From Candidatus Doudnabacteria bacterium (lineage in GTDB: Bacteria > Patescibacteriota > Doudnabacteria > UBA920 > VMFF01), in assembly GCA_963840645.1 (NCBI GenBank), contig CAWIZL010000002.1, positions 337,663 through 401,662 on the forward strand: a stretch of 64,000 nt of DNA, written 5' to 3'. The first letter of the stretch is position 1. Every line of letters begins with the position of its first letter. This document shows positions 1 through 64,000 of this stretch, piece after piece. The notes under the pieces are model-generated. The model made no database searches and was not told the DNA's origin. It saw only the letters and a program-made list of their open reading frames with translations. The translations under genes and the position numbers were made by a program.

Positions 1-766
1 TTGGAATTGATGCTGGGTTCTGGCTGGCCTGCGCTGCTGCGACAGTTGTCTGGATGTCTGCGAGAGCCTGTGCTTGGCCTGGGGCAACAGATGCTGCTGG
101 CACGAGCTGCTGCTGCGCTGCTGCGAGCTGCTCTACGCTCTGCGCGAGGCTCGAGTTGCTCTGCACTGAGGATCCAGCAGTTGCAGTAGAGCTTTTCACA
201 ACAGCCTGCACGCTGCTCACGGCCTGGCTGGTTGCGCTGTTCAGGTAGCTAATGGCAGTTGCCTTTGAAGATGAATCTGCGTTGCTAGAGAGCACTGTCT
301 GCGCATCAGCCAAACGCTCTGAGGCTATTTGAACCTGCAGCTGCGCCCTGCTCAGCGGCGTTGTGGCTAGGGCAAGCTGTGCGTTTTCGTAGCCAGCCTT
401 CAGCGTGAAGAGCGTATCGCCAGGCAGGCTCTTTGATGCGGCGTAAGCAGTGCCGCTGATGATGAACACAACAATGACAGCTGTGAACGCGTAGCCAAAC
501 GTCTTGAAAGAGTTGATGAACGCCAGCACGCCGTTCTTTGATTTCTGGTAAGCAGGGTCAAGGTAGAGCCTGCGCTTTGATGGCGCTGGCACCTGCACCT
601 TTGGCAGTGACTGCACTGCGCTCACGATGCCCAGCATTTTTACCAGTGATGCACGCTCAGCTTCTGGGTACGCTGAAGCAACCGATTCAATCGGCTGTCC
701 ACTCGAAACCCTGGCAATTGCCTCGTCGAGGGCTGCGTACTTTTTAGTTGCTTTACTTCTGAACAT
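1..766 (-). CDS. Putative anti-sigma factor / DUF5667-like membrane protein (3' part runs off window)
   Basis: Open minus-strand frame absent from the ORF track because it has no stop inside the window. ATG at 766-764 overlaps the sigma-factor stop (ATGTTCAGAAGTAA). Translation begins MFRSKATKKYAALDEAIARVSSGQPIES...PKVQVPAPSKRRL, followed by one TM helix (FGYAFTAVIVVFIISGTAYA), then PGDTLFTLKAGYENAQLAL and an Ala/Gln/Ser-rich tail. It sits directly downstream of an ECF sigma gene. Confidence 0.6.
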   Translation of the reverse strand, partial: MFRSKATKKYAALDEAIARVSSGQPIESVASAYPEAERASLVKMLGIVSAVQSLPKVQVPAPSKRRLYLDPAYQKSKNGVLAFINSFKTFGYAFTAVIVVFIISGTAYAASKSLPGDTLFTLKAGYENAQLALATTPLSRAQLQVQIASERLADAQTVLSSNADSSSKATAISYLNSATSQAVSSVQAVVKSSTATAGSSVQSNSSLAQSVEQLAAAQQQLVPAASVAPGQAQALADIQTTVAAAQASQNPASIP

Positions 767-1367
767 TGGAGTTGTTGATGTGGTCTTCTAAAAGTTGCTG
801 TAATTTTTGAATTGCCCTGTGCTGGATGACGCGGATAGAGCCTTCGCTCTTTGCCACCAGCTCTGCGATCTCTGGGTTATCTAAGTCTTCGAGGAACTTG
901 AGCTTCACAATGACCTGCTGCTCTGGTGTGAGCTGCTTGAGCAGCTGCATGAACAGCTCTTGGTTCAGCACTTGGTTTGCGTTGTTCGCAAGATCGTCTG
1001 GTGCTTCGAGAATGTTCTCGACCTCTACCAGGTCAACGGTCGCCTTGTCTTGCCTGTAGTGGTCAATGACGCGGTTTCTCGCTATCTGGTACAGCCAGCC
1101 GCCAAATGCCTCTGCTTTCACAGATGCAATCTTCTGCCAAGCTTTGACAAACACGTCTTCTGTGATGTCTTCCGCGACTTCCTTGTGGCTGACGCGGTAG
1201 AACACGAAGCGGTAGATTTTATCAAAGTAGGCATTGTAGAGCTCGCCGAAAGCGTCTTCTTCGCCACCCTTTGCCCTTAACACAATGGGCAAAAGAGAGG
1301 TATCATTGTAGTGAAGGCTTTCGAGAGCCTCTGAATTTGTTTCAGACATATATGAAGGTGCCACCAA
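753..1367 (-). CDS. RNA polymerase sigma-70 family (ECF-type) sigma factor
   Basis: 204 aa. Region 2-like segment FGELYNAYFDKIYRFVFYRV..DITEDVFVKAW and region 4 HTH NPEIAELVAKSEGSIRVIQHRAIQKL. Confidence 0.9.
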   Translation of the reverse strand: MVAPSYMSETNSEALESLHYNDTSLLPIVLRAKGGEEDAFGELYNAYFDKIYRFVFYRVSHKEVAEDITEDVFVKAWQKIASVKAEAFGGWLYQIARNRVIDHYRQDKATVDLVEVENILEAPDDLANNANQVLNQELFMQLLKQLTPEQQVIVKLKFLEDLDNPEIAELVAKSEGSIRVIQHRAIQKLQQLLEDHINNSNVQK

Positions 1368-1405
1368 TAATGACGGATTAGCTAGGGTTTTGTTACGGGT
1401 AGTCT

Positions 1406-1741
1406 ATGGTATTAAGCAGGAAATCAATGAAAAAAGCAAATCAAAAACAGGGGAGTTCGGGCAGGCTAAAGGTTCATTCTGCCAGCCACTCTTTTACGAA
1501 CCGCGTGCTCACAGTGGTTGTTGCCATTCCAAAGGGTAAAGTGCTCACGTACAAGGAGGTTGCTGATGCTGCGGGCAGCCCAGGTGCGTACCGCGCAGTT
1601 GGCACGATCATGAGCCACAATTATAACCCAAAAATCCCGTGCCATCGAGTGGTGCGTTCTGACGGCAGGCTAGGGGAGTACAACCGCGGGGCAGAGTTGA
1701 AGAGGGAGAAGCTGGTGAAGGAAGGGGCGATAGAAAAGTAA
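1406..1741 (+). CDS. Methylated-DNA-protein-cysteine methyltransferase (MGMT) family protein, DNA-binding/active-site domain only
   Basis: 111 aa with the PCHRV active-site motif (KIPCHRVVRSDGRLGEY) and the upstream YKEVA..G.P.AYRAVG helix-turn-helix segment. Confidence 0.8.
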   Translation: MVLSRKSMKKANQKQGSSGRLKVHSASHSFTNRVLTVVVAIPKGKVLTYKEVADAAGSPGAYRAVGTIMSHNYNPKIPCHRVVRSDGRLGEYNRGAELKREKLVKEGAIEK

Positions 1742-1797
1742 AAATGTAAAGAGGATCAGCTGCTAGCTGACCCTCTTGCTTGTATTGTTGCGAATGC

Positions 1798-2355
1798 CTA
1801 AATCATTTCTGTTGCAATGCCCAAGTTCATTGCTTCTGTCGCCTTGAGCGCGCGCTCTTCTATCATCATGCGTTTGATTTTGCGAGCCGGCATTTTTCCT
1901 GAGCTGTTGGAGGCCACGATCTCAGCGTAGTAATCTGTGTGTCTCTGTAGATCGGCTACTCCTTTTTTAAACTCGCTCAAATTGAGGGTGAAAGGTCTTT
2001 CGTAACTCCTGCTTACCTCGTGGATCAGAAATGCGGTGTGCGATCCGGCGATGCGTCTCTTCCCTGCCATGTAAAAGATGAGGGCAACGGAATCTACGGC
2101 ACCGAGGGCCACTGTTACCAGGGGATTTGTTTCCAGAGCTCTCACGCTGTCGTAAAAGGCGAAGCCTGCTGTGGATAGCCCACCGCAACTGTGTATGAGC
2201 AGGTGGATAGGCTGCTTGGGGTCTTCCGCCATGAGGCGAAAAAAATCTTTGGTAAGTTTTTCGGTGCTCTCGTATCCAATGTTTCCTGAGAGGTGGAGTG
2301 TTCTTGCAAGGTTCGCTGAAAAGGCCACTTTGGGTAATCCTCCTGGGTAGTGCAA
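1798..2355 (-). CDS. ClpP/S14-family serine protease-like protein (divergent)
   Basis: 185 aa that aligns by eye to the ClpP core. [22 protein letters not shown] corresponds to [32 protein letters not shown] to GQAASMGAFL, and LIHEV to MIHQP. It lies in the accessory region. Confidence 0.65.
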   Translation of the reverse strand: [185 protein letters not shown]

Positions 2356-2464
2356 ATTTTTGAACTCCTGTATTCTACTATTTTGTATTCAACTTGTCAA
2401 CTTCGCTGGAATAAAAAGAGCGCTCCGGTGTTACCGAAGCGCGTAGTGCACAAAACTGCTGTGC

Positions 2465-3004
2465 TCAGTGGGTGGCGCGTACACGTGCGCTCTCTTGTTC
2501 AATCTTTTTGACTTCCTCTAAGGCCTTCTCTGCCCACCACGTCCAGACAGACATTAGAAACGACTGCTCAATGCTATCGCTACAGCCAAAGGCACGGAAC
2601 TCTGCCCCATTCTCAGAAGTAGAATTGGGAACGAGCACGAGGTAGCACTCTCCGTGGCGCGGGCAATTAATTTGCCTGAGGCCGTAGTCTCCGAAGAGGA
2701 GAATGTTGTCTCCATTAGAAACGTTCACGCCAGCATCGTGTGCAAGGATTCTCGGATGAATCTGGCAATTTTTCATTCCCATTTTCATGGAGAGGTTGAA
2801 TGAGGCCTCCAAGAACTTACGAGAAACTCTGATTCTGATTTCGTAGACGTTGTCTTTAACTATGCAAACCCACGTAGAGACGTGCCAGTGGTGCTCCACT
2901 GGCTGCAACTTTTTCTTTTCTTGTGACAAGGTATCCTCCCTTTGATGCCAAAAGGTTAGCATGGAAAACAAGATTTGTACAGAGGGCGCTTTAGATAGCA
3001 TCAA
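2465..3004 (-). CDS. Hypothetical protein
   Basis: 179-aa ORF with no recognisable motifs. The start is uncertain. The IS left end lies 22 nt upstream of its annotated start. Confidence 0.35.
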   Translation of the reverse strand: MMLSKAPSVQILFSMLTFWHQREDTLSQEKKKLQPVEHHWHVSTWVCIVKDNVYEIRIRVSRKFLEASFNLSMKMGMKNCQIHPRILAHDAGVNVSNGDNILLFGDYGLRQINCPRHGECYLVLVPNSTSENGAEFRAFGCSDSIEQSFLMSVWTWWAEKALEEVKKIEQESARVRATH

Positions 3005-3025
3005 CTGTTACTGGGCGGTGAGCGG

Positions 3026-3052
3026 TTAGATAGCAATGCCTGTTACTGTAGC
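3026..3052. repeat. IS left inverted repeat
   Basis: 27 nt. The outer 7 nt and inner 13 nt are identical to the reverse complement of 4209-4236. Confidence 0.6.
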
Positions 3053-3057
3053 TGCAT

Positions 3058-4218
3058 ATGACCATGGCTACAATACAAGAGGTTCTGAAAGACAGGCTAG
3101 CGGACTACCTGGCCGCGGGCAGAGCAGGCAAGAAGGTGGTGCTGGATGTTCTGGGAACGACCACCCGCATGCACCGGCACGCCATCATCAGGCGGCTGAA
3201 CCAGCTGGCCACCCGTGATCCAGGCTGGGAGAAAAAACGTCCAGGGCGCAGGGAGCGGTACGGCCCGAGGGTGGCGGAAGCCCTGCACGAAATCTGGGGG
3301 CTCGCTGACCACATCTGCGCCGAGCGGCTGCACCCGCAGCTCGGCGAGTGGGTCACGGTATTGAAACGCTGCAAAGAGTGGCGCTACCCAGCCGACACGA
3401 CCGAGCTGCTGCTCTCCATGAGCCTGGGCACGGCCAAAGACAAGATCGAGGCGTTTCCGCGGCTCGCCCGTGGGAACACGGGAACCACCAAGCCGTCCGA
3501 GCTCAAGGAGCTCGTGCCCATCAGGCGCGGCCCGTGGGAGAACCCCGAGCCCGGCAAGGGCGAGGTGGACACGGTCGCCCACTGCGGCACGAGCCTCACC
3601 GGAGACTACGCGTTCACGGTGCAGTACACCGACGTGGCGACGATCTGGACGCTGCTCCGGGCGCAGTGGAACAAGGGCATGCTGGCCACCCGCGACAGCC
3701 TCGAGGCGATGCGGGAGCGGTGCCCGCTGGCCATCACGGGCTTCGACTTCGACTCGGGGAGTGAGTTCATCAACCACGAGGTCGTGCCGTGGTGCAGCAG
3801 CTTGACCCCAAAAATTACCTGCACCAGAACCAGGCCCTACAGGAAGAACGACCACGCCAGGATCGAGCAGAAGAACTACACGAACGTGCGGCACTGGGTC
3901 GGCTACCTGCGCTACGACCAACCCGGGCAGGTCGCCATTCTGAACGAGCTCTACCCGCTGCTCGAGGACTACGTCAACTTCTTCCTGCCGTCCATGAAGT
4001 GCCTGGGCAAGGAGCGGGTTGGCTCGAAGTACAAACGTGTGTACGACACGCCGCAGACCGCCTACGCCAGGGTGCTCGCGCACGAGAAAGTTCCCGAGGG
4101 CGTTAAGGCGGTGCTGAAAGCAAAGTATGCTACACTCAACCCGAAACAATTAAAGTCCAAACTGGAGCAGCTCCAGCAGCGGCTACTGTCGTCTTACCGG
4201 AAGCACCGGCTACAGTAA
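3058..4218 (+). CDS. DDE-type integrase/transposase (rve integrase core)
   Basis: 386 aa. Candidate D,D,E triad in GEVDTVAHCG, FDFDSGSEFINHEV and RPYRKNDHARIEQKNYTNVRHWVGYLRY. The N-terminal region is HTH-like. The stop codon lies inside the right IR. Confidence 0.85.
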   Translation: MTMATIQEVLKDRLADYLAAGRAGKKVVLDVLGTTTRMHRHAIIRRLNQLATRDPGWEKKRPGRRERYGPRVAEALHEIWGLADHICAERLHPQLGEWVTVLKRCKEWRYPADTTELLLSMSLGTAKDKIEAFPRLARGNTGTTKPSELKELVPIRRGPWENPEPGKGEVDTVAHCGTSLTGDYAFTVQYTDVATIWTLLRAQWNKGMLATRDSLEAMRERCPLAITGFDFDSGSEFINHEVVPWCSSLTPKITCTRTRPYRKNDHARIEQKNYTNVRHWVGYLRYDQPGQVAILNELYPLLEDYVNFFLPSMKCLGKERVGSKYKRVYDTPQTAYARVLAHEKVPEGVKAVLKAKYATLNPKQLKSKLEQLQQRLLSSYRKHRLQ

Positions 4219-4236
4219 CAGTTTCTAATTATCTAA
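4209..4236. repeat. IS right inverted repeat
   Basis: GCTACAGTAACAGTTTCTAATTATCTAA, the reverse-complement partner of 3026-3052. Confidence 0.6.
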
Positions 4237-4272
4237 TGCGGAGGGTGCAATGCTGTCTTTTTTAAAACAGTA

Positions 4273-4320
4273 ATGCCACCCCACTGCGCTTTCAGCGCAG
4301 TGGGGTGGCAAGGCATTTTT
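4273..4320. terminator. Bidirectional rho-independent terminator
   Basis: Perfect 15-bp stem GCCACCCCACTGCGC/GCGCAGTGGGGTGGC with a TTTCA loop. T-runs follow on both strands. It sits between the IS and the convergent gene 4319-5056. Confidence 0.6.
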
Positions 4321-5056
4321 AGCTTGGAAGCAGCTGTTCCTGGATGACAGAGCCTGCGCGCCAGTCTGATGCTGGCTCAGGGTAGAAGCGCAGGTCGTCG
4401 TGCCACGGCATCTGCACGAGCAGGGGATTTATCCCAAAACGCTCGCGTAGCTTTACGAATGCAGGTGTAAAAACTTTATCCGTGAGGGTCGCAAGCTCAG
4501 AGCCTGACTCGCCCCCGTGGTAGTCCTCGAACATCACGCCGTGCGCAATGAAGAGGGAGAGGTACGCCTCGTAGTACTGCTCTGCGCTCCCGAACTGTCC
4601 GTAGAAATCAGACAGGTCTTCTCTGGAGTTTGGGATTCGTGAATCGTGGAGGTGGTGGTGAAAGTCTACCAGCCTCTTGCCGCACGTCAGCGTGATCCTG
4701 TCGATTGGCTTGCCGCGCCACTTCTGGAACGGTGCCAGCTGAACAGGCTTAATGACCATGCCATTGCGACGGCCTCGCCTCACGAAGAAGCGCGGACGCA
4801 GCAAGCTCTTCTTTGGCCTTGACTCTGTGCTGAACTTGCCTGCTGTGTACTCGAGCCAGAACGGTGAAAGCTTTGCTGCGGCTGCGTATTCCGAGAACAC
4901 CGCGTCTTCGTAGCGGAAAGTTGCCACAGGTCTCCCGAATCCTGCAATCGGATGACCGGTCAAGAATAGCTGTGGAATTGCCCAGTTATTTTTTGCCCAC
5001 CAGCGCTCAATGTTTGTCCTGAGCACTTTCCGGTGGTCGAAGCTCTCGCCGTGCAC
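4319..5056 (-). CDS. Hypothetical protein
   Basis: 245-aa ORF, GC-rich, with no motif I can name. It contains a His cluster (FHHHLHD). Confidence 0.45.
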   Translation of the reverse strand: MHGESFDHRKVLRTNIERWWAKNNWAIPQLFLTGHPIAGFGRPVATFRYEDAVFSEYAAAAKLSPFWLEYTAGKFSTESRPKKSLLRPRFFVRRGRRNGMVIKPVQLAPFQKWRGKPIDRITLTCGKRLVDFHHHLHDSRIPNSREDLSDFYGQFGSAEQYYEAYLSLFIAHGVMFEDYHGGESGSELATLTDKVFTPAFVKLRERFGINPLLVQMPWHDDLRFYPEPASDWRAGSVIQEQLLPS

Positions 5057-5177
5057 TTTTTAACGGTACGTAAAAATCTGCTGTTTCCAAGTTCGTACTA
5101 CCCCCTTTGGTATGTAAACACACTTAGTATTTTGGAACAGAAGGGGGAGTGGTGTCAAGGGGTTTTGGTGGCTGGTG

Positions 5178-5681
5178 CTACTTTCCCTGCCTCACGCCCA
5201 CCAGCTGCCACGCTCTCACGAGCGCCGCGCCGAAGAGTGCTGCGAGCAGGCTGATGAGCACGTAGGTTGCAGATGCGCTAGCAGGATTTTTGATGAGCAC
5301 GATTGCGTACGCGAGCTGCACGATGTAGAGGGCAAAGATGAAGGTGAGGGTGCTGATGCTCTCTGCTGCTGCTGCTGCGCGGCTGTTGAACGGGGTCTTG
5401 CGCGCAATGTCCACGAGTGTGCTGATGCCAAAGGTGCTCATGGCGAGCGATGCCCAGGCAAGCCCTGCGCCTGGGATGAGGGCAATGAGCGACACGAAGA
5501 ACACGTTGACGAGCGCAGAGTAGCTTCCCTCTGCGAGGAGGCGCTCACGTGAGCTGAGGGTGTCTGGGGTTTTGTCGGCTGACTGCGTGATGAATGAGAG
5601 CGCGACAAAGAGCAGCCCAATGAAGGCTGAGGAGGCTGTGATTGCGGCTATGAGGAAGTTTGTGAAGGGGGAGAGGGGCAT
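5178..5681 (-). CDS. Hypothetical integral membrane protein (about 4-5 TM)
   Basis: 167 aa, strongly hydrophobic and GC-rich. The start codon and first residues (MPLSPF) are encoded by the tRNA-Ser-like repeat at 5670-5693. Confidence 0.5.
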   Translation of the reverse strand: MPLSPFTNFLIAAITASSAFIGLLFVALSFITQSADKTPDTLSSRERLLAEGSYSALVNVFFVSLIALIPGAGLAWASLAMSTFGISTLVDIARKTPFNSRAAAAAESISTLTFIFALYIVQLAYAIVLIKNPASASATYVLISLLAALFGAALVRAWQLVGVRQGK

Positions 5682-5693
5682 GGGATTCTTGAA
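5670..5693 (+). repeat. tRNA-Ser 3'-end-like fragment (putative distal att repeat)
   Basis: GGAGAGGGGcatGGGATTCtTGAA compared with the tRNA-Ser gene on the + strand, GGAGAGGGGGGGATTCGAACC (11523-11543). Same orientation. The GC-to-AT composition switch occurs immediately to its right. Confidence 0.5.
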
Positions 5694-5706
5694 TTATAGC
5701 AGGCTC

Positions 5707-6279
5707 TTATGTGAGGCCACGAAATTTGAAGAGACTTTTTTTGATTCGAGAAAATAATGATGGATGATTTGAGGCGACGAAAGGATAAAGATCGGAAAAA
5801 TCCTGAGCAACCTCAATAAACTTTTGGTGGTCTGACTTTAAATGCCAAGTAAGACCTGAAGATGTAATCTGGTCGTTGAGCAAAGAGGTGCTTATTTTAA
5901 TGCTCTCTGAATCAGGACTAAAAATGGTGCCTTTTGGTAAGTCTGAAATGAGAGTTGGCTTTACATTCTCTTGGTCTAAACCATGCTCAAAATGATCGCG
6001 CAGCTTAATTTTTTTAAAGAGAGCCGAATTTTTACCTTTAAGATTTGCAACCCGAGAATCGTATCTGGCGGCTTCTTCTATCTCTCGAAGGATGCGACGT
6101 AAAAGTACTGAATAAAAGTCCACATCGTGTACAGGACTTGCGCCAGCACTTACGGCGATTTGTTGACTAGAATATATTCGTTGTCGTTGGAGCTCTAAGC
6201 TACAAAGCTTGGATCTTATTTCATATTGAAATAGGATCCTATCAGGATTCATAATCCTCGAATTCTGTGTAGTGTTCAA
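5707..6279 (-). CDS. Hypothetical protein (last gene of island operon)
   Basis: 190-aa AT-rich ORF that starts 18 nt after the methyltransferase stop. No recognisable motifs. Confidence 0.45.
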   Translation of the reverse strand: MNTTQNSRIMNPDRILFQYEIRSKLCSLELQRQRIYSSQQIAVSAGASPVHDVDFYSVLLRRILREIEEAARYDSRVANLKGKNSALFKKIKLRDHFEHGLDQENVKPTLISDLPKGTIFSPDSESIKISTSLLNDQITSSGLTWHLKSDHQKFIEVAQDFSDLYPFVASNHPSLFSRIKKSLFKFRGLT

Positions 6280-6297
6280 TTTTTTATTTATAATTAG

Positions 6298-7542
6298 TTA
6301 TAGTAGGTTTTGTTGGTTCTGAGTCGGCTCCACTATATCCATCGTTTTCAGGTCATGTTTGTTTCTCAGCATAGCGATCAAGCAAAGTCCAATATGGTAA
6401 CTCAAATTCACAGGCACAGCATTGCCAATTTGCTTGTACTGAGAAGCTGTTGAGCCTTGAAAATTCCAGTTGTCAGGAAAGGTTTGAATACGGGCGTACT
6501 CTCTAATGGTCAGAGGTCTCGTTTCTGATGGATGACATCGTTCTGTTTGTTTTTGAGCAGGAGCACAGGTCAAAGTAAGGCTCGGTTCATCCCAAGCTAA
6601 TCTGCGAGCCATTCCCGTTTTGCCACCGCCCATATGAAAGCTCGCCTGCATGTACTCTTTCTGCAAAGCTAAAGGCAGATCTCTCCAGTAACCACCCTCT
6701 GGAATTTTATCCAGTATTTCTTTTTTTCGCTTCGGATACTTTTGACCCGGAGAATCAGGCACATTTTCGAGTGCCTCTCTGATGCTCACGGTGTAATCAT
6801 GTTCTTTCGGAAAAAGTAACGGTAGCTTTAAGTCGTTGCGGACACCTAAAATTACCAAACGCTCACGTTTCTGTGGGACATCTAAGTACTGAGACCTTAA
6901 AACTTTGTAGGCGACTTTGTATCCAAGGTCACGCAACACGTGGATGATAGTGTTTAAAGTTCTGCCATCGTCGTGGGTAAGGAGTCCTTTCACATTCTCA
7001 CCCATGAATATTTTTGGCCTTACTTGCTTAACACAGCGTGCAAGTTCGTAGAAAAGTGTACCGCGGGTATCGTCAAAGCCCATTTTTTTGCCTGCGTGAC
7101 TAAAAGCTTGGCAGGGGAATCCACCCTCAACAATATCAGCTTTCATCCTTTTGAAATCAAATTCTCTTACATTGGCTTTCTCGACATTCCAGTTCGGATG
7201 ATTCTTCTGTAATGTTGCGACTGAGTCCTTATCAATATCAAGCAGCAGTTTGTGTTTTAGGCCAGCATTTTCAAAACCAAGTGCTGTTCCACCAGCACCA
7301 GCGAAAAGCTCTATTACAGAATAATTAGTTTTTTCTTTCGATTTGAGGACTTTAAATTTTCCTTTTTGATTTACCCCAGAGATTTTATCCTGTAGTCGTT
7401 TGATTTCTGTTACGTTGAAAAGCCTATGGTTGAGGTCAGAGCGTAGGGCTTTGATTAGACCTTTTTTGTCCCAACGTCTGATGGTATCAGGAGATACCCC
7501 CACAACCTGCGAAGCCGCGTGTACGTTTAGTAGTTCTTGCAT
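6298..7542 (-). CDS. dcm: DNA (cytosine-5)-methyltransferase with N-terminal MerR-like HTH
   Basis: 414 aa. C5-MTase motifs I ELFAGAGG, IV GGFPCQAFS, VI ENV, VIII QKRERLVILG and X GNAVPV. The N-terminus VGVSPDTIRRWDKKGLIKALR is HTH-like. Confidence 0.92.
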   Translation of the reverse strand: MQELLNVHAASQVVGVSPDTIRRWDKKGLIKALRSDLNHRLFNVTEIKRLQDKISGVNQKGKFKVLKSKEKTNYSVIELFAGAGGTALGFENAGLKHKLLLDIDKDSVATLQKNHPNWNVEKANVREFDFKRMKADIVEGGFPCQAFSHAGKKMGFDDTRGTLFYELARCVKQVRPKIFMGENVKGLLTHDDGRTLNTIIHVLRDLGYKVAYKVLRSQYLDVPQKRERLVILGVRNDLKLPLLFPKEHDYTVSIREALENVPDSPGQKYPKRKKEILDKIPEGGYWRDLPLALQKEYMQASFHMGGGKTGMARRLAWDEPSLTLTCAPAQKQTERCHPSETRPLTIREYARIQTFPDNWNFQGSTASQYKQIGNAVPVNLSYHIGLCLIAMLRNKHDLKTMDIVEPTQNQQNLL

Positions 7543-7616
7543 AGATTAATTATAAATAGTACCCTTGCAGTATGCAAGGGTACTATTTAATCTGTTTTTA
7601 ATACTTCTGTGGATAA

Positions 7617-8336
7617 CTAGTAAACACGATCAAATAAATCTTTGAATGCGTTATGTTTCTTGAGCTTTAAAGATTTTTTACCCAGTACCTTCGCTAGTAT
7701 CGAAGGCAGGATGGCATAAAGTTTTTCGAGCGCATTTTTGTCTCCAGTCGCAAGTGTGTAAAAGCTTTTACCATCAATTACACGAATTGATTTATTAGCG
7801 GGACGCCTTCGGTGAGTATTATTGTCTGAGGGTTCGAATGGCTTGTCGTAGATTTTTTTATTTGGAGGAATTATTTCAACGTAGTAAGCTGTGTAACCTT
7901 TGTAAGCATTCTTAAGTTGACGTTTTAGGTCATCGTAAATTGCAATCTTGTGGTTTCCTTTGGTGGTATTATACTTATTTTTAATTTCAGCGATGATTTT
8001 CTTTTTATCATTTATGATGTCAAAGACTTTTCCAGTCCCCATATTTTGCCAACCTTTTGAAGATCCCAGGATATTTTGATGGAAATTACCGAGGGCATTT
8101 TGCAGTGTTTTCTGGTTTTGGCGAGACTTTTCCTGTTTTACCCACTCAAAGATCGGAATACCTTGCCAGAGCGCATCGAATAAGGCAGAGAATGGATCAA
8201 CTGAATTTTTATAGAATACTTTCTCATCGGCTTTAAGCGATTTTTTTGCGGTATCGACCACACTTTGAACATGATTAAAAAGGTTTTGTTTAGTTATGAA
8301 AGAAAGGCTGTCCCTTGCTCTGCTAGGTAATTTCAT
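7617..8336 (-). CDS. Type II restriction endonuclease, Eco47II-family-like
   Basis: 239 aa immediately upstream of the C5 MTase. PD-(D/E)XK-like FDIINDKKKIIAEIKNKYNT. The DPFSALFDA...QKTLQNALGNFHQNILG blocks match my memory of the Eco47II (GGNCC) family. Confidence 0.6.
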   Translation of the reverse strand: MKLPSRARDSLSFITKQNLFNHVQSVVDTAKKSLKADEKVFYKNSVDPFSALFDALWQGIPIFEWVKQEKSRQNQKTLQNALGNFHQNILGSSKGWQNMGTGKVFDIINDKKKIIAEIKNKYNTTKGNHKIAIYDDLKRQLKNAYKGYTAYYVEIIPPNKKIYDKPFEPSDNNTHRRRPANKSIRVIDGKSFYTLATGDKNALEKLYAILPSILAKVLGKKSLKLKKHNAFKDLFDRVY

Positions 8337-8358
8337 TCTTGCGATCGTTTTATTAAGT

Positions 8359-8577
8359 TTATACCTCGTACATTTTTCTCACGTATTTATTTATATAACT
8401 GTTTAAACCGAAACCTTGCTCAGCCAATGTTTTCATTTGTTCTATGTTTGAAGCACCAGCACTTCTATATGAGTACTTGTATGTTTTATGATCTCGAAAT
8501 TCCACAATAATAAAATCTGAACCTATTTGGTACTTTAGTATATTAGAGTTTCCGTCAGAATTTTTGTAGTAAGTCAT
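8359..8577 (-). CDS. KTSC domain-containing small protein
   Basis: 72 aa. LKYQIGSDFIIVEFRDHKTYKYSY...GFGLNSYINKYVRK resembles the KTSC domain pattern (..L.V.F..G..Y.Y......s.G.y.n..ir). Confidence 0.6.
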   Translation of the reverse strand: MTYYKNSDGNSNILKYQIGSDFIIVEFRDHKTYKYSYRSAGASNIEQMKTLAEQGFGLNSYINKYVRKMYEV

Positions 8578-8585
8578 CGATTTTA

Positions 8586-9998
8586 TTAATTAGCAAAGAA
8601 TTCTTTAATTGTTTGAATCTTTTCATTAAAGTCATCTAATTTATCGGCACTTTTCTTTTCACCCGACTCGTTAAAGTAGCCTTCTTTTTTTTGGAGTTGC
8701 GTTAATTTTTTGTCTCGAATATCATTTTTATTCCATTGAATGATCTTGTAATTCGGGTAATCTTTTTCTAATTCCTTAAAAATACTATCTTCTTTTGATC
8801 CTTTGTCAATTAACACTCCAACTTTTTTAAATCCCAAATCTTTTGCCATAGATAGAGCTAGCTTAAAATTATCACAGCCTCTCACGCCATAGCCGAAAAT
8901 ATGGATGGTTTTCTCATCGAATTCATTCCTCAGTAGACCCACATCTTCTTGCCCTTCCAGAAAAAGAATATTATCAACCGCGAAAAATATTTCTTTAGCT
9001 ACCTCATCGATTAAATATGGCTGCTGCCAATTTGCACCACTTATTAGTCCAGAGTACTTACTCGGATCTCCCAAGGTAAAAATTTCAGATTTGATATCAT
9101 CTATCTTTGCGATCCTGTTTAATTTTGCACCGTTTGTAATATATTCCCAATTGATAAAGTAGGGACTATGAGTAGCAATTAATACCTGTCTTTTCTCGGA
9201 AAATTCAGCTATGATTTCAAGTAAGTTTTTCTGAGCTTGTGGATGAAGTGATAATTCGGGCTCATCTATGATTAAACCGGTATTTCGATTTTCGAACAAG
9301 TGAGCAATTATTCTAATGGCTGAAATGACACCATCTCCTAAAAAATCTGTCCGATGGCGTATGCCATTGCTGGAAATATACTGGATGTATGGTTGATTTT
9401 CATGTGCAACAACCCACTTGGTAAATTCTGGTATAACTCTTTGAACTAAAGCAGTAAAAGAATCATATCTGGTCTGGTCTTTTTCAATATCTTTCAGAAT
9501 TAGAGCCGTTGCAATTTCTTGTTTATTTCTAGGGTTACCTCCAATTGCAGAATTAGCAAGTATGTTTGCAGCTGTGTCTGACCCATTAGCAGTTGCGTCC
9601 CACGTTCTTCTCGATGATATGATTTCAAAAAGCTCTGTTCTATCATTTGCATCTCGATCTGGTTGCTCTATGAAAGTGTACGATTCTGGTTTGGACAGTC
9701 GCACGCTTCTTTGAATGTTCGCGTCATCGGAATATAAGTTAAACTCTGGTGGGAGACTTTTTTTCTCGCTATCATTTAGGTGGTCATCTTTTTTTAGCCA
9801 CATCGCTTCAATTATTGTTGTTTTGCCAGTATTATTTAATCCTACAAGATAAGTAATACCAGATCCAATTTTGGAGGGTAATGGTTGAGCTAGCTCAATG
9901 CGCTGCTCATCTTCAAAGGATCGAAAATTTTTAATTGTAAACTTTTTGTAATTCATTTGGTAGTGATGCCGTTTGTTGAAGTTCTGTTCAGTATCCAC
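8586..9998 (-). CDS. OLD-family-like ABC ATPase with C-terminal TOPRIM/DUF4435-like region
   Basis: 470 aa. Walker A GLNNTGKTT, Walker B LIIDEPELSLHP, and ATHSPYFI. The C-terminal block NILFLEGQEDVGLL...KVGVLIDKG resembles the TOPRIM glutamate and acidic motifs. An alternative start is at M15 (9956). Confidence 0.75.
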   Translation of the reverse strand: MDTEQNFNKRHHYQMNYKKFTIKNFRSFEDEQRIELAQPLPSKIGSGITYLVGLNNTGKTTIIEAMWLKKDDHLNDSEKKSLPPEFNLYSDDANIQRSVRLSKPESYTFIEQPDRDANDRTELFEIISSRRTWDATANGSDTAANILANSAIGGNPRNKQEIATALILKDIEKDQTRYDSFTALVQRVIPEFTKWVVAHENQPYIQYISSNGIRHRTDFLGDGVISAIRIIAHLFENRNTGLIIDEPELSLHPQAQKNLLEIIAEFSEKRQVLIATHSPYFINWEYITNGAKLNRIAKIDDIKSEIFTLGDPSKYSGLISGANWQQPYLIDEVAKEIFFAVDNILFLEGQEDVGLLRNEFDEKTIHIFGYGVRGCDNFKLALSMAKDLGFKKVGVLIDKGSKEDSIFKELEKDYPNYKIIQWNKNDIRDKKLTQLQKKEGYFNESGEKKSADKLDDFNEKIQTIKEFFAN

Positions 9999-10030
9999 CA
10001 GGGTATTTGTGGATGCGCTATATTAAGATT

Positions 10031-11200
10031 TTATTGGCTCGGAGAAGCTTCTAGTGATTCAATTTTTGGCAGCTGAACAACACCGCTTAAGTCTCCGTAA
10101 ATTCCTACGGTATTTTTGATTACTTTCTGCATCTGTTTTTCTTTTTCAGCCCAAGATTTTTCAAAATAAAGCTTTTCTTTATCAAGAGCTAATTTCATGG
10201 ATGAAAATGTTTCAACAATAGTCTCAATTCGTTGTCTAAATTCTGTGCCAGTTAAATATGAATAAAGTAGTTCTACTTTTTCATTCTTACCGATGGACAT
10301 ACCTTTTTCTCTGGAAACAGCCTCCAGGGATTGTCTTAGGGCAATTGCGATTGATACCGCAAATTTTATATTACAAATCCAAACTCCATCGCGAAAAGAA
10401 ATGCCATTTATACCCTCAGGTAGAACGGAAGAAACAATTACTGCAATATCAGCCTTTATCGTTCTTTGATCATCTTTCAATTTTTGTATCCATCCCTCAG
10501 ACCAAGTTTTTGTCTTCTTGGATTCCCAAATAATCGTTCCGCACTCAACGCCTGTTTTAGTTTTGACGGTTTGGATTATATCAGCGCCAGTTACACCTTT
10601 TGGGACTGGTGAAATGTCATCATGGATGAACTCAAATCTCAAAAGTTCTTCAAGAATTATTTCTTGAACCTCTCCTTGGGTCTGTTGCGAACCTTGCTCA
10701 AGCTTTCTTGCAAGTTCATCTTTGGCTTTTGTTGCGTCAGAAAGTTTTTTATTTAGTTGATCAATTTCTGCCTGTTTTACGTCCGTAGCTTTTTTTGATG
10801 CCTCTTCTTCAATTTTTTGTCTTTCTGCGGCTAGTTGACGCTCCTTGTCAATCTCAAAAGTATCTTTATCGTCTTTAAGTTTTTGTTTCTCTTTTATCAG
10901 TGCAATTTCGTTTTTGCGAGCTTCCGTAAGTAGCCTTTCTTTATCGGAGAGCTGGTCTTCTAAATGCTTTCTCTCTAAAATAGACTCCTTCTCAACTTCT
11001 TCTTTAATCTGTTCCTTGTATTTACTTGATTGTTCAGCTATTTCTTTCTTGGTTTTTTCCTCAAAAACTTTTTTTATCTCAACCTCTTTTTTTATAAATT
11101 CTTGTTTGTACTTTGCTTCAAATTGATGTGACAATACATCATCGATAGAAATCGATTCACCGCAGTTAGGGCAAATAATTTTGCTAGTATCTTCTATCAT
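10031..11200 (-). CDS. DUF2130 domain protein (zinc ribbon, coiled coil, nuclease-like C-terminus)
   Basis: 389 aa. N-terminal CPNCGESI, then a ~170-aa Lys/Glu coiled coil. The C-terminal GADIIQTV..GTIIWESKKTKTWSEGWIQKLKDDQRTIKADIAVIVSSVLPEG matches my memory of DUF2130. Confidence 0.7.
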   Translation of the reverse strand: MIEDTSKIICPNCGESISIDDVLSHQFEAKYKQEFIKKEVEIKKVFEEKTKKEIAEQSSKYKEQIKEEVEKESILERKHLEDQLSDKERLLTEARKNEIALIKEKQKLKDDKDTFEIDKERQLAAERQKIEEEASKKATDVKQAEIDQLNKKLSDATKAKDELARKLEQGSQQTQGEVQEIILEELLRFEFIHDDISPVPKGVTGADIIQTVKTKTGVECGTIIWESKKTKTWSEGWIQKLKDDQRTIKADIAVIVSSVLPEGINGISFRDGVWICNIKFAVSIAIALRQSLEAVSREKGMSIGKNEKVELLYSYLTGTEFRQRIETIVETFSSMKLALDKEKLYFEKSWAEKEKQMQKVIKNTVGIYGDLSGVVQLPKIESLEASPSQ

Positions 11201-11268
11201 AGATTAAAAGCCAGTTCTCTCGAGATTTTCCTTGTTTGACGAAAGCCTATTTTTAAAGTTTGTGTATA

Positions 11269-11284
11269 GGAGAGGGGGATTTCC
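11269..11284 (+). repeat. tRNA-Ser 3'-end-like fragment (putative proximal att repeat)
   Basis: GGAGAGGGGGATTTCC compared with GGAGAGGGGGGGATTCG of the tRNA gene 236 nt away. Same orientation. The AT-to-GC switch occurs at this point. Confidence 0.55.
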
Positions 11285-11519
11285 GCGTCGCCCGCCTTCC
11301 GACTTCGCTTACGCTACGTCGGACAGGACTGGCGGCTCGTTGCCCTGGGTTGCGCCAATCTGCCACTGGCAGCTTGGCGATCGCTCGCCTGCATGGTTTC
11401 CTGCAGGAAACCATTTGCCTCGCTTCAACCCGTTCGAATCCCACACCACCTTCCCCGCATGGAAGTCTGCCGGCCACCTCGCCTGCGTGCTCGCAGTCTC
11501 GGTGACCATCAAACTTCCA
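11285..11519. other. GC-rich non-coding structured spacer (possible remnant of an integrated element or an ncRNA)
   Basis: No credible ORF. It is dense in perfect hairpins: ATGGTTTCCTGCAGGAAACCAT, CTGCCAGTGGCAG, GGCGAgcgaTCGCC and CTGCGtgctCGCAG. It also contains a tRNA-Tyr 3'-end-like fragment, GTTCGAATCCCACACCACC (11431-11449). Confidence 0.4.
11299..11327. repeat. GC-rich palindromic motif copy 1 (CCGACTTCGC..GCTACGTCGG)
   Basis: CCGACTTCGCttacGCTACGTCGGACAGG. Related copies are at 43485-43513 and, inverted, at 51229-51275. Confidence 0.45.
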
Positions 11520-11611
11520 TGGCGGAGAGGGGGGGATTCGAACCCCCGAAAGGTTTTGACACCTTTACCGGTTTAGCAAACCAGCGCACTAGGCCTCTAT
11601 GCGACCTCTCC
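11520..11611 (-). tRNA. tRNA-Ser(GCU), CCA encoded
   Basis: The minus strand folds as acceptor GGAGAGG, 3-bp D stem, anticodon stem CTGGT/ACCGG with loop TTGCTAA (anticodon GCT), long variable arm AAAGG..CCTTT, T arm GGGGG-TTCGAAT-CCCCC, then CCTCTCC-G-CCA. Confidence 0.92.
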
Positions 11612-11640
11612 ACGTGATCTGGTACATTATATCCTGCCCA

Positions 11641-12321
11641 TCAGTCTTTCGCAACAGTGAGGCAGGCTACAGATGCAGCGCCTGCTGCGTACAGGGCGCG
11701 GGTGCACTCTGCCAGGGTGCTGCCCGTTGTGTAGACGTCGTCTACGAGGATAACGTGCTGGCCAGTGAGGTTTTCCTTGCACGAGAATGCGCCTGTGAGC
11801 TGGGAGCGGCGCTCATTGCCAGATAGGGCTGTCTGGGACTTTGTGTGCTTTGTTTTGGTGAGGAGTTGCTCGTAGTGGCAGCCAGTTTGCACGGCAAGAG
11901 CCTTTGCAATGAGCTCTGACTGGTTGAAGCCGCGTTCGGCGTGCCGGCGCGCGTGGAGGGGAACTGCTGTAATGGTTGTTCCAGGTTCTAGGGTACAGCC
12001 CGCGCTGTCTGCGAGGATGCCGGCAAAGATGCCTGCGTAGCCGCGAATGCCCTGGTACTTTAGCTCGTGGATTGCAGCTTGGACAACAGGGTCGTGGTAC
12101 GAGAGTGCGCTGAAGATTTGCACTGGGCAGAGCATTGCCACTGCGTACTCGCGACACGCTTCGTGGCACAGGCCAAGCTCTGAGGTGTGGCCACACACTG
12201 GGCACGTTTGAAGCGGCCTTGCGAGGTAAGCCGCGCACGCTGAACACAGCAGGGTATTGCCAGTCCCGCAGCCAACGCACGTGTTTGGAAAAATGATGTC
12301 AAATATAAACTCCCAGCGCAT
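11641..12321 (-). CDS. comFC: ComF family protein (phosphoribosyltransferase domain)
   Basis: 226 aa. N-terminal Cys clusters (CVGCG, CSAC, CPVCGH) and PRT motif VILVDDVYTTGSTL. Confidence 0.8.
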   Translation of the reverse strand: MRWEFIFDIIFPNTCVGCGTGNTLLCSACAAYLARPLQTCPVCGHTSELGLCHEACREYAVAMLCPVQIFSALSYHDPVVQAAIHELKYQGIRGYAGIFAGILADSAGCTLEPGTTITAVPLHARRHAERGFNQSELIAKALAVQTGCHYEQLLTKTKHTKSQTALSGNERRSQLTGAFSCKENLTGQHVILVDDVYTTGSTLAECTRALYAAGAASVACLTVAKD

Positions 12322-12385
12322 GAAGTAATGCTACGCTGGGAGTATTAAAACGAGGTTAACTTCTGTGGGGATAACTCGAGGAGGC

Positions 12386-12583
12386 CTAGTGCCCGAAGGC
12401 TTTTCTGAGAACAGCCTTCCTGAATTCAGGAAGGTACATTCTGCGCGCTAGAGCAGCGGCAACTGTACGTGCTTCGGGGACGGTGCACCCTTGCCACAGT
12501 GCGCTACTGTACAGCCTTTTTGCGAGTCCCATAACAACTATCTCGTAAGCCCGTTCGTCTGTCATGATTGTGTCCTCCTGCAC
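12386..12583 (-). CDS. Hypothetical small protein
   Basis: 65-aa ORF between clpC and comFC. No motifs, so coding status is uncertain. Confidence 0.25.
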   Translation of the reverse strand: MQEDTIMTDERAYEIVVMGLAKRLYSSALWQGCTVPEARTVAAALARRMYLPEFRKAVLRKAFGH

Positions 12584-12634
12584 CTACATTCTACGGCAGG
12601 GGACACTGCAAAGTCAAAGCAGCAGCGTGGTATG

Positions 12635-15301
12635 CTACGCAGGCACAGCAGCGTGCTTCTCGCGTGCGGTTTTTGCCACTTTCACGATGCTCACTTTTTT
12701 CCCAACAGCATCAAGCTTCACGCCGCTGAACTCTTTTACCTTGCCAGTAATCAAGTCTTCTGCGAGCTGGTTTTCCACCATTTCCTGAATGTTGCGGCGA
12801 ATGAGACGTGCACCTTGGTTTGGGTCAAAGCTCTTCTCAACAATGAGCGCCACAAGAGCTGGCGTGTAGGTCACGCTAACGTGCTGCATTGCCAGGTGTC
12901 GCGCCAGGTCATTGAGCTGCAGCTGCGCAATCTTGGTGAGCTGCTCTTTTGCCAGTGGCCTGAAGACCAAAACCTTGTCTATTCTGTTGATGAACTCTGG
13001 CCTGTACTGCTGCATGAATGATGCCAACACTGTAGTTTTAATTTCGTTGTAGCCACTTTCAGCGCTATTCTTGCGAGCTGCGCTAGCGTCGGCATCTGCA
13101 AACCCAATCTTGGCAGCACTTCGATTCAAGTCTGCCATGCCAATGTTCGACGTCATGATTATGATTGTGTTGCGGAAGTTCACCTTCTTGCCAGCAGCGT
13201 CTGTGAGCTGGCCTTCTTCGAGTATCTGCAGCAAGATATTGAACACGTCTGGGTGAGCCTTTTCCATTTCGTCGAACAGGATCACAGCGTACGGCTTGCG
13301 GCGCACAGCTTCTGTGAGGCGGCCACCATCTTCGTACCCAACGTAGCCTGCTGGTGCACCAATGAGGCGCGACACGTTGTGCTTTTCCATGAACTCTGAC
13401 ATGTCTACGCGAATGAGCGCTGTCTCATCTTCAAACACTTCGCGTGCCAAGACCTTTGCAGTCTCAGTTTTTCCAACACCTGTTGTGCCCAAGAACACGA
13501 ATGAGCCGAGTGGTCGCTTTGGCGATGTCACGCCAGCGCGCGAGCGGCGGATAGACTGCGCAATGGCTGTGACAGCTTCGTCTTGGCCAATAATCTTGCC
13601 CTGCAAAACTTTCTCAAGTCCAACGAGCTTAGACATTTCAGCTCGCGCTATCTTGCTGAGAGGAATTTTTGTTATAGTGGAAACAGTTCTGGCAATGTCT
13701 TCTGGGCCAATCTCAAGCTTATGCTTGCCGCTCGCTGCATCAGCCTCAACCTGTAGCTGCGCATCGAGCAGCTGCTTCTTGAATTTTTCGCCCTGCAAAC
13801 GCAGGTGGTCTGCTGTTGCAAAATCATCGCTCAGAATTGCCTTTGTCTTTTCGTCATCGAGCACTGCAATGTCTTTCTCAAGGCGGCGCAGTATGCGCTG
13901 AATTTTCGTGTCAGTCACTTTCGGGCGCAGGCTTGCAGCTGTTTCATCTATGAGGTCGAGCGCCTTATCTGGCAAGAAGCGGTCATTGATGTAGCGCACT
14001 GAAAGGTCGACGGCCGAGCGAATGGCTCCGTCAGTTATTTTTACGCTGTGGTGCTTTTCGTAGTTTTGCTTGAGGCCCTGCAGAATGGCAATTGCCTCGT
14101 CCTGGCTTGGCTCATCAACCAAAATTTGCTGGAAGCGGCGCTCGAGCGCTGCATCGTTCTCAATGTGCTTGCGGTACTCTGTGAGCGTGGTGGCACCAAT
14201 TGCGTGCAGCTCGCCGCGGGCAAGGGATGGCTTTAAAATGTTTGCTGCATCGAGAGAACCTGTTGTGGCGCCAGCGCCAACAACAGTGTGCAGCTCGTCT
14301 ATGAACAGAATAATTTTTGGGTTGTCGCGAATCTCGTCAATAATTTGCTTGAGGCGGCTCTCAAATTCACCGCGGAACATTGAGCCTGCAATGATGAGCG
14401 CAAGGTCTAGCGCGAGGATGCGCTTGTCGAGCAGAGAGTCTGGCACTTCACCTTTGACAATTGCGAGCGCGAGGCCTTCAACAATTGCCGTCTTGCCAAC
14501 GCCTGGCTCGCCAATGAGCACTGGGTTGTTCTTCGTGCGGCGGTTCAAGATGTTGACCATGCGCTCTATTTCTTTCTTGCGGCCAATGACAGGGTCAATC
14601 TTGCCAGCTGCTGCGCGCGCCGTGATGTCTGACGTGAAGTAGTCTAAGGCAGAGCCAGAGCCTGCTGGGTTGCGGCTGCTTGCCATTGCCGCGCTCGATC
14701 CCATGTTGCCCATGTTTTGTGCGCCGTTTGTCGGCGACACTGGCGGCACTCCGCCCATGCTCATGTTGCCGTGGCCGTTGTCGTGGCTGTGGTCGTGCGA
14801 GTGGTCGCTGCCTTCTTCGCCTGGCATGTTCATTAAATCTGGGAAGCTGGATAGGTTTTCAAACACTGCGTTGAGTGACGTGCGCATTGCGCGGATGTCA
14901 ACGTTTAGCTTCGACAGAATTACCTTTGCGCGCGACTGTTGCAAATCTAAGATGCCGTACAGAAAGTGTTCTGTGCCAATGAACTGGTACTCGTAGCGCT
15001 GCGCGACTGCTGCTGAGCGGTCGAGCGCCACTTTGAGGTTTTCAGACAGAATTGGCTTCCACGTCTGTGAAATGTGGTTCTGGTTAACTTTATCTAGTTC
15101 GTCGCGGATGAGCTCTGCGCTCACTTTGTTCTTGAGCAAAACCTCTGCGGCAAAGCTGCTCTTCTCTGATATAATGCCGTAGAGCAGGTGCTCTGTGCCA
15201 ATGTGGTCGTGGTGCAGCTGCTCAGAAACGAGCTGCGCTGCGATGAGCGCGTTCTTTGCGCGGGTGGACAGGCGCTCGAGTATGTATGCGAAGTTATTCA
15301 T
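12635..15301 (-). CDS. clpC: ATP-dependent Clp protease ATP-binding subunit (ClpC/ClpB family AAA+ chaperone)
   Basis: 888 aa. Two Clp_N repeats, two AAA+ modules (GEPGVGKT and GTTGVGKT Walker A; DELH and FDEMEKAH Walker B) and a short middle domain. A His/Gly/Met-rich linker is inserted at residues 158-217. Confidence 0.9.
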
Positions 15302-15331
15302 GTGTCTCCATTCTATATATAGAGTAAACCG

Positions 15332-15892
15332 ATGTCAAAAGAGTTTAATGAAAATTTAATAGTGAGGCTGGGGGACGTTCCTGGTCGTGGTGGTGAGGAT
15401 GGCGAGGAAGATGACACTGCTAGTACGGCTGAGCTGCCAGCCACTGGTTCACGTTCAAGGCCAAGCGCTGATGCCTTTGACTATGCCCTGAATTTGCTGA
15501 GCCGCCAGATGCACTCTGTTGGCCAGCTGCGCACAAAGCTCACCAGCAAGAAGTACACGAAGGCTGAAGCAGACGATGCGCTGGCGAGGTTGGTTGAGTT
15601 GAAGTTTTTGGATGATGCCAACTTTGCGAGCGTGTACCTTGAGAACCTCAAGGCGCACAAGTCGTACGGCTTTTACGGAATCCAGAAGAAGCTGTACGAG
15701 CGCCAGCTGGCAAAGCCACTGGTGGAAAAAACTATGCGCGGTTTTGGCGTTGACGACGAGCTTGCCATCGCAAAGCGTTTCTTAGATCGCCAGTACGGCG
15801 ATGTTCGCAGTAATCGCGAGAAGCTCCAGCGCATGCTCCATAACAGGGGATTTCGAACAGAGGTTATTTTTAAAGCTGTGAAGGGGAATTAG
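15332..15892 (+). CDS. recX: Regulatory protein RecX
   Basis: 186 aa. [21 protein letters not shown]...[20 protein letters not shown] matches the RecX repeat pattern. Confidence 0.8.
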
Positions 15893-15974
15893 CAGTCTAT
15901 CGCCGAGAGTGCTAACCCTTGTTCCCAGTTTAGCATTTAGGAACGTGATGTCAAGGTTCAAGCCAAGAATTTTC

Positions 15975-16003
15975 TTGACAATCTACGTATTCCATGATAC
16001 TAT
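15975..16003 (+). promoter_or_regulatory. Sigma-70-like promoter
   Basis: TTGACA, 17 nt spacer, TACTAT. A GGAGG RBS lies 7 nt before the ATG at 16038. Confidence 0.5.
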
Positions 16004-16037
16004 GAGCTTGTTCAAAATTCGGTATGGAGGATTTAAC

Positions 16038-16529
16038 ATGCAAACCCAAAGTGTCGAAGATGTTCGCCTGTCGGGAAACCTGGGACGGATCAAGTTCAGG
16101 TCTTTCCATTATGATTCTGGCTCTCCGAATGTTATTTCGGAGCTGGCACGTCGTGGCCCAGATTTCTTTTCGGATTTGGCTGAAGATCAAATCCCGGTCT
16201 ATGGTCATCGCGGCCAAACCCACAGCCTCATCGGCGAGGTTCAGCTGGCCGAAGATATGCAGATTGACCAGGTGAACGTGATGGTACAAACAGACCTTGC
16301 GCAGCTCGCGCAGCCGTTGCTCAATCTGGTCTACGTTTTTAAGGCGATCAGCAGAAACGAACTTCACCCTAAGTGGCAACATCCGCTGCTCACGTTCTTC
16401 CGTGCAAACGGATCACTGTGGCTGATGGCGACGCACGGTGACATGCTGCCACGGGTTACCAACGTGTCCGGCGGACACGAGAAGCGCGTCCTGCCTGCGG
16501 GCACTCGCGTGCTCGTCGTTCCAAAGTAG
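16038..16529 (+). CDS. Hypothetical protein
   Basis: Start at the internal ATG preceded by GGAGG (the track ORF begins at 15909). 163 aa with no motifs. Confidence 0.45.
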   Translation: MQTQSVEDVRLSGNLGRIKFRSFHYDSGSPNVISELARRGPDFFSDLAEDQIPVYGHRGQTHSLIGEVQLAEDMQIDQVNVMVQTDLAQLAQPLLNLVYVFKAISRNELHPKWQHPLLTFFRANGSLWLMATHGDMLPRVTNVSGGHEKRVLPAGTRVLVVPK

Positions 16530-16539
16530 TGCTACAAAA

Positions 16540-16578
16540 CCCCTCATTCTGGCTTCGGCCGGGGCGAGGGGTATTTTC
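16540..16578. terminator. Rho-independent terminator between convergent genes
   Basis: CCCCTC..GGCttcgGCC..GAGGGG stem followed by TATTTTCTT. Confidence 0.5.
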
Positions 16579-17519
16579 TTATCCCAAGTTCATTTCTCTC
16601 AGCTTCTTTATTCTGTCCTGTATTGGCGGGTGCGTGTTGAACAAGCCGGCAAACCATCCACCAGAGCCGCGGCTCTTGCGCGCTGTGGTGCCTTGGTTGT
16701 CGCTCAGGCTCAGCGGGTTCACAAAGTACAGGTGCGCTGTTGCCTTGTTTGCCTCAGACATTGCCAGGTCGTGGCCCTGCAATTTTTTCCAGCGCGCTGG
16801 CCAAGCCTTCTGGGTAGCGCGTGAGGAGCGCACCAGATGCATCTGCCAGGTACTCGCGCTTGCGCGAGACTGCGAGCTGGATGATGACTGCCACGAACGG
16901 TGACACAATGGCGAGCACAATACCCACGATGAGGAAAATAATTTGCAGCTGGTCACCGTTGCCTCGACGCCTGCCGCCGCCACCAAAAATGGTGAGGCGC
17001 AGCATCCAGTCTGACAGCAGCGTGATGAGGCCAACGAGCACGACGATGATCGTCGAAAGGCGAATGTCGTAGTTGCCAACGTGCGACAGCTCGTGCGCAA
17101 TCACACCTTCGAGCTTCTGTCTTGTCCATGTTCTGCAAAAGCCCAGCTGTGACGCAGACCACTGCGTGCTTTGGGTCACGCCCAGTGGCGAAGGCGTTCA
17201 TTGCCTGGTCATTGATTATGAAGATGCGCGGCATTGGCAGCCCAGCGGCAATGCACAAATTTTCCACCACGTTGTAGAGCTGTGGGTTTGACTGGAGCGT
17301 TACAGGCTTTGCATCTGACACTGCCAGCGTGATGCGGTCGCTGAAGTAGTAGCTGAACAGCGCAGAGCCAACAGCAAGGACTACGGCGAAAACCAGAATT
17401 GCCGGGTCAGCGTACGCGAGGTCGAAAACCCAGCCAAGCGCAATGACCACCACTAAGAAAGAGGTGATCAGTAGTGCCGTTTTTCTTTTGTTGGACGCTA
17501 TTTCTGTGTAGGCGATCAT
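16579..17519 (-). pseudogene. htpX: Zinc metalloprotease HtpX (M48), split over three frames by two 1-nt frameshifts
   Basis: Track ORFs 16953-17519, 16754-17179 and 16579-17100 together give one HtpX: N-terminal TMs, GRDPKHAVVCVTAGLL, LEGVIAHELSHV (HEXXH), REYLADASGALLTRYPEGLASALEKI and NKATAHLYFVNPLS..THPPIQDRIKKL. The shifts lie near 17111-17120 and 16773-16788 (T6 run). Confidence 0.8.
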
Positions 17520-17597
17520 TGGGGAGTATAAGTATCGGTATAAGTATATGAAACTAGAATCGGTAGCCGATACTGATACTTATACTAATTCTGTGTC

Positions 17598-18149
17598 CTA
17601 AAAGGAAACCACAGGCGCTTGAGCTTGCGCTTGGTCATCGAGGCCAAAGAACTCGCGCTTCGTGAAGCCAAACGTGTTTGCCATGATGTTCGTTGGGAAC
17701 GTCTGGAGCTTCGTGTTGTAGTCGCGCACGTTGCCGTTGTAGAAGCGGCGCGATGCTTGAATTTTATCTTCTGTGTCAGTGAGGTCGCCCTGGAGCTGCT
17801 GGAAGTTCGCGCTCGCCTTGAGGTCTGGGTAGTTTTCAGCAACTGCGAACACGCCCATTATTGAGCGCGACAGGTTTGCCTCTGCCTGCTGCTTCTGCTC
17901 CATGTTGCCAGCAGATGCGCTCTGCGCTGCTGCGCGAGCTGCCGTGACGTTCTCGAACACGGTTGACTCGTGCGTCGCGTAGCCCTTCACCGTGTTCACC
18001 AAGTTCGGGATTAAATCGTAGCGGCGCTTGAGCTGGACGTTAATGTCGCTCCAAGCTTCATCAACGCGGTTGCGCGAGGTGACCAGCCCATTGTAAATGG
18101 CGATTAAAACAATGAGCAAAAGGACAATAATACCTATGATTATCCACAT
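17598..18149 (-). CDS. lemA: LemA family protein
   Basis: 183 aa. N-terminal TM followed by YNGLV..RNRVDEAWSDINVQLKRRYDLIPNLV, typical of LemA. It lies upstream of htpX. Confidence 0.85.
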   Translation of the reverse strand: MWIIIGIIVLLLIVLIAIYNGLVTSRNRVDEAWSDINVQLKRRYDLIPNLVNTVKGYATHESTVFENVTAARAAAQSASAGNMEQKQQAEANLSRSIMGVFAVAENYPDLKASANFQQLQGDLTDTEDKIQASRRFYNGNVRDYNTKLQTFPTNIMANTFGFTKREFFGLDDQAQAQAPVVSF

Positions 18150-18203
18150 GAAATTTAATGTCTTAGTTAATTTGTTAAATCCTTAACTTTCCTTTAATAT
18201 ACC

Positions 18204-18492
18204 ATGTATATGCTCACAAAAGAAGAGGTCATTAAAATTTCATTACTGTGCCGCATAGAGCTTACGCCTGCTGAGGTTGAAAAGTTTCAGGGCGAGCTGT
18301 CACAGGTTTTGGAGTACGCCTCAGAGCTCTCGCAGGTGAACACAGATGGCGTTGAAGAGATTTCACAGGTAACAGGTTTGCAGAACGTATTCCGCCGCGA
18401 CGTAGCTGTGCAGTCTGAAATTCGTGATGCAGCTCGTGGCACTTTTCCCAGACAGCCGCGACGGGTTTCTGAAGATTAAGAGCATACTGTAA
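18204..18492 (+). CDS. gatC: Asp/Glu-tRNA amidotransferase subunit C (apparent frameshift near 18425-18438)
   Basis: The N-terminal 75 aa are typical GatC. The +1 frame continues LVALFPDSRDGFLKIKSIL and ends in a TAATG overlap with the gatA start. Confidence 0.7.
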
Positions 18493-19982
18493 TGGAAGAA
18501 TTGGCTTTCAAAGACGTACACGAGCTGCACGAGCTGCTGGTGGAGAAAAAAGTTTCTGCCGTTGAGCTCGCGCAGTTCTTTTTAGATCGCGTTGCAAAGT
18601 ACAATGAGCAGCTGAATGGATTTTTAACCGTGACGAGCGAGCAGGCACTGGATGCAGCAAAAGAAGCCGACAAGATTTTTGCTGGCAGCGAGACGCCGAG
18701 CCTGTTGACTGGCATTCCGTACGGCATCAAAGATTTATTCTGCACGAAGGGCGTAGCCACAACAGCTGCATCAAAAATTTTAGAGAACTACGTGCCGCCT
18801 TACAGCGCGACTGCTGTTGAGCGCGTTGAGACAGAGCGAGCCGTGATGCTGGGCAAAACAAACCTCGACGAGTTCGCGCACGGCTCTTCAACTGAGACGT
18901 CTGCGTATGGCCCGACGAAAAATCCGTGGGACGAATCAAGAATGCCTGGCGGATCATCGGGCGGATCAGCGGTTGCTGTTGCGGCTGGCTTGGTGCCATT
19001 TTCATTGGCAACAGAAACTGGTGGATCAATTCGCTTTCCAGCCGCGCTCTGCGGCATTTCTGGCTGGAAGCCAACGTACGGACGAGTGCCGCGCTACGGC
19101 GTAATTTCAATGACCTCGTCGAACGACAGCCCCGGAGCTTTCGCACGCAGCGTTCGCGACCTTGCAAGCATTGCAGAGGTCATGGCTGGCCACGATCCAA
19201 AAGACGCTACGAGCGGTGCGAGCGTCGTGCCGCAGTACTCTAAAAATTTAGCCACAAATTTGAAAGGCATGCGCCTCGGCGTACCAAAAGAGTACTTCAT
19301 AGATGGCATGGAACCAGACGTTGAAGCTCGCGTGCGCGCAGCAATTGCCGAGCTAGAAAAACTTGGTGCAGAAATTATTGAGGTGTCTCTGCCGCTCACG
19401 CACTACGGTTCGCTCGTGTACTCAATTGTCACGCCATCAGAAATTTCTGCAAACCTTGCGCGCTTTGACGGCATTCGCTACGGCCACCAGGCAAGAGATA
19501 CGCAGAACCTTTTTGAGATTTACACGAAGTCACGTGGTGAAGGTTTTGGCGATGAGGCAAAGCGCAGAATTATGACAGGCACGTACGCGCTCTCAGCTGG
19601 CTACTACGATGCGTACTACCTGAAGGCGCAAAAAGTTCGCCGCTTGCTCGTGAACGAGTTCAACGAAGTGTTCACAAAAGTTGACGCCCTCGTGGCAGCA
19701 GCTGTGCCAAACGTTGCCATCAAGCTTGGTAAGGCAGCAAACGATCCACTCTTTGGTTACATTGCAGACCAGCTCGCAATCCCAGCTGCAATGGCAGGCT
19801 TGCCAGCCCTCAGCGTGCCGTGCGGCTTTGGCGTAGCAGACGATGGCAAGACACAGATGCCAGTTGGCTTGCAGATGATTGGTCCGCAGTGGGGCGAGCA
19901 GGCAATTTTCAACGTTGGGCATGCGTACCAAACGGTGACTGATTGGCACACGAAGCACCCTAATTTACAGGAGCGTAATTAA
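18492..19982 (+). CDS. gatA: Asp/Glu-tRNA amidotransferase subunit A
   Basis: 496 aa with the amidase signature GGSSGGSAVAVAAG..ATETGGSIRFPAA. Confidence 0.95.
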   Translation: MEELAFKDVHELHELLVEKKVSAVELAQFFLDRVAKYNEQLNGFLTVTSEQALDAAKEADKIFAGSETPSLLTGIPYGIKDLFCTKGVATTAASKILENYVPPYSATAVERVETERAVMLGKTNLDEFAHGSSTETSAYGPTKNPWDESRMPGGSSGGSAVAVAAGLVPFSLATETGGSIRFPAALCGISGWKPTYGRVPRYGVISMTSSNDSPGAFARSVRDLASIAEVMAGHDPKDATSGASVVPQYSKNLATNLKGMRLGVPKEYFIDGMEPDVEARVRAAIAELEKLGAEIIEVSLPLTHYGSLVYSIVTPSEISANLARFDGIRYGHQARDTQNLFEIYTKSRGEGFGDEAKRRIMTGTYALSAGYYDAYYLKAQKVRRLLVNEFNEVFTKVDALVAAAVPNVAIKLGKAANDPLFGYIADQLAIPAAMAGLPALSVPCGFGVADDGKTQMPVGLQMIGPQWGEQAIFNVGHAYQTVTDWHTKHPNLQERN

Positions 19983-19996
19983 AGTAATTTGATTCT

Positions 19997-20413
19997 ATGA
20001 ACTACATAGTAATAATTATCTTTGTGGGTGCAGTAGTCGCAGTCTTCGCCCTTATTCTGCACATAGTCACAACTGGCACCGCAAATATTTTTAAGTCCAG
20101 TGGGCAAGCCTTAGACAGCAAGTACCAAAATGATCAGCAGAAATTCAGGTGTCCACACTGTGGTCAATTTACCATTTCTGCCATTGAGAAAAAGAACCTG
20201 AGCAGCAGTTCTTCGGTGGCGTGTCCTAACTGTGGAACCCTTTTGACCACCCCGTGGTGGTCGAAATTTGTCATGGGTCTCGTTACTTTTTCCCCACTTT
20301 TTCTCGTGCTGCCCTTCGTTGGCTTAAACTACTTCATACTAATTTTGTTGATCCCTGGAGCTTACCTGGCCATGGCTTTTAAGATCAGGTACGTGCCGTT
20401 AGTAGAAAAATAA
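19997..20413 (+). CDS. Hypothetical membrane protein with zinc-ribbon motif
   Basis: 138 aa. N-terminal TM, CPHCG..CPNCG pairs and C-terminal TMs. It is inserted between gatA and gatB. Confidence 0.45.
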
Positions 20414-20418
20414 TTTCA

Positions 20419-21929
20419 ATGCAACAACCAGACCTCACAACTTACCGCCCAGTCATTGGCCTTGAGATCCACGTGCAGCTGCGCACTGCCAGCAAGATGT
20501 TTTGCTCGTCTCCAAACGACCCTGATTGCACAGAGCCAAACAGAAACATTTGCGAAGTGTGCACTGCGCAGCCAGGTGCGCTGCCGGTTGTGAACGAAGA
20601 GGCGCTCAAGCTCGGCATTATCACGGGCATGGCGCTCAACTGCAGCATCCCAGAGTACTCAAAGTTTGACCGCAAGAGCTATTTCTACCCAGACCTGCCA
20701 AAGGGCTACCAAATTTCACAGTACGACAGGCCAATTGCAAAGAAGGGATACCTGGACATTGAAGTTGACATGGCAGTGGCGGCAAGAAGACAAAGCGCAT
20801 ACGTATTACCCGCGCCCACCTCGAAGAAGATGCTGGCAAGAACATTCACCCAGAAGGTTTGCCGTACTCGCTCGTTGACCTCAACCGCGCTGGCACGCCG
20901 CTGCTCGAAATTGTCACAGAGCCTGACATTGAGTCTGCAGCTGAGGCAAAAGCGTTTTTGCCCGAGCTGCGTACCATAGTGCGCTATATTGGGGCGAGCA
21001 CTGCTGACATGGAAAAGGGGACTATGCGCTGCGAGCCAAACATTTCAGTGCGCATCCCAGGACAGCAAGAGCTTCCTAACTACAAAGTTGAGGTGAAGAA
21101 CATTAACTCTTTCACGTTTGCAGAAAAGGCAATTGCCTACGAGATTATCCGCCAGACAGAAATTTTGAAAGAGGGCAAGACGCCGAAGCAGGTGACAATG
21201 GGTTGGAACGAAAAGACGAACGCAACTGTTGAGCAGCGCAGCAAAGAAGAAGCAAACGACTACCGCTACTTTCCAGAGCCTGATTTGCCAATTCTTCACA
21301 TTGACAGTGAGATGCAGGCACGCCTGCGCGCAGAAATTCCAGAACTGCCAGCTGCAAAGCGTGCACGATTTGCAAAAGAATACAGCTTGCCAGCACCAGA
21401 CATCCAGAATTTAATAGAGTGGAAAGCTCTCACGGAGTTCTTTGAGCAGGCTGTGTCAGAGCTACAGGAGTGGATTGAAGCTGAAGGCTCTCGCCCCGAC
21501 GTGCCAAAGCTCATGAAGATGGTTGCAAACTGGTGCCTGCAAGAATTTTCTGCACTGCTGAATGCTGCGCACATTGATCCGGCAGATTCTCGCATCATGC
21601 CAGAAAACTTCGCAGAGCTCATCAAGCTCATTGACCAAGGCAAAATTAGCGTGACAGCTGCCAAGCAAGTGCTCGCGGCGATGTTTGAAACTGGCGGTGA
21701 GCCACTCCACATTGTAGAAGACATGGGCTTGTCGCAGGTGAGCGACACCTCTGTAATCGAGGCCGCTATCGCAAAAGTCATTGAGGCAAATCCAAAAGCA
21801 GTGGCAGACTACGCCGCGGGTAACGAAAAATCCTTCGGCTTCCTGGTTGGCATGGCAATGAAGGAGCTGAAGGGCAAGGGGAATCCGCAAATTGTGAACG
21901 AGGTGCTGAAGGTGCAACTGGCAAAGTAA
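20419..21929 (+). CDS. gatB: Asp/Glu-tRNA amidotransferase subunit B (apparent 1-nt frameshift at about 20769-20772)
   Basis: Track ORFs 20419-20979 and 20859-21929. The second frame reads [52 protein letters not shown], continuous with the first after ..GYLDIEVD. Confidence 0.88.
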
Positions 21930-21943
21930 AACGCCCCACCAAA

Positions 21944-22505
21944 ATGGACTACAAAGAAATTGAGGTTCGGTTTCTGGAAATTGACAAGGCTAGCTTTGTC
22001 CAGAAGCTGCACGATTTAGGTGCGCACGACGAGGGTGAAGAAATGCTCGAAGAGGTTATATTCAACAGCGCAGACGGCAGGTGGCAGAAAGAGAACAAGC
22101 AGTTCGTCAGAATTCGCAAAGGCAAAGATGGTAACTCTGTTACGTACAAACATCAGTTTGAGAAGACAGCAGACGGCACAGAAGAGGTTGAGTTCAAGGT
22201 TGATGACACAGCAGCTGTTGAAGTGTTCCTTGAGCGTCTCGGCTTGGTGACGTGGCGACGCCAGCAGAAGCTGCGCCACACGTTCAGGCTCGGCAGCGTT
22301 ACCGTAGACATTGATACATGGCCACGCGTGCCAGCGTACGTTGAGCTGCGAGGGTTCATCAGAGGATGACCTGAAGCTAGCAGCCGCCCAGCTTGGGCTA
22401 GACTGGAACGACGTGTGCTACGACAACGCGAAAATAATTGTCGAGCAGCGATACGGCTTTCCCGTTGGCACCATGCGCTGGTTCACGTTCGATAGGTTTG
22501 AGTAG
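21944..22505 (+). CDS. CYTH domain protein (class IV adenylate cyclase/triphosphatase family; apparent frameshift about 22346-22351)
   Basis: EIEVRFLEID start, then FVRIRK..VTYKH..EEVEFKV and VTVDIDTWPRVPAYVEL. It continues in the next frame as EGSSEDDLKLAAAQLGL. Confidence 0.65.
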
Positions 22506-22581
22506 AAGTTTGCTGAAATAAAAAAGCGCCCAGGAAGCGTGCACCGAAGTGCAGTCCTGGACGCGTTGTATCGTTGACGAT

Positions 22582-23865
22582 TTACTTCAAGAGCTTGCCC
22601 GTGTACTCCAGCGAGCCGTTGGCAACTACGTGCGACGGAAATCCGCACGCCACCATGCCGTTGAATGGAGTCCAGCGCCACAGCGTTGCCATGTCTTTGT
22701 CAGAGAGCCATCGAATTTCCGTATCGTTGATGATGGCAATGTCAGCAGGGGCACCTTCAGAAATTCCGTACTGCTGCGGCAGGTTCAAAATCCGAGCCGT
22801 GTTCAAGGATGTCAGGTTTACGAAGTGTTCGATGCTCATTTTGCCTTCACGCACAAAATTGAACAACAGGGGAAGGATTGTCTGCACACCAGGAACTCCG
22901 CTCGCGGTGTGCAGGTAGTCCCGGCCTTCCTTCTCGGAAGGGTGGTGCGGGGCGTGGTCACTCCCAATGGTATCTACCCACCCAGGACTGCAGACGTACC
23001 TGCGCATGGCCTCCACCTGCGCCCGTGTTCTGAGCGGTGGGTTCATCTTAACCTTCCCACCATCTTTTCTCGAGAGAAGATCTTCCACAAGGTACAGGTG
23101 GTGTGGGCAGACCTCTGCGTACACGGTGCGACCTTTTGACTTTGCGTCCATGATCAACTCCAGTGATTCCGGGGTTGATATGTGGCAGAAGTACAGAACG
23201 TTGCCCACCTCGGCCTGAAGCTGCAGCGCGAGCTTGACGGCAGAGACCTCAACTTCAGTGTTTCTGATCTTACAGTGGTCTTCGATCGTCGCGTGACCCT
23301 TGAGCGATGAAAAGTGCTTCTGCATCATTGCCTCATCTTCTGCGTGCACGGCGGCAGGCTTGCGGTACTCAGCCGCTATCGCAAAGTGTTGCCTGATAGT
23401 CTTAGGGTCACTGACCAGCAGGTTGCCGGTAGATGCGCCCATGTAGATCTTCACGCCACACACCGTAGCGTGGAGTAGGAGAAAGGCCAGCTCAACCTCT
23501 CGGAAATTGTCGTTTGTGGCACCGATCCAGTACCTGTTTGAAATTCTGCCGCTCGAGGCTTCGGTAGCACGTTTGTTGATAATCTCGCAAGTTGTGGCCA
23601 GCACCTTGGTATTCGGCATTCTTGCTATGAGCGTAACCCCGCCCAAGATTGCCGCTAGCTCGAGTGCCTCGGGTGATTCTTTCTCTGGCTGGTCTTCCCT
23701 TGCGTGGACGTGGGGGTCAATGATGCCGGGCACGGCCAGGTTACCGTTACAGTCAATCCACTGTTCGGTCATGGCGGTCTCGGAAATGCCATGGATGGTT
23801 CCGTTTGAAATCTGAATGAAGCTTTTCTGTCCAGAAACCAACCGTAGGTTGCCAAGTTCTAACAT
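22582..23865 (-). CDS. pyrC: Dihydroorotase (amidohydrolase family)
   Basis: 427 aa. PGIIDPHVHARE, VCGVKIYMGASTGNLLV, HAEDE, FCHISTPESL, EVCPHHL and GSDHAPH. Confidence 0.85.
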   Translation of the reverse strand: MLELGNLRLVSGQKSFIQISNGTIHGISETAMTEQWIDCNGNLAVPGIIDPHVHAREDQPEKESPEALELAAILGGVTLIARMPNTKVLATTCEIINKRATEASSGRISNRYWIGATNDNFREVELAFLLLHATVCGVKIYMGASTGNLLVSDPKTIRQHFAIAAEYRKPAAVHAEDEAMMQKHFSSLKGHATIEDHCKIRNTEVEVSAVKLALQLQAEVGNVLYFCHISTPESLELIMDAKSKGRTVYAEVCPHHLYLVEDLLSRKDGGKVKMNPPLRTRAQVEAMRRYVCSPGWVDTIGSDHAPHHPSEKEGRDYLHTASGVPGVQTILPLLFNFVREGKMSIEHFVNLTSLNTARILNLPQQYGISEGAPADIAIINDTEIRWLSDKDMATLWRWTPFNGMVACGFPSHVVANGSLEYTGKLLK

Positions 23866-24024
23866 ATTCGATCCTCCTTTTAGGATTTCAGTTAGTATAC
23901 TGAATATCTACAGAAGTGCAAGGTGGCTATTTCCATTTGTACGTAGGTTTGCACGCCACATTTTTTCATGGTACAGTAACCAGCTGGCTGAATTTGCCAG
24001 AATTTTTGAAGGGGAGGAAACAAA

Positions 24025-24952
24025 GTGGAATTCAGGGAAGACGTTACGCTGGGGATGGACAGTCCTCTGCATCCGCCGCTGTTCAATGGCGGTGGTTGCT
24101 TGAAGTATTTTGACGCAGATTTTCAAAGATGTTCTCGATCTTTGGGAGGTGCAGTCTTGGCGGGGTCGTACACGCTGGAGCATCGAGCTGGCAACGAAGG
24201 ACAAACCTTCTGGATCGACGGCAGCGGGAATGGCTTGAATGCGCTCGGCATGCCAAATCCGGGCAGGCTACCTTTACGAACGTTTGCCAGAGATGTGTAC
24301 AGCTGTGCACGGTAATGGCAAAAAGATGATCGTGAACGTGGCAGGTTTCACGGCCTCTGATTACGGTGAGCTTACGGAGAGCGCTTTTGATCTTGGCGCT
24401 GATGCAGTTGAACTCAACCTCGGCTGCCCAAATGTCGTGACAGCTAATGGTTCTCGGGAACCACCCGCTTCGTACGATCCGGAGTTCCTCGGGTTAATCT
24501 TGGGACGCGTACACAGGCACATCGACGAAGCACCACGTGCCGTATGGGTCAAGGTATCACCAAACCCTGTGGTGAGCATGATCAAAGAACTCGCAGGTAT
24601 CATCGGGGTATTTCCTTTCGTTACGGCTGTTACGTGTAGCAATACATGGCCAGAGGGGTTCATCGTTGACCCAAAGACTGGTAAGCCGCGCATAACGGTG
24701 GGCTACGCTGGGGTCAGCGGAACTTTTCTTCGAACCATGGGTCCAGCGCAGGTAGAGAAGTGGAGGAATGCGCTGCCAGATCGCGTGAGCGTCATTGCAG
24801 CGGGTGGCATTAACTCTGGCAGAGATATTGCCATGTACCAGGAGCGGGGCGCTGTTGCATTTCAGATGGTGACTGGTTTGTTCAGACCAGACACGTACCA
24901 ACTGGACTTCACTAAATTTGAGAGGGTTGCGATGGAGTACGGCAACCTGTAG
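24025..24952 (+). CDS. pyrD: Dihydroorotate dehydrogenase-like (class 1 family; apparent frameshift about 24261-24268)
   Basis: GTG start with a GGGGAGG RBS. LNALGMPNPG in the first frame continues in the second as YLYERL..KKMIVNVAG..ADAVELNLGCPNV..IAAGGINSGRD. Confidence 0.7.
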
Positions 24953-24965
24953 TTCCATAACTCAG

Positions 24966-24991
24966 CCCGGCTGGAAACAGTCGGGTTTTTC
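24966..24991 (+). terminator. Rho-independent terminator after pyrD
   Basis: CCCGGCTG-gaaa-CAGTCGGG followed by TTTTTC. Confidence 0.6.
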
Positions 24992-25007
24992 TTATGGTTA
25001 CGAGGCC

Positions 25008-25036
25008 TTGACAACGTTGGCTCGCTGTGATATTAT
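25008..25036 (+). promoter_or_regulatory. Near-consensus sigma-70 promoter with no downstream ORF
   Basis: TTGACA (25008-25013), 17-nt spacer, TATTAT (25031-25036). Confidence 0.55.
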
Positions 25037-25042
25037 TTTTTT

Positions 25043-25552
25043 GTTCACTGGGTTTGGGTCTCTGCTTCTCGGTTTCGAGGGGTTGAGCTCCTGAATCAAT
25101 TCATAAGGGGGAAACACACTTTACGTAGGGTTTTGGTGCGTATTCTTTGTGGGTTATTCAGGTTTCAGCTTTTTGGAGTCGAGAGTAAGCCCAACTAAGT
25201 GGACACGCGGTGCAGTTTGCCGCTACCTCGTTTGATCGATAAATATGCTAGTCTAATTTGTTGTAAATCGTGGGCAGTAACACGATGCCCATTCCTAAAC
25301 CCTCGTGCATGCGTAGTAAATTTTTGGGAGCTTTCTAAGGGTAAAAGTGGTCTCACGTTTCGCAGTTGAGGCTACCCTGACGACCGTAGATGAGTCCAAA
25401 ATTTTTTACGCAGAAGTTGCCAGCCAATGGTGAATCACAAAAATGCCAAAAGCTGAACCTGTAAGTGTCAGGACATGTAACAACCGCCACGGCCCGGTCA
25501 ACACGGCCTGGGCGCACGAACCATCTCACGATGTAAGTGCGCCCTATTTTTT
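25043..25552 (+). ncRNA. Candidate ~0.5-kb non-coding transcript (unknown class)
   Basis: It is bounded by the promoter at 25008 and a +-oriented intrinsic terminator at 25510-25552. No ORF of 60 aa or more occurs on either strand. Several local hairpins are present, including TGGGCA..TGCCCA at 25271-25291 and CCTGtaagtgtCAGG. Confidence 0.35.
25510..25552 (+). terminator. Rho-independent terminator (+ orientation) abutting the miaA stop
   Basis: GGGCGCAC (25510-25517) pairs with GTGCGCCC (25537-25544), followed by TATTTTTT. Confidence 0.55.
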
Positions 25553-26510
25553 ATCCTAGTAAGAGTTTTTCAACCAGAGTCTTTGCCTCAGCTGTAACTT
25601 TTCTTTTGTCGCCAGTACTGAGCCACACAGCAATTTTATTTCTTTTGAACCACGTGCGCTGGCGTTTTGCGTAGTGCCAGATTGCTGATGCGAGCTGATC
25701 GTGCATTTCTTTCTCGGTTAGCTTCCCATCGAGAAACTCTGATACAAACCTGTACTCAAGTCCAAACGTGAACATTTTCTTTGCGCTCACGCCTGTCTTG
25801 CGTAGTTTTTTCACCTCAGCTACGAGGCCAGCTGCTAAACGTTTTCCCAGTCGGACAGAAATTTTTTTCCTGAGGTCATCAATTGGCAAATCCAGCACGA
25901 GGTAGAGCACGTCAAACTTTGGCGCGGTGTCTATGGTGTGTTTTTTCATACCCTTGTGCGCCTTTTCGTACAGCGCAATTTCAATTGCGCGGATGACGCG
26001 GACTGGATTTTTCAAATCAATTTGAGCGGCACGTGCAGAATTAAGTTTCTCGAGTTGCACAACGAGCTGTGCCAATGGCACCTTTGCCATCTTCGTGTGG
26101 AACCGCTTGTCCATTAGCGCATCTGGAAACTCTTTGCCCAGAGAAACTGCATCAACCCAGTAGCCGCTGCCGCCAACTAAAATTGGCAGGTTGCCGCGAG
26201 ACTGGATTTGCGAAATAGCCCGCAGAGCAGCAGCTTTGTACTTTGACGCATTCCACATTGGCCGCTTCGGATCTGCAACGTCGAGGAGGTGGTGTGGCAC
26301 GCCGAGCATTTCTTTTTTCGTAACCTTGCCAGTGCCAATGTCCATGCCACGGTAAATTTGCCGAGAGTCAGCAGAAACTATTTCAGCACCAACGCCAAAC
26401 TTGCGCTGTACCCACAGCGCAAGTTGAATGCCCAGTTCAGATTTTCCAGTTGCCGTTGCCCCAGCTACGACGATCAGCTTACCAGCTGGTGCGGCCTTTA
26501 ATTTCACCAT
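25551..26510 (-). CDS. miaA: tRNA dimethylallyltransferase
   Basis: 319 aa. P-loop GATATGKS, then SADSRQIYRGMDIGTGK and LVGGSGYW. Confidence 0.92.
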   Translation of the reverse strand: MVKLKAAPAGKLIVVAGATATGKSELGIQLALWVQRKFGVGAEIVSADSRQIYRGMDIGTGKVTKKEMLGVPHHLLDVADPKRPMWNASKYKAAALRAISQIQSRGNLPILVGGSGYWVDAVSLGKEFPDALMDKRFHTKMAKVPLAQLVVQLEKLNSARAAQIDLKNPVRVIRAIEIALYEKAHKGMKKHTIDTAPKFDVLYLVLDLPIDDLRKKISVRLGKRLAAGLVAEVKKLRKTGVSAKKMFTFGLEYRFVSEFLDGKLTEKEMHDQLASAIWHYAKRQRTWFKRNKIAVWLSTGDKRKVTAEAKTLVEKLLLG

Positions 26511-28321
26511 GAATTTTTTCAGAGAATTCTTTCACAGAGAGCGTCACGCCCTCTTTCTGTCCACGGCTGCGAACAGCTACAGCCCCATCAGCCATTTCCT
26601 TGTCGCCGAGCACGAGCATGTACGGAATTTTCGCTGTTTCTGCATCGCGGATCTTCTTGCCAATGGATTCGCTGCGGTCGTCAGTTTCAATGCGAATGCC
26701 AGGCACGCTAGCCTCAAGTTCACGTACAACTTGTTCAGCGTACTCAACGTGATTTTCACCAATTGGCAGTATCTTCACCTGCACAGGTGACAGCCACACA
26801 GGGAATGCGCCGCCGAGGTGCTCAATTATAATTGAGAGGAACCGCTCAATAGAACCCATGATAGCCGCATGGATCATGACAATTCTTTCTTGCCCACCCT
26901 CTTCATTGATGCAGAACAGATCAAAACGCTCAGGCATGTTCCAGTCGAGCTGGATAGTTGCAACCTGCCACTCACGCCCAAGTGAATCTTTGGCCATGAA
27001 GTCAAGCTTCGGTCCGTAGAACGCAGCTTCACCTACACCCTCGAACCAGTCAGTTTTTTTCTCGGTGACAATTTCGCGTAGCGTAGCCTCAGCTGTTTCC
27101 CACTGCTTGGCATCGCCGAGGTACTTTTCCATGTGAGCGGATCGTGGAGTGAAAGGCGCACGCGGAGCTTCAGGCCAAACTTAGGGTAGAACTCGTGGAT
27201 GATGTCCCACACTTTGAGAAATTCTTCTCTCACCTGGCTCGTGCGGCAGAACACGTGCGCATCGTCTTGCGTGAATGCGCGCACGCGCGAAAGGCCGGAG
27301 AGCTCGCCAGACTGCTCATCGCGGTAGCACATTGTGGTGTTCGCGTAGCGCTGCGGAAGTTCGCGGTAGCTCCACTGCTTGCGTGCGTAGATTTGAGTGT
27401 GGTGCGGACAGTTCATGGGCTTCATTGCAAACTCGTGGCCTTCGCGGGTGGTTATGCGAAGAGCTCATCTTTAAATTTATCCCAGTGGCCGCTGCGTTCG
27501 TACAGGTCTTTTTTCGTGATGTGGGGAATTTCAACGCGCATGTAGCCCCGCTCCTTGCGGAGTTCTGAGACAAAACCATCGAGCAGATCTCTGACAGCCA
27601 TGCCTTTTGGTGTCCACAGCGGAAGTCCTGGGCCGACCAGATCTGAGAACGTGAACAGGTCGAGCTGTGGCCCAAGCTTCTTGTGGTCACGCTTCTCAGC
27701 CTCAGTGCGTTGCGCAATGTACGCATCGAGCTCTTCTTTTGTCTCGAACGCCAAGCCGTAGATGCGCTGCATCTGTGGGTTAGCCTGGTCGCCGCGCCAG
27801 TACGCGCCAGACACGCGGTCGAGCTTGAACGACTGGCGATCTATTTCTGAAGTATTCTTGACGTGGCCGCCGCGGCACAGGTCTGTGAATTTGCCAGTGT
27901 GGTAGAGCGAGACGGTTGTAGGTTTTTCGGCTGTAGTTTTTTCTTCACCATCTTTTGCCTGCGCGCCCGTGATGTCTTTGAAAACAGTTGTGCCGTGCTT
28001 TTCAATGTCGCCGATCAGCTCAACCTTGAACGGCTGGCTGTGCTCTACGAAGTACGCTTTTGCATCTGCGAATGACATGTCTTCACGAATGAAGTCGTGG
28101 CCTTCTTTGATGAGCGCGCGCATGCGCACTTCAAGTTTCGCCAAGTCTTCTGGCGTGAGCGGCCGAGGCAGTGCAAAGTCGTAGTAGAACCCGTTGTCTA
28201 TGACAGGGCCAACGCCGAGCTGCGCGTGCGGGAACATTTCTACAACTGCCGCTGCGAGCACGTGCGCGAGCGAGTGGCGGATGTTGTGGAGCGCCCCAGA
28301 TTTTTCTTTGCCTTCTGGCAT
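26479..28321 (-). CDS. thrS: Threonyl-tRNA synthetase (two apparent 1-nt frameshifts, about 27452-27460 and 27136-27143; no N-terminal TGS domain)
   Basis: Track ORFs 27452-28351, 27033-27425 and 26479-27132 join as ..WDKFKDELF/ITTREGHEFAMKPMNCPHH..RVRLSLHDP/HMEKYLGDAK... Contains HSLAHVLAAAV, class II motifs and a C-terminal anticodon-binding domain. Confidence 0.88.
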
Positions 28322-28555
28322 GTGGTTTTCAGTTAAAAATAAAAATCCCAAGCCTGTGTGCTAGCCGCGCGCAATTGCGCAGTTGCAGTAGAGCTTTGGG
28401 GTTCTGTAGCTTTCGCCACGTGTGAACGGTTCCACCCAAACAAACTTTAGGTTGTGCCAGGCTCGCCGCTTGGTGGGCAGGTCAGCGCCTGAGGACTGAG
28501 AAAAGTATAGCAGGGGATACTCAGGCGCGCAAGTTAACCTTACGAAGCCATCAGA
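28322..28555 (-). promoter_or_regulatory. T-box-like leader of thrS
   Basis: The minus strand carries TTTGGGTGGAACCGTTC (28424-28440), close to the T-box consensus GGGTGGtACCGcG. A terminator follows, CCCCAAAGC...GCTTGGG-ATTTTTATTTTT (28335-28402). Its 5' arm (CCCAAA) can alternatively pair with the TTTGGG of the T-box. Confidence 0.55.
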
Positions 28556-28957
28556 TTACCAGGTGCCAATGTAGTCCTCATTACCCGTAAGGTATGCAGC
28601 AAAATTGCTGACCTGGTTAGCCAGCCCCTTTGATATGTCCGTTCTATGTTTGCCCAACATCATTACCGTTAATTGGTCATGGTACTGCCGTCTTAAAGGA
28701 TCACTGCTGCTTGAGCGAACGGGTCTTATAGGATTAACATAATTTTCGCCATCTACCCTTGGATTCGATCGCGCACGTTGATGGTTTTTAATTTGCTCAA
28801 TGTATTTTTCAGCAGTATCAATTAAGCGTTGGTACGGCGCGCTCCCTTTGCGAGGAAGTTTAATGTAAGTTAGACCAGATCGTACCAAAGCATCTTCTGT
28901 ATCGTAGGTATCATCCTCTAGTAGTTCTTCTTGAGGAGCGTATCCCATTTCTCTCAT
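28556..28957 (-). CDS. Hypothetical protein
   Basis: 133-aa ORF starting 17 nt downstream of dnaE, lower in GC than its neighbours. No motifs. Confidence 0.4.
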   Translation of the reverse strand: MREMGYAPQEELLEDDTYDTEDALVRSGLTYIKLPRKGSAPYQRLIDTAEKYIEQIKNHQRARSNPRVDGENYVNPIRPVRSSSSDPLRRQYHDQLTVMMLGKHRTDISKGLANQVSNFAAYLTGNEDYIGTW

Positions 28958-28974
28958 GGTAGATAGTTTTAATG

Positions 28975-31900
28975 TTAGGTAATTACACCTTGTTTCTCAA
29001 CAACCCGCACGCGCTGCACGTCCCTCACTGACTTCAATTCTACCACGAGGTCGTCGTTGAAGGCGACCTGCGACTTAGCCTTGATGAACTTTGCACCCTC
29101 GCCGCTGCCAATTTCGAGCGAGACATCTGTGGTGCCTGGGTAGCGCTCGACAATTGCCTTGAGCTTCTGCAGCGCATCTTGGCTCACCTGCGTCGGCAGC
29201 GTGATGACGAGCTGCGACCTCTCGGCAATCTCAGCAACCTTGTCATCGTAAATTAAATCGTTCGGCAGCTCAGAAATTTCCTCTACCAAGAGCTTGAACT
29301 CGCCGTCTTTGTCTGACAGCCGCCCCTTCAGTTGCACAATGCGCTCGAGCTCTATTAGCTGCCTCACGCGGTCTAAAGTTTTTGGGAACACAATTGCCTC
29401 AATGCTGCCCGTTTTGTCTTCGAGCTGGATGAACATCATTGGCTCGCCCTTCTTGGTCATCGAGCGTTTCACTTTTGAAATGATGCCGCCAACTTCCACG
29501 GTCGCCTCAGCGCTCGCCATCTCCTCGCGCAAATTGCCAATCGGCATGATGCGCGACAGCACGCGCGCGTAGTTGTCGAGCGGGTGCGCTGAGACGTACA
29601 TGCCGAGCAGCTCTTTTTCCCACGTGAGCTTCTCATCCATTGTGGCAGCTGGCGCAGGCTTCAGAGACAGGTCGCTGTCGCCAGCCTTTGCCGCACCGAA
29701 CAAACTTTCTTGTCCAGCCTCACTGGATTTCGCGTGGTCGCGGCTGAACGCCAAGATGCTCTCTGAGTTTTCCAAGAGCTGGCCGCGCTCGCCAAAGCTG
29801 TCCATTGCGCCGCACTTCACGAGCGCATCCCACGAGCGGCGGTTGAACGTGCGACCGCCGAGGCGCACCGCAAAGTCGCGCAGGTTTTTGAACTTGCCAG
29901 CTGAAGCGCGCTCTTCTTTGATGCGCGCCGTCACGTCAGACCCCAAGTTTTTTATTGCGTGCAGGCCAAACCGAATGCTGTGCTCATCAATGACCGTGAA
30001 GTCGTTGAGAGATTCGTTCACGTCAGGCGGCAGCACGCTGATGCCCATCGCGTGGCACTCCTCAACAGCTGCGTACGCCTTGGCCGCATCGCCAGCCTCA
30101 GCTGTCATGACAGCTGCCATGAACTCAACCGTGTAGTTCGCCTTCATGTACGCTGTCTGGTACGAGACCTGCGCGTACGAGGCTGCGTGTGACTTGTTGA
30201 AGCCGTACGCCGCGAACGGCTCAATCCACGCCCAAATTTCTGCGGCTCGGGTTGAAGATAGGCCAGAAGTTTTTCCGCAGCCCTCGATGAACTTCACCTT
30301 CTGCTTCACCATTTCTTCCACGATTTTTTTGCCAACAGCTTTGCGGAACTTGTCCACTTCTTCCCACGTGTAGCCAGCTATGTCGTGCGCAATTGCCAAG
30401 AGGTCATCTTGGTACACGAGCACGCCGTGCGTGCGTTCGAGGATGTGCTGCATTGATGGGTCGAGGTAGCGCACGAGGTTGTTGTTGTGCGAGCGCAAAA
30501 TGTAGTCTGGAATGTTCTGCATTGGGCCTGGACGGTAGAGCGCCACCATTGCCTGCAGGTCAAAGATTGTTTTTGGCCTCAGCTCTTTGATGTAGCGGGT
30601 CATGCCCGAAGACGCCCATCTGGAACACGCCGAACGTGTGGCCAGCGCCGAGCATTGCGTACGTTTTTTCGTCAGGCTCTGGCAGGTGGTAAATGTCTAT
30701 GTCAACGCCGCGCCGCGCGCGAACAATTTTCAGCGCGCCTTCTAGAATGGCCAGGTTGCGGATGCCGAGCATGTCCATTTTCACCACGCCAATTGCCTTG
30801 CCGTTCGCGTTCGAGTCGAGGGCGTACATGTCGTACTGCGTGATGATCTTGTCGCCATCAGGCTCGTGCTGGAGCGGCGTGTAGCCTGTGAGGTCTGTTG
30901 GCGTAATCACCACGCCAGCTGCGTGCACGGACGCGTGGCGCGCGCCACCCTCGATGCGCTTCGCAATGTCTATCACGCGGTGCGTCTCTGCGTCGCGTTC
31001 GTAGGCTTCGCGCAGCTCTGGCGTAATTGAGATGGCGTGCTCAATGGTCATGTCAAAGCCCTGCTTGCCGAGGGGCACCATCTTTGCGATGCGGTCGCAC
31101 TTGCTGTACGCAACGCCCAGCGCGCGGCCAACGTCGCGGATTGCCGCGCGCGCCTTCATGGTCCCGAACGTTATAATCTGCGCCACTTTGTCGCGCCCGT
31201 ACTTCTGCGTGATGTACGCGATGACGTCGTCGCGCCGGTTGTCTGCAATGTCTAAGTCAATGTCGGGAGGCGTTGGGCGGTGCATGGTTAAGAAGCGCTC
31301 GAACGGCAGCTGGAACAGCACAGGGTCAACGTACGTGATGCCCGTGACGTACGCCACCATTGAGCCAGCAGCAGAGCCCCTCGTGTTCGTGACCACCCCC
31401 ATTGCGTGCGATGCGTTCACAATGTCCGCAACCACCAGGAAGTACGTTGCAAAGCCTTTGTTGGTGATGATGTCCAGTTCGTAGTTGAGGCGGTCTACGA
31501 TTGCCTGCGGCAGCTCGCCACCTTGCGCAGCGTAGAATTTTTTTGCGCGGTCGAACGTGATTTCACGCAGGTAGTCTTCAGGCGTCTCGCTGTTCGGCGT
31601 TTCGTAGACAGGGAAGTAGCGCTGGTTGATTGGAATTTCGAGCGCGCACATTTCTGCAATGTCGTTCGTTGCCGTCACTGCGTCGGGGTAGTCTGCAAAG
31701 ATCTCGCACATCTTTTCCGCACCGCGCAGCGATAGGTCGTAGCCTGTCATGTTGAGGCGGTCCGTGTCTTCTGTTGTGCGGCCAGTGCCAATGCACACGA
31801 GCACGTCCTGCGCCTCTGCATCGTCGCGCGTCAGGTAGTGCGCGTCAGCTGTTGCCACCAGTCGCACGTTATTTTTACGGCCAAGCTCTGCATACTCTGC

Positions 31901-32488
31901 AATTACTTTCTCGTTTGACGGGTCACGTTTGCCATCGAGCTCGTTGCGCTGAATTTCTAGAAAGAATCGATCCGTGCCAAAAATTTTTAGGTACTCGTCG
32001 AGGGCTGCCTGTCCGCCCTCAACGCCGCCATCTCGCACTGCGCGGTACACTTCGCCGCGCTGGCACCCTGAGAGTGCGATTAGTCCCGCAGAGTGCTTTG
32101 CCAGCAGCTGCTTGTCCATGCGCGGCTTGTAGTAGAAGCCGTCGAGCTCTGCTGCAGTGACCAGCGCCATTAAGTTTAAGTACCCTTCGTAGTTTTGGCA
32201 CAGCAAAATTAAGTGGAAGTAGTTGCTGTCAGCTTTGCCTTCCTTGTCCAACATTGAGCGCGGCGCAACGTACGCCTCAACGCCAATGATTGGCTTAATG
32301 CCAGCTGCACGGCACTCGTTGTAGAATTCAATGGCACCGTACATCACGCCGTGGTCTGTGAGGGCGAGCGCCTCAAACCCAGCGTTTTTTGCATGGGCAA
32401 CGAGGTCTGGAATTTGTGGCAAGCCATCCAGCAGGGAGTAGTGGCTGTGGACGTGCAGGTGTGTGAACTTCATTAAACCATTATACAT
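28975..32488 (-). CDS. dnaE: DNA polymerase III alpha subunit (apparent 1-nt frameshift at the CCC run 30615-30617)
   Basis: Track ORFs 30560-32488 (PHP domain HLHVHSHYSLLDG, polymerase core) and 28975-30603 join as GHTFGVFQM/ASSGMTRYIKELRPKTIFDL. Confidence 0.9.
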
Positions 32489-32508
32489 TTTTAATGTTTA
32501 ATCAGGTA

Positions 32509-32537
32509 TTGACATAACAGATTAAATATAGTATAGT
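32509..32537 (+). promoter_or_regulatory. Sigma-70-like promoter
   Basis: TTGACA, 17 nt spacer, TATAGT, upstream of the gene starting at 32693. Confidence 0.55.
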
Positions 32538-32692
32538 GTATTTATTAAGGTTTAATCTTTAAATTTGAGTGTACTGGTGAGCAAGCAGCTGTTTGCTCTT
32601 TGTCTACTCAAGTTCAGTCCAACACTTTCAGTGTCGGGCAAACATCTACGCACCTTTACATAGAGCTACATGCTCACCCAAGGAGATTAAAC

Positions 32693-33583
32693 GTGAAGAC
32701 ACTAATTTTCGTATTTGCCGCGGTTGCAGGTTCACTGAACGCCCAGACGTTTGCCGAGAAAATGCTCGGTGACAAGAATCAACGCGAGATCGGCTACAAA
32801 GTGGACGGCGGCATTGCCCAGCACGGCACTGTCATCAAGTACAGCCAGAGTGGCAACATCGAGGTTGTGGAAATTGATCCGGGAACGCGTACAATTTTCG
32901 TTGCCGATCCAAAAGACGGCCACGTGCTCTACTACTTCCCGAAGTTCGAGAACTGCAACAGCGGCGAGCGGGTTGTTCGTTACGCTCTGCACAACAGCAG
33001 CGTTGCTGGAATGAAGGAAACGCTCGGCTCCATTTCCTGGCAGTGTGCTGTGCGCCAGAAGATGGTGACCAAGCCAGTGGGCTCGAATACGAAAAGGGGA
33101 ACGATGATCCAACACCTTTTTGAAAACGTTGCTCTGCGGTACATGCTGCCTGCCAAGGCTGCAAGTGCACGCAAGGTCGCGCCAGCTACGGACAGATCGC
33201 AGGGTAACTTTGGCTGGAGGTTCACCGTTGCCGATTGGGTCATCCTCATCATCGCCATCGCCGTATTCTGTGTTGGTGTGGTGCGATCTGATACCAGGGT
33301 CGCTGCTGGCCTCGCCTTTGCCTGTTTGGTTTACGCTCTTGTGATGGGGTCGGCAGTTTTCTTCGCCTCGCAGATTGCGTACTTCCCAAGCCCTCTTGGA
33401 GGAGCAGGCATCGTTCAATCAAGGCACCTGCCGTGGCATACGGAGCTGTGGTTAATCCTCGACCTGCTTCTTAATTGCGCTGTAGGTTTGGTTCCACTCG
33501 TAGCCCTTGGTTTCGGAAGGCTTCTTCGGAACAAGGGAAGCCGGGTCACCATTCTACGGCGTCCTCACGTAATGAATGTGTGA
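32693..33583 (+). CDS. Hypothetical exported/membrane protein
   Basis: GTG start 7 nt after AAGGAG. Signal peptide KTLIFVFAAVAGSLNA, then a ~170-aa soluble domain and about 4 C-terminal TM helices. Confidence 0.5.
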   Translation: MKTLIFVFAAVAGSLNAQTFAEKMLGDKNQREIGYKVDGGIAQHGTVIKYSQSGNIEVVEIDPGTRTIFVADPKDGHVLYYFPKFENCNSGERVVRYALHNSSVAGMKETLGSISWQCAVRQKMVTKPVGSNTKRGTMIQHLFENVALRYMLPAKAASARKVAPATDRSQGNFGWRFTVADWVILIIAIAVFCVGVVRSDTRVAAGLAFACLVYALVMGSAVFFASQIAYFPSPLGGAGIVQSRHLPWHTELWLILDLLLNCAVGLVPLVALGFGRLLRNKGSRVTILRRPHVMNV

Positions 33584-33601
33584 CGCAAGTCACGCTCAAG
33601 T

Positions 33602-33640
33602 CCTAGGCCGCAGCACCCGCTGTTGCCTAGGCATTTTTTT
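33602..33640 (+). terminator. Rho-independent terminator
   Basis: CCTAGGC..GCCTAGG stem followed by CATTTTTTT. Confidence 0.6.
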
Positions 33641-33687
33641 ACAAAAAAAGTTTTCAAGTACGCCTTTTCGTGCTACTCTTTCAACGT

Positions 33688-34513
33688 ATGGACGACATCC
33701 AGCGAGAAAAACTAGAAATCCAGATTGAAGAACGTGAGAACGCGTTCGTGGCGTACCTGCGTGTGTACCAGAAGTGGCTGCTCTACCCGCTTATTATTTT
33801 TGCAATCCTCATTATCCCAGGCTACTTTGCAGCTCGGTTGCATTGCGTACTCAACCTACCTCTCAAAGTTCCACCAAACAGAGCCAATCGCACACGTAGC
33901 AGCGTCAGAGGTCAGCGCACTGCCAATCAAGCTCATCAAAGTTGAGGCACTGCCCATTTTGGGCAACAGCTACTCTGCGTTCGCCCTGGTGAAGAACCTC
34001 AACACCACGCTCGTGTCGCCGAGCTTCAGCTACACGTTCACGTTCAAGTCAGCCAGCGGCGCCACGCTCGGCACCGTGACGGGTACAGGCTACATTACCG
34101 TGAGCGAGCAGAAGTACATCATCGTCCCAAACTTCCAGTCTGCCACGCCGCCTGCGAGCGTGACCTTCACCGTGGACGATCCGCACGTCACGTGGCAGCA
34201 GCGGCTGTCCCTTCCGCCCATCAGCGTTGCTGCAGACGTGCCGCAGTACTCTGACGGTGACAACCCTCCGCAGTTCAACATAACGGGCAACATCACCAAC
34301 AGCAGCCAGTTCACCCTCAACGAGGTGAAGGTTGACGGCATCGTGTTCGACAAGAGCGGCAACGAAATTGCCGTGACCCAGACAACCATGGATACGCTCA
34401 GCCCAGAGTCAAAGCGCGCGTACCAAATGTCGTGGCCAGTGCCGCTCGCGGCTTCAGTCGGGCGCGTGCTCATTTACCCAGAGTTCAACCTGCTGGATCC
34501 GAACAACTACTAG
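33688..34513 (+). CDS. Hypothetical membrane-anchored protein with two beta-rich repeats (apparent frameshift about 33820-33845)
   Basis: Track ORFs 33670-33945 and 33725-34513. An N-terminal TM (LLYPLIIFAILIIPGYF) is followed by two similar ~90-aa segments. The stop abuts the ftsW/rodA start. Confidence 0.45.
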
Positions 34514-35614
34514 ATGCGCAGCTGGATTGAAAAGCTCAGGCACATTGATGCAACCCTGGCTGTTGTCACGCTGCTCCTGCTGCTCGTCGGCCTCACGGTC
34601 ATCTACAGCACGAGCCTGAACGGCGACACCAGCCTGTTCGCGAAGCAGGCAGCGTACGCAGCTGTCGGCGTCGTGCTGTTCGTTGGCTTTGCCACGTTTG
34701 ACCTGCACGTGGTCACGCGCGCATCGCGCTACGTGTACGTACTGCTCCTCGTGCTGCTCGTGGCAATTCTCAGGTTCGGCACTGACGTGCAGGGGAGCCG
34801 CAGGTGGTTCAACATTGGCGTCCTCAACTTCCAGCCAGCAGAGCTCATGAAAATTGTCGCAGTCCTCGTGCTGGCGCGCTTCTTTGCCCTGCGCCGCGGT
34901 GAAATTAACTCGTGGAAGAACATTCTCATTTCCCTCGCGTACGTCGTGGTGCCAGTGCTGCTCATCGCGAAAGAGCCAGACCTAGGCTCGGCAATTATTT
35001 TGCTGTGCACCTGGGCTGGCGTGCTGCTGCTGAGCAACGTGAACAAGCGCGTGTTCGTGTACCTGTTCCTGGCTTTCACGGTGCTGTCGTTCGGCGTGTG
35101 GAACTTTGCGCTGCACAGCTACCAGCGCAGCCGCGTTGAGACGTTCATCAACCCGAGCCTGGATCCTCAAGGCCGCGGCTACAACGTGCAGCAGGCAATT
35201 ATTTCAGTTGGGTCTGGGTCGTGGCTGGGCCGCGGGTTAGGCCGCGGTCTGCAGAGCCAGCTGGAGTTTCTGCCAGAACGGCAGACAGACTTCATCTTTG
35301 CAGCTGCAGCAGAAGAGCTGGGTTTCTTGGGCAGCGCGCTCATCATGCTGCTGTACTTCGTAATGCTGTACAGGCTGCTCGTCATTTACAGCAACAGCCG
35401 CGACGACACTGCGCGCTTCACCGTTGCCGGCGTGTTCTTCATAATTTTTTCTCAGGCAGTCATCAACATTGGCATGAACATGGGCGTGCTGCCAGTCACG
35501 GGCATTCCGCTGCCGCTGGTCAGCTACGGTGGCAGCTCGCTGCTCACCACCATGCTCGCGCTGGGCATTGCAGAGTCTGTGGCAGTGCAGTCTAAGGGCT
35601 TGCGGCTTGGGTAA
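34514..35614 (+). CDS. FtsW/RodA/SpoVE family peptidoglycan glycosyltransferase
   Basis: 366 aa, about 10 TM. Contains RRWFNIGVLNFQPAELMK, PDLGSAI, ERQTDFIFAAAAEELG and PLPLVSYGGSS. Confidence 0.85.
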   Translation: MRSWIEKLRHIDATLAVVTLLLLLVGLTVIYSTSLNGDTSLFAKQAAYAAVGVVLFVGFATFDLHVVTRASRYVYVLLLVLLVAILRFGTDVQGSRRWFNIGVLNFQPAELMKIVAVLVLARFFALRRGEINSWKNILISLAYVVVPVLLIAKEPDLGSAIILLCTWAGVLLLSNVNKRVFVYLFLAFTVLSFGVWNFALHSYQRSRVETFINPSLDPQGRGYNVQQAIISVGSGSWLGRGLGRGLQSQLEFLPERQTDFIFAAAAEELGFLGSALIMLLYFVMLYRLLVIYSNSRDDTARFTVAGVFFIIFSQAVINIGMNMGVLPVTGIPLPLVSYGGSSLLTTMLALGIAESVAVQSKGLRLG

Positions 35615-35793
35615 AGTTTGGAGCTTGCATAAAAAAGCAGCGCAGGACATCGTGTCCTGCGCTGTGAGTTTTGAGGCCAAACAAACTACATCCTCGATAA
35701 CCTTGCTGTGGTACCTTCTCGTATACATTCAAACCTCCTTGCCAGCATTGTGCCAGATTTTGACAAACCCCGCCAGCCTGCTAGAATCAAGCC

Positions 35794-36165
35794 ATGAAAA
35801 AGGTAGATTTTGAAAAAGTGCTGGAGTGGCTGTCGTCTGTGCTCAAGTGCCCGGTGTGCTCGTTCAAGTACAACCTCGAGCGCACCAAGATCATAGACAC
35901 GCGCCGCGACGACGAGACAGGCGAAGCGCACCTGCTGGTGCACTCTGACTGCTCGCAGTGCAAGAGCTCTGTCATGTTCAGCATCTCTATTACTGGGCCT
36001 GACATTTTCACCATGAGCGTTGTCACAGACCTCACGCGCAATGATACAAAAAAGTTTCAGGACGCAGAACCCCTCACGGCTGACGACATCCTCGGCATGC
36101 ACAACTTTGTGAAGAAGTTCAACGGCGATTTCGTGGCAGCGTTCCAGGGTGCCGGCGGTCGGTAG
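35794..36165 (+). CDS. Hypothetical protein with CxxC...CxxC motif
   Basis: 123 aa. CPVCSF and CSQCKS pairs. Confidence 0.4.
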   Translation: MKKVDFEKVLEWLSSVLKCPVCSFKYNLERTKIIDTRRDDETGEAHLLVHSDCSQCKSSVMFSISITGPDIFTMSVVTDLTRNDTKKFQDAEPLTADDILGMHNFVKKFNGDFVAAFQGAGGR

Positions 36166-36179
36166 CTCTTGACTAGGGC

Positions 36180-36208
36180 TTGACGGAAAAATTTTGCTCA
36201 TGTAGGAT
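36180..36208 (+). promoter_or_regulatory. Sigma-70-like promoter of a small ORF-poor unit
   Basis: TTGACG, 17 nt spacer, TAGGAT. Confidence 0.4.
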
Positions 36209-36410
36209 ATCAACACCGAAAGCGTGAAGGAGGATTACGTTGGGGCTATCCAGAGCTCCGGCGTTGCAGGTTCTCTGATCATGGATTCTGTTGTTGGTGT
36301 GGTGACATGCACTGACCCAGAATATATTTCGGAGAGGGTAATGGTCTTTGGCCAAGCGTAGCCTGTTTGATACCAGGCAAACGCACCTACTGGCTAACAG
36401 CGCCAAAATA

Positions 36411-36450
36411 TCCGAGCACGCACTACGCTGTGCTCGGATCCTTCATTTTT
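36411..36450 (+). terminator. Hairpin plus T-run upstream of rplY
   Basis: TCCGAGCAC..GTGCTCGGA 9-bp stem followed by TCCTTCATTTTT. Confidence 0.45.
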
Positions 36451-36544
36451 AAACACTTTTTCTACCTCAGCCAACCCTTGCGCTTTTATTACGTTTCTGT
36501 TAAAATTTCGAGGTACTTAACAGTTTCACCCTGAAACCACACAC

Positions 36545-37213
36545 ATGGAAAAGATTGATTTAACAGCAGCACCACGCCAGACTGGCACAGCCCAGAAGGT
36601 TCGCGCAGCAGGCATGATCCCAGCTGTCATCTACGGCAATGGCGCAAAGACAGAGCACCTGGAAGTTCCGGTTCCTGAGTTTGAGCGCGTGTTCCGCAAA
36701 GCTGGCGAGTCCACGCTGGTCACGCTCAACATCACAGGCGAGCCGAGCCGCACGGTCATCATCCACGACATCCAGCGCCACTACCTCACCAACAAGTTCC
36801 AGCACATCGATTTCTTTGAGGTGAAGATGAACGAGAAGATGACGGCTAAGGTGCCGCTCGTGTTCAGCGGTACATCACTTGCGGTTAAGGCAAACGGAGG
36901 CTCGCTCGTGACAGTCATTGACGAGGTTGAGGTCGAGTGTCTGCCAGCAGACCTGCCACACGAGATTCAGGTCGACATCAGCGTGCTCAACGACTTTTCA
37001 GACTCTATCTTGGTCAAAGACCTGAAGGTTCCAGCAAACGTCTCTGTCACGAATGATCTTGAAGAAACTGTTGCCAAGGTCAATGCTCCTCGTGAGGTTG
37101 AAGCAGAGCTCTCAACTCCTGTCGTTGAAGACGTGAGCGCAGTCGGGGTTGTTGAGAAGAAAGAAAAGGCTGACGAAGGCGAAGCGGCAGAGCCAGCAAA
37201 AGAGAAGAAGTAG
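36545..37213 (+). CDS. rplY: 50S ribosomal protein L25/general stress protein Ctc
   Basis: 222 aa. IPAVIYG...ESTLVTLNI..IHDIQRH pattern and an acidic C-terminal tail. Confidence 0.9.
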   Translation: MEKIDLTAAPRQTGTAQKVRAAGMIPAVIYGNGAKTEHLEVPVPEFERVFRKAGESTLVTLNITGEPSRTVIIHDIQRHYLTNKFQHIDFFEVKMNEKMTAKVPLVFSGTSLAVKANGGSLVTVIDEVEVECLPADLPHEIQVDISVLNDFSDSILVKDLKVPANVSVTNDLEETVAKVNAPREVEAELSTPVVEDVSAVGVVEKKEKADEGEAAEPAKEKK

Positions 37214-37226
37214 CAATTTAAAAATG

Positions 37227-37253
37227 CCGCCCGGCAAGGGGCGGTATTTTTTT
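37227..37253. terminator. Rho-independent terminator between convergent rplY and prmC
   Basis: CCGCCC-ggcaag-GGGCGG followed by TATTTTTTT. Confidence 0.6.
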
Positions 37254-38062
37254 ATGTAATCTTTATTTCGAGAATTCTATCAAACTTGTTTGCGTCTCTG
37301 TGCACGCTCACCTTGCAGGCTGCTATTCTGTTTGCTGCCTCTGCTTTGAGCGCGTCAGCCTGAACGTGCCCGATTTCTAAAAGAACTACAGAGTTTTGTA
37401 AGTTCATTTTGCCAATTTGTGCTATGAGTTTTTTGATGAGCTCTGTGCCGTCTTTGCCGCCACCGAGTAGTGCGATCTTTGGCTCATGGGCAATACTTTT
37501 TTCAGACAGTTCTGCCCGCGTGAGGTAGGGAAGGTTTGCCGTGATGAGCACATCTTTTTTTAATGTCTTTGTGCTACCGAGCAAATCGCTCTTTTTGAAT
37601 TGAATTTTAACGTTGTTTGCACGGGCGTTTGGCCGCGCAACTTTCAGAGCCTCAGCTGAAGTATCTAGCGCCGTGCACTTCAGCTTTGCGCCGAACTCCT
37701 TTTTTTACCGCAACCACAATTGCGCCACTGCCTGTGCCAACGTCAACCATTGTTGCCAGCTTCTGTGCTCGCACTGCAGCGATGGCCAAATCAACCAGCT
37801 GCTCAGTCTCAGGGCGGGGGATGAGCACGTGCTCGTTCACTTTAAACTTTAAATCGCAGAACCACTTGTACCCTAAAACGTACGCTAGTGGGAAGCCGTG
37901 CTTGAGCTGTGCCTTTGCGTGTATAAACTTTTGTAGCTGGCTCAAAGTAAGTTGAACATCAACGCGCGCCAGCAGCTTTGCCTTTGTAATTTTTAAAACA
38001 TCGCAGAGCACGTCTTCTTCGGCACCAGACAGCGTGCTGGTTTTGACGACAGCCTTTGCCAT
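37252..38062 (-). CDS. prmC: Release factor glutamine methyltransferase (apparent frameshift in the T7 run 37700-37706)
   Basis: Track ORFs 37652-38062 and 37252-37584. After DVGTGSGAIVVAVKK the adjacent frame reads EFGAKLKCTALDTSAEALKVARPNARANNV...ITANLPY (NPPY-type motif). Confidence 0.8.
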
Positions 38063-39114
38063 GCTACGCGTGGGCCTGCTTTTTTGAGCGCCAAGTCAGC
38101 CTTCTGCAGCGCACTGACAATAGGCTCGAGGTTGCCTTCCAATACGTTGTTTACCTGGTGGAAGTTTTCGTTGATTCTGTGGTCTGTAATGCGATCCTGT
38201 GGAAAGTTGTACGTGCGGATTTTTTCAGAGCGGTCGCCAGTCCCAATCTGTGCTTTGCGCATGCCCTTGTACTCTGCCTCGCGCTTCTCCTGGTAGTACG
38301 CGCCAACGCGGCTGCGGATAACCGCCATCGCCTTCTCGCGGTTCTGCGCCTGCGAGCGCTCGTCCTGCGACTGCGCGGTAATGCCAGTTGGCAAGTGCAC
38401 AATCTTGATGGCAGAGTACGTTGTGTTCACGCTCTGGCCGCCGTGGCCTGACGACGTGTTCGCGGTCATCTCGAGGTCTTTCATCGGAATATCTAAATCT
38501 ACTGCCTCAAACTCTGGCAGCACCGCAACGGTCACGGTAGACGTGTGCACGCGCCCAGCCTTTTCGGTATCTGGAATGCGCTGCACGCGGTGCACGCCAG
38601 ACTCAAACTTCATCTTGCTGTACACTTTCTTGCCGGTAATTTCGAACGTCACTTCCTTGAAGCCACCGAGGTCGCTCTTGCTGCTCGATATGATGTTCGT
38701 GTGCCATTTTTGTGAGTCGCCGTAGTGCGAGTACATCCTGTAGAGCTCTGCTGCGAACAGGGCAGACTCATCGCCACCTGCGCCAGCGCGAATTTCAACA
38801 ATGATGTTCTTCTCGTCCATTGGGTCTTGCGGCACGAGCAGCTCGTCTATTTTTGCCTCGAGGTCTGCGATGTGGCTCTGGTTGAGCCTCACCTCTTCTG
38901 CTGCAATGCCTGCGAGCTCGTCGTTGCCAGTTGCCATTTCCTTGTTCGATGCAAGTTCCTTTTCTAGCTTTTCAAGCTCTTGCACAAGCCCAAAAACAGG
39001 CAGCAGGTCTGACTGCCTCTTGCCGAGCTTTGCAATCTCAGCAGGCTGCGCTGAAGCCAGCTGGTCTGACAGCGCATGGTACTCTTTGAGGATTTTTCTG
39101 TAGCCGTCTTTCAT
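37993..39114 (-). CDS. prfA: Peptide chain release factor 1
   Basis: 373 aa. PTNTSSGHGGQSVNTT (GGQ) and RF-1 domain blocks. The last ~30 aa overlap prmC. They may be an artefact of a 1-nt indel in the T6 run 38080-38085, since the alternative frame stops just before the prmC ATG. Confidence 0.92.
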   Translation of the reverse strand: MKDGYRKILKEYHALSDQLASAQPAEIAKLGKRQSDLLPVFGLVQELEKLEKELASNKEMATGNDELAGIAAEEVRLNQSHIADLEAKIDELLVPQDPMDEKNIIVEIRAGAGGDESALFAAELYRMYSHYGDSQKWHTNIISSSKSDLGGFKEVTFEITGKKVYSKMKFESGVHRVQRIPDTEKAGRVHTSTVTVAVLPEFEAVDLDIPMKDLEMTANTSSGHGGQSVNTTYSAIKIVHLPTGITAQSQDERSQAQNREKAMAVIRSRVGAYYQEKREAEYKGMRKAQIGTGDRSEKIRTYNFPQDRITDHRINENFHQVNNVLEGNLEPIVSALQKADLALKKAGPRVAWQRLSSKPARCLVPKKTCSAMF

Positions 39115-39130
39115 GGAATTAGTATAACAA

Positions 39131-39162
39131 AATCCGCCTTCGCTATACAGCTCCGGCGGATT
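39131..39162 (-). terminator. Hairpin between rpmE and prfA
   Basis: AATCCGCC..GGCGGATT stem with T-rich sequence on both sides. Confidence 0.45.
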
Positions 39163-39173
39163 CTTTTTGGTGG

Positions 39174-39464
39174 TTAGGCCTTTGCTTTCTTCAGAGAAAT
39201 CTTTTCGGCTTTTGGAGCAACCTTGCGAGGCTTCTTCGTGGTCTTAGCTGCAGCCAGCTCGCCAGACTTCTTAACCTTGTTGCGGAACTTTTCGACAACA
39301 CCAGCTGTGTCTACGAGGTTTGACTTGCCAGTGTAGAACGGGTGGCACTTTGAGCAGATTTCAACGCTGATCTCTGGCACTGTTGAGCCAATGACCATGA
39401 CGTTGCCACACGCGCACACAAACTTTGCTTCTGGGTAGTACTTTGGGTGGATAGTTTCTTTCAT
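39174..39464 (-). CDS. rpmE: 50S ribosomal protein L31 (with Lys-rich C-terminal extension)
   Basis: 96 aa. [14 protein letters not shown]...[10 protein letters not shown]. Confidence 0.9.
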
Positions 39465-39570
39465 AGAATTTGGTAATAGTTACTTGGAAAGTTTACCACA
39501 CAGCGCAAGAAAATGCAATGCGCGGGTCGGGGTTAATTTTTGTTTAATGCGTATGTGTCAGTATGAATAC

Positions 39571-40071
39571 ATGACTGTACACATCTATATTGACGCGGCA
39601 AATCTCCACAAAAGTTCAAGGCGGCTTGGTTTTGAAATTGATTATAGAAAATTCTATATGTGGATACGACAGAAGTACGAGGCCGACAGAGTCTACATGT
39701 TCTTTGGTTTTATAGACAAGTACGTAAACCTTTACTCTCGGCTCCGGGAGCACGGCTATATTTTGATGTTCAAAGAGACAATTGTAACCATAGACGGGGA
39801 AGTAAAAGGTAATTGCGATGCTGAGCTAGTTTTAAAAGTTGTCTCAGACTATTATGAGAAAAATTTTGACACCTGTGTTCTCTTGTCGGGAGATGGTGAT
39901 TTTTCTTGTGTCGTAAGTTTTCTTGCCAAGAAGGGGGCACTCCATGCGTTGGTCGTTCCCAGTGAAGCCAGGTGTTCCGCGCTATTAAAGAGAGCATGGC
40001 AGTCCATTGCGCCTTTGGATAAACATTACGCAAAATTCTCAAGAAAGATTTCTAACCTAGATCAAAAATGA
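39571..40071 (+). CDS. NYN (LabA-like) domain protein
   Basis: Start at the internal ATG. VHIYIDAANL..FEIDYRKF...DAELVLKV...VLLSGDGDFSCVV matches the NYN/LabA nuclease fold pattern. Confidence 0.7.
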   Translation: MTVHIYIDAANLHKSSRRLGFEIDYRKFYMWIRQKYEADRVYMFFGFIDKYVNLYSRLREHGYILMFKETIVTIDGEVKGNCDAELVLKVVSDYYEKNFDTCVLLSGDGDFSCVVSFLAKKGALHALVVPSEARCSALLKRAWQSIAPLDKHYAKFSRKISNLDQK

Positions 40072-40156
40072 AAAAGCCCCCGGCAGGGACGTATCCAAGC
40101 AGGAGTCTTTTTCTTCGGATGAGCTAATTATATACCAAGCAGCTAACGTGTCAAGC

Positions 40157-40209
40157 TAAAAAATAGAGGTGCCTGGATCCCGCACAGCGCGGGTACCCAG
40201 ACACCTCTC
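40157..40209 (-). terminator. Rho-independent terminator
   Basis: ~19-bp stem AGAGGTGCCTGGATCCCGC/GCGGGTACCCAGACACCTCT, followed by a T-run on the minus strand. Confidence 0.6.
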
Positions 40210-40214
40210 GGTTG

Positions 40215-40705
40215 CTACAGCGGATCGCACTTCGGTAGCCGCTGCCGGTTCTTTTTCCCCCAGTACACAGCGTTCCCTATGAGGAAGCCCGTGAGAATTG
40301 GAAGGGCTAGCATGTTTTCGAGGTTGCCGACCGTGCTTAGCGGCGGTTGTATTTTGGTGAAGGCAGCAAGGATCGCTACCAAACCACCCAACAACAGACT
40401 ATCGATGTCCACATCGCGAGATAGTTAAATTCCGGCAGCTCCATGTATGCCGTGAATGTTTTAACTATCAGCAGCGCCCAAAACGTTGCAACCACCCAGG
40501 CGAATAGGTGCGTTGTGCCATCATCGTACAGGCGCGGGTAGAGCGCGAGCCAAAGGCGCAGTGCCTGCGAAAATAAACCGAGCGCTACCATAAACATTGT
40601 CAACCTGCTTGTAGACCTTTTTCCGTTTTTCAAACTAACCTCCTTGTCATCCAGACGTTCAAAATTTACCATACAGACGGTAAAAAAGCAAGTAGCCAAA
40701 ATCAT
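40215..40705 (-). CDS. Hypothetical membrane protein(s); two overlapping ORFs, possibly one frameshifted gene
   Basis: Track ORFs 40376-40705 and 40215-40412 are both hydrophobic. The frames swap near 40400-40415. Confidence 0.35.
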
Positions 40706-40824
40706 TAAACTCTGTTATCATATTTGCACTAACCAACTAAGCATACCTGGAATAAATCCTGCTGCTCTTGTGGCGCAAGCCATCAAGAGACCAGCCTCTG
40801 GGTAGAAGATTAAGGACAAGACCC

Positions 40825-41578
40825 ATGAAAGACGTCAGCCTAGCTGAGCTACTGAAGTCGGGCGCACACTTTGGCCACCAGACATCGCGCTGGAACCCAA
40901 AAATGGCCCCGTTCATTTTTTCGGTGCGCAGCAACATCTACATCATTGACCTAGCCAAGACGCGCGAGTGCCTGCTTGCTAGCCAGCAGTTTGCAAAAGA
41001 TACAGCAGCAAAAGGCGGCACAGTGCTGTTCGTTGGCACAAAGCGCCAGTCAAAAGATCACGTTCGGGCAGCTGCCATTTCGTGCGGCATGCCGTACGTT
41101 GTCACGCGCTGGCTGGGCGGCACGTTCACGAACTTCCGCACCATCCAGAAGACAATTAAGAAAATGGAGAAGTACGAGCAGCTCAAGGCAACTGGCGAGA
41201 CTCTACAAGAACTACACCAAGAAGGAAAGCCTGCTCATTGAGCGCGAGCTCGTGAAGATGCACACACTGTTCGAGGGCATCAAGGACATGCGCAAGCTGC
41301 CAGAGGCTGTCATTGTGATGGACGTCAACTACGACGAGATTGCAGTCACCGAGGCTCGCAAGTCAAAGGTGAAGATCATTGGCGTTGTAGATACGAACTC
41401 AAATCCAGACCTGGTGACATTCCCAATTCCGAGCAACGATGATGCCGTGAAGGCAATCGAGCTCATTGCAGGTGCACTCGCAGAAGCAATCAACGACGGC
41501 AAGCGATCGTACGTGCCAATTCAGCCAGCAGTGCCTGGCCAGACAGTTGCGCCACTGGCAACGCCTGAGGCAAAGTAG
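40825..41578 (+). CDS. rpsB: 30S ribosomal protein S2 (apparent 1-nt frameshift about 41196-41203)
   Basis: MKDVSLAELLKSGAHFGHQTSRWNPKM..., then KATGE/LYKNYTKKESLLIERELVKM...GIKDM in the adjacent frame. Confidence 0.88.
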
Positions 41579-41596
41579 CATTAACGAAACAAAACT

Positions 41597-42187
41597 ATGG
41601 TTGACAGCAACCTTTTGAAAGAGCTGCGCGAGGCAACCGGCGCAGGTGTATCAGACATTAAATCAGCGCTCGATGAGAGTGGCGGCGACCGCGAGAAGGC
41701 AATAGAGATTCTCCGCAAGAAAGGCCAGTCAAAAATGGCCAAGAAGGGTGACCGTGTTGCAAAGGACGGAATCATTGAGAGCTACATTCACTCTGGCGGA
41801 CGCATCGGCGTGCTCGTAGAGCTGAACAGCGAAACAGACTTTGTTGCCCGCACGGATGAGTTCAAGCTTTTGGCAAAAGAAATTGCCATGCACATTGCAG
41901 CTGCAAACCCGCTGTACGTGAGCCGTGAAGATGTCCCAGAAGAAGTTTTAGCAAAAGAACGCGAGATTTACCGCGAGCAGGCAAAAGAGTCGGGCAAACC
42001 AGCGGAGATTATAGAGAAGATGATTGAAGGCAAGGTGGCAAAGTACATTGAAGAGGTTTGCCTGCTCGAGCAGCCGTTCTTTCGTGAACCAGAGAAGAAG
42101 GTTGGCATCGTAGTATCAGATTCTGTTGCCAAGATGGGCGAGAAAGTTGCGGTGGGTAGGTTTGCACGGTACCAGCTGGGGAACTAG
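41597..42187 (+). CDS. tsf: Elongation factor Ts (short form)
   Basis: 196 aa. LLKELREATGAGVSDIKSALDES and HSGGRIGVLVELNSETDFVAR. Confidence 0.9.
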   Translation: MVDSNLLKELREATGAGVSDIKSALDESGGDREKAIEILRKKGQSKMAKKGDRVAKDGIIESYIHSGGRIGVLVELNSETDFVARTDEFKLLAKEIAMHIAAANPLYVSREDVPEEVLAKEREIYREQAKESGKPAEIIEKMIEGKVAKYIEEVCLLEQPFFREPEKKVGIVVSDSVAKMGEKVAVGRFARYQLGN

Positions 42188-42288
42188 TAAATAATAGTTA
42201 GTAGTTAATAGCTAAACTACTAACGTTTACCAATAGAGAGGAAAGCTGTGCGGATCCGTCTACTAACTATCAACTATTAACTATTGTT
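42188..42288. repeat. ~105-bp intergenic repeat, copy A
   Basis: It fills the tsf-to-next-gene gap exactly. Conserved blocks AGTTAGT, AGCTAAAC, TACCAAT, GGATCC and CTACTAACTA are shared with 55596-55700 and 57861-57972. Confidence 0.6.
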
Positions 42289-42290
42289 GC

Positions 42291-43157
42291 ATGGCGTACG
42301 AGTTCATCCCAGATTTAATACTGGTTGCGAGCGCGGGGGGCATCCTGTGGATGTTCCTGCGTCGCGTTCCTGATGTTGTATCTGGCCGCTCTGCAACAAG
42401 CATCCCAGATGTTTCAGCTGAGCAGAGCACTGACGAGTGGTACGTTCGTGCGTGGGCATCTGTTAAAAAATTCGTGGTTTGGGCAACGCGGCCAGTTTGG
42501 AAGTTCATGCTCGATGCAAAAGATTTCAAGCAGGGGCAGATTATGGCAGCCAAGTTTGCCAGCGTGGTGCGGCCACCTGCGCAGCGGGTTTTGAATATTG
42601 GGCAGATGAGCAGCCTGCGCAAGGCAGACCGCCAGCTGCGCGAAGAAGACTACAGTGGCGCAGAGGAAACGTACCTGGGCGTCATCAAGAAGCACCCACA
42701 CGCGTACGAAGCGTATGAAGGCCTGGTGAAGATTTACCAGCACCAGCACGCGTACGATGAGATCACAGAAATTTTGCGCTACCTGGTGAAGCATAACCCC
42801 CACAATGACAGCTACCTTGCGCAGCTCGGCGCGCAGCTCTTGAAGGCAAAGCGCTACGCTGATGCAGTTGCTGCCTACCAGCGGTCAATTGACATCAACC
42901 CTCTGGTTGCTGTGCGCTTTGTGAACATGGGCCAGGCGTACCAGGCAATGGGAGACTTTGACCTTGCCGAGAAAAACTTTTCCCACGCGCTGGACTTGGA
43001 TCCAACGAACGTGCGCTACCTCACAAAGCTCGTTGACCTGTGGGTTCACGAGGGTGAGCAGGCAAAGGCAACGGCAAAGCTGCAGGGCTTTCTGAAGATG
43101 GATCCTGAGAACGAAGAAGCTAAAGAAAAACTTGCGGAACTCGCCAAAATAGGGTAA
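42291..43157 (+). CDS. TPR repeat protein with N-terminal TM anchor
   Basis: 288 aa with several TPR-like units, for example AEETYLGVIKKHPHAYEAYEGLVKIY and DAVAAYQRSIDINP. Confidence 0.7.
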   Translation: MAYEFIPDLILVASAGGILWMFLRRVPDVVSGRSATSIPDVSAEQSTDEWYVRAWASVKKFVVWATRPVWKFMLDAKDFKQGQIMAAKFASVVRPPAQRVLNIGQMSSLRKADRQLREEDYSGAEETYLGVIKKHPHAYEAYEGLVKIYQHQHAYDEITEILRYLVKHNPHNDSYLAQLGAQLLKAKRYADAVAAYQRSIDINPLVAVRFVNMGQAYQAMGDFDLAEKNFSHALDLDPTNVRYLTKLVDLWVHEGEQAKATAKLQGFLKMDPENEEAKEKLAELAKIG

Positions 43158-43194
43158 GATAAGCCCTGTACATGGCTTGGCCATATGCATTTAT

Positions 43195-43479
43195 GGGTGG
43201 TTAGCGAAGTAGACAAACGCAGCTGACTGTAGGCATTGCAGCTCTTGTGGGAAACTACAGGATGAACTTTCCGGGATAACGGTGAACGCTAAAGCCGCAA
43301 GGCCATGCCAATACCGTGGGAACTCCTGAATTGCAGGGGAGCGCCGTAGAGACTAGATACCGGGGCACCTAACGCGAAAGCTACGGTGAAGATATAGTCC
43401 ATGCCTTACGGAAACGTGGGGAGTCAGTGAAATCAGCCGCCCTGTGCCTTCGTAGGTGCAAATCCTACACCACCCACCA
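43195..43479 (+). tRNA. tRNA-Tyr(GUA) interrupted by a group I intron in the anticodon loop
   Basis: The exons give GGGTGGT-TA-GCG..CGC-A-GCTGA-CTGT|AAA-TCAGC, a long variable arm, GTAGG-TGCAAAT-CCTAC, then ACCACCC-A-CCA. This is the same architecture as E. coli tRNA-Tyr (GCAGA-CTGTAAA-TCTGC, A73). Confidence 0.8.
43231..43429 (+). ncRNA. Group I intron (IC3-like, ~199 nt, no ORF)
   Basis: The core CCGTAGAGACTAGATACCGGGGCACCTAACGCGAAAGCTACGG...GAAGATATAGTCC closely resembles the catalytic cores of the Azoarcus and cyanobacterial tRNA introns. The 5' exon ends in U, the intron ends in G, and the IGS ATT-GCAG can pair with the exon sequences CUGU and AA. Confidence 0.8.
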
Positions 43480-43484
43480 GCCTC

Positions 43485-43513
43485 CCGACTTCGCCAAGGC
43501 TACGTCGGGCAGG
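43485..43513. repeat. GC-rich palindromic motif copy 2
   Basis: CCGACTTCGCcaagGCTACGTCGGGCAGG, 5 nt after the tRNA-Tyr CCA. Confidence 0.45.
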
Positions 43514-43536
43514 TCGTGAAAAAGGCCAGTACACTT

Positions 43537-43612
43537 GCCGTTGTAGCTCAGCTGGTAGAGCAACTCCATGGTAAGGAGTAGGTCATCGGTTCAATTCCGA
43601 TCAACGGCTCCA
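43537..43612 (+). tRNA. tRNA-Thr(GGU)
   Basis: GCCGTTG..GCTCAGCTGGTAGAGC..ACTCC-ATGGTAA-GGAGT..ATCGG-TTCAATT-CCGAT-CAACGGC-T-CCA. Confidence 0.92.
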
Positions 43613-43635
43613 GACAGTTCCACTCGGTTGAACGT

Positions 43636-43711
43636 GCCGACTTAGCTCAGCTGGTAGAGCAACTGTTTTGTAAACAGTAGGTCGTCGGTTCGAATCCGAC
43701 AGTCGGCTCCA
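43636..43711 (+). tRNA. tRNA-Thr(UGU)
   Basis: GCCGACT..ACTGT-TTTGTAA-ACAGT..GTCGG-TTCGAAT-CCGAC-AGTCGGC-T-CCA. Confidence 0.92.
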
Positions 43712-43775
43712 GAAAAGCACATTCGCAAGAGTACATTCGCATTAAACTTACATTAAGAAGAAACAAGGAACGATT

Positions 43776-43931
43776 ATGTCCCAAGATAACCTAATCATGT
43801 TGGAGTGCACTGTGTGCAAGAACATCAACTACCACTCCAACAAGAACAAAAAGATGACGCCAAAGCGCCTCGAGCTCCAGAAGTACTGCAAGCACTGCAA
43901 GGCAAAGACCCTGCACAAAGAGACAAAGTAG
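43776..43931 (+). CDS. rpmG: 50S ribosomal protein L33
   Basis: 51 aa, below the track cutoff: [60 protein letters not shown]. Confidence 0.85.
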
Positions 43932-43982
43932 GCTTTTAGGCGTGCGTAGCAGCTCTGCTGGCTCCTCGATGCGAGCCTGCAT

Positions 43983-44056
43983 GGGGGGTTCGTATAGTGG
44001 TAGTACAGCGGTCTCCAAAACCGTTAGCGCAGGTGCGATTCCTACACCCCCCGCCA
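43983..44056 (+). tRNA. tRNA-Trp(CCA)
   Basis: GGGGGGT..GCGGT-CTCCAAA-ACCGT..GCAGG-TGCGATT-CCTAC-ACCCCCC-G-CCA. There is one C-A mismatch in the T stem. Confidence 0.85.
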
Positions 44057-44138
44057 GGGAAAAACACCAATGAAAATGGGTGTTTTTTCTTGTGGGCATG
44101 TGGGAGTTAGAACCATCTGTTACATTATGTAATATAAA

Positions 44139-44168
44139 TTGACAAATAGCAAGGAAGTGTGCTATGCT
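44139..44168 (+). promoter_or_regulatory. Sigma-70-like promoter
   Basis: TTGACA, 18 nt spacer, TATGCT. Confidence 0.45.
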
Positions 44169-44225
44169 GTTAACACTCGTAAGTCCTCACCGAAGGTGCA
44201 GGCAGGGTCAGATGGAGGAAGTTAC

Positions 44226-44549
44226 ATGAACCTTGGATTTACCTGCAGCAACAGCGGAGCAATCTGCTGCAATATGCTGACCCAAGCGGCAACCCGCGAA
44301 GAGTACGTTGAGGAGATGAGGGACGAAGAAGCTGTCGTCGGCTTCATCTCCCTCGATAAGCTCGACGAGGAAGGCCCCCGCGGTACGTGCGAGGACGCCT
44401 TCGAGGCCATTCGTCTGCTCGCTGGCCTCAACGCGGACACGGACTCGTTCTGCTACGCACTCGAAGAGGCGTTCGAGCGAGCCTTCGTCGCTGGGCAGGA
44501 GCACGAGCGCAGCAAGGCTGTTCCTGCTACGGCACCCGCTGCGGCGTGA
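44226..44549 (+). CDS. Hypothetical acidic protein
   Basis: ATG 6 nt after GGAGGA. 107 aa, Cys-rich N-terminus, high GC. Confidence 0.45.
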   Translation: MNLGFTCSNSGAICCNMLTQAATREEYVEEMRDEEAVVGFISLDKLDEEGPRGTCEDAFEAIRLLAGLNADTDSFCYALEEAFERAFVAGQEHERSKAVPATAPAAA

Positions 44550-44673
44550 GCAGCCAATCCAATAACGTAGCCCGCGAGCGAGCAATCGTTCGCGGCACCA
44601 CCTGAGCAAATCAATTCTTGGTTTGTTGGGGCGGAGAACCAGAGGTTTTCCACGAATCCACAAGGAGGGTTCT

Positions 44674-45492
44674 ATGACTACAGCTACTATCGAAACGATT
44701 ACCACGCCGACCAGTGCGGCTCGCTACGAAGTCTACTTCGACGGCATGGAGCGCAGCAGGACACTGTTCGTGGAAGCCGACAAGCTCCACCTACAGATGA
44801 CCCTGATCTGTGACTGCAACCGCTGTCGCGACCGCGAGAGCATGATGCTCTCGTCTCTGAGGAGCCACGGCATACCCTACACGGTAGAGGTCATGTTGGA
44901 CGGCAATCAGAACGAACGCTTCGTCTGCTTTGCCCGCAAAGATGGGCAAGACCCCATCGAGCAGGTGAAAGCCGACATCGGCATCGGTGTCTGGCTCTCG
45001 ACCCAGCAACCAACCATTGCTCATGAGCAGCGGAATGCCAGGAACAAAACCATTCTCGCAACCGCGGAAATCATTATGGGTATTATTGCCGCGATTGCCC
45101 TCTGCGTCTGGCTCTACCGCTTCATTCACCCAGACCCGAGCGTCTTCGCTCTCATGGGTGCCTGGGCATCGCTCCACCTCGCCTTCATGCTCCTCCGCGA
45201 CCTCGCGTCAAAGGAGAAGCTCGCCCGCTTCCTGAGCTGGCTCAGCGGTGTCGGCGCAATGCTCGCGGGCGGTACGTTCGTCGGCCTCATGATGAGAATC
45301 GACAGCCTGCTCGGGAACCGCGTCGACCACTTCATGAACAGCCTGCCGCTGTTCTTCCAGATGCTGGGAGGCTTCGTCTGCATCATCGGCATCCTGGGCT
45401 GCTTCCTCATCGTCCTGTGCGCCATGATGGGGCAGATGGTGTTCTTCGTGCGAAGCTGGATGGTCAGCGACTACGAAGTAACAATGCAGTAA
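44674..45492 (+). CDS. Hypothetical membrane protein (soluble N-domain plus about 4 TM)
   Basis: ATG 5 nt after AAGGAGGG. 272 aa, high GC. Confidence 0.5.
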   Translation: MTTATIETITTPTSAARYEVYFDGMERSRTLFVEADKLHLQMTLICDCNRCRDRESMMLSSLRSHGIPYTVEVMLDGNQNERFVCFARKDGQDPIEQVKADIGIGVWLSTQQPTIAHEQRNARNKTILATAEIIMGIIAAIALCVWLYRFIHPDPSVFALMGAWASLHLAFMLLRDLASKEKLARFLSWLSGVGAMLAGGTFVGLMMRIDSLLGNRVDHFMNSLPLFFQMLGGFVCIIGILGCFLIVLCAMMGQMVFFVRSWMVSDYEVTMQ

Positions 45493-45511
45493 ACTAAAGC
45501 TGTGCAACTAG

Positions 45512-45540
45512 ACGGGACATCGAAAGGTGCCCCGTTTTTA
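45512..45540 (+). terminator. Rho-independent terminator
   Basis: ACGGGACA..TGCCCCGT stem followed by TTTTT. Confidence 0.45.
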
Positions 45541-45729
45541 CTTTGGTCAGATGGGTATACTCGTCCTTACTTCGTGATATATTGGATTTGTTTTAAATAT
45601 TTCAGTCCTCACCTCGTTCCACAGTCTCCGCCACAAAGGACATTAGCACCCGCTAGTGTTTTTTGTTATGCTTTATTTATGGACAACGGTGCACGTGGGA
45701 GCACTTAACGCAAACTTAAATAGTTACTC

Positions 45730-46683
45730 ATGAAAATAGCAGTCCTCAACGAATGTTTCCTAGACGAAAGTCACCTGAACAGGCTTAGAGCCTTAGGCGA
45801 GGTTTCCGTATTTAAAAATACAAGTTCAGAAGACGAGGCTGTAGAACGACTGAAGGGGGTTGACGTTGCAGTGATCGATGGTTTTCTGTGTCCTCCAACG
45901 GCGAAAGTTTTGAACAGCACCGATAGCCTCAAGCTTATCGTCCTCCCACACAGCGGTTACTTCATGGTTGACCTAGAGTCTGCAAACAAGAAGGGCATCA
46001 AGGTTGCCAACGCACCAGGTTTCTCAAAAGAGGCCGTTGCTGAAATGGTCATCGGCTTAATGTTTGCCGTGAACAGAAAGATTCCTCTCATGGACAGAGC
46101 CATGCGAGAAAACCCCTTCGAGTCTAATCCTGGCAATGCTGATCAGCAGCGAACGTACTGGGGCTTTGACTTAAAGGGAAGAACAATGGGCATCATTGGG
46201 TTGGGAAGAATTGGCTCTACTGTCGCAACTCTCGCTCTGGGTTTAGGTATGAGGGTGATTGCGAACAACAGGAGCACAAAGGTTATGGAAGGCGTTGAGA
46301 TGGTAAGCAAAGAAGAGCTTCTTAAAAGGTCTGACGTGGTTTCGATTAACGTAACCTCGGGAGCTGGGACAAAAAACTTTATCTCCCAAAAAGAGCTAGT
46401 CCTGATGAGGCCAACTTCAATCTTGGTCAACGTTGACCAAGGTCAGCAGGTAGATACAGAGGCTCTGTACATCGCACTAAGAGACAACAAGATTGGCGGG
46501 GCTGGCTTAGACCAAGTTGCTGGCCTGACGAAAGACCACCCAATGCTCCAGCTCGACAACGTGGTCTTTACGCCCCACGCAGGCTCGTCCACCAATGAAT
46601 CTTTCAGGGTGAACCTGCCAGAGCTGGTGGTGTCTGCCATTGAAGCGTTTGTCCGAAACGAGCCGAAGAACTTTGTTAACTAA
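45730..46683 (+). CDS. D-isomer-specific 2-hydroxyacid dehydrogenase family protein
   Basis: 317 aa. NAD-binding GIIGLGRIGSTVA, and the catalytic region FTPHAGSST. Confidence 0.85.
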   Translation: MKIAVLNECFLDESHLNRLRALGEVSVFKNTSSEDEAVERLKGVDVAVIDGFLCPPTAKVLNSTDSLKLIVLPHSGYFMVDLESANKKGIKVANAPGFSKEAVAEMVIGLMFAVNRKIPLMDRAMRENPFESNPGNADQQRTYWGFDLKGRTMGIIGLGRIGSTVATLALGLGMRVIANNRSTKVMEGVEMVSKEELLKRSDVVSINVTSGAGTKNFISQKELVLMRPTSILVNVDQGQQVDTEALYIALRDNKIGGAGLDQVAGLTKDHPMLQLDNVVFTPHAGSSTNESFRVNLPELVVSAIEAFVRNEPKNFVN

Positions 46684-46718
46684 CTCTGCATGCTTAAGAC
46701 CGTAAGTTTTTATAAACC

Positions 46719-47379
46719 CTACCCCTCAACCATAAACCACTTTCCCTCGCTAACCACCTCCACCTTCCCATCGACAACTTTCAGCGCTGACTCGTCATCG
46801 AGCGCATAGACTTTCTGTCCCATTTCTTTCACTGCCTCTCGTATGCCCGGCTCCCTGAGTTTCTCGAAGTATCCAGAATTTAAGTGCGGCAAGAAGCAGA
46901 AGTCAACAAAGTTTAGGCCAGCCATGTCGTCTGTCTTGTCCATGTCTTCGTCGTACACTTCCTGCGAAATTTTCAGTGACAAGTGCATTGCACGCAACCA
47001 TGCTGCCCGCGCTCAGCCCAACGTACACCCTTGTCTTGAGCAGCTCTGGCAGTAGCTCTGCTAGTCCTGACCTGTTGATCCACTCCATAAGGTGGTACGT
47101 GCTGCCTCCGCCAAAGAAAATTACGTCTGCCTGCTCGATTTTTGGCAGCCAGACCTCTTTTCCAACAGCTGAGATATCCGCAATGTCTATTGATCTGAAA
47201 TTGAGCTGCTTGAGTTCCCACAGGTTTTCAATGAGCCAGGATTTATCCCCAGGTTCTACATTAGCCGCTGTTGGTATGAACACGAGCGAAGTATCTCCTG
47301 CTGCCTTACCCGCAAGCTCAAAGAGCGCAGCTGCTATTGATTTGTTTGTAATGCCACTAGATGTTAAGAGGAACTTCAT
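46719..47379 (-). CDS. Peptidase S51 (dipeptidase E-like) protein (apparent frameshift about 46975-46992)
   Basis: Track ORFs 46903-47379 and 46719-46997. MKFLLTSSGI..LVFIPTAA..ADVIFFGGGSTYHL..YVGLSAGSMVA continues as ..GLNFVDFCFLPHLNS. Confidence 0.7.
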
Positions 47380-47396
47380 GGATTCAATTGTAGCAT

Positions 47397-47600
47397 AAAA
47401 AAAGACCGCCAGTGCAGTCTTTTACTGCTGCCCCAGGTCAGGAGGAACCTGGGAACATCGGGGCGGTGTGTACAAGAAGCCACTGGCGTCCTTGCGGCTG
47501 GAGAAACGCCGGTTGAACATAGGGCTTCCCCCGAAACTGGCGGTGGACTGAGCTACGGCATGTTCTGAAGTGTATCCCTCCTTCAAAACTAGCTACGCTA
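47397..47600 (-). promoter_or_regulatory. Structured 5' leader of the peptidase E-like gene (unknown class) ending in stem plus U7
   Basis: On the minus strand, ACCGCCAGT (47544-47536) and CGCCAGT (47488-47482) are both complementary to ACTGGCGGT (47413-47405). That segment is followed directly by T7 and then, 17 nt later, the ATG. An internal hairpin CCCAGGTtcctcctgACCTGGG has a CCUCC loop. Confidence 0.35.
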
Positions 47601-47673
47601 CATTCCAAGAATAGCACGGCACCCTATTTTTTGCTATGCTTTGAACATTCAACAGGAAAGCAAACTACCCACC

Positions 47674-48030
47674 ATGCGCAGAGACAGCTCGCCAGATAAA
47701 GGCTTGCAGCCAGCGGAGCACCCGAGCGAACAGCAGGTAAGGCGCACCCATGCAGAAATAGTTGACCTCAGTGGCGCAATGCCAGAGCTTGACCTGCACG
47801 GCGAGTTTGCCCAAGAAGCAGCCACTGCTGTGCACAGCTACATCACCAGCATGGCAAGTGCTGGCGAAGAGTTCTGTCGCATCACCTACGGCAAGGGAAC
47901 AGGCGCGCTCCAGCAGGTTGTTGCGAGAGAGGTTGCGCAGCTCACAGGAGGTGGGGTAATCGAGTCGTCATTTCCATCGCAGAAGTACCCTGGTGCAGCA
48001 GTTGTCGTGATGTTTCCAGCTTCGCATTAA
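47674..48030 (+). CDS. Smr (small MutS-related) domain protein
   Basis: ELDLHGEFAQEAATAV...ITYGKGTGALQQVV matches the Smr pattern LDLHG...HGkGtG.L. Confidence 0.7.
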   Translation: MRRDSSPDKGLQPAEHPSEQQVRRTHAEIVDLSGAMPELDLHGEFAQEAATAVHSYITSMASAGEEFCRITYGKGTGALQQVVAREVAQLTGGGVIESSFPSQKYPGAAVVVMFPASH

Positions 48031-48043
48031 AATTCACAGAACC

Positions 48044-48553
48044 ATGAGGCACTGGAAACTCGCCATCTCAGCGCTACTGTTATTCTACTGCCTCTACTAC
48101 CTCCACGGCAGCCTGGTTGCCCCTGACACGAGCTGGCACTTCATTGACGGCGTAGACCTGCTCATACACGAGGCAGGGCACGTTGTCTTCTCTCCATTTG
48201 GGTACTTCATCTACATTCTAGGAGGATCGCTGATGCAGGTTTTGCTCCCAGCAATTTTTGTTGGGTACTTCATCACCAGGCAACAGTTTTACTCAGCGAG
48301 CTTGGTAATGTACTGGGTTGGCATTAACTTCATTAATGTCTCTGTGTACGCTGGCGATGCCATTGCACGGCAACTGCCCCTCATTACCGGTGATCCAGCT
48401 GACCATGACTGGCACCAGCTCTTGTCGATCCTGGGTTGGCTGCCCCACACTGATCTGGTCAGCCACGTTATTCTCTCGTTTGGTTTGATTTCCATTGCCA
48501 CTGCTTTCTGTTGGAGTTTGTACATGTACGTGGCTGAAGAGCCAATGCTGTAG
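48044..48553 (+). CDS. Hypothetical polytopic membrane protein with HExxH motif
   Basis: 169 aa, about 5 TM. LIHEAGHVV suggests a membrane-embedded zinc metallopeptidase-like protein. Confidence 0.5.
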   Translation: MRHWKLAISALLLFYCLYYLHGSLVAPDTSWHFIDGVDLLIHEAGHVVFSPFGYFIYILGGSLMQVLLPAIFVGYFITRQQFYSASLVMYWVGINFINVSVYAGDAIARQLPLITGDPADHDWHQLLSILGWLPHTDLVSHVILSFGLISIATAFCWSLYMYVAEEPML

Positions 48554-48564
48554 TTGAAGTACGT

Positions 48565-48822
48565 ATGTTGAAAAAACATTGGCACACCTACATCTTGCTC
48601 TGTGCTGACGGCACGCTCTACACTGGCATTACCAATGACCTCCAGCGCAGGCTCACCCAGCATTCCACAGGCAAAGGCGCAAAGTACACGCGTTCTCACG
48701 GCGCGCGCCAGCTTGTCTACTCAGAAGCCCACGCAAGCCGCAGCGCAGCATTAACGAGAGAAGCTGCAGTAAAAAAGCTGACGCGCACACAGAAGCAAGC
48801 TCTCATTAGCACCCACACCTAA
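48565..48822 (+). CDS. GIY-YIG nuclease family protein
   Basis: 85 aa. WHTYILLCADGTLYTGITNDLQRRLTQH..GKGAKYTR. Confidence 0.8.
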   Translation: MLKKHWHTYILLCADGTLYTGITNDLQRRLTQHSTGKGAKYTRSHGARQLVYSEAHASRSAALTREAAVKKLTRTQKQALISTHT

Positions 48823-48827
48823 CCACC

Positions 48828-49525
48828 ATGGCAAAGCTCTACGGCCACACAAACAGGCTGTCGCAATCGTTCGCTGCAACGTACGCAGCAATAGTGTTGG
48901 CGTGCATTGTATTCTCCGCCCTTGCGATCATGGGCTACGTAGCCAGCGGCTCGTGGCACGTGCTGCTTGCGCTCATCCCGCTGCTGTTCATTTTGTACCT
49001 GGTCTACAGAAAAGCTGGGCACCGCTTCAGCAACTACCTCCAGGGCATGAAGGGTGAGCGCATTGTCGCCCAAATTTTGGCGCACGAACTACCAGACACG
49101 TTCAGCATTTACAGAGGGGCAATCGTGAACCCTCTGCACGGAGACATTGACCTCACCGTGCTGGCCCGACAGGGCTGTTCGCCGTAGAGGTGAAGAGCCA
49201 CGGTGGCAACGTGTCGTTCAACGGAGTTGAGCTCACCCGCAATGGCCAGCTCTTCAACAAGAATTTTTTGAAGCAGGCAAAGTCTGAAGCTCTCGGCTTG
49301 CAAGACTACCTGGCTAAGAACCTGCACCAGGATATTTACGTAAAGCCTGTGCTAGTTTTTTCATCACCACACGCCCGTCTTCGCGTAAACGGCGGCTCTG
49401 CCCTGGGTATTTTTGTGACCACAGCGCAAGAACTGGCGTACGTTATTGTGTCTCAGCCCCCTTACCAGTTTCCAGTCACAGTGGCATCTATTGGGTCGCA
49501 CCTCGAAGCTCTCTGCAGCCAGTAG
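48828..49525 (+). CDS. NERD domain protein with N-terminal TMs (apparent 1-nt frameshift about 49161-49168)
   Basis: Track ORFs 48828-49187 and 49190-49525. GMKGERIVAQIL..HGDIDLTVLA is followed in the adjacent frame by PTGLFAVEVKSHGGNV. Confidence 0.65.
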
Positions 49526-49549
49526 CTGCTTCCGTGCTATGATGACCCT

Positions 49550-50119
49550 ATGAAAATAAAGTCAGCAGATTTCGTGAAGGGGATCATGGGCGAGGATGAA
49601 ATTCTCGAAGACGGCATTCCACAGGTGGCCTTCATTGGCCGCTCGAACGTTGGCAAGTCCAGCGTCATCAACTCTATCGTGAACCGCCGCGACCTGGCAC
49701 ACTCCAGCTCAACTGCTGGCCGTACGCGCGAGGTGAACTTTTTCCTGGTGAACAAAGCGTTCTACTTGGTTGACCTGCCTGGCTACGGCTACGCAAAAAT
49801 GTCTTTAGAGAACCGCGACACGCTCCGCAAGCTCATCTACTGGTACTTGCTGTACGCGCACGTTGAGCACCGCAAAGTGGTCATCATCATAGATGCCAAG
49901 GTTGGCGTAACAGACTACGACCTCGAAGTCTTGCGCCGCTTAGATGAAGACGGCAAGAACGTTGTTGTTGTCGCAAACAAAGTAGATAAAATTCGAAAGT
50001 CCAGCTACGTTGCCCAAATGGCTGAAATTCAGAAAGCTGTTGGCACCCACAAGGTAATCCCGTACTCTGCAACTGATAAAATCGGGGTGGGGGAGCTGAT
50101 TAACGAGATAAGCGTTTAG
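49550..50119 (+). CDS. engB: Ribosome biogenesis GTP-binding protein YsxC/EngB
   Basis: 189 aa. G1 GRSNVGKSS, G3 DLPGYG, G4 NKVD. Confidence 0.88.
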   Translation: MKIKSADFVKGIMGEDEILEDGIPQVAFIGRSNVGKSSVINSIVNRRDLAHSSSTAGRTREVNFFLVNKAFYLVDLPGYGYAKMSLENRDTLRKLIYWYLLYAHVEHRKVVIIIDAKVGVTDYDLEVLRRLDEDGKNVVVVANKVDKIRKSSYVAQMAEIQKAVGTHKVIPYSATDKIGVGELINEISV

Positions 50120-50274
50120 AATTTTCATTTTAGCCAACAAAACCTGCGAAACTTTTTCCCTCCTGCTGCGTATAACTAGTGTGGGTTACAGAAGCCCCAC
50201 AGAAATCATTAATACTGTGCTGACGTAAAGGATCAGCACGATATATTAACGATTAACGTTACCACCGCAACAAC

Positions 50275-51174
50275 ATGAAATCTAGCAGGAGAATATACAT
50301 TTCTCTCATTCTCGCCGGAGCAGTAGTGCCATTCGTAATGGCGAGCGTTGCCCTTGCGGCAACTGTGCCAAGTTCGTCATATGCTGGCACAAAAATGCAC
50401 ATGGCAGGCAGCGCTAAGTTCACAGGTCAAAAACCTGTAGCATTTGGCAAGGTTACATCTGTGAATGGCAGCACCATCACAGTGTCAGACGCAAAGACCA
50501 GCATTGTGTACACAGTTGATGTCTCCAACGCTAAAATCACAGAAGGTTTTGGCACGGGGGCACAGTCACTCGGCTACACGTCTATAAAGGTTGGGGATGA
50601 AGTTGTCATCATGGGCACCATTTCAGGCAGCTCTGTGACAGCAACATCAGTGTTCGACGGCGTTGAGTCACACGCTCACGCAGCAGCGCCACACGTCATT
50701 GGAACAGTTTCAGGGATTAGCGGTTCGAGCCTCTCTGTCTCTGTCCAAGCGCGTGGCACGTACACGGTGAACACCACGAGCTCGACAACAATCACAAAAG
50801 ATGGCAAGGCTGATACGTTCAGCGACATTGCAGTTGGACAGACGGTCATGGCTGTTGGAACAATTGACACAGCCACCAGTACTGTCACAGCAACCAAGGT
50901 CAACATTGTTACCAGAGTCCCACAGGCACACGTCACGGGAGCCGTGACCGGTATAACCGGCACAACCCTCACAGTGCAGTCTAAGAAGGGCACTGCGTAC
51001 ACAGTTGACGCATCGAGCGCGAGCGTAACAACAGGTTTTGGCAAGAACGCAGCAACAGTGCCACTGGCAAGCATTGCAGTCGGACAGCACGTGATGGTCG
51101 TAGGTAGCCACGTCAGTGGTTCCGCGAACATTGTTGCATCATCGGTGAGAATGGTTCAGCCAAAAAAGGCTTAA
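50275..51174 (+). CDS. Secreted protein with three DUF5666-like repeats
   Basis: Signal peptide, then three ~85-aa repeats of the form G.V..I.G..L.V....G..YTV......T.....G....SDIAVGQ.VMVVG. Confidence 0.6.
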   Translation: MKSSRRIYISLILAGAVVPFVMASVALAATVPSSSYAGTKMHMAGSAKFTGQKPVAFGKVTSVNGSTITVSDAKTSIVYTVDVSNAKITEGFGTGAQSLGYTSIKVGDEVVIMGTISGSSVTATSVFDGVESHAHAAAPHVIGTVSGISGSSLSVSVQARGTYTVNTTSSTTITKDGKADTFSDIAVGQTVMAVGTIDTATSTVTATKVNIVTRVPQAHVTGAVTGITGTTLTVQSKKGTAYTVDASSASVTTGFGKNAATVPLASIAVGQHVMVVGSHVSGSANIVASSVRMVQPKKA

Positions 51175-51228
51175 GCTCTCTCACGTAGCGCAAGGAGGTC
51201 ATCTAGCATTTTGAGAGTCGCGAACTTG

Positions 51229-51275
51229 TCCGACGTAGCCCGCTGTAGCTTTAGCGAAAGCGGGGCGAAGTCGGA
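51229..51275. repeat. GC-rich palindromic motif copy 3 (inverted, with insert)
   Basis: TCCGACGTAGCccgctgtagctttagcgaaagcggGGCGAAGTCGGA, embedded in a longer imperfect palindrome GAGAGTCGCGA...TCGCGGCTCTC. Confidence 0.45.
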
Positions 51276-51312
51276 GCTCGCGGCTCTCGCTAATTCTTGC
51301 TACTATTGGTGC

Positions 51313-51648
51313 ATGGCAACACCAATGCACCACAAGAGCGTACGCAAGCGGATCTACGAGAACCTCGAAGAGTTTCCGAGCAATGATCCATTCAAAAGGT
51401 TTCTCGATGTATTCATTTTTGTGGTTGGCTTTGTTGCGCCAATCATGACAATCCCGCAGCTATTAAACGTGTGGTACTACCACATGACCTCAGGTGTATC
51501 TGTAATTTCGTGGGGAGCGTACGCTGTCTTGGATATTCCGTGGATCGTGTACGGGATTGTGCACAAGGAAAAACCAATTGTATTTGCCTACGTGCTTTGG
51601 TTCATTGCCAACGCTGGCGTTGCCGTGGGTGTTCTGGCAATGAGGTAA
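51313..51648 (+). CDS. PQ-loop/SemiSWEET-like small membrane protein
   Basis: Start at the internal ATG. 111 aa, 3 TM, with a PQ motif in the first helix (APIMTIPQLLNVW). Confidence 0.5.
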   Translation: MATPMHHKSVRKRIYENLEEFPSNDPFKRFLDVFIFVVGFVAPIMTIPQLLNVWYYHMTSGVSVISWGAYAVLDIPWIVYGIVHKEKPIVFAYVLWFIANAGVAVGVLAMR

Positions 51649-51667
51649 TTAAATTCAAGGAGAAAGT

Positions 51668-52371
51668 ATGGACATCAAAGGAAAAGTTATTATCGTTACA
51701 GGCGCATCAGAGGGTATTGGCTACGCGCTGGCAAAGGAGCTTGGCAAGCGTGGCGCAAAGCTCGTACTCGCAGCGCGCTCTGGTGATAAGATAAAAGAGC
51801 TTGCAGGCGAGCTTCCAGATGCAGTGGCTATTGAGACTGACATGGTCAAGCCTGGGGACATCAAGAACCTCATTGGCCAGACAGTTGCAAAGTATGGCCG
51901 CATAGACGTGCTCGTGAACAACGCAGGCCAAGGGATGTATAAACCTGTTGAAGAAGTTGACATTGACCAGTACAGGCAGATCATGGAGCTGAACGTATTT
52001 GCCGTGCTGCGTGCAATGCAGGCAGTGATCCCTATGATGCGCAAGCAGGGCGGCGGCAGCATTCTGAACGTGAGTTCGCGTGTTTCGCAAAACTACTACC
52101 CAGGCTTAGCTGCGTACGCTTCTACAAAGTACGCGCTCAATGCGCTGTCGATGACTGCCCGAGCAGAGCTGAGAAAGACAACATCACGGTGAGCATTTTC
52201 TTGCCGCGCATGACAGCTACGAACTTTGGCAAGAACTCTGTGGCACGTGCTGAAAATTGGACGCCGCGCCCAGGCGCAAACGGCGCTCCAATGCCCGTTG
52301 ACAGTGCAGAGCAAGTTGCAGAGAAAATAGCAGACCAAATAGAGTCTGGCAAAGACCTCGAGGGAATGTAA
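51668..52371 (+). CDS. Short-chain dehydrogenase/reductase (apparent 1-nt frameshift about 52168-52176)
   Basis: TGASEGIG, NNAG and YASTKYAL motifs. ARAEL is followed in the adjacent frame by KDNITVSIFLPRMTATNF. Confidence 0.8.
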
Positions 52372-52403
52372 CACCTCGCGTGTTTCGTGTATAATGTCTG
52401 CAT

Positions 52404-53888
52404 ATGGCAAACAGTAGACTTGACGACATTATCGCCTTCAGAAGGAAGAAGCTCGAGAATTTGCAGCAGGCAGGCATTGACCCGTACCCGAGCAGTACTG
52501 GTCGGACACTTGAGAATGCCGCAGCACTCGAAAATTTTGACGAGCTGGCAAATCCAGAGCACCCAACCCACGTTGTGCTCGTTGGCCGTATAAAGTCACT
52601 GCGCACAATGGGCAAGCTTGCCTTTGCGCACATTGACGATGGCACAGCCCGCATCCAGGTGCTGCTCACCAGCAACGACATTGGCGAAGAAAAATTCAAG
52701 CAGTTTGAGGATAATTTTGACATTGGCGACTTCGCTGAAGTTGGCGGCAACCTTTTCTTGACCAAAACCCAGGAGAAGACCCTCAAGGCATCCACAGTCA
52801 CGATGCTGGCAAAGTCTCTGAGGCCACTGCCAGGTGAGTACTACAGCCTTGCCGATGAGGAGATTCGCCTGCGCAAGCGCTACCTTGAAATTCTCACAGA
52901 GCAAGATACCAGAGACCTGTTCGTGAAAAAGGCAAAGTTCTGGGATGCTAACGCCAAGTTTCTAAAGGATCATGGCTTCTTAGAGATGCACATGCCAGTG
53001 CTCGAGCCAATTCCTGGTGGGGCAGAGGCAGAGCCATTTGTCACGCACCACAATGCGCTCGACCGTGACTTCTACTTAAGAATTTCACTCGAGCTCCCGC
53101 TCAAGAAAATGCTCGTTGCAGGCTACCCAAAAGTGTTTGAGATTGGTCGCATATTCCGCAATGAGGGTATTGACCGCGAGCACCTCCAAGACTACACGCA
53201 GCTCGAGTTCTACTGGGCGTACGCAGACCTGGACCAGCTCATGGTGTTTGTCCGCGAGATGTACCAGTACGTGATCCAGGAAACGTTCGGAACCCTCCAG
53301 CTACCATTCCGCGGCAACACTGTAGACTGGAGCGGGGAGTGGCCTACGCTGGACTACTTCACCTTGTTCCAAGAACACACAGGCATTGACCTGAATACTG
53401 CCAGTGAGGACGACCTGCGAACCTACGCCGCAGCGCATAGAATTTCGCATGAAGATTCTGCTGGCAAAGGTCGCCTCATTGACCTCATCTTCAAGAAGAA
53501 GATTCGCGCGCTGCCAGAAATTTCTATGCAGCCCCACTTCTTGGTGAACCAGCCCATTGAGCTTGAACCTCTGGCAAAGAAGAACCCATCAAACCCGCGC
53601 ACAGTGCAGCGCATGCAAATCCTCGCCTGCGGCTCTGAAATGGGCAAGGGCTTTGGCGAGCTCAATGACCCTGTAGACCAGCTCGCCCGCTTTGAGGTAC
53701 AGGCACTCCTGCGCGAGAACGGCGACAAAGAAGCGCAAATGATGGACACAGATTTCTTAGAGGCAATGGAGTACGGCATGCCACCAGCAGCAGGCTTTGG
53801 GATGAGCGAGCGCAACTTTTCGATTTTTTGCGACAGGCCGCTGCGCGAAACAGTCGTGTTCCCACCAATGAAACAGGAGAACCAGTAG
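52404..53888 (+). CDS. lysS: Lysyl-tRNA synthetase, class II
   Basis: 494 aa. OB-fold N-domain, FRNEGID, and GFGMSERNFSIF motif 3. Confidence 0.95.
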   Translation: MANSRLDDIIAFRRKKLENLQQAGIDPYPSSTGRTLENAAALENFDELANPEHPTHVVLVGRIKSLRTMGKLAFAHIDDGTARIQVLLTSNDIGEEKFKQFEDNFDIGDFAEVGGNLFLTKTQEKTLKASTVTMLAKSLRPLPGEYYSLADEEIRLRKRYLEILTEQDTRDLFVKKAKFWDANAKFLKDHGFLEMHMPVLEPIPGGAEAEPFVTHHNALDRDFYLRISLELPLKKMLVAGYPKVFEIGRIFRNEGIDREHLQDYTQLEFYWAYADLDQLMVFVREMYQYVIQETFGTLQLPFRGNTVDWSGEWPTLDYFTLFQEHTGIDLNTASEDDLRTYAAAHRISHEDSAGKGRLIDLIFKKKIRALPEISMQPHFLVNQPIELEPLAKKNPSNPRTVQRMQILACGSEMGKGFGELNDPVDQLARFEVQALLRENGDKEAQMMDTDFLEAMEYGMPPAAGFGMSERNFSIFCDRPLRETVVFPPMKQENQ

Positions 53889-53889
53889 C

Positions 53890-54654
53890 ATGGCAAAAGC
53901 CATTAAAGCAATCTTCCTGACAGCTCTCATTGCCGTGGCCATTTTTCTCGTTGCCACTGTCGCGCTGCTCCGGTACGAGCCGCAGAACAACGTGACGCTC
54001 AGCATTCGCAGCAGCATGGTTCGCCACCCGCTCCTGCGCACCTTGTTTGGCCTCCATGACGTTGGCGACGCAGCAACTGACTACCTCAGCCCAAAAACCA
54101 CGAGCATTGCTCTCAACATCTACACAATGCCGAGCCAGGGCATAGATGACGAGTGTCATCGGCGAGCTTGCGAGTGCCATTCAGTCTGCAACGGGCAAGC
54201 AGGTTTCAACGAGCATAACAGGCGAGGGCGTTCTGCCTGATGATAACCCAATTTCAGACACACTGCTCAGTACCGTGCTCGGCCAGCTTACAGCACAGCT
54301 GAGTCTACAGTTTCAACCCAAGACCAGGTAAACGTATTCATCCTGAGCTCGTCCACAGAAAATCCTGGCCTGCTGGGCGTAACGTTTCGCGAAGATGGCA
54401 TTGTTTTGTACGATGGGGCAGCACTTGCCCTCACATCGCCAAACCCACAGACGCTCGAATCTTACCAGCTCTCAACGCTCCTGTACGAATTTGGTGAGCA
54501 GATTGGCTTGAAGCCAAACACACAGCAAGGCTGCGTGATGAACAGGGCAGCGTACACTGCCTATGCCCCGTACGTTGATGTGGGCGCTATCCCAGCAAAG
54601 TTTTGCCAGTACGAGCTCAGCGAAATTAATGCTGAAGCTGCCAGCCTGCGCTAG
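53890..54654 (+). CDS. Hypothetical membrane-anchored protein (two apparent frameshifts, about 54141-54152 and 54290-54300)
   Basis: Track ORFs 53890-54240, 54146-54331 and 54406-54654 form one continuous reading if two 1-nt shifts are allowed. N-terminal TM. Confidence 0.4.
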
Positions 54655-54666
54655 GAAAAAATACCA

Positions 54667-54900
54667 ATGACTTTCATTCTCGGCAATGACCTCGTGTGGT
54701 GGACCGGCATTCTGGCTGGCGTTGTGTTCCTATCTCTGCTCACCACGGCAGCCATCAAGCAGTACAACTGGAAAATTTTCATGCGATGGCAGGTGAAGGT
54801 GACGCCCCTGCACCACTGGCTCGGCTGGATTCTCATGGGCATGCTGTCGATTCACGTCCTGCTCGCCATTCTCGCCTTTAACTTCAACGTCCATTTTTAG
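54667..54900 (+). CDS. Small membrane protein with conserved His pairs
   Basis: 77 aa, 2 TM. PLHHWLGWILMGMLSIHVLLA is reminiscent of heme-ligating helices in ferric-reductase-type domains. Confidence 0.4.
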   Translation: MTFILGNDLVWWTGILAGVVFLSLLTTAAIKQYNWKIFMRWQVKVTPLHHWLGWILMGMLSIHVLLAILAFNFNVHF

Positions 54901-54922
54901 CCTACGCCAACCATCAACGTGG

Positions 54923-55595
54923 ATGCGCATTGCGCAGTCAGAGCAAATCGGCACTCACGTCCAGCGCGTGGTGCTTTCGTTTGAGCCAGCATCAGGCTTA
55001 CAGTTTCCAATTGGGCTCCCACATCCAGGCAATGACGTGGGGGTGCATTCCACGCTGCTACTCTGTTGCAGAAGCATCAGAATCATCCATTGCGATCACG
55101 GTCAGCTTCAGCGGCATGGGGGCTGGTGCGCGCTTCTTTGCAACCTCGCCAGTTGGGACAAAGGTTGAGGTCTTTGGTCACTTCGACGACTACCAGTACC
55201 ATCCTGGCACTGGACGCTCAAAGGTCTTCATTGCAGCAGGCACGGGCGTTGCGCCTTTTGTGAGCATGGTTCCAGCAGCTGCCGCAGAGGGTGTGCCAGT
55301 GCTCCTGGTTCTTGGCGTGAGGACTGAGCCGGACGTACTCTACAGGCAGTACTTTGAAAAAATTGCGGCCACGTCGAAGAATTTTAAGCACGTGTTCACG
55401 CTATCGCAGCCTGCGCCGTCGTGGCACGGCGCGCGCGGCTACGTCACATCCCATTTGAACAGCGACACTGTTCCACTGCTGTCTGCGAGCGACGTGTACG
55501 TGTGCGGCATTCCAGAAATGGTCTCAGGCACTGTGAGCGAAGTTCAGAGCCTTGGCACACCTGCGTCCCAAATTTTTGCCGAGAAGTACGGCTAG
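54923..55595 (+). CDS. FNR-like oxidoreductase, FAD/NAD(P)-binding (apparent frameshift about 54995-55012)
   Basis: RCYSV (RxYS FAD motif), VFIAAGTGVAPFVSM and VYVCGIPEMV. The N-terminus lies in the frame starting at ATG 54923. Confidence 0.65.
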
Positions 55596-55700
55596 GAACA
55601 GTAGTCGATAGTTAGTGTGCAGTAGCTAGAACCGTAAAGCTTACCAATCAAAAGAAAAGTTTCCCTGATCCTTCTATTAACTACCAACTAGTAACTATTC
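55596..55700. repeat. ~105-bp intergenic repeat, copy B
   Basis: It starts right after the stop TAG with GAACAG, then AGTTAGT..AGTAGCTA..TTACCAAT..GATCC..CTATTAACTA..ACTAGTAACTA. Confidence 0.6.
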
Positions 55701-55705
55701 CATCC

Positions 55706-55834
55706 ATGGCTAAATTTTTCAAATGGTTCCTCGTACTCTTCTTCATTGCCCTGTGGCTCACTATTTTAGTAGTCGGAATTTACCGTGCTCACCATCCGCC
55801 GACGTACAGCATGGTATACTACCCAGTACACTAA
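55706..55834 (+). CDS. Possible 42-aa single-TM peptide
   Basis: MAKFFKWFLVLFFIALWLTILVVGIYRAHHPPTYSMVYYPVH. It lies below the track cutoff and has no clear RBS. Confidence 0.3.
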   Translation: MAKFFKWFLVLFFIALWLTILVVGIYRAHHPPTYSMVYYPVH

Positions 55835-55847
55835 CCAAGGAGACCCT

Positions 55848-56230
55848 ATGCGCAAGACAGTCCAGGAGGTTTTCAATGCAATTCAGGAAAAGAAGAAGAG
55901 CCAGCGCCAGGTAAAAGAAATGTACAAGGATGCCATAGAGGCATCTGGCGAGTACCGCGGCTCATGGAAAAAATCGAGAAGCTCCGTGAGCGCAAAAAGC
56001 AGCTCGAAGCCCAGGCTTGGATTGACGTAGGCACAAAGGATACGTACGAGACCACAAAGCTCGACATACAGTCTGACAGGGAAATGCTCAATGACCTGGC
56101 GCTCTCGCAGCTCATGAGCGGTGAGACAGTAACAGTTGTGGACGAGGACAACCGCGCGTATGAACCGCGCTTCACCGTCAGCTTCAAGAAGGCGAACGTG
56201 GTTGAGCGTCCAGCAGGGCAAAGCTCGTAA
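55848..56230 (+). CDS. Hypothetical coiled-coil protein (apparent frameshift about 55955-55963)
   Basis: ATG 6 nt after AAGGAG. Track ORFs 55785-56030 and 55964-56230 join around ..ASGEYR/..MEKIEKLRERKKQLEAQ. Confidence 0.4.
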
Positions 56231-56298
56231 ACATTCCAGGGCAGCTGTGCTATATTAATTAGTGCAAGTAAGTCGCAAGTAACTAGAGAGGCAAACCT

Positions 56299-57109
56299 AT
56301 GCAAGAAACTAAGAACGAAAACATCATAGAGGTGAAGAACCTCGTGAAGAAGTTCGATGATTTCACAGCCGTGAAGGACATCAGCTTCAACGTGAAGAAA
56401 GGTGAGATATTTGCGTTCCTCGGGCCGAACGGCGCTGGCAAGAGCACGACCATCAAAATTTTGACCACCGTGCTGCACCCGACGTCTGGCAGCATCATGC
56501 TCAACGGCCACGATGTGCAGCACGACCAGACATCCGTGCGGCGTTCGTTCGGCATTGTGTTCCAAGATCCCAGCCTCGACGACGAGCTGACCGCGTACGA
56601 GAACATGGAGCTGCACGCCAGAATGTACAGCGTGCCGCACGACACCATGGCTGCAGCGCATTCCAGAGCTCATGCAGTTTGTGAGCCTGTGGGATCGCAA
56701 GGATAGCTTTGTCCGCACGTTCTCTGGTGGCATGAAGCGCCGGCTTGAAATTGCCCGCGGCTTGCTCCACCACCCGCACGTGCTGTTCTTAGATGAGCCA
56801 ACCATTGGCCTTGACCCCCAGACGCGCAACCACATGTGGTCGTACATCCAGAACCTCAATGAAAAAGAAGGGATCACGGTCTTCTTCACCACGCACTACA
56901 TGGAAGAGGCAGAGCGCATCGCCCAGCGCATAGCTGTCATTGACCATGGAACGATTGTGGCTACTGGCACGCCAGCTGAGCTGCTGGCACAAACCCAAAC
57001 TGAGAACCTTGAAGACGCTTTCTTAAAATTAACGGGCAGCGCAATCCGCGAAGAAGAGGGCAGCGGCCAAGACGCCATGCGCCGCATGGCCCAGATGAGG
57101 AGAAGGTAA
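56299..57109 (+). CDS. ABC transporter ATP-binding protein, ABC-2/DrrA-like (apparent frameshift about 56645-56655)
   Basis: Walker A GPNGAGKST, signature FSGGMKRRL, Walker B VLFLDEPTIGLD. The two track ORFs 56299-56706 and 56672-57109 join at VPHDT/LQRIPELMQFVSL. Confidence 0.88.
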
Positions 57110-57113
57110 CTTT

Positions 57114-57860
57114 ATGCAGGCAATGTACATTCTCTGGCTCCGCCAGATCAAGCGCCAGTACCGCAACAAGGCGAGAATCTTTGGGTCACTCGGCCAGCCC
57201 ATTCTGTTGCTCGTGGCGCTCGGCTTTGGCCTCGGCGCAATTTTTTCCAAGGCAGGCGAGGGCAACTACATAGAGTTCTTGACGCCAGGTGTTGTGGCTA
57301 TGAGCATCATGTTCACCGCAATGTTCTCTGGCATTGAATTGATTTTTGACCGCCAGTTCGGCTTCCTGAAGGAAACCATGGTTGCCCCAGTTGCGCGCAC
57401 GTACATCATCATGGGGCGCATACTCGGCGGCGCAACCATTGCAGCTGTGCAGGGCGTAATAGTGGTGCTCATTGCCCTGTGCATTGGCTACAGGTTCTCG
57501 AGCGTTGGCGGAGCGTTCCTCTCGCTGGTGTTCATGCTGCTCATTGCAGTTTTGTTCACGGCGCTCGGCAATGCAGTTGGCTCTGTGCTCGACGACATGC
57601 AGAGCTTCCAGCTCATCGTGAACTTCCTCATCCAGCCAATGTTCTTCCTGTCTGGCGCGCTGTTTCCGCTCACCACGGTTCCAGGTGCCATCAAGGTTGT
57701 CTCTGCCATTGATCCACTCTCGTACGGGGTTGACGGCGTTCGAGGCGCACTCTCTGGCGTGCACTACTACGGTTACGGTTTAGACTTTGCCGTGCTCATT
57801 GTGATCTCGGTGATTCTGCTCGCAGGTGGCAGCTACGCGTTCTCGCACACCGAGGCATAG
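57114..57860 (+). CDS. ABC-2 type transporter permease
   Basis: 248 aa, 6 TM, immediately downstream of the ATPase. Confidence 0.85.
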   Translation: MQAMYILWLRQIKRQYRNKARIFGSLGQPILLLVALGFGLGAIFSKAGEGNYIEFLTPGVVAMSIMFTAMFSGIELIFDRQFGFLKETMVAPVARTYIIMGRILGGATIAAVQGVIVVLIALCIGYRFSSVGGAFLSLVFMLLIAVLFTALGNAVGSVLDDMQSFQLIVNFLIQPMFFLSGALFPLTTVPGAIKVVSAIDPLSYGVDGVRGALSGVHYYGYGLDFAVLIVISVILLAGGSYAFSHTEA

Positions 57861-57972
57861 GGAACAGGGCAAGTAGTTAGTATGAGTACAACAGTAGCTA
57901 AACTACGCGTGCCTACCAATAGAAAAAAAGATTTACGGATCCGCCCTACTAACTATTTATACTAACTACTAG
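57861..57972. repeat. ~105-bp intergenic repeat, copy C
   Basis: It starts right after the stop TAG with GGAACAG, then AGTTAGT..AGTAGCTAAAC..CTACCAAT..GGATCC..CTACTAACTA..ACTAACTA. Confidence 0.6.
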
Positions 57973-57976
57973 TTTT

Positions 57977-58617
57977 ATGAAAATTACAAAGTTTGGCCAC
58001 TGCTGCCTCTTCGTAGAGCACGCGGGGGTTACCATTCTGACAGATCCAGGTAGCTACAGCGACATGGACGCAATAAAGGCGCTCACCGGCATTGATGCGT
58101 TTGTCATCACGCACGAGCACCAAGACCACTTCCACGTGGACACGCTCAAGGAGCTCTGCAGAAAAACCCAAGCGCAGCTGTCATCACGAACACTGCTGTT
58201 GGCAACATTCTGAAAGCTGAGGACATCAAGTTTACGCTCGTTGGCGATGGCCAGTCTGCCAGTGTGCGCGACGTAGCCATTGAGGGCTTTGGCACGAAGC
58301 ACGCCATAATTTACGACAAGCTCGGCGACGTTGAGAACACTAGCTACTTAATTGGCGGCAAGCTGTACTACCCAGGCGATGCGTTCCACGAACCAGGCAA
58401 GCCTGTTGAGATTTTGGCACTGCCCATTGCTGGCCCTTGGATGAAGATCGCAGAGTGCATTGATTTTGCGCGCGCTGTGAAGCCATCCCACGCGTTCGGC
58501 GTGCACGATGCCATGATGGTGCAGCCGAGCTTTGTAGACACAATGCTGCCAACGATCCTCACGAAGTACGGCATTAACTACAGCAAGCTTGAACACGGAA
58601 AACCACAGGAATTCTAG
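57977..58617 (+). CDS. MBL-fold metallo-hydrolase (apparent frameshift in the A5 run 58162-58166)
   Basis: ITHEHQDHF motif. After ..LKELC the adjacent frame reads KNPSAAVITNTAVGNILK...VRDVAIEGFGTKH and continues into the ORF 58264-58617. Confidence 0.75.
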
Positions 58618-58708
58618 CCTCTTGACACTATCCACAGAAACACTAGCATTTCTGCGTACCTGTGCTACACTACCTACAGAAAAGCCAATAAATAATTAAG
58701 ACACACAC

Positions 58709-58993
58709 ATGGCAAAGCCACTGAATAAGTCCCAGCTGCTGCAGCACCTCGCTGAAAAGTCTGGAAAAACCCGCAAGGAAGTTTCTGAGTTCCTCGACCT
58801 GATCGTTGAGACAGCGTACTCAGAAGCTAAGAAGAACGGTGAGTTTGCATTCCCAGGTCTCGGCAAGCTGCAGAAGAAGGATCGCGCAGCACGCATGGGT
58901 CGCAACCCAGCAACAGGCGAGTCAATCAGCATCCCAGCAAAGACTGTCGTGAAGTTCCGCATGTCAAAGGCTGCTAAGGACGCAATTCTGTAA
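58709..58993 (+). CDS. hup: HU family DNA-binding protein
   Basis: 94 aa. KSQLLQHLAEKSG.TRKEV...FPGLGKL....RAARMGRNPATGE.I.IPA..VVKFR. Confidence 0.9.
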   Translation: MAKPLNKSQLLQHLAEKSGKTRKEVSEFLDLIVETAYSEAKKNGEFAFPGLGKLQKKDRAARMGRNPATGESISIPAKTVVKFRMSKAAKDAIL

Positions 58994-59042
58994 AAGGCTA
59001 GCTAGGCTAGAAACCAAAGTTTGGAACCTTAGACCCACCGAA

Positions 59043-59063
59043 AGGTGGGTTTAAAATCGCCCG
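59043..59063 (+). terminator. Weak hairpin terminator after hup
   Basis: ACCCACC-gaaa-GGTGGGT followed by TTTAAAAT. Confidence 0.4.
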
Positions 59064-59084
59064 CATGTTTGCTATGCTGTCCCC

Positions 59085-59840
59085 ATGCCAGACTACGTCA
59101 GCCAGCAAGAGCTCCACAAGCAGATAGATACGTACACGCCAACGGACAACTACGAAAAGGTTCGAAGGCTGGTTGATTTTGAAAAAGGTGGTTTGAAAAT
59201 TTTAATTATTGGGTCAGGGTACGGTGCGCTGGACGAACGCCTACGGAAATTTGGCAACGAGGCCATTGGCACAGATATAAATATTTCAGAGTTAAACAAG
59301 ATTGCGCAATCGCATGGCGACTTCATTGAGTGCGACATCACGCAGCCATGGCCAGAAAATTTGCGCGGCCAAAACTTTGACCTTGCTATCATGACAGACG
59401 TGCCTGAGCACGTGTACGATCCAGCGTTCTTGCTCGAGGAGGCAAAGCTTAGCCTCGCGCCAAACGGAAAAATAATTTTCGGTGTGCCAAATGCGTTTGA
59501 CCTGCGCCAGCGTGTGCACATGCTGCGTGGAAAGGGGATAGTGCACTGGGACAACGTGCGCTACGGAGAACCTGGCTGGCGCTACGCGCACGTGAGATTT
59601 TTTTCGTACGGTGATGTACTTGACGTGTGCGCAGCAACAGGTTGGCACGTACAAAAAATGCAGCTCAACTTCATGGCAGGTGGCGTGCTGCCCCGCCGTG
59701 CGCTGCCACCGTTCGTTCGCCGCTGGCTCGTGTCACAGTGGCCGGGACTATTTTCTGGAAAGTTCATTGCGCTACTGTCACGAGACAAAATAAAAGAGCA
59801 GGAGTTCATCCTGCTCGACCACACGCCGCTCAACATGTAG
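59085..59840 (+). CDS. Class I SAM-dependent methyltransferase
   Basis: 251 aa. Motif I ILIIGSGYG, post-I GTDI, and FDLAIMTDVPEHV. Confidence 0.75.
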   Translation: MPDYVSQQELHKQIDTYTPTDNYEKVRRLVDFEKGGLKILIIGSGYGALDERLRKFGNEAIGTDINISELNKIAQSHGDFIECDITQPWPENLRGQNFDLAIMTDVPEHVYDPAFLLEEAKLSLAPNGKIIFGVPNAFDLRQRVHMLRGKGIVHWDNVRYGEPGWRYAHVRFFSYGDVLDVCAATGWHVQKMQLNFMAGGVLPRRALPPFVRRWLVSQWPGLFSGKFIALLSRDKIKEQEFILLDHTPLNM

Positions 59841-59871
59841 CAAACGCGTGGCGTGGTATAATTGCGTCAGG

Positions 59872-60357
59872 TCACTGCGCTGGCTGGCCGAACTCTTCAA
59901 CCACAAAGTTTGTACGCTGCCCATTGTAGACAACAGACCGCTCTGCAATGCCAACCTGTGTGAACGATGGATCCAAAATATTCGCGCGGTGTTCAGGGCT
60001 CGCCATCCAGGCTGTCTCGATCTGTGTAGACGTTCCAAAGTTCATGGCAAGGTTTTCGCCAGCGCTCTGGTACACGTAGCCTGATCGTCGTATGAAGTAC
60101 CACGGGTTCACGCCCTGCGGCGACACGTGGGCAAAGTAGTCGTTCTGTACCATGTCATCCAGCTTGAGGTTTGCAGCTAACGTTAAGTCTGCGCTCACCA
60201 CGAGTGGGGGAATGCCCTGGCTGGCACGGTCAGCGTTCGCCAAGGCCACAATGTCCTGTCCATCGGCAGCAGCCTGTGTGTTTGCAGCTGTAACGCCGTA
60301 GCCCAACAGGGACAAACAAAAAACCGCCGTCACAATTGCTAAGTATTTAGGTTTCAT
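59872..60357 (-). CDS. CAP (SCP/PR1-like, YkwD-type) domain secreted protein
   Basis: 161 aa. Signal peptide, then NADRASQGIPPL.....L..AA..K..DM....YFAH.SP.G and GENLA. Confidence 0.75.
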   Translation of the reverse strand: MKPKYLAIVTAVFCLSLLGYGVTAANTQAAADGQDIVALANADRASQGIPPLVVSADLTLAANLKLDDMVQNDYFAHVSPQGVNPWYFIRRSGYVYQSAGENLAMNFGTSTQIETAWMASPEHRANILDPSFTQVGIAERSVVYNGQRTNFVVEEFGQPAQ

Positions 60358-60427
60358 TTTTATTTTTGTTTCGAACGCAGAACTCTTACCAATCTATTAT
60401 AGCAGAAACGAGCTAACCTGTAAAGAC

Positions 60428-61519
60428 ATGGATGAAATTTTTCCTGAAGACCAATTTCAAATCAAACAGAGAACACCTGTAAGCCCTCCGACTAGGCCAG
60501 GGGTGCTCCGACGTCTGGTGAGGATTTTCCTAACGTTGGTAATTTTTGTCCTGGTTGTTTACGGCATTGGTGCATGGTACGTGCACAAGGCTGCTGGCAG
60601 CATTGCGGACAAGTCTTCAACCTCAATGTCTGCGTTCACCATCACAAAAGGTGAAAACTTTATTTCTGTCGGACAGGCTCTTGCATCAAAAAAATTAATT
60701 TCAAGTGCGCTGTCGTTCGATACGTACGGTTTTTTTACGGGAAAAATCCACGCGCTAGAATCTGGCGAGTACGTCGTGTCACCGAGCATGACCCTCGCGC
60801 AAATTACGTCAGAGATCAGCGGTGGAAAAATTATCGACCAGTTTGAGGTGGTGCGAATTCGTGAAGGTGGCACAGTGACCCAGCTCGCCGACCAGCTCCA
60901 GTCGCAAGGTCTCGGCACTGCTGCAGATTTTCAAGCTCAGGCTGACGCAGCAGCTCAGACCTACACGTACCTCGGTGAAGATCCGTCGACAAAATCTTTG
61001 GAAGGCTACCTGTTTCCAGATACGTACTTTATCTCGCAGAAGAACCCTGACCCAGACCTCATCTCAGAGGCGCTCAATAATTTTTCTGCAAAGGTCACGC
61101 CGCTCATGCCAGAGGTTAAAGCCAGCGGCATGAGCCTGCACGACGTCATCACGCTCGCATCGATTGTTGAAAAAGAGGTCAGCACAGATTCTGACAGAAA
61201 AATAGTTGCAGGAATTTTCTTGAAGCGCCTGAGCATCGGCATGCCGCTCGAGAGCAACGCAACGCTCGGCTACGTGCTCGGCGGCAACACGAGCATGCTG
61301 AGCACGAGCGAAGAGCAGACAGACTCGCCGTACAACGACTACACGCACAAAGGTTTGCCGCCAACGCCAATCGGCAGCCCGTCGCTCTCTTCTATAGATG
61401 CGGTGCTCAACCCAACCAAGACAGGCTACCTGTACTTCATTGCAGCTCCAGATGGCACGGTGTACTACGCTTCGACGCTTGAGCAGCAAGATGCGAACAT
61501 TCAGAAGTACCTGGAGTAG
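60428..61519 (+). CDS. mltG: Endolytic transglycosylase MltG (YceG-like)
   Basis: 363 aa. N-terminal TM, then LEGYLFPDTY, ITLASIVEKE, YNDYTHKGLPPTPIGSP and YFIA. Confidence 0.88.
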   Translation: MDEIFPEDQFQIKQRTPVSPPTRPGVLRRLVRIFLTLVIFVLVVYGIGAWYVHKAAGSIADKSSTSMSAFTITKGENFISVGQALASKKLISSALSFDTYGFFTGKIHALESGEYVVSPSMTLAQITSEISGGKIIDQFEVVRIREGGTVTQLADQLQSQGLGTAADFQAQADAAAQTYTYLGEDPSTKSLEGYLFPDTYFISQKNPDPDLISEALNNFSAKVTPLMPEVKASGMSLHDVITLASIVEKEVSTDSDRKIVAGIFLKRLSIGMPLESNATLGYVLGGNTSMLSTSEEQTDSPYNDYTHKGLPPTPIGSPSLSSIDAVLNPTKTGYLYFIAAPDGTVYYASTLEQQDANIQKYLE

Positions 61520-61595
61520 CCACTGGCGAGCCTTCTGGTAAATGAGATTAAATCCAGATTAAATAACTTGCGTAAAATTTTCCAGCTGTGCTACT

Positions 61596-62207
61596 GTGGT
61601 TGAGCTACAAAAATTACCCACAAACTTTATGGAGAACACCCCACCACAAACATCCGAAGATCTACGAGACCAGCGCTTGCTCGAAAAAATAGAGTCAATG
61701 TTAGAAAAAATAGAGTCAATGTTAGATAGGAAGCTAGATGCGAAGTTTTCAACTCTTGATCCTCTGTTTGGGTCTATCCATGACAGCTTTCTTGCAATCG
61801 ATGAAAGGTTCAAGGTAGTCGATGAAAGGTTCAGGGCAATGGATGAAAGGTTCAGGGCAATGGATGAAAGGTTCAGGGCAATGGATGAAAAATTCACCCG
61901 CAAGTTTACTGAAATGGATGAAAAAATTAGCGCTCTACAGCTCTCAATGATTGACGTGCAGGAAAAGGTAACTGTGCTCACAGGAGACATGGCCAATGTT
62001 AAAGAAACGCTCGGCCACCACACCACAACGCTCGATGCAATCTCGCACAGAATGGATAAGTGGGACAAAGAATTTCCAATCATGAGCCACAATGTCTTGA
62101 GAATTGATAGGTGGGTGACAGAAGCAGCTCCAATTGTGGGTGTGAAGTACGTACGAGAAGACAATTCGCGCGATTATTTAGCACAAAAGTCAGATTTGCC
62201 TTCTTAG
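61596..62207 (+). CDS. Hypothetical coiled-coil protein with heptad tandem repeats
   Basis: 203 aa. (LEKIESM)x2 and (DERFRAM)x3, flanked by degenerate copies (IDERFKVV, DEKFTRK). The start is uncertain: GTG 61596 or ATG 61629. Confidence 0.5.
   Translation: MVELQKLPTNFMENTPPQTSEDLRDQRLLEKIESMLEKIESMLDRKLDAKFSTLDPLFGSIHDSFLAIDERFKVVDERFRAMDERFRAMDERFRAMDEKFTRKFTEMDEKISALQLSMIDVQEKVTVLTGDMANVKETLGHHTTTLDAISHRMDKWDKEFPIMSHNVLRIDRWVTEAAPIVGVKYVREDNSRDYLAQKSDLPS
61693..61734 (+). repeat. Perfect 21-bp tandem repeat x2 (in-frame)
   Basis: GAAAAAATAGAGTCAATGTTA occurs twice. Confidence 0.9.
61810..61914 (+). repeat. 21-bp tandem repeat x5 (three perfect, two degenerate; in-frame)
   Basis: The unit GATGAAAGGTTCAGGGCAATG is perfect at 61831, 61852 and 61873. 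Confidence 0.9.
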
Positions 62208-62269
62208 GCAAGTCGTGCTACAATCTATTCAAATAGAATACTCCTAAGAAAGTCGGCGCGCGAAAGCGT

Positions 62270-62449
62270 ATAATCCGTGCAAGCGGCAAGCCTACCGAGG
62301 AAGAGAGCGTTCGTGGGCAGGTGGTGTAAGCCAAGCAGCCACAGCGCTGTTCTGAACTCGGGTAAAACCGAGTTCTTGTGCTTTTTGGGATACGGTCGAT
62401 TCTATTGTCCGAGCCTTTTGGCTCAAACTAAAGTAAGAAAACGCACACT
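62270..62449 (+). promoter_or_regulatory. rplJ 5' leader with attenuator-like hairpin (possible L10 leader)
   Basis: ~180-nt untranslated GC-rich region upstream of rplJ. GAACTCGG-gtaaaa-CCGAGTTC (62354-62375) is followed by TTGTGCTTTTT. A second hairpin GAGCCttttGGCTC lies just before the RBS region. Confidence 0.4.
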
Positions 62450-62971
62450 ATGGCAGTTACCAGAAAAAAGAAAGAGTCAGAACTCGCAGAAGTCGAAGCT
62501 CAGCTCGATGGCGCAAAAGCAGTTGTCTTCGCAGACTACCGCGGCACGACAGTCAAGAAAATTGACGAGCTCCGCCGCAGCTTAAGCCGCGAGAACGTCA
62601 GCACAAAGGTTGCCAAGATCACGCTCATCAGGCTTGCCCTGAAAAAGCTTGGCATTGACGCCACCATGCTCGACCCAAAGGCTCCAATTGCAATGGTCGT
62701 CTCGAAAGATGACGAAGTTGCACCAGCCAGAATTCTCTCAGAGTTCGCAAAGGTCAACAAGAACGTCCGCCTGCTCATGGGCATCATGGAGAACAGGTTT
62801 GTCACGGCAGCTGAGGTCGCAAGCCTCGCCACAATGCCGAGCAAGCTGGAGCTCCGCGCAAAGCTGGTGGGCACAATGGCAGCTCCAGTATCAGGTTTCG
62901 TGAACGTGCTCGCAGGCAATCTGCGCAGCCTCGTCTACGTCCTGAGCGCAGTTGCAGAGTCAAAGCAGTAG
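62450..62971 (+). CDS. rplJ: 50S ribosomal protein L10
   Basis: 173 aa. VVFADYRGTTVKKIDELRRSL pattern. Confidence 0.92.
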   Translation: MAVTRKKKESELAEVEAQLDGAKAVVFADYRGTTVKKIDELRRSLSRENVSTKVAKITLIRLALKKLGIDATMLDPKAPIAMVVSKDDEVAPARILSEFAKVNKNVRLLMGIMENRFVTAAEVASLATMPSKLELRAKLVGTMAAPVSGFVNVLAGNLRSLVYVLSAVAESKQ

Positions 62972-63001
62972 CTATTTATTAAGAACCAAGGAATCACACA
63001 C

Positions 63002-63415
63002 ATGGCAGATGAAGAGAAAGCAACAGTAGAAGTACCAGAGAAGTTCAAGGCTCTCGTCGAGAAGATTGAGCAGCTCTCAGTGCTCGAACTCTCAGAGCTC
63101 GTCAAAGTGCTCGAGGGCAAGTTTGGCGTTTCAGCAGCAGCACCTATGATGATGGGCGCAATGCCAGCAGCAGGCGCAGGCGCCGGTGCAGCAGCTGAGG
63201 AAAAGTCAGAGTTCGCAGTTGAGATCACCGATGGTGGCGCAACGAAGATCGCCGTCATCAAGGTTGTCCGTGAACTGACAGGCCTTGGCCTCAAAGAGGC
63301 AAAGGACATGGTTGACGGTGCGCCGAAAGTTGTGAAAGAGAACGTTGGCAAGGCAGACGCTGAGGCCATGAAGAAGAAGCTCGAGGAAGCTGGCGCAAAG
63401 GTTACCCTCAAGTAG
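63002..63415 (+). CDS. rplL: 50S ribosomal protein L7/L12
   Basis: 137 aa. Ala-rich hinge and [28 protein letters not shown]. Confidence 0.95.
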
Positions 63416-63439
63416 GGAACACCAGCTTCGCGTGTACTG

Positions 63440-63470
63440 AACAGGAAGCCGCTACTGGCTTCCTGTTTTA
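63440..63470 (+). terminator. Rho-independent terminator after rplL
   Basis: AACAGGAAGCC-gctact-GGCTTCCTGTT followed by TTAATTT. Confidence 0.6.
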
Positions 63471-63505
63471 ATTTAGATTTCATGTGCACGGTGTACAGTT
63501 CCTGC

Positions 63506-64000
63506 ATGGAGCAAAGAACGTACATCCAGGAAACAGACGAGGCGCTCGCTGCGCTATCGTTGGAGTACGCAGCAGCGTACAACGTGCTGGTTGAGCGCCA
63601 CAGAGAGGCGCTCGTGCGGTTCGTGTTCAAGAGGTTCACCCAAGAGAGGTTTGCAGCAGAGGACGTGGCGCAGGAAGCGTTCATGAGGGCGTACGTGAGC
63701 CTGCGCACGTTTGACCCGTCAAAAAAGTTTAAGACCTGGCTCTACGCAATTGCAGTCAACGCTGCGCGGAGCGCCACGCGGCCGGGCATGCCAGAAGACA
63801 TTGAGGCGTACTCAAACGTGCTCTGCTCTACCGGCATTTCTCCAGAGAGCCACCTCCAGGCTTCATTTGAGTGCACGCAGCTCTCCACGGCGCTCTCGTG
63901 CCTCGAGCGACACTACAGGGTTGTGCTCGACATGCACTACAGGCAAGAGCTCACGTACGTTGAGATTGGCAGTGCCCTTGGCCTGAGGCTCTCAACGGTG
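63506..64000 (+). CDS. RNA polymerase sigma-70 family (ECF-type) sigma factor, 3' end off window
   Basis: Open frame with no stop, so it is absent from the track: MEQRTYIQETDEALAAL..YNVLVERHREALVRFVFKRF..AEDVAQEAFMRAYVSLRTFDP..FKTWLYAIAVNAAR (region 2) and YRVVLDMHYRQELTYVEIGSALGL (region 4). Confidence 0.75.
   Translation, partial: MEQRTYIQETDEALAALSLEYAAAYNVLVERHREALVRFVFKRFTQERFAAEDVAQEAFMRAYVSLRTFDPSKKFKTWLYAIAVNAARSATRPGMPEDIEAYSNVLCSTGISPESHLQASFECTQLSTALSCLERHYRVVLDMHYRQELTYVEIGSALGLRLSTV

Follow-up and report, generated by a model that had tools for sequence, protein, structure and literature searches.

Islands that lie beside tRNA or tmRNA genes, are flanked by att-like sequences and carry no integrase are already well described. 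Among the closest parallels to the locus studied here are the ssrA islands of Dehalococcoides (McMurdie et al. 2011, PMC3146451), which are low in GC content, arranged in tandem and bounded by direct repeats, about 20 nt long, of the 3' end of a tRNA-like gene. Crossover in these islands falls in the T-loop region, and many have no integration module, while intact relatives encode a large serine recombinase. Cis-mobilizable elements (CIMEs), a concept cited in ICEberg 2.0, in reviews of integrative mobilizable elements and in PMC3146451, are derivatives of integrative elements without the recombination and transfer modules. Finally, a restriction-modification (R-M) unit has been found integrated into a tRNA gene together with an integrase homologue (Furuta et al. 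2010, PMC2853133).

Here we examine a 5.6-kb islet beside a tRNA-Ser gene of an uncultured Patescibacteria bacterium, within a 64-kb stretch of contig that we refer to as the window. It shares with the Dehalococcoides islands a low GC content, a position downstream of a tRNA-like gene, direct repeats of the 3' end of that gene at its edges, serial cores, a putative crossover region in the T-loop and a missing integration module, and two related contigs (L122 and L120, see below) are comparable to the intact ssrA islands with a large serine recombinase. Unlike those islands, it targets tRNA-Ser(GCU) in Patescibacteria and carries R-M and defence genes rather than dehalogenases, its cores have decayed much further, to a 9-mer with some gapped matches, and no recombinase-bearing member was found at the same tRNA-Ser. 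It is CIME-like in having att-like flanks, an accretion-like layout by the primary att site, and no integrase, excisionase or transfer genes; unlike in a CIME, its att copies, reduced as they are, may be too degenerate to function. Like the R-M units of PMC2853133, it is flanked by direct repeats, and different R-M systems occur as alleles at the one locus; however, it lacks the integrase homologue of the tRNA-integrated unit, and its repeats match the tRNA end rather than a long target duplication. We read it, as the best account, as an integrative islet carrying defence cargo that has either decayed or, like a CIME, depends on functions supplied in trans.

Composition and repeats at the tRNA-Ser(GCU) gene

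The features of the locus are collected in Table 1. Both ARAGORN and Rfam place the tRNA gene exactly where the original prediction, made from the letters alone, had put it. That prediction also described an AT-rich block between GC-rich flanks, with the composition flipping at 5694 and 11268. Computation gives essentially the same picture: 5694-11268 has 37.5% GC, against 52.6% in the remaining window and 55-62% in the adjoining flanks, with maximum-likelihood change points at 5685 and 11269. The islet is also the strongest tetranucleotide outlier within the window. GC3 is 0.28-0.41 in its six genes and 0.56-0.75 in the neighbouring ones. The AT-rich DNA begins 251 nt from the 3' end of the tRNA, beyond the spacer.

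Table 1. Features of the tRNA-Ser(GCU) locus, in window coordinates.
Feature	Position	Strand	Details
Membrane protein gene	5178..5681	-	167 aa; GC 59.7%; outside islet
Copy C, distal edge of islet	5656..5693	+	AAGTTTGTGAAGGGGGAGAGGGGCATGGGATTCTTGAA; 9-mer at 5670-5678; GC change point 5685
ORF of unknown function, last islet gene	5707..6279	-	190 aa as open frame; GC3 0.335
C5 cytosine DNA methyltransferase with N-terminal MerR-type HTH	6298..7542	-	PF00145 DNA_methylase, 1.8e-82; MerR, MerR_1; PADLOC MTase_II
Perfect 17-bp inverted repeat, 3-nt loop	7553..7589		10 nt upstream of methyltransferase ATG; abuts TATAAT
Eco47II-family Type II restriction endonuclease, predicted site GGNCC	7617..8336	-	Pfam PF09553, E = 2.8e-58; PADLOC REase_II
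72-aa protein	8359..8577	-	ORF, PHROGs match; 8 nt downstream of ATPase gene
ABC-type ATPase (AAA_15/AAA_21)	8586..9998	-	470 aa; Pfam; PADLOC
DUF2130 protein	10031..11200	-	389 aa; N-terminal zinc ribbon, coiled coil, DUF2130 domain; Pfam PF09903, E = 1.6e-60
Copy B, tRNA-proximal edge of islet	11255..11284	+	AAGTTTGTGTATAGGAGAGGGGGATTTCC; 9-mer at 11269-11277; GC change point 11269
GC-rich structured spacer	11285..11519		235 nt; 62.5% GC
tRNA-Ser(GCU), intact	11520..11611	-	ARAGORN; Rfam 52.3 bits
Copy A, proximal att-like core (tRNA-Ser 3' end)	11524-11544	+	GGAGAGGGGGGGATTCGAACC

Two partial copies of the tRNA 3' end, at 5670-5693 and 11269-11284, had been proposed to share the orientation of that end. 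We reproduced both as degenerate, gapped matches in that orientation. The 9-mer GGAGAGGGG is confined to exactly three places in the 64 kb when both strands are scanned (5670, 11269 and 11524, all on the + strand), with 0.25 occurrences expected and three reached in 0 of 100 shuffles. The gapped alignment of the tRNA end to copy C, GGnGGAGAGGGG---GGGATTC--GAA, was bettered by none of 500 shuffles, and the alignment to copy B has p ~ 0.016. Outside tRNAs, the window has no better match to the tRNA-Ser 3' end than copy C. By alignment score alone, however, other tRNA 3' ends find chance matches elsewhere in the window that are at least as good; the significance of copy C derives from its position and the common 9-mer rather than from the bare score. 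We count it against the preferred reading given below, an islet placed at the tRNA by a site-specific recombinase, that the repeats are short and gapped and that the score of copy C lies within the range of chance. Copies B and C are alike over 26 nt (AAGTTTGTG-N4/5-GGAGAGGGG-nAT, p ~ 0.004), and this likeness extends further than that of either copy to the tRNA. Their nine extra common bases, AAGTTTGTG, are present in the tRNA copy only in inverted form; as a feature that a simple primary-site model does not predict, they too were counted against the preferred reading. The att cores have probably decayed to the 9-mer and partial matches, and the islet is therefore probably fixed now.

Copy C also overlaps the membrane protein gene (start codon plus codons 2-9), and the original prediction held that the distal repeat supplies the start of this gene. 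The overlap with the ATG and first codons is real, but the repeat probably did not donate the start codon, since the MPLSPF N-terminus is conserved at homologous loci that have no tRNA. Homologues of the membrane protein occur in Patescibacteria and other phyla with a conserved N-terminus; the closest of them start MPLDPF and MNLAPF, against MPLSPF here, and there is no tRNA within 10 kb of their genes. For this reason, at least the coding half of copy C looks native. That it does not look like a displaced tRNA end was a further point counted against the preferred reading.

The spacer between the tRNA and the islet folds strongly on the - strand (z-score -5.6) and contains a perfect 22-nt palindrome (11393-11414) as well as an inverted copy of the tRNA T-loop/T-stem 11-mer (11432-11442); the window has just two copies of GTTCGAATCCC, one in the tRNA and the inverted one in the spacer. 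A hairpin motif at 11297-11324 recurs at 43483-43510. An Rfam search of the spacer found no family above threshold.

Defence-type genes of the islet

All six islet genes lie on the - strand, and the gaps between them (32, 8, 22, 74 and 18 nt) are those originally described as 8-74 nt between co-oriented genes. The DUF2130 protein, from a family listed in a survey of the PD-(D/E)XK superfamily (PMC3424549), is R-M-associated cargo; its homologues in Patescibacteria, at 65-82% identity, sit within Type I R-M operons or beside Type II R-M genes. The 470-aa ATPase matches the AriA, Old, AbiLi, PtuA and GajA models of PADLOC and resembles the OLD, AbiL and AriA defence ATPases. The second component of such systems would be a Toprim nuclease domain or an AriB/AbiLii partner; the matches of the ATPase to the OLD and Eco8 models are partial, across residues 236-359. 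The sole relative found in JGI contigs (51% identity, L113) lies directly 3' of a tRNA, tRNA-Pro. The 72-aa protein shares a domain with two PHROG families (function unknown or structural), has no Pfam match, and matches no known ATPase partner in Pfam, PADLOC or PHROGs. The last gene likely starts at M10, giving 181 aa. Its protein has no family match in Pfam, NCBIfam, PADLOC or PHROGs. We considered whether this ORF is a recombinase fragment and rejected the idea, as its small family (49 representatives) consists mostly of stand-alone proteins of 150-180 aa.

The endonuclease and methyltransferase genes are co-oriented and 74 nt apart, with the endonuclease gene first. The pair is like the Eco47II (GGNCC) Type II system in its endonuclease family (RE_Eco47II), its C5 methyltransferase family and the avoidance of GGNCC by the host. 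In the host DNA of the window, GGNCC is observed 31 times against 102.7 expected (obs/exp 0.30), and inside the islet 0 times against 5.6 expected, with control palindromes at their expected counts. The ratio is 0.62-0.63 in relatives without the islet and about 0.9 in unrelated contigs. This depletion fits a resident, active Eco47II-type system. The inverted repeat upstream of the methyltransferase gene is probably an operator for the MerR-type HTH of that enzyme, or an R/M attenuator. With its N-terminal HTH and a perfect palindrome over the methyltransferase promoter region, the pair is like autoregulating systems with an HTH-fused C5 methyltransferase; it is unlike them in that the HTH is of MerR type and the co-oriented genes begin with R, and both specificity and regulation are predictions from sequence. 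The layout of HTH-fused methyltransferase and palindrome resembles SsoII/EcoRII-type regulation.

No integrase or recombinase was detected among the six islet proteins with Pfam, NCBIfam, PADLOC or PHROGs, in agreement with the original prediction that no such ORF lies between the repeats, nor did blastx or tblastn recover an integrase or other recombinase remnant from the islet and spacer. There is no large serine recombinase at the att-proximal edge of the islet, which carries no recombination or transfer genes of its own. The lack of a recombinase or remnant in islet and spacer was likewise counted against the preferred reading.

Syntenic relatives and parallel islets

Starting at the tRNA and ComF and running to the right, two contigs, L125 and L128 (GatA 78% and 72% identical, respectively), are collinear with the window over more than 20 kb; on the left side of the tRNA, they have nothing in common with it. 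In L125, the tRNA-Ser is 100% identical and similarity ends at the last base of the tRNA, beyond which lies AT-rich DNA with an EcoRI-like methylase and a GmrSD/HNH gene; in L128, no R-M genes were found beyond the tRNA. Neither the islet block nor the spacer is present in these relatives. We found no empty site with the same left flank, and the 2-3.6 kb that the relatives offer on this side show no synteny with window positions 1-5681; the missing empty site was also counted against the preferred reading. An independent Logan contig from another sample has the ATPase, orf72, R-M, orf190 and membrane genes in the same order across the distal junction.

A parallel islet is found in an unrelated contig, L116 (host about 53% GC). 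Here, a 150-nt spacer separates tRNA-Ser(GCU) from an islet of 36-42% GC that encodes a probable restriction endonuclease, a C5 methyltransferase, a LexA-like gene, orf67 and a DUF2130 gene 75% identical to that of the window. The 3' end of this tRNA-Ser is present in three direct copies of 23 nt (100%, 91% and 100%), which give the layout tRNA core, short spacer, core, AT-rich R-M and DUF2130 islet, core, and no integrase was found in the islet. Because its tRNA-end copies are perfect, L116 is a better CIME candidate than the window islet. An orf67-DUF2130 module, 81% identical at the DNA level, is common to L116 and L122. A large serine recombinase is encoded in L122, at tRNA-Glu, and in L120/L121; islets that combine DUF2130 or orf67 with such a recombinase lie at tRNA-Glu or other sites. 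Among IMG/VR contigs with the 3'-end 27-mer of the window's tRNA-Ser, a tyrosine integrase adjoins it in 9 of the 9 tested, and in one further contig a large serine recombinase does so; these integrase-bearing elements have no cargo in common with the islet.

How the islet probably arrived

We consider it likely that 5694-11268 is a horizontally acquired integrative islet at a tRNA-Ser(GCU) hotspot, with the recombinase gene no longer inside. The original reading, a site-specific insertion at the tRNA-Ser 3' end with att-like repeats and no integrase, is supported by three independent lines: the composition breaks and repeats coincide within a few bases, the syntenic relatives L125 and L128 do not have the block, and L116 shows this architecture undamaged. 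We directly observe the break in composition, the repeats that mark it, the genes present, the lack of the block in syntenic relatives and the parallel islet; we infer how the recombinase worked and to which class it belonged, in what order things happened, and whether the defence systems are active. A site-specific recombinase with an att site mimicking the tRNA-Ser(GCU) 3' end would have placed the islet at the tRNA hotspot, and its gene would then have been lost, unless the islet always moved in trans like a cis-mobilizable element. The present role of the islet would be defence, through the GGNCC Type II pair, apparently autoregulated via the methyltransferase HTH and the 17-bp palindrome, and also through the OLD/AbiL-like ATPase with its small putative partner protein and the R-M-associated DUF2130 protein.

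As to the order of events, the tandem accretion originally proposed fits the layout seen in L116, but in the window it is indistinguishable from a nested insertion at a secondary site. A nested insertion is possible, if somewhat unlikely. The islet would have recombined into a pseudo-att at the start of the membrane gene that resembles the tRNA-Ser 3' end by chance, and the spacer and membrane gene (plus orf245 and a DDE gene) would once have adjoined each other, perhaps forming an older GC-rich segment beside the tRNA. Consistent with this, the GC content of the spacer matches the left-flank genes (56-63%) and not the genome mean of 52.6%, the MPLSPF N-terminus is conserved among homologues, and the spacer hairpin motif is also found elsewhere in the genome. 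Furthermore, one crossover just upstream of the ATG would put a T-loop-like TTCAAGAATCCC (attP) before a native ATGCCCCTCTCC at copy C and the core beside the spacer at copy B, as seen. On the other hand, L116 shows a true core-spacer-core-islet-core accretion at the same tRNA species, the spacer is in neither syntenic relative, and the pseudo-attB is a reconstruction with no empty site for comparison.

An arrival independent of any recombinase, in which the tRNA likeness of the repeats is incidental, seems to us improbable. The routes would be illegitimate or microhomology-mediated insertion with target duplication, or, at a defence hotspot, homologous exchange through conserved flanks. There are documented R-M units that have direct repeats or target duplications at their ends but no gene for mobility (Furuta et al. 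2010, PMC2853133), copies B and C are alike over 26 nt that include gene-coding bases, and L125 has other R-M cargo at this locus, as allelic replacement would give. Yet the common 9-mer is the adjacent tRNA 3' end and occurs nowhere else in the 64 kb, L116 shows the pattern again with unambiguous 23-nt tRNA-end copies, serine recombinases lie beside tRNAs in related islets, and no common left flank for homologous exchange is visible. That there was no insertion at all, with the low GC of the block being ancestral or the contig being a chimera that metagenome assembly or binning joined at G-rich repeats, is barely credible: the contig is metagenome-assembled and the repeats are short, but the syntenic relatives lack the block and so refute ancestry, its GC3 is about 30 points off that of neighbouring genes, the Logan contig from another sample has the same gene order, GGNCC, which the islet's own restriction enzyme is predicted to recognise, is depleted in the host DNA, and 9-nt repeats should be too short for assembler joins.

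The preferred reading, an integrative islet without its recombinase, makes this locus real but ordinary. With comparative support, the 3' end of tRNA-Ser(GCU) emerges as a variable defence-gene hotspot in a Doudnabacteria-like lineage of Patescibacteria, where small R-M islets can persist without an integrase of their own. For annotation, the islet contributes a predicted GGNCC R-M system that is probably active, in a host that avoids the site about 3-fold. The recurrence of the layout in the unrelated L116 hints at trans-mobilised cassettes in CPR bacteria. We suggest only tentatively, and think it unlikely, that the islets of the window and of L116 represent a family of R-M/DUF2130 cassettes without integrase, found in Patescibacteria and moved in trans by large serine recombinases of sister elements; the equally doubtful common layout would be a tRNA-Ser core, a short structured spacer with an inverted core copy, a core, cargo and a final core. 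If true, such a family would be a CIME-like shuttle for defence genes in bacteria whose genomes are tiny and in which few mobile elements have been recognised.

The AT-rich islet and its boundary repeats

The original prediction described an AT-rich block with sharp edges beside a tRNA-Ser(GCU) gene, and computation agrees with this description. ARAGORN and Rfam both find the tRNA gene intact where it had been placed, the segment 5694-11268 has 37.5% GC vs 52.6% in the remaining window, and the GC change points located by a two-state likelihood scan are 5685 and 11269. The tetranucleotide profile proposed as a check marks the same segment as the strongest outlier in the window, and GC3 is 0.28-0.41 in the six islet genes vs 0.56-0.75 in their neighbors.

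The gapped similarities between the tRNA 3' end (copy A) and the tRNA-proximal and distal edges of the block (copies B and C, respectively), originally noticed by reading, were reproduced by alignment. The shared core is the 9-mer GGAGAGGGG. It is found three times in the 64 kb when both strands are searched (0.25 expected), once within the tRNA 3' end and twice at the computed GC change points. By bare alignment score, copy C ranks no higher than what other tRNA ends reach by chance at their best sites in the window; its significance is carried by its position and the shared 9-mer. A different 9-mer beside the tRNA, GGAAGTTTG, was dropped as part of the repeat, as it runs inverted to copies B and C. 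At the tRNA it is part of a 65-nt hairpin and at copy C of coding sequence, and the match is possibly due to chance.

Features of the islet and its edges
Feature	Position	Strand	Remarks
tRNA-Ser(GCU)	11520-11611	-	intact; ARAGORN and Rfam
GGAGAGGGG, copy A	11524	+	exact 9-mer count
Spacer	11285-11519		235 nt
GGAGAGGGG, copy B	11269	+	exact 9-mer count
DUF2130 protein	10031-11200	-
AAA_15/AAA_21 ATPase	8586-9998	-	PADLOC model matches: AriA, Old, AbiLi, PtuA, GajA
72-aa protein	8359-8577	-
Eco47II-family restriction endonuclease	7617-8336	-
C5 methyltransferase	6298-7542	-	MerR-type HTH at N-terminus
orf190	5707-6279	-	small uncharacterised family
GGAGAGGGG, copy C	5670	+	exact 9-mer count
Membrane gene	5178-5681	-

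The six islet genes are co-oriented, as had been claimed, and are separated by gaps of 32, 8, 22, 74, and 18 nt; orf190 probably starts at M10. None of the six proteins contains a recombinase domain, which bears out the earlier statement that no integrase or recombinase is encoded within the islet. The spacer and orf190 were each considered as an integrase remnant, and this was ruled out for both. A 17-bp perfect inverted repeat with a 3-nt loop (7553-7589), placed 10 nt upstream of the start codon for the HTH-methyltransferase, adjoins TATAAT. It is likely an autoregulatory operator, or else an attenuator acting between R and M. Comparison of the islet DNA with plasmids and phages gave only distant matches to the methyltransferase and endonuclease genes (65-73% identity) and no matching element. 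One relative of the ATPase was found in JGI metagenome contigs (51% identity; contig L113, 9896-11416), whose gene begins 55 nt past the 3' end of a tRNA-Pro(CGG); flanking repeats were looked for at that locus and none were detected.

GGNCC, the predicted site for the Eco47II family, occurs 31 times in the host DNA of the window (1-5693 and 11285-64000) vs 102.7 times expected under a Markov model, an approximately 3.3-fold under-representation, and is absent from the islet (5.6 expected). The control sites GCNGC, CGNCG, and CCNGG are all at expectation. Avoidance is weaker in L125 and L128, two syntenic relatives without this islet (observed/expected 0.62-0.63), and unrelated contigs show none. 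These site counts point to a resident, probably active restriction-modification (R-M) system.

A second compositionally distinct foreign gene lies 1.5 kb from the islet (3058-4218, + strand; 386 aa, 62.9% GC, GC3 0.85). Its product weakly matches an IS481-type DDE transposase (NCBIfam E = 8.5e-4), has no Pfam match, and is at least 90% identical to a protein on another contig (523,761 bp). Other genes in the left flank of the window include the membrane gene, orf245, ClpP, and a sigma factor.

Relatives of the locus and parallel islets

GatA, whose best named matches are from Candidatus Doudnabacteria and "Patescibacteria group", was used to recover L125 and L128. In L125 (GatA 78% identical), gene order is collinear from tRNA-Ser and ComF through ClpC, RecX, M48, LemA, GatCAB, and beyond. 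The 92-nt tRNA-Ser is identical to that of the window, and similarity stops exactly at the tRNA 3' terminus, past which L125 has DNA of 32-40% GC with genes for a GmrSD/HNH protein and an EcoRI-like methylase. L128 (GatA 72% identical) shows the same synteny, followed past the tRNA by a GGACT-family gene and unrelated genes; no R-M genes were found at its tRNA-Ser locus. A ComF search of genome contigs returned only distant relatives (at most 46% identity) without synteny. At the 3' end of tRNA-Ser synteny breaks off, and the content found there is variable and defense-rich. Since neither L125 nor L128 has any similarity to window 1-11519 across the 2-3.6 kb available, the block is not ancestral; the original prediction had named relatives carrying the block in the same place without the repeats as the sign of ancestry, and the lack of the block in L125 and L128 favors insertion.

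A parallel islet is found in L116, an unrelated contig with a host GC content of ~53%. Here a tRNA-Ser(GCU) is followed by ~4.7 kb of 36-42% GC with no integrase; its genes include a C5 methyltransferase with a probable restriction enzyme, a LexA-like gene, orf67, and a DUF2130 gene that has 75% identity to the one in the window. The tRNA's own terminal 23-mer is the first of three direct copies, the others lying 150 nt downstream (91%) and at the distal edge of the islet (100%). The 150-nt spacer holds an inverted core copy split by a 26-nt palindrome, and L116 also contains a 177-nt direct repeat (99% identical). The segments of L116 concerned are 6686-6881 and 11385-11563. The window and L116 share one layout: tRNA core, short spacer, core, AT-rich R-M and DUF2130 islet, core. 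With its repeats intact, L116 makes a good candidate for an element that is still mobilisable and resembles a cis-mobilizable element (CIME). A search of viral contigs for its spacer palindrome returned nothing, and the same search with its tRNA core gave >120 non-specific matches.

DUF2130 homologues are numerous in Patescibacteria (65-82% identity). In five contigs (L114, L115, L119, L120, and L121) they lie between hsdM and hsdS inside Type I R-M operons, a placement that suggests an accessory role for DUF2130 in R-M systems; in L116 and L122 they lie beside Type II R-M genes. It is unlikely to be a recombinase, given that close homologues occur within Type I operons without a tRNA or repeats. 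Recombinases are encoded near some of its relatives: L122, whose orf67-DUF2130 module is 81% identical at the DNA level to that of L116, encodes a large serine recombinase of 517 aa immediately beside a tRNA-Glu at the edge of an AT-rich islet, and L120 and L121 encode related recombinases beside their DUF2130-containing Type I systems. The exact tRNA-Ser 27-mer of the window adjoins tyrosine integrases in nine of nine tested IMG/VR contigs and a large serine recombinase in one further contig, the pairs often lying at contig ends.

The spacer and an intron-containing tRNA

The spacer folds much more stably than shuffled sequence (z = -5.6, - strand). It contains a 65-nt hairpin immediately after the tRNA, a perfect 22-nt palindrome, ATGGTTTCCTGCAGGAAACCAT (11393-11414), and an inverted copy of the T-loop 11-mer, which the window holds only twice. 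It was rejected as a known RNA, as Rfam gave only sub-threshold matches overlapping the tRNA. The + strand fragment GTTCGAATCCCACACCACCTTCC resembles the 3' end of a probable tRNA gene interrupted by a group I intron (43195-43479, + strand). Rfam places Intron_gpI at 43220-43421 (37.9 bits, E = 9e-8, below the gathering score), between a 5' acceptor strand GGGTGGT near 43195 and a tRNA-like 3' end, GTAGGTGCAAATCCTACACCACCCACCA, ending at 43479; ARAGORN makes no call. From its anticodon region, GTA, this is possibly a tRNA-Tyr. Directly behind it (43483-43510) lies the hairpin motif CCGACTTCGCnnAnGCTACGTCGG, which recurs on the same strand in the spacer (11297-11324) with 85% identity across 34 nt; the motif may be a terminator, a processing element, or a repeat specific to this genome.

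Origin of the islet

The most economical account is site-specific insertion by a recombinase whose attachment site would mimic the 3' end of tRNA-Ser. The gene for this enzyme would have been lost afterwards or would act in trans, and the att cores would have decayed after insertion. Composition, repeats, relatives, and L116 support the main lines of the original prediction, a foreign island at tRNA-Ser without an integrase.

Alternatively, the crossover could have occurred at a pseudo-att site at the start of the membrane gene, with this gene and the GC-rich spacer (59.7% and 62.5% GC, respectively) formerly contiguous. We consider this somewhat unlikely, though two details of the boundary copies fit it. 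The original prediction held that the distal repeat supplies the start of the membrane gene. Copy C does overlap ATG-CCC-CTC-TCC, the start of this gene, but it probably did not donate the coding half. The closest homologues (42% and 41% identity, non-syntenic) begin MPLDPF and MNLAPF with no tRNA within 10 kb of either, and this conservation in tRNA-free loci makes the coding half of C look native. Element-derived sequence is then likely confined to the T-loop-like TTCAAGAATCCC that precedes the ATG. Beyond the core, B and C also share AAGTTTGTG, which is present in the tRNA copy in inverted form only. The region upstream of the membrane gene resembles that of its homologue in L080 (TGCTATAATTCAAGAA vs TGCTATACTTTAAGAA), a suggestive likeness that was rejected as a boundary marker because the extended -10 consensus mostly accounts for it. 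Against the pseudo-att reading, L116 shows genuine core-spacer-core accretion at this tRNA species. The tandem accretion originally proposed is seen as a layout in L116; in the window, accretion and pseudo-att insertion are both candidates, and the two closest membrane-protein homologue loci gave no empty site.

R-M insertion without a recombinase, or homologous replacement at a hotspot, has been documented (Furuta et al. 2010, PMC2853133), and we regard it as improbable here, since it leaves unaccounted for both the identity of the repeats to the adjacent tRNA end and the recurrence of the pattern in L116. That the region is ancestral or an assembly chimera is very improbable: the syntenic relatives exclude the former, and the latter is argued against by GGNCC avoidance in the host part and by an independent contig from a second sample with identical gene order over the distal junction.

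By layout, the islet belongs to a well-known kind of genomic island. It shows four of the five defining features of a classical tRNA-linked island and lacks an integrase; like a CIME it has no mobility genes, and its att sites are candidates only. The closest precedent is the Dehalococcoides ssrA islands. A large serine recombinase integrates these low-GC islands, which stand in tandem with 20-bp repeats of the 3' end of ssrA at their borders; 15 of them have no integration module and were interpreted as elements that may be cis-mobilizable or fixed (PMC3146451). The islet shares their layout and the missing integrase; its host, target tRNA, cargo, and extent of decay are different. Integrase-less, att-flanked R-M/DUF2130 cassettes recur at tRNA-Ser in Patescibacteria, and these may be defense cassettes mobilised in trans.

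What the first reader, a model, noticed from the sequence alone, without database searches (positions are those of the whole stretch)
25008..25552. Orphan promoter-to-terminator unit (~0.5 kb) with no ORF: candidate large ncRNA
A near-consensus promoter (TTGACA, 17 nt spacer, TATTAT at 25008-25036) faces a 560-bp stretch with no ORF of 60 aa or more on either strand. The stretch ends in a +-oriented intrinsic terminator (GGGCGCAC..GTGCGCCC-TATTTTTT, 25510-25552) that abuts the stop of the convergent miaA. The interval is G+U-rich on the + strand and has several local hairpins. The only coding options are very short, for example a 31-codon GTG ORF at about 25346 preceded by AAGGG. I could not match it to RNase P, SRP, 6S, tmRNA or a riboswitch class by eye.
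Basis: seen in the sequence. Interest (0 to 1): 0.55.

Follow-up and report, generated by a model that had tools for sequence, protein, structure and literature searches.

The report
Orphan RNA gene with giant hairpin
Between two housekeeping genes of an uncultivated CPR (Patescibacteria) bacterium lies a promoter-to-terminator unit of about 510 bases that encodes no recognisable protein and whose first 162 bases fold, on the transcribed RNA strand only, into a very long hairpin; it has no relatives anywhere I could search, so its role is unknown.

Summary
A TTGACA-17-TATTAT promoter with an extended -10 TG (25008-25036) faces about 510 nt that end in a + strand intrinsic terminator (25510-25552). 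No ORF of 60 aa or more lies between pyrD and miaA.

Bases 25043-25204, starting at the predicted transcription start, form one 67-bp hairpin with 20 G·U pairs (-71.8 kcal/mol, z = -7.0). It is weak as minus-strand RNA (z = -2.2) and as DNA (z = -1.3). It shows the largest strand asymmetry of folding in the 64-kb window.

Rfam, Pfam, PHROGs, protein searches and DNA searches found nothing real. The two closest sampled relatives have miaA 47-57 bp from the convergent gene, so the unit is absent there. The terminator hairpin is ancestral to the locus.

Best reading: a lineage-specific non-coding RNA gene whose 5' domain is a double-stranded rod kept paired at the RNA level. It may be an RNase III substrate or a protein ligand, but that function is inferred only.

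With one sequence, covariation cannot be tested. The assembly also carries frameshifts, so a masked small gene is not fully excluded. Interest is moderate.

The parts
24964..24995 (+). Terminator of pyrD (AGCCCGGCTG-gaaa-CAGTCGGGTT plus T run). It is the left boundary of the unit and is orthologous to the single hairpin between miaA and pyrD in relative L001.
25008..25036 (+). Sigma-70-type promoter: -35 TTGACA, 17-nt spacer, extended -10 TG-n-TATTAT.
25043..25204 (+). HP1, a single rod-like hairpin that starts at the predicted transcription start (G at 25043, 7 nt after the -10). It has 67 pairs, 20 of them G·U. The largest internal loop is 3 nt, and most pair probabilities are 0.9 or higher.
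25270..25292 (+). Small 7-bp hairpin GUGGGCA-9 nt-UGCCCAU in an otherwise unstructured linker (25208-25305, z 0.06).
25310..25412 (+). HP2, a second imperfect hairpin (z -2.9 on +, -1.4 on -). It buries the AAGGG motif and the GTG of the 28-codon ORF 25347-25433.
25510..25552 (+). Intrinsic terminator for the + strand transcript: an 8-bp GC-rich stem, an internal 4-bp stem, then UAUUUUUU. It abuts the miaA stop (25551-25553). An orthologous hairpin follows miaA in L003 and L004.

Best explanation
A stand-alone, lineage-specific non-coding RNA gene. Inferred: RNA polymerase starts at about 25043 from a near-consensus promoter and stops at the terminator that abuts miaA, giving an RNA of about 510 nt. 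Shown: the first 162 nt fold into a 67-bp double-stranded rod that exists only in the + strand RNA, because 20 of its pairs are G·U. This lets the RNA be fully paired while the DNA is only a poor palindrome. Inferred: the rod is the functional core. It would protect the 5' end and act as a ligand or substrate for a double-strand-specific protein. RNase III is the most likely candidate; it would cut the rod and so set the level of the RNA or release a processed product. Less likely, the rod is a decoy for another protein. The 3' two-thirds (HP2 plus linkers) would be the released or regulated part, or a spacer.
For: - Promoter: 11/12 plus TG. Sites this strong are about 9-fold enriched over shuffles, and most of the others precede candidate ORFs.
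- Most genes here appear leaderless, with ATG 6-10 nt after a -10 box. This promoter has no start codon at the transcription start, which fits a non-coding product.
- HP1 starts at the predicted +1. It scores z -7.0 as + RNA, -2.2 as - RNA and -1.3 as + ssDNA.
- HP1 shows the largest strand asymmetry of folding energy among the 1,596 170-nt windows scanned on both strands (-38 kcal/mol against -26 for the next).
- An arm-to-arm DNA alignment blind to wobble gives 47 Watson-Crick positions, 17 G·T and 1 A·C.
- G+T richness is limited to HP1 (0.64 against 0.49 for the rest of the same unit). This argues against a mutation bias acting across the whole transcription unit.
- The terminator has dG -21 and z -4.0.
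- No coding signal: hexamer scores of all frames run from -0.72 to 0.10. No Pfam or PHROGs hit. No protein homologue. None of the ORFs I looked up appears in the 15-billion-protein collection.
- No single hairpin of more than 60 pairs appears in 52,746 windows of related loci.
Against: - There is only one sequence, so no covariation test is possible and no expression data exist.
- The unit is absent at the syntenic site of the two nearest relatives and has no homologue elsewhere. It could therefore be young and dispensable.
- If HP1's own G+T-rich composition is taken as given, the 17:1 G·T to A·C excess is only marginal (my estimate, p about 0.05).
- The 3' 345 nt fold no better than shuffles.
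- The RNase III role is pure inference, and no rnc gene was looked for because only 64 kb are visible.
- The assembly has at least 5 frameshifts in about 9 kb of neighbouring genes, so sequence errors could mask a short gene.
- Rfam may not recognise divergent CPR RNAs. By my reading the thrS leader looks T-box-like, yet Rfam gives no hit there, so a negative Rfam result is weak evidence.
Confidence: 0.5

Rival explanations
1. Young, selectively neutral DNA. This would be a leftover of an insertion or inverted duplication between pyrD and miaA that happens to carry or create a promoter. It is transcribed but has no function.
For: - Present only in this genome. L001 has 47 bp and L004 has 57 bp between miaA and the convergent gene.
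- In 12 of 14 related loci the next ORF follows miaA within 60 nt.
- No homologue anywhere searched.
- The 3' two-thirds have no excess structure.
Against: - Neutral decay of a DNA palindrome should give G·T and A·C mismatches alike, but 17 and 1 are seen.
- The fold is significant only as + strand RNA.
- The G+T excess stops at the end of the hairpin.
- The hairpin starts exactly at the predicted +1 of one of the strongest promoters in the window.
- No terminal repeats, target duplications or second copy.
- Streamlined CPR genomes rarely keep 0.6 kb of junk (background knowledge).
Confidence: 0.2
2. A structured mRNA for one or more very small proteins. Candidates are the 20-21-aa ORF at 25133/25136-25198 in the descending arm of HP1, or the 28-aa ORF at 25347-25433 in HP2. 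Translation would be gated by the hairpins, as in type I toxin mRNAs.
For: - AGGG lies 5 nt before GTG 25136 near the HP1 apex.
- AAGGG lies 4 nt before GTG 25347 and pairs with UACCCU in HP2.
- Sporadic presence among relatives is typical of toxin-antitoxin loci (background knowledge).
Against: - No peptide has a membrane-spanning hydrophobic stretch.
- Hexamer coding scores are -0.72 and 0.00.
- No convincing antisense promoter; only 9/12 sites.
- Most genes in this genome appear leaderless or use GGAGG, not AAGGG.
- The ORF sequences I looked up are not in the protein collection.
Confidence: 0.1
3. A divergent housekeeping RNA of the 6S or Ms1 kind. This would be a rod-shaped RNA that binds RNA polymerase and has diverged too far in CPR for the Rfam models to find it.
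For: - HP1 is 162 nt, its 5' and 3' ends pair, and it has its own strong sigma-70 promoter.
- Rfam may not recognise divergent CPR RNAs, given no T-box hit on a thrS leader that looks T-box-like by eye.
Against: - No central bubble. The largest internal loop is 3 nt and pairs across the middle have probability 0.9-1.0.
- No hit to any Rfam family at E up to 10.
- A housekeeping RNA should exist in the closest relatives, yet nothing similar lies at the syntenic site or in 1.6 Mb of related loci.
- A 350-nt 3' extension is not a 6S feature (background knowledge).
Confidence: 0.08
4. A protein-coding gene, degraded or hidden by assembly frameshifts. One example is the two adjacent minus-strand ORFs 25353-25529 and 25195-25356, which together make about 111 aa.
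For: - The neighbouring pyrD, thrS (twice), dnaE and CYTH genes are all frameshifted relative to intact homologues.
- The two minus-strand ORFs abut with a 4-nt overlap.
Against: - No Pfam or PHROGs hit for any of 10 open frames.
- No similarity to relatives' loci at protein level.
- The word-indexed search of 5.8 billion proteins found nothing.
- Exhaustive phmmer found only repeat-protein artefacts.
- Hexamer scores are -0.06 and -0.43.
- The minus-strand frame would start inside the terminator hairpin.
- HP1's composition (G>C, T>A) fits neither coding strand of this genome.
Confidence: 0.07

Closest known systems
6S RNA (Rfam RF00013) and mycobacterial Ms1
   Same: A rod-like RNA of about 160-190 nt closed by pairing of its 5' and 3' ends, with its own strong sigma-70 promoter and no coding capacity.
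   Different: - No central bubble.
- No covariance-model hit.
- A 350-nt 3' tail ending in an intrinsic terminator.
- Not found in the closest relatives.
RNase III-processed long hairpins in bacterial and phage transcripts (for example lambda sib and T7 R1.1; recalled from memory, not tested here), and hairpin RNAs from repeat elements such as ERIC, BOX and Correia
   Same: An intergenic transcript with a long near-continuous double-stranded stem, far above the roughly 20 bp that RNase III needs. It is present in some related genomes and absent in others.
   Different: - A single copy in 64 kb, and none in 1.6 Mb of relatives.
- No terminal inverted repeats or target duplications.
- The DNA is a poor palindrome because 30% of the pairs are G·U.
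- It has its own promoter at the base of the stem.
Type I toxin-antitoxin mRNAs (hok/sok, AapA/IsoA)
   Same: An orphan strong promoter, a highly folded RNA of a few hundred nt with Shine-Dalgarno-like motifs buried in stems, and patchy distribution.
   Different: - No hydrophobic small ORF.
- No antisense promoter.
- No coding signal.
Large bacterial ncRNAs in Rfam (OLE, GOLLD, ROOL, HEARO, raiA)
   Same: Overall size (about 0.5 kb), an intergenic position and no ORF.
   Different: - No match to any of the 4227 Rfam models.
- Those families are multi-domain and conserved across many genomes, whereas this is a singleton.
- Only about half of its length is structured.

Membership tests
Stand-alone bacterial ncRNA gene (generic) | Own promoter, own terminator and no translatable ORF between them | tested here: met
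   Promoter 11/12 plus TG. Terminator z -4.0. No ORF of 60 aa or more and no coding signal or homologue.
Stand-alone bacterial ncRNA gene (generic) | Transcript detected; structure or sequence conserved in relatives | tested here: not met
   Conservation: the unit is absent from the syntenic site in L001 and L004, and nhmmer finds nothing in 103 related loci. Expression cannot be tested with these tools.
6S RNA | Large central bubble flanked by closing and internal stems | tested here: not met
   The largest internal loop in HP1 is 3 nt. Central pairs have probability 0.9-1.0.
6S RNA | Match to the Rfam covariance model | tested here: not met
   No hit at E up to 10 over 24850-25700. The E-value is scaled by 4227 families, so a very weak match could have been missed.
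6S RNA | Binds the sigma-70 holoenzyme and templates product RNA | not testable with these tools
   Needs biochemistry.
Type I toxin-antitoxin | Small hydrophobic toxin ORF | tested here: not met
   The + strand ORFs of 21-56 aa have no stretch long enough to span a membrane. Hexamer scores run from -0.72 to 0.0.
Type I toxin-antitoxin | Overlapping antisense RNA with its own promoter | tested here: not met
   The only minus-strand promoter-like site within the unit is 9/12, at 25573-25546 inside the miaA end.
Miniature inverted-repeat or palindromic repeat element | Multiple copies; terminal inverted repeats and target-site duplication | tested here: not met
   No second copy in the window or in related loci. 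No boundary repeats. The rest of the 407-kb contig could not be searched.
Known Rfam families (all 4227) | Covariance-model score at or near the gathering threshold | tested here: not met
   The only sub-threshold hit in the interval is the pyrD terminator hairpin, scored as Acido-Lenti-1 at 18.5 bits against a threshold of 37.
Degraded protein gene | Protein-level similarity in any frame | tested here: not met
   Not every frame went through the large databases; only two did.

The most novel reading that the evidence does not exclude
A bacterial 'hairpin RNA' gene. This would be a dedicated locus whose product is a 67-bp wobble-rich double-stranded RNA made from a single transcript. It would be processed by RNase III into small duplexes or a stable 3' product with a regulatory or defensive role in a CPR episymbiont, the bacterial counterpart of eukaryotic hairpin-RNA loci.
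Probability: 0.1. Interest if true: 0.7.

Novelty: new variant of a known kind. Interest (0 to 1): 0.4.

Why it matters
Almost nothing is known about regulatory RNAs in CPR (Patescibacteria) bacteria, whose genomes are small and tightly packed. A 0.6-kb non-coding unit with a consensus promoter and a 67-bp strand-specific RNA rod is unusual in such a genome. If expressed, it would be one of the longest single-transcript double-stranded RNA stems that I know of (from memory, not checked) encoded as its own gene in a bacterium. The case also shows a way to call the transcribed strand and RNA-level constraint from a single sequence: compare folding z-scores of the + RNA, the - RNA and the DNA, and check whether the composition change is confined to the stem. 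Its value is limited because it is a singleton with no conservation and no expression data.

Tried and rejected
- **Rfam.** At gathering and at E-value thresholds there was nothing in the interval.
- **tRNA and tmRNA scan.** Nothing here.
- **Tandem or TIGR-like repeats.** None.
- **Internal duplication.** The apparent 32-nt direct repeat (25197 and 25345) scores 24 against shuffles of 19.1 +/- 2.3, which is not significant.
- **Second copy in the window.** None.
- **Similarity to relatives' loci.** None at protein or DNA level.
- **Phage and plasmid collections.** blastn in distant mode gave no match.
- **Pattern scans.** A pattern of the 3' arm that tolerates pair-preserving transitions found nothing in viral or JGI metagenome contigs.
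- **MiaA-anchored scan of GTDB genomes.** No close relative.
- **DnaE-anchored scans.** These gave 80 and 18 loci, all at or below 73% identity (about 65% or less over the full-length match) and without the unit.
- **PyrD-anchored protein search.** Only L001 is close.
- **Exact look-ups.** The ORFs in the interval are not in the collection. The PyrD look-up is not on record. The only other contig with the identical MiaA has no DNA available.
- **Exhaustive phmmer with the 56-aa + frame.** The E = 3e-24 hit is a 27-residue, 9/27 match repeated 30 times in a 3141-aa repeat protein, so it was rejected as an artefact.
- **Strand-asymmetric window in L004 (2760-2990).** This is a composition effect, z +0.2.
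- **Replication terminus or dif idea.** Based on local GC skew, it was dropped because gene orientation switches many times across the window.
- **Literature searches.** No described class of this kind in CPR.

Full report
**Context**

The window comes from a Patescibacteria (CPR) genome close to Doudnabacteria. The best MiaA and DnaE matches are Doudnabacteria and Patescibacteria MAGs. The lineage is thinly sampled:
- The nearest relatives are a 26.9-kb JGI contig (L004: DnaE 90-92%, MiaA 76% identical), a 2.2-kb contig (L001: MiaA 66%, PyrD 60%) and a 956-bp contig (L003).
- GTDB representatives reach only about 64% DnaE identity over the full-length match; one 280-residue partial hit reaches 73%.

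The local gene order is CYTH (+), pyrC (-), pyrD (+, ends 24952), the interval in question, then miaA, thrS, a small ORF and dnaE, all on the minus strand.

**Observation check**

The promoter is as described: TTGACA, 17 nt, TATTAT at 25008-25036, 11 of 12 matches, with an extended -10 TG.
- In the whole window, 7 sites reach 11/12 against 0.8 in block shuffles. Most of the others lie just upstream of candidate ORFs, so the consensus is informative in this organism.
- No ORF of 60 aa or more lies between pyrD and miaA.
- The + strand terminator is GGGCGCAC, a 19-nt loop with an inner 4-bp stem, GTGCGCCC, then UAUUUUUU. It is real (dG -21.0, z -4.0) and its T tract overlaps the miaA stop at 25551-25553.

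Three details need correction:
- The GTG ORF at 25347 has 28 codons, not 31.
- G+U richness is confined to 25043-25204 (G+T 0.64). The next 305 nt are at 0.49.
- pyrD has its own terminator at 24964-24995, so the unit is not a pyrD 3' UTR.

**Anatomy**

Bases 25043-25204 begin at the G seven nucleotides after the -10 box and fold into one unbranched hairpin of 67 pairs (26 G-C or C-G, 21 A-U or U-A, 20 G·U). The free energy is -71.8 kcal/mol. Dinucleotide shuffles average -42.7 +/- 4.1, giving z = -7.0.
- Pair probabilities are mostly 0.9-1.0, and no internal loop exceeds 3 nt.
- The reverse complement folds at only -32.3 (z -2.2), and the + strand as DNA at -17 (z -1.3). The structure is therefore a property of the + strand RNA.
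- In a 170-nt sliding scan of the window on both strands, this position has the largest strand asymmetry (-38 kcal/mol; the next is -26).
- An arm-against-arm DNA alignment that gives no credit to wobble pairs has 47 Watson-Crick columns, 17 G·T, 1 A·C, 10 other mismatches and 11 gap columns.
- Against a symmetric null, 17:1 is very unlikely. If the hairpin's own G+T-rich composition is taken as given, it is only marginal (my estimate, p about 0.05).
- The composition shift stops at the end of the hairpin although the transcription unit continues. This argues against a transcription-coupled mutation bias and for selection on RNA pairing.

Downstream come four segments:
- an unstructured linker with one 7-bp hairpin (25208-25305, z 0.06);
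- a second imperfect hairpin (25310-25412, z -2.9 on +, -1.4 on -);
- another unstructured stretch (z +0.75);
- the terminator.

The 345 nt after HP1, taken together, fold no better than shuffles (z -1.3).

**Is it coding?**

Most genes in this window lack a Shine-Dalgarno sequence and have a -10-like box 6-10 nt before the ATG, which suggests leaderless mRNAs. A minority use GGAGG. The promoter here has no start codon at the predicted start site. No evidence for a gene was found:
- Hexamer coding scores of all open frames in the interval run from -0.72 to 0.10. Held-out real genes score about 0.0 to 0.6, so the separation is imperfect.
- Ten open frames gave no Pfam or PHROGs hit better than E 0.12.
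- The frames have no similarity to the relatives' loci or to the rest of the window.
- The 65-aa minus frame found nothing among 5.8 billion proteins.
- Exhaustive phmmer with the 56-aa plus frame returned only repeat-protein artefacts.
- None of the ORFs I looked up is in the 15-billion-protein collection, which does hold this contig's MiaA and PyrD.

One caveat remains. pyrD, thrS (twice), dnaE and CYTH are frameshifted relative to intact homologues, and not at homopolymers. The assembly may therefore contain indel errors, and a short masked gene cannot be fully excluded.

**Comparative evidence**

In L001, miaA and pyrD converge with 47 bp between them. That gap holds a single hairpin orthologous to the window's pyrD terminator. 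In L004, miaA and CYTH converge with 57 bp between them. That gap holds a hairpin, TTGCGCACA-20 nt-TGTGCGCAA, which matches the window's terminator stem (GCGCAC/GTGCGC) with outer pairs changed from GG-CC to TT-AA.

The window therefore carries both ancestral hairpins, with about 515 bp (promoter plus RNA body) between them. The terminator was not brought in by the unit.
- Among 14 related loci where it can be judged, the next ORF follows miaA within 60 nt in 12.
- nhmmer with the whole unit or with HP1 finds nothing in 103 related loci totalling 1.6 Mb.
- blastn finds nothing in phage or plasmid collections.
- A transition-tolerant pattern of the 3' arm finds nothing in viral or JGI metagenome contigs.
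- A folding scan of 52,746 windows from related loci gave no single hairpin of more than 60 pairs, and none that combined comparable energy with strand asymmetry.

The unit is a singleton, so covariation cannot be tested.

**Interpretation**

The best-supported reading (confidence about 0.5) is a lineage-specific non-coding RNA gene whose functional core is a long double-stranded 5' rod.
- Shown: the promoter and terminator signals, the strand-specific fold, the lack of coding signal and the lack of homologues.
- Inferred: that it is transcribed, that the wobble-rich design is selected, and that a double-strand-specific protein such as RNase III acts on it. The design keeps the RNA fully paired while avoiding an unstable perfect DNA palindrome.

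The rivals, in order of likelihood:
- transcribed but functionless young DNA (0.2);
- a hairpin-gated mRNA for a 20-28-aa peptide (0.1);
- a divergent 6S-like RNA (0.08; the defining central bubble is absent);
- a degraded or frameshift-masked gene (0.07).

**Comparison with known families and novelty**

The unit works most like a long RNase III-type hairpin transcript and looks superficially like 6S RNA. It fails the testable membership criteria of 6S RNA, type I toxin-antitoxin loci, palindromic repeat elements and every Rfam family.

One caution applies to the Rfam result. Rfam may not recognise divergent CPR RNAs. By my reading the thrS leader in this window looks T-box-like, yet it gets no Rfam hit, so negative Rfam results are weak evidence here.

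I rate the unit a new variant of a known kind: a stand-alone bacterial ncRNA gene with an unusually long, wobble-rich single-transcript stem. Interest is moderate (0.4), because the structure is striking but the element is an unconserved singleton without expression data.

Noticed in passing
window 28322-28530 (- strand), upstream of thrS; also L012, L014, L017, L022 and L066 just upstream of thrS: The thrS leader has T-box-like features: CCCACCAAG with a Thr ACC codon, GGGTGGAACCG at 28437-28427, and a terminator before the ATG at 28321. Rfam gives no T-box hit even at E 10. More distant relatives share a different conserved leader core (CTGGGACGGAAACGTC, then CCCCAGG and a terminator), which also gets no Rfam hit. 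These may be divergent CPR T-boxes or a new thrS attenuator.
   Followed up: partly
window 40154-40060 (- strand): A perfect 12/12 promoter (TTGACA-16-TATAAT) is followed by only about 55 nt and a terminator-like CCCTGCCGGGGGCTTTTTCATTTTT. This would be a tiny orphan transcript converging on ORF 39484-40071.
   Followed up: no
window 11190-11530 (- strand), downstream of tRNA-Ser: A G-rich, very stable fold (-144 kcal/mol for 341 nt, z -5.9) with no ORF and no significant Rfam hit. The only sub-threshold match is sX4, at 31.7 bits against a threshold of 70.
   Followed up: partly
window 43220-43421 (+ strand): A sub-threshold but significant group I intron match (37.9 bits, threshold 50, E 4e-6). 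It lies in the spacer between ORF 42291-43157 and the tRNA-Thr genes, not inside any detected tRNA or rRNA.
   Followed up: no
window about 22345, 24270, 27130, 27443 and 30610: CYTH, pyrD, thrS (twice) and dnaE are each split by a frameshift relative to intact homologues in L001 and L004. The sites are not at homopolymer runs, so these are assembly indel errors, real pseudogenes or recoding.
   Followed up: partly
whole window (gene starts listed): Most genes lack a Shine-Dalgarno sequence and have a -10-like box 6-10 nt before the ATG. This suggests widespread leaderless mRNAs in this CPR genome.
   Followed up: partly
window 4190-4420: A strong hairpin, symmetric on both strands (17-bp perfect stem GCCACCCCACTGCGCTT/...; z -5.2), lies between convergent genes 3058-4218 and 4319-5056. 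It is probably a bidirectional terminator, and it contrasts with the strand-specific HP1.
   Followed up: partly
window 48640-48850 (- strand): The second-largest strand asymmetry of folding in the window (-68 kcal/mol on the minus strand against -38 on the plus strand), next to a gap without long ORFs (48700-49549).
   Followed up: no

Follow-up and report, generated by a model that had tools for sequence, protein, structure and literature searches.

Does the tRNA-Tyr(GUA) gene of this Doudnabacteria genome carry a self-splicing intron within its anticodon, and how would such an intron relate to those already known from bacterial tRNA genes? The question is raised by positions 43195-43479 (+ strand) of the window, by which we mean the whole 64-kb stretch of DNA that was analysed. 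The segment had originally been predicted to be a tRNA-Tyr gene with a group I intron inserted after U35. We report here that it is indeed a tRNA-Tyr(GUA) gene, with a 199-nt group I intron (43231-43429) between U35 and A36. Judging from sequence and comparative evidence, the gene is very probably split at U35/A36 by an intact ribozyme without an open reading frame (ORF), which would catalyse its own removal.

The segment starts with GGGTGGT and ends with GTAGG-TGCAAAT-CCTAC-ACCACCC-A-CCA; both ends and the coordinates of the original prediction hold, and its core motifs GTAGAGACTAGA, GGCACCTAACGCGAAAGCTACGG and AAGATATAGTCC are present. With its intron option, ARAGORN returns tRNA-Tyr [43195,43479] (gta) i(37,199) from the unspliced DNA, that is, exactly the predicted intron boundaries (43231-43429). 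In a permissive Rfam search, the group I intron family RF00028 (Intron_gpI) aligned at 43220-43421 over its whole model (1-253) with 37.9 bits, corresponding to E = 3e-8 in the local search and to E = 4.4e-6 for the 64-kb window against all 4227 families. Although this score is below the curated gathering score of 50, it is highly significant by its E-value, and a full-length match at E = 4.4e-6 means that the intron match does not arise by chance. Published surveys have used lower cut-offs because the Rfam seed contains no bacterial introns, as stated in the Williams 2020 preprint (10.1101/2020.01.27.920355). Moreover, a profile of the Tyr family (22 homologues, window copy included) gives a single match in the window, with 163 bits and E = 1e-49, and neither ARAGORN nor the family profile nor Rfam found a further copy of tRNA-Tyr or of the intron within the 64 kb. 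The intron has no ORF, the longest stop-free stretch being 40 aa; its sequence has the appearance of an intact ribozyme that lacks a homing endonuclease. The gene was not recovered at this locus by default ARAGORN or by an Rfam search at the gathering threshold, so that with default tRNA and Rfam searches the genome would seem to be devoid of tRNA-Tyr; the main importance of the finding is for annotation.

Both exons are encoded on the + strand. The 5' exon (43195-43230), recognised by ARAGORN in spliced and unspliced form and part of a tRNA body that aligns best to tRNA-Tyr, comprises the 5' strand of the acceptor stem (43195-43201), the D arm (43204-43220), the 5' strand of the anticodon stem (43222-43226) and the loop nucleotides C32, U33, G34 and U35 (43227-43230). 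The 3' exon (43430-43479), identified by ARAGORN and by tRNA alignment, resumes with A36, A37 and A38 (43430-43432), followed by the 3' strand of the anticodon stem (43433-43437), a long variable arm (43438-43451), the T arm (43452-43468), the 3' strand of the acceptor stem (43469-43475), the discriminator A73 (43476) and CCA (43477-43479). When 43231-43429 is deleted, ARAGORN recognises an 86-nt class II tRNA-Tyr(gta) with loop CUGUAAA, A73 and encoded CCA, in agreement with the complete class II tRNA-Tyr (loop CTGTAAA) that had been predicted to result from intron removal. The variable region of the spliced tRNA measures 14 nt, and class II structure, A73 and GUA are together the features of a bacterial tRNA-Tyr. 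In global alignments the spliced body scores 27.5 and 36 against tRNA-Tyr, versus 5.5-11.5 against tRNA-Ser and tRNA-Leu, and its A73 differs from the G73 of the Ser genes compared. Among the metagenome matches listed, intron-less tRNA-Tyr genes are identical to the spliced tRNA at 71 of 86 positions at most; these are distant tRNA-Tyr genes only, and no intron-less allele of the exact window tRNA is found among them. Intron-less tRNAs are few in the genome loci, and BLAST of the spliced tRNA against them was uninformative.

The body of the tRNA has a peculiarity of its own. Its T-loop, UGCAAAU (43458), carries G55 in place of the near-universal U55, and its D-loop (43211) reads GUAG where GYGG is usual. 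The two changes co-occur in 4 of the 22 intron-containing Tyr genes (window, L022, L047 and L090) and in none of the 18 others, and are also seen in two intron-less tRNA-Tyr genes (L237 and L152). At the sequence level this looks like a covariation of the G18-U55 tertiary pair to A18-G55.

The fold of the intron was established from an alignment of window positions 43222-43437 with 21 Tyr-hosted homologues (22 sequences). Comparative analysis was used because minimum free energy (MFE) folding of the single sequence was uninformative: with z = -1.35 its energy does not fall significantly below expectation, and the MFE fold lacks the core. The RNAalifold consensus comprises the anticodon stem, P1, P2, P3, P4, P5, P6, P8, P9 and a P9.0-like pairing; P7 was added as a pseudoknot, and pairs were then counted. 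Over the resulting 57 pairs, 97.0% of cells are paired, versus 31-40% in controls whose 3' partners were slid by 1-3 columns, and in 33 pairs both partners vary. Covariation scores 0.477 in the real alignment and 0.17 in shuffled ones, and none of 500 shuffles reaches any of these measures. Compensatory changes are found in P2 (8 of 8 pairs), P6 (6 of 6), P9 (6 of 7), P3 (4 of 6), P8 (3 of 4) and P9.0 (1 of 2). P7 and most of P4 are invariant; the P7 strands are perfectly complementary and, being invariant, uninformative for covariation. The core helices P3-P8 and the P3/P7 pseudoknot, by which a group I intron is recognised, are thus retained through compensatory change. The window copy forms all 57 consensus pairs and differs from the other 21 sequences at one of the 104 columns that are at least 90% conserved, where a U·G pair is kept.

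From 5' to 3', all on the + strand, the elements are arranged as follows. P1 is formed by the exon sequence CUGU plus the first intron nucleotide (43227-43231) with the guide UGCAG (43237-43241), enclosing L1 (43232-43236); its splice-site wobble, U43230·G43238, is U·G in 22 of 22 sequences, and the adjacent pair covaries (AU 10, CG 6, GU 5). P2 (43243-43250 with 43255-43262) is closed by a GAAA tetraloop, L2 (43251-43254), which is GNRA in 21 of the 22. The 5' strand of P3, UUCCGG (43269-43274), is fully (100%) paired with 43360-43365 across the alignment. The P4-P5 domain (43279-43317), defined by the RNAalifold consensus and likewise 100% paired, consists of P4 (43279-43284 with 43312-43317), P5 (43288-43289 with 43307-43308) and, between the P5 strands, a distal P5a hairpin with a GCAA loop. 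It is followed by the P6 hairpin (43323-43328 with 43334-43339) and by the 5' strand of P7, GAGACUA (43349-43355), with a bulged A43350, which is the same in 22 of 22 and complementary to 43395-43400. By analogy with the P7 helices of Tetrahymena and Azoarcus, G43351-C43399 would be the guanosine-binding pair. The 3' strand of P3, CCGGGG (43360-43365), lies four nucleotides (GAUA) 3' of P7 and abuts P8 (43366-43369 with 43385-43388), whose distal extension ends in a GAAA loop (whole element 43366-43388). J8/7, AAGAUA, and the 3' strand of P7, UAGUCC (43395-43400), form an invariant block (43389-43400) that is part of the RF00028 alignment. P9.0 (43401-43402 with 43427-43428) encloses P9 (43404-43410 with 43415-43421), whose tetraloop L9 (43411-43414) is GAAA in the window and in 20 of the 22. 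The last intron nucleotide, next to the 3' splice site, is the terminal guanosine, omega G (43429), which all 22 sequences share.

As regards distribution and ESSENTIALITY, the window order prfA-rpmE-rpsB-tsf-(TPR)-tRNA-Tyr-tRNA-Thr-tRNA-Thr-rpmG-tRNA-Trp recurs in other loci, and prfA-rpsB-tsf-tRNA-Tyr-rpmG synteny is shared with the loci of intron-containing relatives. Within the rpsB-tsf-...-tRNA-Tyr segment, the intron is present in at least 7 genome loci and absent from at least 14 metagenome loci; since synteny is the same with and without it, the intron is sporadic at an orthologous site. EF-Ts identity to the window is 33-49% in the intron-containing and 50-53% in the intron-less loci, and presence/absence polymorphism of the intron was seen among distant syntenic loci only, not among close relatives. 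The single tRNA-Tyr that ARAGORN counts in the complete Doudnabacteria genome GCA_016699995.1 is an interrupted one. If the window gene is the sole tRNA-Tyr copy, every tyrosine codon would depend on RNA self-splicing, and it is plausible that splicing is essential for the organism. On a metagenome contig with rpsB-tsf synteny (L196, 2017-2155), two intron-less tRNA-Tyr genes stand in tandem, separated by about 117 nt; the number of tRNA-Tyr copies thus varies at this locus.

Insertion between positions 35 and 36 gives the junction CUGU/AAA and the anticodon GUA; 35/36 introns of the Patescibacteria type likewise restore a GUN anticodon. The U predicted to end the 5' exon and the G predicted to end the intron are both present, and invariant in 22 of 22 homologues. 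From this anatomy we infer that the window intron is catalytic and would be removed as follows. The gene would be transcribed as a precursor containing the intron, which would fold into P1-P9 with the P3/P7 pseudoknot; the guide GCAG (43238-43241) would pair with exon C32-U35, and U35, in its U·G wobble, would mark the 5' splice site. The pair G43351-C43399 of P7 would bind an external guanosine, which would attack after U43230. The terminal G43429, placed by P9.0, would next occupy the guanosine site, and the freed 3'-OH of U35 would attack after G43429, joining CUGU to AAAUC and restoring the GUA anticodon. The ligated RNA would be expected to read ...GACUGU/AAAUCAGC..., corresponding to CTGT/AAATCAGC at the DNA level. 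The internal guide ATT-GCAG had been predicted to pair with both exon ends: pairing with the 5' exon (P1) stands, while pairing with the 3' exon (P10) comes to 2 bp in the window, both U-A, and is not conserved across the 22 Tyr-hosted introns.

The splice sites could be read in another way. If both are moved 2 nt upstream, the 5' exon ends at U33 and the intron at G43427, and the gene becomes a tRNA-Ser(UGA) interrupted at 33/34; in the window the shifted sites likewise have a U and a G, ARAGORN accepts the product as tRNA-Ser(tga), and with Asn and Asp introns both ARAGORN and tFind have been led astray by a 2-nt ambiguity of the same kind (PMC13011429). The homologues decide the matter, however, since a G is found at the alternative terminal position 43427 in only 14 of 22 sequences, versus 22 of 22 at 43429, and since U33 forms a Watson-Crick pair with A in P1, the required wobble with G being that of U35 (22 of 22). 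Together with a tRNA body that is Tyr-like and not Ser-like, and that carries A73 instead of the G73 of Ser genes, the omega G conservation and the U35·G wobble effectively refute the Ser(UGA) assignment. The predicted placement of a group I intron after U35 of tRNA-Tyr is thus upheld by covariation in 22 homologues and by exclusion of the shifted frame.

A correctly placed intron could nevertheless belong to a decaying or silent copy, with an inactive ribozyme and a separate intron-less tRNA-Tyr doing the work from elsewhere in the genome. The visible sequence is 64 kb of that genome, no sigma-70-like promoter was found directly upstream of the tRNA-Tyr gene, and other lineages have an intron-less tRNA-Tyr at the same syntenic locus. 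A silent copy is very unlikely all the same, as the window keeps 57 of 57 pairs, 103 of 104 conserved positions and intact exons, and as an interrupted gene is the sole tRNA-Tyr counted in the complete Doudnabacteria genome. A host protein (a chaperone or maturase-like factor) could also be required for a true group I intron to be spliced efficiently in the cell; many group I introns depend on proteins in vivo, and here P1 has a length of only 4-5 bp and P10 is almost absent. We regard such a requirement as unlikely here, since the compact core has conserved GNRA L2 and L9 loops, as in a self-stabilising fold, and the intron has no ORF. Moreover, one Asn and one Asp 35/36 intron of Patescibacteria self-splice in vitro without protein, and precisely, as confirmed by sequencing of the junction (PMC13011429). 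We thus retain an intact intron, spliced at U35/A36, as the preferred reading.

How widespread such introns are was assessed by scanning species-representative genomes for the core pattern AGAGACTAGATAC-N(12-42)-GATATAGTCC, which gave at least 120 loci, almost all in Patescibacteria MAGs. As ARAGORN accepts many spurious spliced products under looser classifiers, strict rules were adopted for host assignment: U at -1, terminal G, a perfect 5-bp anticodon stem, a 7-nt loop with U33 and a purine at 37, an anticodon straddling the junction, and an ARAGORN-confirmed product. Of the 120 listed loci, 40 have an Asp(GUC) host, 23 an Asn(GUU) host and 21 a Tyr(GUA) host, all of them interrupted at 35/36; 3 loci received other, provisional calls outside 35/36 and 33 of the 120 no host call, mostly because they are cut at locus ends. 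The 84 host-assigned introns listed all measure 184-274 nt, and 83 of them have the guide GCAG 5-14 nt into the intron. Lineages with a Tyr host bear the names Yanofsky-, Doudna-, Morani-, Magasanik-, Peri- and Peregrinibacteria. The nearest introns to that of the window among the matches listed are in Magasanikbacteria (L086) and in a Patescibacteria group (L022), at about 78-80% identity; together with the shared prfA-rpsB-tsf-tRNA-Tyr-rpmG synteny, they point to Patescibacteria as the probable phylum of the window. For 67 of the 84 listed introns the nearest neighbour has the same host, versus a permutation mean of 30, so that clustering by host is partial; the Tyr introns do not form one clade, and distances between hosts (0.32) are hardly larger than those within hosts (0.29; 84 listed).

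The 84 host-assigned introns listed have GUN-anticodon tRNAs as their only hosts, always in the CUGU context, and no tRNA-His(GUG) host is found among them. The set of tRNAs associated with queuosine and colicin E5 has four members, and the Asp, Asn and Tyr hosts are three of these.

The host tRNA-Tyr had been predicted to be unusual, a premise that fails because a homologous intron is already on record. Nakagawa et al. (mSystems 2026, PMC13011429), who surveyed 4,934 complete genomes of bacteria, found 333 tRNAs with group I introns, of which 28 are at 35/36, 19 of these 28 being from Patescibacteria; a Doudnabacteria genome, GCA_016699995.1, appears in their Table 1/S3 with an intron in Tyr(GUA) at 35/36, and homing endonucleases are absent from most such introns. 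With at least 21 more Tyr-hosted introns from our scan, a Tyr-hosted group I intron is of a kind already described and common in Patescibacteria. Furthermore, the published survey of complete genomes has one such case, and our data, with at least 21 species, suggest that Tyr hosts are far commoner than this among draft genomes of Patescibacteria. The earlier Williams 2020 preprint (10.1101/2020.01.27.920355), whose class 'Asn.4Ug' is cited in PMC13011429, extends tRNA host classes from the four classical ones to 21, and the cyanobacterial tRNA paper PMC5733544 contains nothing on Tyr-hosted group I introns.

The published Tyr intron of GCA_016699995.1 resembles that of the window in host tRNA, insertion site, guide GCAG and helices, and the core blocks aactttccgggataacggtgaa, caataccgtgggaac, gccgtagagactagataccgg and ggtgaagatatagtcca are identical. 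Its score with the family profile is 142.6 bits, and over 185 nt it shares 75% identity with the window intron. It differs in size (192 versus 199 nt) and by compensatory substitutions and length in P2, P5a, P6, P8 and P9, and the unusual T-loop UGCAAAU belongs to the window tRNA. Asn and Asp 35/36 introns of Patescibacteria are likewise inserted after U35 in the CUGU context and differ in the host isoacceptor. Two of them, the Asp intron of GCA_023898525.1 (133.9 bits) and the Asn intron of GCA_030583765.1 (128.7 bits), belong to the same compact subfamily, whereas the introns spliced in vitro are distant relatives (Asn, GCA_016700035.1, 19.8 bits; Asp, GCA_001029755.1, 27.9 bits), the former with extra helices between P7 and P3' that are absent from the window intron.

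With the classical IC3 introns (Azoarcus tRNA-Ile, Anabaena tRNA-Leu(UAA) and cyanobacterial tRNA-fMet) the window intron shares insertion in the anticodon loop after a U, a length of about 200-250 nt and helices P1-P9 without P5abc or P7.1/7.2. J6/7-P7 (GUAGAGACUA) and J8/7-P7' (AAGAUAUAGUCC) are near-identical, and the Azoarcus intron also has GNRA tetraloops in L2 and L9, as the window intron does. The classical introns differ in residing in other tRNAs, at positions 34/35, 33/34 or 36/37, and in P4-P6, where the window has AUAACGGUGAA...AAUACCGUGGGAAC and they have AAAUUCGGGGAA...AAUCCCGAGCCAAGC; canonical IC3 references reach 5-19 bits only against the Tyr-family profile.

These differences bear on the subgroup. 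The compact IC3 architecture of Michel and Westhof 1990 reportedly has P2 and lacks P5abc and P7.1/P7.2, and the helix map of the window intron has just this composition. In 22 of 22 sequences the invariant GAUA is all that separates P7 from P3', and P3' and P8 adjoin, so P7.1/P7.2 are absent. References labelled IA1 or IA2 carry 30-40 extra nt between P7 and P3', and an IA1/IA2-type architecture, with its P7.1/P7.2, is excluded for all 22 Tyr-hosted introns. The architecture resembles the Azoarcus-type IC3. Against labelled references from Table S5 of PMC13011429, the profile gives 41.1 (a Bacillota_A Asn 35/36 intron), 18.9, 16.6, 14.3 and 4.7 bits for IC3, 33.4 and 27.0 for IB3, 33.1 and 13.4 for IA1, and 25.2 for IA3. 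Of the original assignment to an IC3 core, the compact IC3-like architecture therefore stands, but P4-P6 differ, the best IC3, IB3 and IA1 scores are similar (41, 33 and 33 bits), and published work has no IC intron in this group. Because the profile scores are ambiguous and the published covariance-model classification places no Patescibacteria tRNA intron in IC (PMC13011429), the IC3 label was not adopted.

We offer, as a speculative and on balance doubtful proposal, that the compact Asp/Asn/Tyr 35/36 subfamily is a distinct IC3-like (not IA) lineage without homing endonuclease, whose spread from one GUN-anticodon tRNA gene to another may proceed by reverse splicing into the CUGU read by GCAG; that its hosts fall within the queuosine/colicin-E5 set could be a hint that the intron is functionally tied to the biology of the anticodon loop, as opposed to a coincidence of target sequence. 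If true, such a lineage would run counter to the general statement in the literature that tRNA introns of Patescibacteria are IA.

Some observations lie beside this argument. Ten core-carrying loci are labelled as other than Patescibacteria (L103, L034, L061, L100, L104, L008, L044, L049, L078 and L083), the labels being Ignavibacteriota (a 434-kb contig with an Asn 35/36 intron), Bdellovibrio/Bdellovibrionales, Bacteroidetes and 'uncultured Gammaproteobacteria'. Either the bins are mislabelled or the intron does occur outside Patescibacteria. One of them, L034 (Bdellovibrio sp.), has an apparent Leu(UAA) host interrupted at 34/35, with the same P7/J8-7 core.

In the window itself, rpsB (S2, 40768-41578) is apparently split by a +1 frameshift near 41195-41205: the ORF 40768-41241 covers the N-terminal two thirds of S2, and the overlapping ORF 40976-41578, read in a different frame, the C-terminal part (LYKNYTKKE...). 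The shift site, GGCGAG-A-CTCTACAAG, is not a homopolymer; the frameshift may stem from misassembly, or an essential gene may truly be disrupted. Finally, weak sub-threshold Rfam matches to Plastid-psbl-rps4 and sX4 at 11448-11623 overlap a tRNA-Ser(GCU) gene (11520-11611) and are almost certainly tRNA-driven false positives.
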